Shown: in pieces, positions 1-64,000 of the stretch
How positions within the stretch are numbered: the stretch's first letter is position 1
Layout: every line of letters begins with the position of its first letter
Origin: Eledone cirrhosa
Taxonomy: Eukaryota
NCBI GenBank assembly: GCA_964016885.1
Contig: OZ024751.1
Location: 37,634,001 to 37,698,000, forward strand
Reading direction: 5' to 3'
Length of the DNA stretch: 64,000 nt
Notes under the pieces: generated by a model
What the model was told of the DNA's origin: nothing
The model's database searches: none
The model's input: only the letters and a program-made list of their open reading frames with translations
Translations under genes and position numbers: made by a program

Positions 1-528
1 ACTTTGGCTTGGCATCATTTGGTTCCCCTAATATAGTTAGATACCACGGATAATTCATATGGGCGTATCAGAAATATTTACAACAAATTATGGTATCGGC
101 CATGAAAACAATTGCAGCCTGATTCGGGTATAGTATTTAGTGACTAGATTATATAAATTTATCTTTACGTTATTAGACATTTAATTGTACATAAAATGAA
201 TGTTCGCCTACTTAAGACGCCCAGTTTAAACTGCGTCTAAATAAAATCCTTGCAGATTTAAAGTTGGTATTGGAATGCAGAATGTTATTTTCTTGGTAGA
301 CCTATATTGAATAATTATACATTTTACACTACATTTTAACAGGTTCAACACAGCTCATTATGAATTTATGAAAGAGAGGTGGTGTGGAACAGAGCGGGAG
401 TTGGGGAGTGAGAGAAAGGGTGAGATAGAGAGAGAAAGAGAGACAAAGTGTATGTAATTCAAAGAGAAGATGATTGGCTTTGAATTGCTGGTACAACCTC
501 TTGTAGATTTCATGGCGGTATCTCAGAC

Positions 529-745
529 TATTTCTAATTAACGCACAAGATCAGTAATTTTGTAAGAGGGAGAATCCAATTAAATCGAACCTGTACATAA
601 CTGATACTTTATGTTACCGAGCCAGAAAGGATGAAAGGCGAAGCTAACCCCGACATGGTTTGAACGCAAGACAATTAGTCTTGTGCTGAAACAAATAATT
701 CTATTCATTGGTTCGACGCACTAACAGCTGTCAATTCACTGTCCT
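529..745 (-). mobile_element. Diverged copy of the dominant SINE (family A)
   Basis: Degenerate match to the reverse complement of family A: 'gcacaagatcag...tactttatgttaccgagccagaaaggatgaaaggcgaagctaaccccgacatggtttgaac'. Ends approximate. Confidence 0.6.
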
Positions 746-992
746 CAATACCCTAACTACTGAGCCACACACTTTCGCCGAAAACAAATTGTCGAATTAT
801 TCATTGGTGGCAAATATTCTGTTCTTCAATAAATTTAATGGAGCTGATTTCATTCGGAATTTAATTTATTAATCAACTTAAAGTTGATGGTGATTGCATG
901 CATATTAATTAAGTGTCCTAAATTAATTGAATTAGTTATTAAATGAAATACTATTCAGATTTAACATTTTTTTTTTTCGTCTTCTGTGGAAC

Positions 993-1230
993 CAGCACGG
1001 CCGAATGGTTAAGAAGCAGGCTTTGCAGGCTTAAGATTCAGGGTTCAATTCCACTGTGTCACATCTTCAGTAAATGTAATTTACTACAAATTGTAGTCGA
1101 CCCTAGTGATCAGAATATAAATATTTAGAGAGAAACGTTTCGGAATACCCATCGGATGAACTGTCCCTGTAATTCAAAGCCCAGCGTTGTCACACTGAAT
1201 CTCTCTCAAAATTCTGTGAGGTTTTCAGGG
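993..1230 (+). mobile_element. Diverged tRNA-derived SINE (second family)
   Basis: tRNA-like head with A box (ggccgaatggttaag) and B box (ggttcaattcc), followed by a degenerate body. No intact cloverleaf. Confidence 0.5.
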
Positions 1231-1789
1231 GATTACAGAATGCCAAACTACACATATGTTAGTTGTTCGAACAACAGAAACATTGATGAAGCCGATGGAG
1301 GTTAATATCTGTCCAGACTTCCTTCAATTTAATGCGTTGTTATATGAATGTAAACTGTATCGGTATGTAAAGAGAAGAATAAGCACAACGCGTTTAATAC
1401 AAAATATAATATTTCAAGAAGGAATTAAATCATCTAAGTCCTCATATTAATTTGGTACTCTTGAAGCCTTATCAAGTCAAATGATTTTCTATCAGAGACT
1501 CATTATAACATTGCTTATCTCGGGAGATAAACTTAACAAGAGATGAATGACTAACGATAATTTTATGCTACGTACAACTTATTTAAATGTATTTAGTAAA
1601 TACTTAAAGAAATGGTTTGTATGTAAATTGGAATCTCGACATCTAAGAAGATAATCAGTTACACGACTCAGAATCTAACAGTGCAACGTTTAGAATAGAC
1701 CCCGTTGGTTTGCAGACAGAATAAATAAAATTACTTTTCTTTACCAAACATTAATATTTAAGATATGTTAATGGATTGCACACGCATAT

Positions 1790-2130
1790 ACACGTGGTGT
1801 AGTGTTTAAAGAATTGTGTTTTCAATCGTGAGATTGTGACTTCGATTCTTAGATCTGTGCATTGTGTCCTTGAGCATGACGCCATATTTCAAGGTGGCAC
1901 GGCCAATTCAACTGTAGAAATATGTAGCGACTTCACTGGTGGTAATATGTGTCGTGAGTCGGGCCCTTTGCCTTTCTCTTGGAAGAGATCGGTGGTGTGG
2001 AGAATGGAGACACGTATGCATGGACAACTGGGTGTCTTCTACGAATACATTTTGGACGGGTTTGTGCTTTGGATGGGACATTTCCGGGTACAAATCCCAC
2101 AGTTATTCGTGACCAAAGTGGGTCTTTACC
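1790..2130 (+). mobile_element. tRNA-derived SINE (family B)
   Basis: A-box-like 'tggtgtagtgtttaaag', B-box-like 'acttcgattc' and core 'tgtgtccttgagcatgacgccatatttca', which is shared with 51397-51820. Confidence 0.55.
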
Positions 2131-2606
2131 ATTCATATTTATATATATATGTACATACACATATATATCCTACTTTCACAGAGCACTAAGTTGAATAATG
2201 TCCTTACAGATCATAACTCGTAACATCTCATCCATGTGTGTGTGTGTGCGTGTGCGTGTGTGTGTGTGTACCAGTCCTGAAAAGAAATATTGACTATGAA
2301 CCAAATTGTCGTTCATTCATGCTTAGGTATGTCGTAAATAAATCTAAGCTTATATTTTAGGCAATCGCAAAGTTAACCGAATTATACACCTTACTAAGCA
2401 GAACAAATACTAATCAATAAGGTAATCGTGTTCTCAAACATTAATAATGGAAACTGGGCAGAATCTATTTCTATAGACAATTAGAAAACATAACATGAAT
2501 AATGTACATTGTTCTCTCCCTTTACATTGTGAATCCAAATATACACAAGCAAACATGTACATACAGCTATATATCTATTCATTTGTCCTTACGTATGTAT
2601 GTATGC

Positions 2607-2655
<49 letters not shown>

Positions 2656-2884
2656 TATACATATACATATATATATACATATATATATATTCACCCATAT
2701 CTATACAAACAAGTACACATCCGTATATATAAATATATATTCTATACAGGGTAAAAATAACATGCATTGAGTACTCATTAAAAACTGGTCTACCTTACCA
2801 CTGAATGAACACAGTTATATATATATATAGATTGGTCCATGCATACACACATATGAACACAAACATATATACATACATATATAT

Positions 2885-2962
2885 TTTTGAAATCGGGTTT
2901 TGGTATAAATGTGTATCCCTAAGTTGATCGTAATATCCCCTTAGATGATATATATTTATGGG
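2885..2962 (+). repeat. Dispersed ~80 bp repeat, copy 1
   Basis: 'ttttgaaatcgggttttggtataaat...agttgatcgtaatatccccttagatgatatata' recurs with mismatches at 4472-4545. Confidence 0.75.
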
Positions 2963-3790
2963 TACATACATACACATATATACATATATATACATATACA
3001 TGCATATAAATACATATACATATACACACATACATATATACACATATACTCATATACATATATACACATACACACATATACATATATATATACATACACA
3101 AATATATATATATACATACATACACAAATATATATATATACATACACAAATATATATATATACATACACAAATATATATATATACATACACAAATATATA
3201 TATATACATACACAAATATATATATACATACACAAATATGTATACATACATACACAAATATATGTACATACATACATACATACACAAATATATATATATA
3301 CATACATATATATATATACATACATACAAATATATATATACATACATACAAATATATATATACATATAAATATATATATACATATATACAAATATATATA
3401 TACATATATACAAATATATATATACATATATACAAATATATATACATATATACAAATATATATATACATATATACAAATATATATATATATACATACATA
3501 CAAATATATATATATATATATACATGCAAATATATATATATATATATACATACAAATATATATATACATACAAATATATATATATATATATATATATACA
3601 TACAAATATATATATACATACACATATATATATATATATATACATACAAATATATATATACATACAAATATATATATATATATATACATACAAATATATA
3701 TATATATATATACATACATACATAAATATATATACATACATACATAAATATACATACATACATACATACATACATACATACATACATACA

Positions 3791-3826
<36 letters not shown>

Positions 3827-3835
3827 TATATATAC
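2963..3835. repeat. Compound (TA)n/TACA/TACAAA micro-minisatellite, ~870 bp
   Basis: Directly visible. It explains the YI/MY pseudo-ORFs. Confidence 0.97.
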
Positions 3836-3949
3836 CTTGGCGTCTGCGTGCCTGACCTAAATTTGGGTATACGCCATTGATGTGTAATTATTGATTGGTA
3901 TTTGGAAAGATAACAAAAAAAAAAAAAATCAATAATAATTAAGGTACAT

Positions 3950-4352
3950 GTCTACCTGGACAGTATGTTTGTTACTTCATAATTTATATAGAATATCAGA
4001 GAGGCTTATATATATGGTGCTACACAATACAGCTAACATGTTTTACGTTGATTTCAGAATATTTGTGCTTACTCATTCATGAGCAAACAGTGGATTGTGC
4101 CGTAACAATCTAATTTTAGTATACATCCGGTTGAATCTGTCTTATATGATTGTGAGAATTGGTGGCCACTCACGCAGAAGCTTGAAAATCAGCTAGACCT
4201 AATGTACAGCAGAATGTTACGGATGGATTTTAACATCACTTGGAAGAATCACAACACCAATATAGAACTTTATAATGGTCTGTCAAAATTATGTGAGAAT
4301 ATAGCCGCAGCAAAGTTTTCTATTAGCAGGTATATGTGTGAAAACCACTGAA
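3950..4352 (+). pseudogene. Decayed non-LTR (RTE-like LINE) RT C-terminal fragment
   Basis: From 4130 it translates as VESVLYDCENWWPLTQKLENQLDLMYSRMLRMDFNITWKNHNTNIELYNGLSKL. This matches the typical RTE-type post-RT motif (VESVLLYGCETW..L...LD..Y.RMLR...NI.W..H.TN.ELY). Upstream boundary approximate. Confidence 0.75.
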
Positions 4353-4471
4353 GTAATGGCGTCTACGAAGATTAAATAGATTAATCACAGTACATACACC
4401 ACCACCACCTTCATTAATATACTTCCAAAATATTTCTGATTGACTTTCCTGATGGAAATATCGATAGAGAA

Positions 4472-4545
4472 TTTTGAACTCGGGTTTTGGTATAAATATG
4501 TGTCCCTGAGTTGATCGCAATATCGCTTTAGATGATATATATCCA
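4472..4545 (+). repeat. Dispersed ~80 bp repeat, copy 2
   Basis: Homologous to 2885-2962. Confidence 0.75.
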
Positions 4546-4684
4546 TGCGCATAACAGAACCTACAGTTTCCGGAGACGCAGCAAATATTCCCCCGTGCCA
4601 TCAGACTTGTGCAAATTCATTGACCTCTGTGTGTGTGTCTGTGTGTCTGTGTGTGTGTATGTGTGTGTGTGTGGGGGGGTGTAT

Positions 4685-4723
<39 letters not shown>

Positions 4724-4865
4724 TGTGTGTGCGTGTGCAATATTGAGTATTAATAATCTGCTCATCACACAGTGACAAAGAAACATATACACACACAGTA
4801 TGCGTTCACACATAATCTATATGTGTTTTTAACACAACTAAAATCGTTTAAATCTGTAATAAATA

Positions 4866-4964
4866 CAGGCTGTCCCCAAAAATGTATACACATTTCAACA
4901 GCATTCTAATAAATATTGCATGTAAAGGTAATCAAAGTGTGTATACATTTGGGGGAACATCCTG
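4866..4964. mobile_element. Tc1/mariner-type MITE, ~99 bp
   Basis: Imperfect ~30 bp TIRs (caggctgtccccaaaaatgtatacacattt / aaagtgtgtatacatttgggggaacatcctg), flanked by TA on both sides (4864-65, 4965-66). Confidence 0.8.
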
Positions 4965-5014
4965 TATGTATACATATGTGCTGTATTTGTATTTCAGCCT
5001 TAATTTGGTCCTTA

Positions 5015-5245
5015 TGAAGAGCTCACAGTTGTGTACAAAAGAATGCTGAGAAGAGAATATATAGTCATGCAACAGGATACAATTACTTTCCAAAGTTCAT
5101 TCTAAACTGAATTGTGAAACGTGAGTGAAGGAATCTTGAAGAAGGAGATTGAGGGTCAGACAACATCAAAGATTGGACTGGCAAATCTTTAGCCGAGATC
5201 TGATATCTGGCACGCAAGCGAAATAGATAGAGATGACTTGTACAT
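5015..5245 (+). pseudogene. Decayed RTE-like LINE ORF 3' end
   Basis: 5156-5242 reads SDNIKDWTGKSLAEI*YLARKRNR*R*LV, matching the RTE-type terminal motif (W.DNIKEWTG.S......A.DR..WR.LV), with in-frame stops. Confidence 0.7.
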
Positions 5246-5931
5246 ATTATGTCCCAACAGCGCCACTAATATTGCATCAGGGAGATTTGACCCAACCAAG
5301 CAAATAAACATGTCTGTGCTTGTGTGCTTTAAATATATGGAGCAGGTAGTTGATATTTTCTTGATCATTCGACATAACGTGATTCTGTGCGTTGTGAATA
5401 ATTCAGCTGTTTCTATGAAATAATGTCAAGATTTATTTCAACATTCAAATGTTCAATGTATTTAATTAATAACTGTCCACAATAGCAATCCTTTGAAAAC
5501 TTGTGAATCTCTTGAGGAAAATCTTCACAGAAAGCATCGACCTGTTACAATGATAGCTTGAATAGTCAGGTGGAAAATAGCGAAAAATCCAAGTGTCATT
5601 CTACGAAGTTTCAGTTTTATTCGCTCGGGCGATTTGGTTAAATCTTTAATTAATTGAATAAATCAAAACTGAGATTTGTTTTTGTATTATTTATTCATTG
5701 ATTTAATTATTTCAATCAATGGTAAATTAGGCAAGATTTAATTGAACTTTATGAATGTAACTTTAGTTAAACAGGGAATTTAGTTTTCGGTTCTAATTTA
5801 TATATTATGTAATTGAGGGAAAAAGTAATTTTATACCCAGCAGCTTTAAATATAATTAGTGATCAGATTCCGTCTCTTTAGATTGAACAATATTGGTGCT
5901 ATGTTTGAGAATACTTTTCTCCTTCTTGCAG

Positions 5932-5991
5932 CATATGGATACAACCGGACGCAATGTTTCTGATCCCATTATTCACACAGATGAGGTGTAA
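5932..5991 (+). CDS. Candidate terminal coding exon (HMDTTGRNVSDPIIHTDEV*)
   Basis: Strong acceptor 'cttttctccttcttgcag' followed by a short open frame in unique sequence. No homology recognised and the frame is assumed. Confidence 0.2.
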   Translation, partial: HMDTTGRNVSDPIIHTDEV

Positions 5992-6219
5992 ATTGCGTAC
6001 ATGGAATACGTGGAAACCCTAACTTGACCTCTGCGATTTCAACTAGATCCCTTAGGCTTCCTCAATGATACGACACTATACGACACTTCTCTGTGTGTGT
6101 GTGTCTCTCTCTCTCTCACATATATATATATATATGCGCGTGTGTGGTACACTGTGTGTATTTGTGTCTACGCATACATGTACATATGTATATCTACATT
6201 AGTTTGTATAAATGTGTAA

Positions 6220-6264
<45 letters not shown>

Positions 6265-6271
6265 TTCATCA

Positions 6272-6320
<49 letters not shown>

Positions 6321-6704
6321 AGTACGTCCAGGTACGTGTACGTACGTGTCTCTATGTGTGCGTATGTATGTATATATGTATGTATATATGTATGTATGTA
6401 TGTGAGTACGAATATAGAGAAAACTTGAAATTTCTTGTTATTGATTGAAATTCTAATCTAAGGCCGTTGACACGATAGACGAGATAAACGTGGAGCCAAT
6501 ATAATCTCGCCAAACTTTCTGAGATGCCTCAAGTTGATACAAAATTCTACCGACTATAATTAAATGGATGTCTAGCTAAAACAATTAGTCTCAATGTGAT
6601 CAATACTATTGAAAATCTTTACGAAAGGTTAACAGGCACATTGATATAACAGACATTTTAGTCTATTATTATTAATATGAATTATTATTTTTTTTTCATG
6701 CTCA

Positions 6705-6896
6705 GAGGGTGGATTGGCAGTATCAGTAGAGGGTCGGATACCGTGCTTTGCAGCATGGAGTTACAGGCGTTTAAGATCTGAGTTCAAATCCCGCCGAGGT
6801 TAACTTTGCCTTTCATATTTATGGGGTCGATAAAATAAAGTACCAGTAATGCACTGAGATAATTGATGGCCTCGTGCCAAAAGTAGAAACAATTAT
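6705..6896 (+). mobile_element. SINE family A, short subtype
   Basis: ggtggattggcagtatc...gagttcaaatcccgccgaggttaactttgcctttcat...ggggtcgataaaataaagtaccag...gtgccaaaagtagaaacaatta. B box GTTCAAATCC. Imperfect flanking duplication attattttt..atgct. Confidence 0.9.
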
Positions 6897-7076
6897 TTTT
6901 TATGCTTTGTGACATCCTCATACCTAACTTGGATGTAACTGCATGGTATTATACGTGTGAGGTGTGAGTGTAGTTATATATACATCTCTCTCTCTCTTTC
7001 GCTTTGTATATATATATATATATATATATAATATGGAAAACGAAGAATCAGTGATACATTGAAACACAATTTATTA

Positions 7077-7139
7077 ACGTATTACAATTGTTTCTCCGGC
7101 GACAGCTCGAGGTGCGATTCGCAAATTCCTCAGATACTT
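7077..7139 (-). ncRNA. Minimal type I hammerhead ribozyme motif
   Basis: Minus strand reads GTAT-CTGAGGA-A-[TTTGCGA..TCGCCGGA]-GAAA-CAATTG-TA-ATAC. Stem I is GTAT/ATAC, stem III is palindromic and the cleavage triplet is GUA. Stem II is imperfect. Confidence 0.65.
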
Positions 7140-8022
7140 CTAGCGACTTCGAAGCAAATCTTCTGTTTGATGTATTCTCTCCCTTTTAATTTCCTCTAGC
7201 TGCCATCATCCTGTTTACGCAGCCCATCCATTGGTCAAGTATTCCAGTCGTCATCTGTATGTTTGACCATTCAAAACTTTCTATTTCCATTCAGGAGTAG
7301 AGATTCGTCCGCGTCCGCAAGCTCTGCACCCCTCCAATCATTCAGTACTACTATGATTTATAGACTTCCCTCGTACTGCAAACAAAGTGCGTGGGCTTGT
7401 CTGTCTGTATGTCAAAGACGATGTCACTTATACCCCCTGCAAATACAGGATGGTCATGTGTGCTCCCTTTGTTTCACCAAACGAAAACAATTCTTTGTGA
7501 AATTAACGTGTTAGTGGCTGTGCATTTCATAGACGCATGTATTTCTTTTGAAGATATGGACCTTTGACAAAACTAGAATAGCATGAGATAAAGCTACTTG
7601 CTCAAGCACACAACATTCCTTCGGCAATCCAACATACGTTCGGAACGCGAACACCTTAATACCTAAGGTACAGAAACTCATTTATATACACGGAACGTGT
7701 GGCCACATTTTATATCAACAGGGTTCATTTAACCAAGTTTTCCAATCATTTTGAATGATCAACTATTATTATGGTCATTTTTATGGGAGGTACCTATTTC
7801 ATCCACTAACACACATTCTGTGTTTGCGTACCATTATTGATAGAAGAAATTTGTTATGCACGTATAAATATGTATTACAAATTATAAGCAACAGTTATGC
7901 ATATATCGAAAATCTTTCTCCATACATACAATTAGTCGGTGAAAAGTGCAGAATAGAATCTTACGTTTGTATACAATTTTCAACATATATATACGCCTAT
8001 TTGTAGATATATGCTGTATCTA

Positions 8023-8103
<81 letters not shown>

Positions 8104-9089
8104 ATCTATTTACCGGTGTATGTGTCTACATGTTTACCTATCTATATATTTGCCTTTAACGTGAACTATAAAGATGTTAAAAAGATTGAAATAAGAGAAA
8201 ATATGCCAGTGTGTTTCTGTTCTGTTTGCGAGAATGTGTATATGTTTGTGTGTCCGAGAATGTGTGTGGCCATGTGTGTACGTGCATGTGATCTTATTGA
8301 TATTTATAAGGAAAATATATTTTGATTACCAATAGATTTGTAGTTCAACATAAAATTTGAAATAACAACAAAATAATAAAAGAAAAAGAAATATCACATC
8401 CACGTGGTACAGAGAAAGCCTGTCGGCCATAGTTACATTGATTAGCCAAAATAGCCAGTAGGTAAACGTAATAAATTTAGTGACCCTTACATATTTTTCG
8501 ATAGAGATAGATAGAGTATACACGGTGGAAGACTGTGAGAGAGAAAGAATACGAGCGAAGGAGAGAAAAAGATGGGTAGGAATATATATATATAAACAAC
8601 AACAACAACAAGACCAAACAGGCAGTAAATCAATGTTTAACTGTATTCTGATTCTCCATGGTTACGCTAAAATCACGATGAAAATGCCCGAATGCAATAT
8701 TATGTTTTTTACTGATTTTTATTCAATTTTCTTTCTTTAATGTGAATGAATTGGTTGGAAAAGCTAGGAAATGTTTATTGAATATAATCAAATTTCAACA
8801 AATTTTATTATTAAAACATTTTTATATATATTAACAAATCATTATTATTAATTCATATTTATTATTTTTATTCTTCAGTTGTTTGTTTTCTTTTCTTTTC
8901 TTATTTAATCTTGATGAATATTTTTTTTTCTTCAGAGATTTAAAACCGAAGAAAAATGCTTCTGCTAGAGATTATTGATCTATATAAATATTACGCCTAT
9001 GCGCATGATCAGCGCCCCCCCCCACCACACACACATATATACAGGTGGATATATATATATAGTAATAATAATAAATGCGAAGACTAAAA

Positions 9090-9210
9090 TTTAAGCAAAG
9101 AATCGCTGCTTTCCCCCTTAACGAGATCTTCTGAAACTTAAGGGTGAAAGCAGCGATTTTTTGCTTAAACTTTAATCTGTTATTTTAATACATATATTAA
9201 AATAACAGAT
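9090..9210. repeat. Double fold-back of a dispersed repeat end
   Basis: 9090-9121 is inverted at 9138-9169 and 9175-9190 is inverted at 9195-9210. A linear copy of the same sequence is at 43028-43089. Confidence 0.85.
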
Positions 9211-11499
9211 ACGTATATACATATATATATGCAAACATATGCATACATACATATATATATATATAAATGTATATGTATATATGTATGCATGCATATGTTT
9301 GCATATATATATATGTATATGTATGTATCTTTGTACATATATATAACATTACTCCGAGTTTTGCATTAGGGCTTATCAATGAGATTATTCGATGCATTTA
9401 CAATACAGACCCATAATGAGTTTCACTGTAAATAAAGCTCTTCTCTCATACCATTGTAATTCCTCACAGTGATACCTAGATTAAGGTTTTGGTGGGTTAA
9501 CGTATCCCATATAGGACAATCTCTGTAGTGCGCGTCTACCTATTTCCCTCGAAAGTGAACTAGTGGTTTAGGATACTAATATCGATTCTGATAAAATGTT
9601 TCCAACATCCCAACAGTTTGTACTAACAAGAAGATTTATATCCATTCCATTTAGTTGTTACAATTATACAATGAAGTGTATACACTCTGTGATAGATATA
9701 AAAGACAGCTATATATTGTTATGTTTGTGTGTCTCTCTTATTCTATTTTAGTTCGTTGAGTGAACGGTATTTATAGGTAGAATCTCTAGAGATAACAAAA
9801 TATTTTTCTGACAAACAACGCTATCATGATTGACATTATTATATCAGTGTTCTAATAAAGTGTATTGTTACCAAAAGAAACGAAATATATTTGTGGAAAA
9901 GACATGAAGCAACAGTAGGTTTCTTCTGATTCATATAAAACCTTTGAACCTTTTGCGTTTCCGTTCACGTAACGGTTGGAAACAAATACTTTACTTACAA
10001 TATTTAGAGAGCATGCTAAGTAAAGGATAACGTGCACTTCATTCTAGAATGCTTTCTATTTTGACATGACGAATTGTCCTGTGTTAGGAAAATTATTGAA
10101 TAATCATATAGTAGAAATAAGGAAATGTTTAGAAAATACCATTACCGTCAGTTTTAAATATATTGGAGTGGCTTTATAGTGAAACTAATTCTAGCACAAA
10201 CTATAGTACTGTTTAGTCACAGAGTAATAAAAATTACTGGAAACATGAAAACCTTTCCAATATGTACTTGACAAGTAATACACACTAAAGTTTATTGTGC
10301 TTATTTCTTCAAACAACCATTTCATAAAAGGAAATGTTTAAGACTTCATCTAATTTTAATTCTTTTTAAAATAAGTTACTAAATTGTTGTAAAATAGATA
10401 AATCAGAATCGGTACTTCTCAGCAATACGCTAACCCATCAGATGAAACATTATTTATAACATTTCAATAAATATGTTATGTATGATTTCTAATTTCATAG
10501 CGAAACATTAAACTTTGATGTAAATTTTCTTTGTTAAGAATGTATTATTTGGATCAAATAATAAAAGGGTTACTACAAACATCGTTGATGTAACTTGATA
10601 ACACTAGTTTTATTAAAACATAATATTACTGTCATAAATATAAAAAAAAGGGAAAATATATTCTCAAACCGATATAAAACAGAGGCACTTTATCATACAA
10701 CTATATCCATCAGAAGAAGAGCCATAAAAACATGAATGTTAAGAAGAAATGCATGAACGCTGCTTACGTCAGAGGACATTTAATATTAGTCAAAATTCCC
10801 AGTTATTATTAGCGGTTTTAGTTTTACGACTTTATCCACCAGAATCAAATATGTAAATGAATTTCGGAGACAATAATATTGATTCGAAAACTAAAAGGTG
10901 ATTAAGATAATTTTTGTTGGCGAAACTGCATTTATTTCTAACAGCTTGCTGCGATTATTGAAGAAATATTTTCAGCAATAAGTAAAAGCACTTAAACTCA
11001 TTCTCGAAAACAGTTTTCAGATCCTCAGAATTACTTTTATCTAATTACAACATATATTCGATACAATGCTTGTGAAAAGTATTTGTCAATTTTCAGTCTA
11101 TGACACAAATATCTCCTCATCTATCATTTAACATTTCAGCTATAATGATGTGTGCACAAATACACTGACGGAACACCACGCTGTAGACACACCAGAAATA
11201 ATACATTCTCTGCCCTGATATTCGGTCAGGTACCGCGGACAACGCATGACATAAACACATCGGAATCACTACCATTATTTTCTCATATCTCATTTCATTA
11301 CCAATGTTATCCTTGTTGATTTTTAATTTCTAATCCTTATTTTATTTTTACTCCTGTAAATGATAGGTTGCATCCTTTGTCATCCTGTGCCACTAAACAC
11401 ATCACCATGCATCCACTACCTTCATCCACACCAACACATACCACATGCCTTAGAGGCATACACAAGCCGCTAGCACCATACATTTCAGCAAAATGGTCT

Positions 11500-11600
11500 G
11501 CATCCTACTAGGTCGATAAGATAAAATCCCAGTAATGGGATTTAATCGACATGATCCTCTACCAAAGCATTTTTTGCCTTGTGCCTAAATAAGAAACCAT
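11500..11600 (+). mobile_element. 3' part of an older SINE family A copy
   Basis: catcctactaggtcgataagataaaatcccagt...gccttgtgcctaaataagaaaccatt. Confidence 0.6.
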
Positions 11601-11618
11601 TATTATTCCGTAGATTTA

Positions 11619-11807
11619 AGGGCGGTGGATTGGCAGTATCGGTAGAGGGTCGGACGCCATGTTGTGCAGCAAAGAGTTATGGCCCTTTATGGTCTGAGTT
11701 CAAATCCCGCTGAGGTTAACTTTGCCTTTCAGCCTTACGGGGTCGATAAAATAAAGTAGCAGTAATACACTAGGATAATTGCTGGCCTTGTGCCAAAAGT
11801 AGAAACA
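11619..11807 (+). mobile_element. SINE family A, short subtype, with 20-bp TSD
   Basis: Full family A sequence. 'attattattccgtagattta' is duplicated at 11599-11618 and 11808-11827. Confidence 0.95.
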
Positions 11808-13096
11808 ATTATTATTCCGTAGATTTATTGTTTTATTTTGTTTTGGTCTTCAGAACATTCTTGGGTGCATCCTATATAATGGTTCCTTTAACATTTACTT
11901 TATCACGTAAACATTGTCTATGAGCAGGTTGACTGCACTATTAAGTAGATATCTACTCGTTAGCAAGCTAGTAGTGTCCAGACGACGAAAATTGAATTTT
12001 GTGTATTGTAAAATTATGTCAGGATTACTTATCGATAAATGCTGTCTTGTAAAAGTGTTAGTATCGAATGAACTAGTTAATGATAAAAGAAAAATAAGTA
12101 AAATGCGTTAAACTAAAGTGTAAAGAACAAGTTCATATTTTTCTCGCGTGTCAGGCTAGAGAAACGTATATTTTATTGGTGGTGGCTCTCAAGGCAATTT
12201 ATAAATAATTGAGAATTATGCTTGCATGATTGAGGAAGAAGAGGAACGAAAAGGGAGACATTAGATATGAAAGAGCAAATTATTTCAGATAAAAGAATGG
12301 AAATCCAGTGTGAAAATAAAAACAGATTGGAACAACGAGACAATGTGATGAAATGAAATAAAATGGCGCAGTTACAAAGCATATGTTGAGCTATAAAATA
12401 TTTCTTAAAGGTACGAATAGTTTAGAAACGATGTAGAAGAATGTTAACATGATTCTCTTTAATAATCTTTGTACTGAAAGTTTTGTGTCCACCTAACACA
12501 CGAAAGAAACGATTACGGTAAAACGTTTTAACCCTTTCGTGACCATATTTATAATAATACACTCGGTAATTGAATTAAGTAATAACCAATTTGTATTAAT
12601 TTATTAAAATCATTTCATTATTTATATGATATTTATAACATAGGAAAATTATGTTGAAAGATTTATTTTAGATGGGAACCTTTTCATATGAGTAGATTTG
12701 TTTCACATAACCAGATGTGGTGCGAGTTAGTAACATACAGAAATCGTGGAATTTAAGATAGAAATGGAATCGGGTGTTACGATAGACTTTCTAAAATCAG
12801 ATTTCTTTTTACAGTGTTGTCTTTTTCTTCTATTTTATACAGAAAGATGTGGTTCATCATCAGAATCGATATTTTCTAACGACACAATTTGCAGATTTCA
12901 TCGTTGCTGAATACAGCTCATGTATGCAACTTCTGCGATGATTCTCTTGATATAAATTTAGTAAATGAGTGGCTATGTTCCTACTATTGCATGTTAAGAT
13001 ATAACCTCCTTTCTCACACACACACACACATACATACATATATATATATTATTCTTTACTCACTTACTACATATATATATATTATTCTTTACTCAC

Positions 13097-13149
<53 letters not shown>

Positions 13150-46452: not shown

Positions 46453-47826
46453 AACAGTTTTATAGATAAATAGATTTGACATACCGTACAACATCGACTT
46501 GTATTTGAAAAGTTGAATTGGCAGTGAAAAAATTGTACACAGAGAGAAAGAAAGAGAGAAAAAAGGAAAGAAAGACAGAAAACGAAGAAAAAGAAGAAGA
46601 AAAAAAAGAAAAAAAAAAGAAAAAGAAGAAATGCATGGAACAAAATAGAGAGATGGAAAGATAGATAAAGAGAAGAACTTCATGTAAAGAAACAGAGAGA
46701 TATATATATATATAGAGAGAGAGAGAGGAAATAGAGATAGATATATATATATAGAAAACTAGGTAGTGGGACGTCCGTTGAGTAAACGTATCAATGATAC
46801 ATTTATTTATTTATTTATTTATTTAGCTCTAGTATTAATGTAAGGGAGATATATGTGGTTAGGAGAGAAACCAGCTGTTATATAGAGAGAAAAATTAAAA
46901 ATAACCAGACATAGGCGAGGCATAAAAACCCTATGTTTTAATGTAGAGGTATTAGTATGTATAAAAACCAGCCACTATATTGTAAATATCAGTATTCCTG
47001 AATGAGACATGTATCCATAATGTGTGAAAAGTAATGATCTTATGTTTAGTTTAAAAAAAAAAAAAAAAAATTCATATGTTTATGTGATAACTACAAACAT
47101 CTATGTGAATTTACATGATCAACTCTGCAAACCCTAGGTACACGGAAAACATTCTCATTGTGCTATAAAAATTTAAGTATACATATATGTGTATATATAT
47201 ACACACATATATATAGAGAGTCAATATTACTACTATTCCTGTCTTTACTCTACAAGATTATCTATCAAGCAGAAATAGAGAGCAGATTTCAATATACTAA
47301 CAAAAATATATATCAGAAACAAAACCAAAAAATAACAATAATAATAATAATAATAATAAATAAATAATAATAAAATAGAAAACTAAAAAATATTACGAAA
47401 GAATATTACATATTAAAAATATTACATATTAAAAATAAAAATATTAGAAAATACTACAATAATAAAAATAAACCACAAAGATCAACCCTTCAAAATTAAT
47501 TGACAATATATTGTCAAGTTCATTATAAGCATCAGAGTCGAAAAACAGATAAAGCTAAAAATTATTTATCAAATCGCATCTAGCAAAAATCATTTCAAAA
47601 AGTTTAGGATGCCCATTTGGTCTACATGTGTTCTTATATTTAATATAGAAGTTTATCTAGTGTAACGTTTATTCGAAATATTTGGAGCATCAACTTTTAG
47701 GGTAGCTTAATTTTTCATGAAGAATGTTTAAATAAAAATAAAAATAAAAAATAAAAAGAATAAAAAGAAGAAATCGAAAGATTTATCGGCTAGTTTCCCA
47801 TATAATTATAAATCAAACTAAATATA

Positions 47827-50040
47827 CTACATTTTAAATTTAAATTTATATTTAAACGTTGAGTTTAATCTATGTTTGCAGCAACTGAATAAATTTGTCC
47901 GTAGATTAAGGGAATTTTTAGATTTTAGTATAAAGAATATCTCCTCTGCGCAGAGGTCACATGTCTCAGAGGATGAATTAAAAGGAATCCCTCTTGAGAC
48001 TATATTCCAAGCCGTCGAATATCTAACGTTATCTAGCTTAAGTTGCCAGAGTACGCCTGATAGTGCCGTTGAAGATTTTTTGCTTGGATCTGTGAAAGAA
48101 TTCTTGTGGTTATTGTAGCGAAGTTTAAATTCCGTCGATGTGGAACCGACGTAGTTAAAAGAATTAGAGTCAGTTTTAACATTACAATTGTATACTATAT
48201 TTTTAACTAAGCAGTTGTTATTTAACGGACATTTAGATCTATCTCTACAGTTACATTTGTTAACTTGTATATTATTTATGCTATTATCACTAGGTTTTAA
48301 GTTCCTATTATTTATTCTATTAATATTTTGTGCTAAATTTTTGGTGGATGAGTAGGTTAATTTTATAGTATGTCTATTGAAAATTGAGTGATACCTATGT
48401 GTTCTAGGGAAGCGATTATCAAGAGCTTTAAAAAATAGTTTAGCGATGTGGGTTTTAATGTTTAGTGAGAAAGGGGGGGCAAACCAAATTATGTTCCTAG
48501 TTCTATTTCTTTTTTGGCCTTTGGAATTATTGTAATGCTTTCTATTATAGTTGTTAAGGTTGTTGCCGTAATTAAAATAGTTGTTATTTTGTTTAGTTTG
48601 TCTATCATTATCTATGTACATAATCTTATCAGTATATCCTGCTCTAGCTAATGCTTCATTGTAGTATTGGGCTTTTTCGTCGAAAATCTTTCTATTCGAC
48701 GAGATCCTAGAGATACGTTTTTGAACAGAGTTTACTATAGTGTTTTTGACAGATCTGGGGTGGTTAGAGTTAAAGTTGACATAGTTTAAGTTTTCATTCA
48801 ACTTGTGAAAAGGATAGTGAAGACATGTGTTGAGATTTAATGTTATATCTAGGAAATTGACTATTCTATGGTTGTTCTCAATTTCTATTTTAAGATTAAA
48901 GTAATTAAAAAATTGTGTAATTTGTTTACATTTTCTATTTAGTTCAGAGTTATTATTATCAATAAGTAAAAGCATGTCATCTCTATATAAACCTCCAGTA
49001 GTACCATGTATTTTCCTATGTAGCGAATTGATTAAAAATAAGCCCACAAGGTCAGTTACCTGAGCTGAGTCGGATGATCCCATAGTAATGTCAAAATTGC
49101 TATCTCTATCTGCTCTGGTCCATAGTTGGTCATTAAATTCTATCAAAGTTTTCCTAGCCGATAATATAATATGCATTTCATTGCTAGTTAGGTCAGTATG
49201 TTTGAATGCGTAATTTAGTGCCTTATTTAGTAGATTAGGGGTAATAGAAGAATAATAGTTAGCAATATCAAGTTGAATAAACTTATTATTATTGTTATAT
49301 TTAATTTGCTTAAACCACTCAACAACCTCTCCAGTTCCCTTCCACAAGCTCAGGTTAGATAAACAATCCAAGTTCTTAATTTGCTGTATCACCCTGTCAA
49401 GAATGTTTTTGCTTATTTTGCCCAGGTCCGATTTTGATGGTGCGATCAATCTAACTGGCAAGTCATTTTCAAAATTCCTCTTGTGATCTTTCATATTGAT
49501 CTTCGGTTTCCTGGGCACGAAAGGTTGTGTTCTGTTCTCAATTTCCAACTCGTGCATTATACAAGATGCTTCGACATTCATTTTCTCAAGCTCGGCCTTA
49601 TCTGCTACCTTGTACTTTTTCCTCAGTTCCTTCAGTATGAGGCCATTATACATGTCTTTCTGCACTCCATAGAGGTTGTTGGTCTTGTCAGATTTCACCA
49701 AGATCTTCTCAGTTTTCTCTAAGCTCTCAATATTATCCTTAATGCCTTTCAGATATTCCTGGCCTTTGAAGTTTCTCTTGAATTTGACCCCTTGTATGAT
49801 AGAAATTATATCGTTTTCAAAGTCAGATAAAAGTTTGTTAGGGGGTGGATTTCTTTTAGATTTGAAAATTTTGTTTAAGTCCGAGACATTTTCATTTATA
49901 TTAGATTTATCAAAGTGGAATGCTCGCCACCTGATTCTCCTTATAAAAGAGTCAGATTTATCTATTAATTGTTTTATAAAGTCTTTGTTTCTAGGTAGAG
50001 ATATGTCTTTTAAAGAGGAAGTAATCTTAAAGAATTCCAT
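47827..50040 (-). CDS. Penelope-like reverse transcriptase / GIY-YIG endonuclease, 737 aa
   Basis: N-terminal SLKDISLP and IRRIRWRA, then KSDKT. RT motifs QLDIANYYSSI, TMGSSDSAQVTDL, LYRDD, VNFLDITL. Thumb YVNFNSNHP, then IIWFAPPFS. Linker CNCRDRSKCPLNNNC. GIY-YIG NIVY...YVGST..FKLRYNNH. C-terminal CDLCAEE...LN...CKH. No stops. Confidence 0.96.
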   Translation of the reverse strand: MEFFKITSSLKDISLPRNKDFIKQLIDKSDSFIRRIRWRAFHFDKSNINENVSDLNKIFKSKRNPPPNKLLSDFENDIISIIQGVKFKRNFKGQEYLKGIKDNIESLEKTEKILVKSDKTNNLYGVQKDMYNGLILKELRKKYKVADKAELEKMNVEASCIMHELEIENRTQPFVPRKPKINMKDHKRNFENDLPVRLIAPSKSDLGKISKNILDRVIQQIKNLDCLSNLSLWKGTGEVVEWFKQIKYNNNNKFIQLDIANYYSSITPNLLNKALNYAFKHTDLTSNEMHIILSARKTLIEFNDQLWTRADRDSNFDITMGSSDSAQVTDLVGLFLINSLHRKIHGTTGGLYRDDMLLLIDNNNSELNRKCKQITQFFNYFNLKIEIENNHRIVNFLDITLNLNTCLHYPFHKLNENLNYVNFNSNHPRSVKNTIVNSVQKRISRISSNRKIFDEKAQYYNEALARAGYTDKIMYIDNDRQTKQNNNYFNYGNNLNNYNRKHYNNSKGQKRNRTRNIIWFAPPFSLNIKTHIAKLFFKALDNRFPRTHRYHSIFNRHTIKLTYSSTKNLAQNINRINNRNLKPSDNSINNIQVNKCNCRDRSKCPLNNNCLVKNIVYNCNVKTDSNSFNYVGSTSTEFKLRYNNHKNSFTDPSKKSSTALSGVLWQLKLDNVRYSTAWNIVSRGIPFNSSSETCDLCAEEIFFILKSKNSLNLRTNLFSCCKHRLNSTFKYKFKFKM

Positions 50041-50087
50041 TTTTCCAGTTATAATATAAAGCGCTCAACAGTATTGGAGCAAGATAC

Positions 50088-50171
50088 ATGGAAAGTTATA
50101 TTTAAATTGTTGGGTTACAACTAGTAAATATTTATAACTGATATAAAAGCACTCGACAAGTATTTGGAGTA
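50088..50171 (+). repeat. Direct repeat copy 2 (5' leader of the ORF)
   Basis: Matches 46249-46332 and lies 48-131 bp upstream of the ATG on the minus strand. Confidence 0.95.
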
Positions 50172-50511
50172 AATTCACATAGATGTTTGTAGTTATCACA
50201 TAAACATATGAAATTTTTTTTTTTCTTTTTTTCTTTTCTTATTTTTTTTCTTCTTTTTCTTCGTTTTCTGTCTTTCTTTCCTTTTTTTTCTCTCTTTCTT
50301 TCTCTCTGTGTACAATTTTTTCACTGCCAATTCAACTTTTCAAATACAAGTCGATGTTGTACGGTATGTCAAATCTATTTATCTATAAAACTGTTTATAT
50401 TGTATTTTGTCTGAGGAAGGCATAGCATATTGTTAATATGATATCCCTGAAATATATATAATGAAATAAATATGGTTTTATAAATATAGTTTCCATTTAT
50501 TTAATATCGTA
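50169..50511 (+). repeat. Inverted, internally deleted pseudo-LTR
   Basis: 50169-50212 is the reverse complement of 47071-47114, and ~50221-50511 is the reverse complement of 46337-~46625. The two parts are joined through T-runs. Confidence 0.95.
50397..50474 (+). ncRNA. Type I hammerhead ribozyme in the inverted pseudo-LTR
   Basis: CTGAGGA at 50411-50417 and GAAA at 50449-50452, with predicted cleavage after 50460. Same sequence as 46375-46452. Confidence 0.85.
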
Positions 50512-50531
50512 TATATATATATATATATATA

Positions 50532-50576
50532 TATTTATTTGCATATATATTTATGCATAAATGCATGTGTGGAGGC

Positions 50577-50617
<41 letters not shown>

Positions 50618-50665
50618 AACGCCTCCACACATGCATTTATGCATAAATATATATGCAAATAAATA
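50532..50665. repeat. 47-bp perfect inverted repeat around (TA)n
   Basis: tatttatttgcatatatatttatgcataaatgcatgtgtggaggcgt at 50532-50578 and its reverse complement at 50619-50665. Confidence 0.93.
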
Positions 50666-51297
50666 CGTATTAAGATTGCGACAGTAGAGAACAAAACAAG
50701 AAAATTATTAAGTATAAAAGCAGAATATAATTTTAAGGTTTTATTACTATCATTTACCATAATCATTATATATTTATGAGGATATTTCACAAGTATTTTC
50801 TCATAAATTACCTCCTTAAATAGCAATTAATATTTCAATGAAAAAATTATAATTGTCACGTAACACATTAATGCATAGTTTCACAGAACGTTGTATTTAA
50901 AATGGATTCAACAGTGAAAGGAACCGATTGTTTACTTTTCTAAGTGCATAATATACGAGAGAATCTTATCATCCGGAGGTGAGATAAGTACAGCATGACA
51001 CCTGAACACACAACAACATACATGTACACATACATGTATATACAAATACATTCATATATACATATACATATATATATATATAATAATAAGGGTTGACGGA
51101 CCCAGCATATTTATCAATGCCAGTAACGGTTGTATCTCAGCGTACTCAATGGGCAATGTAAGATACATTACCAGAGTATACACATAATTATTTGCCTCAA
51201 CACACGTAAAACGGGTGGTTATAAGGTTCCCGGTCTCGAGTTTCTGCACTATCTGTCTGCATATATTATGCAACAATGCACAATCGGCTTATGCGGC

Positions 51298-51354
<57 letters not shown>

Positions 51355-51396
51355 GTTCCACAACAGTTAGTTCACCTTACATATATATATAAGTGA

Positions 51397-51820
51397 AAGC
51401 CCGTTGTTTAACGGTTAGCTTTTTAAGATATTGATCGTAATATGGTGAGTTCTAGTCCGGAACCGGGCTGTGTCTTGCGTCATTGAGCATGTCGCTTTAT
51501 TTCACGTTGCTACAGTTCAATCCGTGTGTCACGTTAAATCTCACTGGAACCTATGGTAAGGGCGGATTAGTGTGTGTGTGTGTGTGGAATGCTCCACCAC
51601 TTGCAAGTGAATTTCAAGTGCAGGTAGACAGGCGCACTCACAGTCCCAAATACCATTCATCAGTGGAAATGACGCAGGTTCAACTACGAGAGAGACGCGC
51701 AGGGAGAGCCACTCATTACGAGCCTCGGACACGTGGGGAGCCACCTTTTTTCTGATAGCAGTAAGTAGGGATGTGGTCCGAGTGTCAAGAACCCCGAAAG
51801 TCTCTAATACTACTACTACT
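51397..51820 (+). mobile_element. tRNA-derived SINE (family B-like) with GC-richer 3' part and (ACT)n tail
   Basis: Head 'gttgtttaacggttag...gtgagttctagtcc', core 'cattgagcatgtcgctttatttcacgttgct' and end 'aatactactactact'. May be composite. Confidence 0.55.
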
Positions 51821-52711
51821 GTAAAGAGAAAGTATATTTCATTAGAAATATGGTAACGAATGAGTTGATCTGACTTCTTATTAAAATATCCTGTAGTTTC
51901 TCATCTAAAACAGTGTTTGAACATTTGATTCCTTAGATTAAATTATAGAGATATTATACTTCAATTAATATTTAATCATGCCTACATTTAATTTTTAAAA
52001 GTCAAGTTTCACATTCACATTATGAAGCTAATCTATAAAATGTAATTTTCTCATTAAGCTCTAAAAATAATCCATTGATTGGCATATAATTAAATGCCAT
52101 TGTATTATATGACACAAGTTCGTCTTATTTTCTAAGATGAAAATTAGAAGCTTCGAAATATATATAAATGTAAATTTTTGCCTGATATCAGAGCAAACGG
52201 TATTTTAATAATAGCTTTCAATATAGATATTATCAGTCAAGTACAGAATTGATTATTTCCTTTTGCTTGTGCTATTTTCGTTTGTTATTACACACATGTT
52301 ACGTTCAATAAACAATAGTACATGTGACATACAGGACGAGGACCTCACACGAAAAATAGCACATGCAACATTGAGTGTACTAGATTTATCTATATATCTA
52401 TAAGGAAACAATTAGGGAAAGTTATTAGGCTGACAGATAGAGTGTTTTTTTTATTATTAATTCCGGTCCTCTCCGCTCTCGATTCAGATCCTGCTGTGGC
52501 CAACTTTGCATTTCAGCGCTTTTTTTTTTTTGTTTTTTTTTTGTTTTTTTAGTTGGGGTCACAAATAAAACACCAGTCCATTCCTGGTGTCTGTCTTCTC
52601 TCTCTCTCCCACTATGTCTATCTCTCTCAATCTCTGTATGGAAGAATCAGCTGGGGTAAAATCTGGAGAGTGATATGATCCACCAGTTGAAATGCCCCTA
52701 TAAGTTGTTAA

Positions 52712-52930
52712 ATAATTGTTTCTGAATTAGGCACAACGCCAACAATTTTTTTTTTTGGGGGGGGGGGGGGGGCAAATCAAACCCAGTCCATTACTAGTAC
52801 ATTATATTACTGAGCCTGTAAGGAAGAAAGAAAAAAAAAACCTTCGTGGGATTTGAACTCAGAATATGCGGGGACGTGGCTCGATGCCTGGAATCAAGTT
52901 CTCCGACGCTCTAATGATACTACCAATCCA
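52712..52930 (-). mobile_element. Diverged SINE family A
   Basis: ataattgtttc..ggcacaacgcc...gggatttgaactcagaa...ccgacgctctaatgatactaccaatcca. Confidence 0.7.
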
Positions 52931-52986
52931 GAAAATAATAAAAGCTGATTAGTTAAATCCTTAAGCATAGTTATTCTCACATTATA

Positions 52987-53019
<33 letters not shown>

Positions 53020-54103
53020 ACTACACACAAACAGCCACAGTGGTGTGATATCTGGGTATATATATCCACATTCATAATCACGAGCACACTAGTTCATTTT
53101 TACTACACACTCACGTGTATACACAGGAATGGCCATAATACAAAACGAACAGAACGCACACACACAGATATACACACATATACACACATATATACACATA
53201 TACACACACATATACACATATATGCACATATACACACACATCTAAATAATTATTCACATACGTGCTTGTAAATGGATTTTCGCGTACGTTTGCGTATTAT
53301 TTATATAGGTAGAAAGTCAATTATGTTATATGGTGAATTCAAAGCAATGTTGTGTATATACACTTTAAGATATGAATTGTATATATGTACATACGCATTT
53401 CTATATGTGGAGCTTGGATACCTTTATATAGATATAATAGTAGTGTTAGTTGAGTCGCTTTAATTCGCTCGCACACACACAAACAAACACACACACACAC
53501 ACACACACACATACATATATCATATATACATGCCTTCGCCTGTATGTGTTTGTCTACGTGCGTGTATGTTTGTCTATATTGTATGTACGTGTGCGTTTGT
53601 CTATGTTCTGTGAGTGTGTGTTTTTTTGTCTGCACGTGTGCGTGATTCTATATGAGTGTGTGTGTCTGTTTTTATCAGTCTGTTTATGGTTGAGTCTGTG
53701 TGCGTGCATACACGCGTTCGAAAATCAAGTGGGAAGGAATTGTACAATGTTAGTATACAATATATTATTTACTTTAATCTACCATCTCTCACGCAATTCC
53801 TGCTCTGGTCACTCATTGCAAAGATTTTTTTTCTTCTCCCTCTTTCTCTTTCTTTCTTACACCAATCTCGACTGCTTCAGGCACAATTGTTGGAGTCGAG
53901 CCATTTAGTACGAACGAATGCCATCCTTAATTTTACGCCTAATCAAGTCACCGCTGTTTGCCCTCTAGCGAAAACATTTTACCAAGAGTTGGCTTCCTCG
54001 TAGCCTTATTGTCCATCGTTACAATAATCGCTAATGCCGCTGGCTCTACGAAACTATTTTAAAATATGGCTCATTTATTCTATTCATCGTATAGACTTTT
54101 TTA

Positions 54104-54142
<39 letters not shown>

Positions 54143-54879
54143 TGCGTCATATGGATCAACAAAAATAAATGTACATCACATTACCTTACTAGTTTGGAAG
54201 ATATTTCAGTAATTTTCTCATTTTGTTTTTACCAGAGATTTAATAAATTAGAATGAAAAGAAACGGAAAAGGAAAAAAAAATATATATATTCTATTTCAG
54301 CATAAATTACACTAGTAAACACATTGTATAAATAAAACGTACTCTAACATATATAACACAGATGCGTAAGCTCTGTAGATTATTAACGAGTTAGCTCCCG
54401 TTGAGACGTTGCTTTGATTTTTAATGTATCTTAAATGTACGGACAAATTGCTGTTATCAACGTGTTCTGATTCACTGTTATTTCAGGAATCTAAGTTAAG
54501 CACGTATATTTCGGAGAGATGGAATTAACGTTGACTTCCAGTTGGTTCTGTGAGGAGAAAAATATATATAATGAATATGTTTAAGATAACTACTTCATCT
54601 ACAACTGTGAGTGTGTACTATCGTTTAATTGTACACTAAGGCTTATATGTATTATATACTATACATGTGACTGGAATTTTTTCTGTCAAAACGACAGGAG
54701 TCGAGGCCTTTATAGTCAACAATACATATAGTCAAAACTACATATATGTAAAGAGAGGAATGGGTGTCTGTGAGCAGATCTGTAAGTGTGTGTGCAAATG
54801 AAGAAATATAAATCAAAATAGGTCACAACACCTTTTGATGATAGGAAAGTGAAAACGGAGACGAAAGTGTCATTGAGCG

Positions 54880-54911
<32 letters not shown>

Positions 54912-54914
<3 letters not shown>

Positions 54915-55093
54915 ATTGTTTCTACTTTTAGCACAAGGCCAGAAATTACCCAGTACATTACTGGTACTTTATTTTATTGACCCCGTAAGGATGAAAAGCA
55001 AAGTTAACCTCTGCGGGATTTGAACTTAGAACGTAAAGAATCGTAACTATATGCCACGAAGCTTATTGTCCGACCCTCTACCGATACTGCCAA
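54912..55093 (-). mobile_element. SINE family A, short subtype
   Basis: Reverse complement of family A, tail in (TA)n, slightly 5' truncated. Confidence 0.92.
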
Positions 55094-55281
55094 ATAATTG
55101 TTTCTTTTTTGGCACAAGGCCAGCAATTACCCAGTGCATTACTTGTACTTTATTGTATCGACCCCGTAAGGATGAAAGGCAAAGTTAACCCCGGCGGGAT
55201 TTGAACTCAGACTATAGAGGGACGTAACTATTTGCGTCAAGGCATGGCCTCCGACCCTCTACCGATACTGCCAATCTACCG
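55094..55281 (-). mobile_element. SINE family A, short subtype, with 11-bp TSD
   Basis: 'tgccaaataat' occurs at 55088-55098 and 55282-55292. Directly tandem to the previous copy. Confidence 0.92.
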
Positions 55282-55701
55282 TGCCAAATAATGACAGAGA
55301 AACAGGGTTTGACCCGGAGAAAACTCCGTTCAGACCAAAAGCAGTTTAACATCTTCTCATTCTTCACTGCTTCCTTTACACGTGTGTACCATGTATTCTA
55401 AACGGAATTTTTAGAACATGTTTGAGAGCGCAAAGTTCACTACAATCATTAAAGATTAATAGTATATGACTCGTATAGAAGAATCCTATTTGTAACTAAA
55501 AATACATTCACGCTGGAACTTCTGTTAATGAGTGGCTAGAGTATCACATTTTGATGTATACTTCATTATTATGTTTGCTTATATTCTGTCAGTGAGATAA
55601 CATTCAAATGTAGCATAATAAATTCCCTTTGTCATTACTGTATTTCATGCTACACACCCATATAGACAAACATAGACATATATATATATATGCCCATATA
55701 C

Positions 55702-55789
<88 letters not shown>

Positions 55790-57625
55790 TTTTTTTTAAA
55801 GCTGTCATTGTTAATAGCAAGAAAAATACCAATTCATATAAAATGCATTTTAGACTAACAACCAATGAAATATAGATATTTCATTGGTGCTGTTATAAAA
55901 CAAGATATCAATGATAACATTAATGCTAGACACACTTCTGTATTCAGGCAATAGAGTTAGTACCATTCAATGATGATATTTGATAAAACCGTAACTGTGT
56001 ACATAATTACATATTTTAATCTTGGTTAGGAAAATCTCAAATATTCTTTTTCCTGAAACCTGACTAAACGTTGCACACTGTGAGGAAATTTATATTGTAT
56101 TAATTGGATAATTACGACAAAGATAATAATTTGTATTGATAATAAAATATTCTGAAGATAGTTCTTGATGGATTATCGTAATTTCATCTCACACATTCTA
56201 CATTTTAACACTTTAATATATATTCAGCTATTACTTTATACATGATGTAGGCCAATACGGCTTGAAATCTATCAAGGGTATCCTTAAATAGATGTTCTGT
56301 TTCATGTGTGTTGTAGCGTAGCGGGGAGGCGATGACAGTAGGAGCTCGGCTCTTCTGTGTTCGGACACATTACACCTGCCATGTGGATCATAGCTTAACT
56401 ATGTCTGCCTTTATATTTTCCCCTCTTGCTAGTTGTCTATTTATCCATTCCACTATTTCCGAAAAATAAATATTTGACAATGTTAATGCTTATATATTAA
56501 TATCAATAATAACTAATATGGAAATGAAAATAAAATCATTTTTCCTGTCTTGAGAAAATGGTACTTTTATCAAGCTTCTGCTGAGGATGAAAGTCAAAGT
56601 TGACCTGCACAGGATTTTATATCAGAGAGACGGAAGAATAACGCAAACCATTCTATTTAACATTCTAACAAATCTGATAATTCAACACCTTTAAATATAT
56701 TTAGTGTAATTCAATTCTAACGAACCTTATAGATGATGCTTTATTTTTCTTTAAATACCAAATATAGAGTGGCTGTACATTACGTATTGTAGAAGTTGGT
56801 GTAAAAAATATTCAAACTTTAGGAGCAGTGAATATATTTGTTTAGATAAACTAAGCGAATGACTCAACATGGTGATTATAAAACTGTTGATACACAACTA
56901 TTTAGAACATTCTTCCTTGATACATTATGTTCAGTCCTATTACGACGGCAGTTATTTTAGGACTATGTGAATATTTATTCATTTAAGAGCTTTATTTTCT
57001 ATAATTTCAATTTCTTGTATATTTCTATCTCTTTTTTTGTGGAGTTATTTTAAAAGCGCATCTCTCCGTATTAGATCATGCTATGGAACTTTGCATGTGT
57101 CGATGATTCAGCTCATTATTTCGGAAAAGAGAATTTAAAAAATATAAATGACAACAGCTATTCTACAAATACTAGGATGTGTAATCGTTGTAGATATGTC
57201 GCCAATATTTCTATACACTGAGAAATATGAAGAGATGTCATTAAACTTTTCCTCTATGTTCAACTCATAATTAGTCTCTCCTGTTATACCAAAACAATTA
57301 ATCACGCTTCTTATCATTTAATATATCTTTTACTACTCAAGAAACATCGAATGATGCATTGCTAAATTATAATTAACTGTACAAGGAGAATGACTGATAG
57401 CATTGTAAAAGCGTATAAGAGAGAAGCATCTGTTAAGAGCTACACGGTTACAGAGGCGAGAAAGCAGTAGTTGTACGTAAGCATGGGCCGTAACTCATGA
57501 TGGCTTCATAGAGACATCATCATAATATATAACGCCTAAGGGAGTCACAAGGGCACCGTTGTGGCATACATCGTATATTGGGCAATTTATGTTTGAAAGA
57601 GCTCAGGTCGGAAAACAGTCGATTT

Positions 57626-57990
<365 letters not shown>

Positions 57991-60931
57991 AGACATTGAG
58001 AGAGAGAGTAAGATAGAGACATTGATAGAGAGAGGAGGGCAGAGAAATACAGAGAAAGACAGAGTCGGAGAGAGAGAAACAGAATGAGTAAGTGAATGTA
58101 ATATAGATGACGAGGAATCGACCCCAGATACTAGACTGGATTTTGTTTTATCGGCCCCTAAAGGGGGAAAAGACCAAGTTAACATCAACAGGAATTAAGT
58201 TTACATACCATCGCGAGAAAGGACATACATATCACTATGTTAATGCTTATATATTAATATCAAGCCACATATGAACATGTAAGTCACCTATGTTATTGCT
58301 TCTGGTTGTTGGAGATTACGAAGTCCTGTAATGCAATATTAGTGTATATATCCTTGAAACACCAAAATTTGGGGGCACTGTAGCTTTATAGAAAGGGAGG
58401 AAGGAGCACAAATATTGGTCGTACACGGTAGTAATTCGACAGATATCATTGGTACACACATACATATGTACGTGTTTGTGTGTGAGTCTCAATCCATAGA
58501 AATAAGCGTGTGTGTTTGTATGAGTTTATTTTACCTACGGGTGCGTAGCTTCATCTCTTTTCATCTATGTTTATATTAAAACTGTTTAAACGTGCTATCG
58601 TTCACTACGCAATTAACCTAGGAAATTATATGTTTACTTTATTTTTATTTTTTGTATTGAAATTGATGTTTAGCCTTTAGATTGACTTATATTTTGAGAT
58701 AATTTTCAACTGAAATAGTAGAAGACATGAAGTTAAGAACGATATAAAACTTAGATGTTATTATATCCACAACTGATTAGGATTTTCTTAAATAACTTTC
58801 AAGAATCTTATCTGCCACCAACGATGTAATGCTGGCATATCTAAATTTCCTAAGAGGCTAGGAAATTTAAGAATAGATGCATATTGCTTGCGAGTTATCA
58901 TACTCCATAGACAGGAAAAAATAATCTTTGATATCAGAAGAAGCCATAAGGAATATCAAAACTAGAAAGTAATATTAATAAGATTTACTGATGACCCCAT
59001 TCAAGTTATACTTGTAAATGGCACTGAATCCGAAATGAAATTCTGCATGATATTGGCTATATGAAGCAAATTATTAAAAGAACATATATGTGGTAAATAA
59101 ATATGAAAAGCAAAAATTACGTAGCTCTGCTAAGTGAAAATCTCCACTATTTATTTCTCATACTTTCGCTGCTGTGGTTAGCGGAATTAAGTTGAGATAA
59201 GTTAGATGAAAGTGAGCCAGCGGTGAATTGGATATCACTGATTATACTAAAAAAAGAACACCGTTTTAAGTGACGTTGCTAAAACATCAAATGATATATC
59301 TCTTGGACGATGCAAGATAGCTGAAAGCAATATTTTCTGGTAAAAATGTTGCGCTGGTTTACGTATATGTTAACACCTTAAAATGTTGTTGGAAGTTGAT
59401 ATTGTCAAAGATAAAACACCATTTGAAAGAGGATGTCCATCAAAAGCACTTTTAGTGGTATATTTCCATCGTTATTTCAAGCGATCCAATAAAATAAAGC
59501 TTTTAGTAATGCAATGATGATATGTTTGAAATTATTACATTTGTGAAAGACTTCGAAATACACATTTGAAATTTCAAAAGTTAAGTATTACAGTTATACT
59601 ATTAGACAATGTTATATGGAAATAGAAGGGATATATAAAGAAACCTAAAGTTAAAGGCAGGGTTTTTATGATCAAATGAAGGGTAGTCAGGGAGAAAGTT
59701 TTTCCTATATAAACTCGATAATGGAATTTGGAATGGGGATGTCAATCTTAATTGTCCTACATTTCTTTTCTGTGACAACCGTTTCATTTTATGCACACGC
59801 GTGTGATGTATTGGTTCGAAACAGTAGCACTGCATAATACGTTAATACTTGATATGTTAGGAAAAGGGTCTTAACCTTTTGGGCGTTTGCCCTTCATCAG
59901 AACATAGACTGGGAAGGTATAGAAAAAAGGGAAAGGTAAAGAGACTGAAAGAGAGAGAAGGCAGAAAGTGAATAGATTTTTTTGGAGAATGCATGTGTAT
60001 GTGTGCGTGTATACCCACACATTTCAGAAATCAAAATCATATAAGGGTGAATTACATATTAACTATCCTTTACTATGTGCAATATATTTGAAACAGGGTA
60101 GTCCTCATATAACATTATTTTTTTTATAATACGTAAAATATTTTTAATATGAGAATGGATTAATTAGAAAGTGATAACATTTTGACAACACTTTCAGTCA
60201 ATGCCGGATTTTGACAAAAATTGCAATTTTATAATATTTCTGAGTATTTTTAGAAAATATAGAAATGAAAAGAAGTCGGAAGCAGGTTTTCAAATTAAGT
60301 GCATGTCAAACATACAATTATCGAAGCTCGTTAGTGCGGAAGCTAACCTCTATCCAAAACAATTTTGGCCAATTTTGTCTCCGAGTTTCTCTTGTTTTAT
60401 GTATTTATTAATTCTCGAGATGTCACAACATCTATTTAACACTTTCTAAATATTATTGGATGGCAGACTCGTTCAATAACATTACAGAAAATCTTCACTA
60501 GATTTAGCCAAGGACTCACGAAATGAATAATAACAGATGAGGTATAAAATGAGATATAATTTCAATCTGAAATTTATAAATAGTTTCTCGTTAATTATTT
60601 GCACTAGACGTAGAGCAATTCATAGTCAATATCTACTCCATGATTATCAATACAATGATATTAGTTTATTCAAAAAGCCATAGTGTCCACTAAAGTTATT
60701 ATACATGAACATATCTCGTTATTAAAATTTGTTTTTTAACAAATTTGTTTTCTAAGATTCAGGTACAAAATCTGTTACAGAATATCCTTCCCTATTGAAA
60801 TCTCCTTGCTTGCGATTGCAGCTATATTTCAGTGTGATTATATATATATCATAGCGGGTGTAACGTATATCATATTCGGTTTACTATGACACTCCTAATC
60901 TGTATTGATCTTCGTCATATAGTTTTGAATG

Positions 60932-60966
<35 letters not shown>

Positions 60967-61097
60967 CATCTTTCAAACCATGACTGAAGAAACTCGGCCA
61001 TTTACAGCGATGCTTCTTAAGACAATACAACATAAAACTGTCAACTAGCTCTAAATATTATACACACACACACACGCGCGCATTATATATATATATA

Positions 61098-61236
61098 GGG
61101 AGTTACTGCCCTTGCCATTCTCAGTTCAAATCCCGCCGAGTTTAACTTTGCCTTTCATCCCTACGGGGTCGATAAAATAAAGTACCAGTAATGCACTGGG
61201 TAATTGCTGGCCTTGTGCCAAAGGTAGACACAATTA
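61098..61236 (+). mobile_element. 5'-truncated SINE family A within (TA)n
   Basis: gagttactgcccttgccattctcagttcaaatcccgccgag...gtgccaaaggtagacacaatta, with (TA)n on both sides. Confidence 0.9.
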
Positions 61237-61832
61237 TATATATATATATGTATATATATACAGAGAGAGAGAGTGTGGATTGGTTTATATAAAGTTGCTT
61301 CAATAAACATTTTTTAATAGCTAAACACGTCTTCAGTTTTAAACCAATGATTGACAATTTCTTATTTAATATTAAATATTCTATTTAATATTGAATCATA
61401 TGGATGCTATATATGTCAACGATTCCGTACTGGAGATAACATATAGCATGAAAAGGTTTCTTCAAGAATAGTATCTCTTAAATTCTTACAACATTTCAAT
61501 ATAAGAAATAATTGTAAATATTGTTTCAATAGTGAGTCTTTGCTCACACACATATATCTGTATGTATATATATTCATATATATATACACATGCATATATA
61601 TATGAATCTATAGACATATGTATACACATATACACGTATGATGCGTATATGTGCATATGTATACACATAGAATGATACACGTACACAAACACACATACGT
61701 ACAAACTGATACAGACATACACTCACGTCATATGTATGTACAAATATACACACATCATATATATATATAAACATATATCATATACACACACACTCATCAT
61801 ATATACACACACATTCATCATATATATCTATA

Positions 61833-61866
<34 letters not shown>

Positions 61867-62566
61867 CTCACACACACGTCTGTGCTTGAAGAACACTAAT
61901 AGTAATATCAAATGCAAAACATCGAGCGATAAACGCAATATGCATTATCACAGAAAAAAAATGCAATTATTATATGTCTTCAGGATTTAGTCCTGTCAAT
62001 CATTGTTCCTAGTTCCGTTTAGGATTAACATGGTTTCGCATGCGTGTCATTTAGAATTAAGTAACATTTATGTCATAGCTAATGGCATACCAAATTGAAT
62101 TACTTGGGTAATTTTAGCCTTCTGCATTAATTTCGTTTGAATCTCAGTGTGGTTAACTTCTAGCTCACAGCACGGAGGATTCTTAGTCAGATTTGCATAT
62201 TCTAATATGACTGAGAAATGCGTGGTTTCATATTTAACTTTCACTAGAATATTACTAACATGATATCACTAATCGTATCCACGTTACGCACTATTTTACT
62301 ACATTCTTGATTTCAAGTATTAGATATTAAGTTAAAGGATCTATTAATTTATTTAAATCAGTACATAGCAAAGATATGATGAGTTGAGTCAATTGATATC
62401 GCTACTGAGATTAGAGAAATATGTGATATTGAAGCTAAGGTGACCTGGTTATTTCGCCACAGTTATTTGTACACATTACCGATTGTGAATGGCCGTATAT
62501 TATATCCTTGAGGTTTCTAAAACATTATCGCATGATTTATGATAATATATTCTCCATTAACTGCAG

Positions 62567-62925
62567 CGATGGGCATTTAGTACTTCAATGAACGGAGCGA
62601 CCAGCTCCAATTTAACCTTTAAGTATTTCACTATTCCACAGAAACGTTCAGTCAACGTATTTCTCAGGCCAAATCAGGGTGACAGAATATTTGACAAGGC
62701 TGTATCTTTCAATTACGGACTCAATCCCTTGGAAGAGCTCCTACAGAGTTTCCGTTTGATCGAATTAACTGACAATGAATGGGTGAAACCTGGGCATTAT
62801 CAAAGAGATATTTGCAAGACGTGAAGAAGCGCGTCGAAGAAAAGATCTCGTGATCGTGTAGTAAACTACTTGAGCATTTAACCATAACATCGTCTATGAT
62901 TTGGAGCTGCGAAATATATTTTGTG
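62567..62925 (+). other. Candidate exon (5' UTR-like plus ATG, MIWSCEIYFV)
   Basis: Unique, GC-richer block bounded by 'ttctccattaactgcag' and 'gtg|gtgaga'. It also holds a 78-aa ORF with no recognisable homology. Confidence 0.2.
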
Positions 62926-63012
62926 GTGAGATATGGTTCGTTTTGTGTTTTTGTATTCACTTACTTTTATTTGATATGGGTAGGGTTAAGAGAGAAGACT
63001 GCACATCATGTT

Positions 63013-63045
<33 letters not shown>

Positions 63046-63172
63046 GCAGAAGATTCTATTTAATGTTGTTGGGATACAACAAGTAAATATTTTTATAACT
63101 GATATAAAGCACTCGACACATATTTGGAGTAGATATACGATATTAATAAATGGAAACTATATTTATAAAACC

Positions 63173-63248
63173 ATATTTATTTCATTATACATATTTCAGG
63201 GATACCACATTAAATTATGGTATGCCTTCATCAGACAAAATACAATAT
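63173..63248 (-). ncRNA. Type I hammerhead ribozyme, left arm
   Basis: TATTGTATTTTGT-CTGATGA-AGG-C-ATACCA-TAATTTAATG-TGGTAT-C-CCT-GAAA-TATGTA-TA^ATGAAATAAATA. Confidence 0.88.
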
Positions 63249-63403
63249 ATAACAGTTTTACAAATAGGTTTGACGTACCCTTTAAAATACAACCATTACT
63301 TTTGGAGGCAGCCTCCAAAAGTAATGGTTGTATTTTAAAAGGTACGTCAAAAGTAATGGTTGTATTTTAAAGGGTACGTCAAACCTATTTGTAAAACTGT
63401 TAT

Positions 63404-63479
63404 ATATTGTATTTTCTCTGATGAAGGCATACCATAATTTAATGTGGTATCCCTGAAATATGTATATTGAAATAAATAT
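63404..63479 (+). ncRNA. Type I hammerhead ribozyme, right arm (two stem I substitutions)
   Basis: CTGATGA at 63418-63424 and GAAA at 63455-63458. Stem I reads ttttct/ttgaaa instead of ttttgt/atgaaa. Confidence 0.75.
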
Positions 63480-63513
63480 GGTTTTATAAATATAGTTTCC
63501 ATTTATTAATATC

Positions 63514-63550
<37 letters not shown>

Positions 63551-63947
63551 TACATACACAGACACACACATCGAAAAACTAAGTCTCCTTCAGTGTAATG
63601 TCCAGAGGTGAAAATGTGTTGTATAAGTAAAACATACTTATCTGTAATATAAAATGAAATATTTCCGAGGGCAGATTTATATAGGTAAGTGTAGTCTCTG
63701 TAATAGACCAATTTATTGTTTCATTGATGCGGTTCCCCTTCAAACTTAATATACGTTACAAGAGTGATGTTCAGTTCATTTTACTGGGAGAGGTGGAGGT
63801 GTTATGGAATATGGTAAAGTGGTTTTATCTTACGTCTCTATCTGCTTCTATGACTGACACTTCAAAACTCCATTTAATTGTATACACTGCTCTATCGTGA
63901 CGTATGTACACACATGTATATATAGGCATATTTTTACACACACACAC

Positions 63948-63992
<45 letters not shown>

Positions 63993-64000
63993 CATATATA

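What the first reader, a model, noticed from the sequence alone, without database searches (positions are those of the whole stretch)
63046..63515. ORF-less palindromic mini-element carrying two hammerheads (possible non-autonomous PLE partner or retrozyme-like unit)
Seen: 470 bp with the same end architecture as the 4.3 kb element (a ~90 bp tail on the left and an inverted arm on the right ending at 'atatcgta' before (TA)n), but folded back on a 1-nt loop with no coding sequence. It diverges from the big element, so it comes from a sister subfamily. A transcript from either strand would form a ~170-bp hairpin and contain one sense hammerhead. Inference: it is either a one-off abortive insertion made by snap-back priming or a propagating non-autonomous family, and it could be a source of dsRNA or small RNAs against the family.
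Basis: partly seen in the sequence, partly recalled or inferred. Interest (0 to 1): 0.8.

Follow-up and report, generated by a model that had tools for sequence, protein, structure and literature searches.

The report
One-off folded stub of Penelope retrotransposon
This mirror-image piece of DNA is real but is most likely a single failed insertion of a known kind of jumping gene (Penelope-like, likely Hydra group), not a spreading mini-element; its fold point fits two partial copies joined head to head rather than one copy folding back on itself.

Summary
The anatomy is confirmed: 91-nt tail, 173-nt arm, 1-nt loop, inverted arm with a 32-nt duplication, (TA)n on both sides, and 88% identity to the ends of a Hydra-type Penelope element 13 kb away. 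The family idea fails. The arm sequence up to the apex stands at about 160 times single-copy depth, but the family continues past it into other sequence (85 and 59 reads in two individuals, at most 3 beyond the apex each). Relatives fold back at many other positions. It is not retrozyme-like: the two hammerheads are on opposite strands, one has both arm mismatches in stem I, and neither is predicted to fold in a read-through RNA. Opposite-strand hammerhead pairs and inverted stubs are published features of Penelope insertions. One useful detail: the 'loop' base is templated by the parent on the other strand, and both ends sit at fixed sites 5-7 nt before copies of one small hairpin. This fits priming from both cut ends followed by a cDNA-to-cDNA jump, better than snap-back. 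The scan reported such stubs and the twin hairpins before, elsewhere in this genome. No read or contig spanning this exact apex was listed.

The parts
63021..63045 (.). (TA)n target, left part
63046..63136 (-). Tail (91 nt), present at one end only; homologous to the 86-87-nt tail of the large element, which is a copy of the sequence just upstream of its ORF
63108..63130 (-). Small hairpin motif (hairpin 1), beginning about 6 nt 3' of the short-end site; the second copy (hairpin 2) lies beyond the long end and is not in this element
   Evidence: motif found 4 times in the window, all in these two elements
63137..63309 (-). Left arm: 5'-truncated 3' end (pLTR) of a Penelope-like subfamily, sense on the minus strand
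   Evidence: contig 63263-63308 exact at depth 1722 in X1
63178..63242 (-). Minimal type I hammerhead, looks intact: 8-bp stem I with 2 wobbles, CUGAUGA core at 63234, long stem II with one internal mismatch, short palindromic stem III, AUA site at 63186
63309..63311 (.). Apex. The left copy ends at 63309; the right copy, read on the minus strand, matches the parent two bases further (to 63309), so the junction has 1 nt of overlap and no untemplated base
   Evidence: (loose ends at 63309 on both sides)
63311..63515 (+). Right arm: inverted copy without tail, ending at the family's fixed short-end site
   Evidence: (TA)n joined before 63133 in 5717 reads of X11 and 60 contigs of X1
63317..63383 (+). 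32-nt tandem duplication with short microhomology (TTTG on the minus strand) and one substitution at 63340
63410..63474 (+). Second hammerhead, core intact, stem I broken at 63416 and 63467; predicted impaired
   Evidence: pair probability 0.00 at the first two stem I pairs
63516..63547 (.). (AT)n target, right part
46252..50510 (-). Context: full-length relative with the same two ends; unit 3836 nt; hammerheads at 46437 (-) and 50411 (+); 3-nt overlap at its inversion junction (50172-50174)
47827..50040 (-). Context: intact 737-aa RT plus C-terminal GIY-YIG ORF with Hydra-clade motifs; the kind of enzyme that likely made the stub
50060..50080 (-). Context: hairpin 2, beginning about 7 nt 3' of the long-end site, homologous to hairpin 1
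   Evidence: score 35; best of 3920 other windows 24; 1 of 5000 shuffles as high

Best explanation
The element is a tail-plus-palindrome stub in (TA)n whose fold point is not shared by its relatives, most likely a single early-terminated insertion of a Hydra-type Penelope-like subfamily in which both cut ends of the target likely primed a cDNA and the two short cDNAs were likely joined head to head. Steps. (1) Shown: target (TA)n, two fixed ends, each 5-7 nt before a copy of one hairpin in the intact relative. (2) Inferred, from the two internal start sites and two-strand cleavage of the anole enzyme (PMC11167929): the left end primes at the far site and so copies the tail; the right end primes at the near site. 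(3) Shown: the two copies stop within 2 nt of each other; the right one slipped back 32 nt, about 8 nt before stopping. (4) Inferred: the left cDNA jumped onto the 3' end of the right cDNA through 1 nt of overlap, giving the apparent 1-nt loop. (5) Predicted: the product is a dead end. In either transcript the hammerhead lies in the second arm and is paired away, and the hairpin behind the long end was not copied. Odds: one-off stub about 0.85; the two-primer-and-jump route about 0.55.
For: Apex not shared. X1 contig 63263-63308, exact, depth 1722 against 10.6 for the flanks. In raw reads of two other individuals mean depth is 92 and 62 at 63305-63309; 85 and 59 reads go on into a different sequence, and depth is at most 3 in each from 63310 on. 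X1 depth is 20.8 at 63340 at 85% likeness and 0 at 63345-63384 at 92%. Other fold points: of 15 joints listed (5 more not shown), 8 are opposite-strand joints and 6 cross from left arm to right arm at other positions; one search shows another fold-back at 63288. Apex letters: the parent continues with TG after GGAGGC, and the minus strand of the right arm reads GGAGGC-TG. The large element's junction has the same geometry with a 3-nt overlap. The short end is family-wide. Published: inverted 5'-truncated copy and one-ended tail (PMC8557442); hammerheads 100-700 bp apart on opposite strands (PMC4209133); palindromes at inverted junctions (PMC3846280).
Against: No contig or read spanning this exact apex was listed, so the junction itself rests on the assembly. 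Contig sets drop rare paths, and the RAD-seq runs sample only some loci, so a family of a few copies is not excluded. One X1 contig (396 nt, depth 8.4) crosses the apex with 2 gaps after an unrelated upstream flank, and other junctions fall at 63308 and 5 nt beyond 63309: ends may cluster here. The apex argument rests on 2 letters and on the majority parent sequence (agreement 0.83-0.85). The parent's upstream part and any ORF were not seen. Earlier notes report edited hairpin copies in this genome, which would mean that some hairpin RNAs are re-copied (not checked by me beyond this element).
Confidence: 0.7

Rival explanations
1. Same one-off stub, but made by snap-back: the tail-bearing cDNA folded on a weak internal palindrome and copied itself back to the short-end site.
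For: The parent has a weak palindrome across the apex (4 pairs, one a wobble, from the loose-end letters). Self-priming was proposed for such palindromes (PMC3846280, passage). All 4 arm differences lie in the right arm, as for an error-prone second copy (chance about 1 in 8).
Against: On the tail-bearing strand the observed apex differs from that product at 2 letters, while the two-cDNA reading needs none. A 1-nt loop cannot form by folding (general knowledge). The right arm stops at the same fixed site in both elements and across the family, just before hairpin 1.
Confidence: 0.13
2. The parent is itself a short non-coding unit (a retrozyme-like circle of roughly 320 nt) carried by Hydra enzymes, and this is a less-than-unit-length insertion of it. 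This changes the parent, not the one-off nature of the stub.
For: The last 30 nt before the apex and the sequence beyond it are unlike the large element. About 160-fold depth of an exact 46-mer points to a young subfamily. Earlier notes describe 310-, 468- and 522-nt hammerhead units with this insertion layout in the same genome (unchecked).
Against: No joint running from beyond the apex back to the tail was among the 15 listed (weak: 5 not shown, 150-nt reads). The hammerhead is of the minimal PLE type and the shared part is 88% identical to an ORF-bearing element.
Confidence: 0.15
3. A propagating non-autonomous palindromic family with a fixed apex.
For: Up to 3 reads per individual lie beyond 63310 and could span the apex; one contig has a near-identical apex with 2 gaps.
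Against: Those reads fit equally as parent reads placed on the right arm. The bulk of reads leave at 63309. No high-depth apex contig is listed in X1 or X4. The element lacks hairpin 2, and its transcript is predicted to be fully paired.
Confidence: 0.05
4. Assembly or read artefact (fold-back chimera).
For: No apex-spanning record; X1 depth 0 at 63345-63384.
Against: Arms differ by 3 substitutions and a 32-nt duplication; the flanks are not mirrored; both ends fall on the family's fixed ends; both flanks match X1 contigs without a difference.
Confidence: 0.04

Closest known systems
Inverted, 5'-truncated insertions of endonuclease-bearing Penelope-like elements (PMC8557442, passages, section 11, supplement rows; PMC3846280, passages)
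   Same: Tail at one end only, inverted truncated copy at the 5' side, palindrome at the junction, hammerhead in the terminal repeat, microsatellite target.
   Different: Both copies stop so early that no ORF is present; the tail is about 90 nt, against 30-40 nt described.
Hydra clade of Penelope-like elements, including Hydra-1_Obim (PMC8557442)
   Same: The neighbouring ORF has DKT, CxCX5C, CxxC and CxH, lacks the usual CxxC of CCHH, and resembles the printed Hydra alignment by eye; (TA)n target.
   Different: RWK reads RWR; unit 3.8 kb against under 3 kb; its hammerhead differs from the one listed for Hydra-1_Obim. No tree was built.
Paired minimal hammerheads on opposite strands in Schistosoma (PMC4209133, parts 1-2 of 4)
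   Same: Two minimal type I motifs about 180 nt apart on opposite strands, long stem II, palindromic stem III, ascribed to truncated elements.
   Different: One motif here is damaged in stem I; the junction letters were not analysed in the parts I read.
Anole Poseidon element in vitro (PMC11167929, parts 1-2 of 4)
   Same: Two internal start sites bound the tail; AT-rich target; both strands cut and extended; predicted dimer.
   Different: There the sites lie inside the ORF in an AC-rich stem loop; here upstream of the ORF, each before a hairpin copy. The parts read do not explain the inversion.
Animal non-LTR retrozymes (PMC7229834, passages; bioRxiv 10.64898/2026.07.22.740005, part 1 of 5)
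   Same: Short, non-coding, type I hammerhead, likely moved by Penelope enzymes.
   Different: They are head-to-tail repeats with at least two same-strand hammerheads; this has one per strand.
L1 twin priming (recalled, no call)
   Same: Both target ends prime on element RNA, giving an inversion joined by microhomology.
   Different: In L1 the second primer anneals internally and the inverted part is not a second copy of the same 3' end.

Membership tests
Penelope-like insertion (EN+) | Terminal repeat homologous to an RT plus GIY-YIG element | tested here: met
   88% to the ends of the ORF-bearing element
Penelope-like insertion (EN+) | Tail at one end only and inverted 5'-truncated copy | tested here: met
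   definition
Penelope-like insertion (EN+) | Minimal type I hammerhead in the terminal repeat | tested here: met
   descriptor match only, cleavage not assayed
Penelope-like insertion (EN+) | Target-site duplication | tested here: inconclusive
   hidden in (TA)n
Hydra clade (neighbouring ORF) | DKT, CxCX5C linker, CxxC and CxH near the C-terminus, no CCHH | tested here: met
   DKT 118, CNCRDRSKC 596, only CxxC at 694, CKH 721; definition
Hydra clade (neighbouring ORF) | RWK motif | tested here: inconclusive
   reads RWR at 37; most homologues have RWK
Hydra clade (neighbouring ORF) | Generally under 3 kb | tested here: not met
   unit 3836 nt; a tendency, not a strict rule
Hydra clade (neighbouring ORF) | Placement in the RT tree | not tested
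   reference sequences seen only as supplement text
Hydra clade (the stub's own parent) | Parent carries a Hydra ORF | not testable with these tools
   no genome held; only 30 letters beyond the apex seen
Non-LTR retrozyme | Head-to-tail units with two or more same-strand hammerheads | tested here: not met
   one motif per strand; criterion
Non-LTR retrozyme | Hammerhead able to fold in the transcript | tested here: not met
   predicted only: stem probabilities below 1e-27 in both full transcripts
Non-LTR retrozyme | Monomeric or circular RNA | not testable with these tools
   needs RNA data
Non-autonomous palindromic family | Many copies share the same apex | tested here: not met
   a handful of copies not excluded

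The most novel reading that the evidence does not exclude
Penelope inverted ends are built by a two-site enzyme: two copies of one small RNA hairpin set two start sites, both ends of the cut target are extended on the element RNA, and the two cDNAs are fused by a template jump at their 3' ends. Near-perfect palindromes like this one arise when both stop at the same point, and their apices record the jump base by base.
Probability: 0.45. Interest if true: 0.6.

Novelty: new member of a known kind. Interest (0 to 1): 0.25.

Why it matters
As an object it is ordinary: one of many truncated, inverted insertions of a high-copy family. Its value is as a clean junction. How Penelope elements make inverted ends is open: self-priming was proposed in 2013 (PMC3846280), and the 2024 in vitro study leaves the later steps unvalidated (PMC11167929). 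This apex and the large element's junction both read as two parent-templated ends overlapping by 1 and 3 nt, a pattern that can be counted genome-wide and tested in vitro. Two junctions are too few to settle it, and the scan has noted the two-end idea before.

Tried and rejected
No whole genome is held, so the apex could not be searched directly in the assembly. Run search: no RNA holder listed, so expression, small RNAs and editing are untested. Metagenome scan with a 37-nt arm pattern: 0 matches. Rfam: nothing at gathering level; only hairpin-type hits below threshold. Pfam: no significant match for the large ORF, for 4 frames in the element, or for 3 frames in the left flank and 2 homologues. 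Look-ups of earlier findings by sequence or place were blank; they were blank for the large element too, so I draw nothing from them. The repeat finder was swamped by microsatellites. ADAR-type origin of the arm differences rejected: 0 of 3 substitutions are A-to-G on either strand. A shifted cleavage register that would rescue the plus-strand hammerhead was not found. Selection against that hammerhead was considered (both substitutions in stem I) but not adopted: the count is post hoc, and the motif is predicted to be paired away anyway. Isolated-motif folding gives weak stem I support even for intact copies (0.05-0.34 at 37 C), so activity of any motif is unproven. Paper searches listed no paper on a palindromic non-autonomous Penelope family or on twin priming in Penelope elements; for I saw listings only, and subscription journals and Repbase are not covered. 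PMC6962438 (passages) added nothing.

Full report
Observation. The 470 bp are as described: (TA)n, a 91-nt tail (63046-63136), a 173-nt left arm (63137-63309), one unpaired A (63310), a right arm (63311-63515) and (AT)n. The arms differ by two substitutions and a 32-nt duplication with one more substitution, all four in the right arm when judged against the left arm and the large element. The predicted hairpin is far beyond chance (-279 kcal/mol, 0 of 100 shuffles). There is no coding signal.

Relatives in the window. The element is 88% identical to the ends of a 4.26-kb element at 46252-50510, except for the last 30 nt before the apex. That element has an intact 737-aa ORF on the minus strand. 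The search gave 205 homologues among 7993 candidates scored; the best are 39% identical, and some are named from a cephalopod. The ORF has the motifs given for the Hydra clade in PMC8557442 section 11: DKT, CxCX5C, CxxC and CxH, with RWR for RWK. It resembles the printed Hydra alignment by eye; I built no tree. Both elements have a tail on the left and end on the right at the same base.

Hammerheads. A strict descriptor finds four motifs in the window and none in 100 shuffles: two in the large element, one in a separate 150-nt fragment, and the stub's minus-strand motif. They are of the minimal type described in PMC4209133 (parts 1-2 of 4 read), which work poorly and probably as dimers. The stub's plus-strand motif has both arm substitutions in stem I beside the cleavage site. 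In either full transcript the sense hammerhead lies in the second arm and pairs with the first; predicted stem probabilities are below 1e-27. A retrozyme needs two same-strand motifs (bioRxiv 10.64898/2026.07.22.740005, part 1 of 5; PMC7229834, passages). That test is not met.

Family or one-off. In X1 both flanks match without a difference at depth 10.6, and the terminal-repeat region has summed depths of 1e5 to 1e6 (summed depth is no copy number). A single exact contig at 63263-63308 has depth 1722, about 160 times the flanks; loci may be fewer, as inverted insertions carry two arms. The family does not turn back at 63310. In X12 and X13, mean depth at 63305-63309 is 92 and 62; 85 and 59 reads continue into a different sequence, and at most 3 lie beyond, which may be parent reads placed on the right arm. 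The right arm's private letter at 63416 has at most depth 14 of 17255. Of 15 joints listed (5 more not shown), 14 are inversion junctions at other positions, and one search shows another fold-back at 63288. Against this reading: no record spanning this exact apex was listed, contig sets drop rare paths, RAD-seq samples only some loci, and one X1 contig (depth 8.4) crosses the apex with two gaps after an unrelated flank. A few copies are not excluded.

How it was made. The published options are self-priming (PMC3846280, passages) and internal priming at two sites that bound the tail, by an enzyme that cuts and extends both strands (PMC11167929, parts 1-2 of 4). Three things here favour two separately primed cDNAs. 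First, the short end is fixed: (TA)n is joined before 63133 in 5717 reads and 60 contigs. Second, following a lead from earlier notes, I found that in the large element each end lies 5-7 nt before a copy of one small hairpin (score 35; best of 3920 other windows 24; 1 of 5000 shuffles). The stub carries only the first copy. Third, the apex. The parent continues with TG after GGAGGC, and the right arm read on the minus strand has exactly these two letters. So the 'loop' A is templated, and the two copies overlap by one base. The large element's junction shows the same with three bases. A snap-back of the tail-bearing strand would differ from what is seen at two letters. The 32-nt duplication lies about 8 nt before the right copy's stop and has short microhomology, consistent with a stalled enzyme slipping back. 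The target, ends, hairpins and junction letters are shown; priming, jump and stalling are inferred.

What it does now. Probably nothing specific. It lacks the hairpin behind the long end, so under the model it could not regenerate a tailed copy. If read through, it would give about 170 bp of double-stranded RNA, and 25 of 153 arm 21-mers match the large element. But inverted copies are common in this family, so this locus is not special. None of the three arm substitutions is of the A-to-G type.

Comparison and novelty. The inverted truncated copy with a one-ended tail is the standard layout of these elements (PMC8557442), and hammerhead pairs 100-700 bp apart on opposite strands were reported in 2014. 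The scan has described such stubs and the twin hairpins elsewhere in this genome (unchecked notes, not independent support). Five paper searches listed no paper on the two-primer route for Penelope inversions, but subscription journals, Repbase and the preprint's supplements were not seen. Verdict: a real, ordinary stub of an apparently undescribed subfamily, with one informative junction. What remains open is whether the parent is autonomous and whether copy ends cluster at this point.

Noticed in passing
window:46074-46230: A tail-less fragment of a third, more distant subfamily (about 72% identity) with a plus-strand hammerhead at 46130, set between two (TA)n runs directly beside the large element; stem II differs in sequence but still pairs.
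   Followed up: partly
window:50172-50230: The large element's inverted arm jumps about 400 nt between A-rich runs (from the equivalent of about 46636 to about 47053), and its main copy runs one full 3836-nt unit plus the tail and stops at the start of hairpin 1, 5 nt short of the short-end site; this would fit a circular or tandem template.
   Followed up: partly
window:47827-50040: Intact 737-aa Hydra-type ORF with terminal copies identical over their first 220 nt, so likely a recent insertion; no Pfam-A match in the copy searched.
   Followed up: partly
window:63283-63314: Several other copies end or turn near the apex: junctions at 63283, 63288, 63308 and 5 nt beyond 63309, and a variant subfamily (126 and 152 reads) that diverges at 63287 but shares the motif just before the apex. 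Possible stopping hotspot.
   Followed up: no
window:63416 and 63467: Both arm substitutions outside the duplication hit stem I of the plus-strand hammerhead next to the cleavage site; unexplained, may be chance.
   Followed up: partly
window:50534-50664: A small inverted repeat around a (TA)n run just right of the large element, seen by eye.
   Followed up: no
window:34400-37450 and 2900-3900: Very long degenerate (TA)n/(TACA)n microsatellite tracts, the first about 3 kb.
   Followed up: no
window:62616-62723: A short stretch of the left flank has about twice the flank depth in X1 and is also held by X5, so likely a low-copy repeat; no Pfam match.
   Followed up: partly
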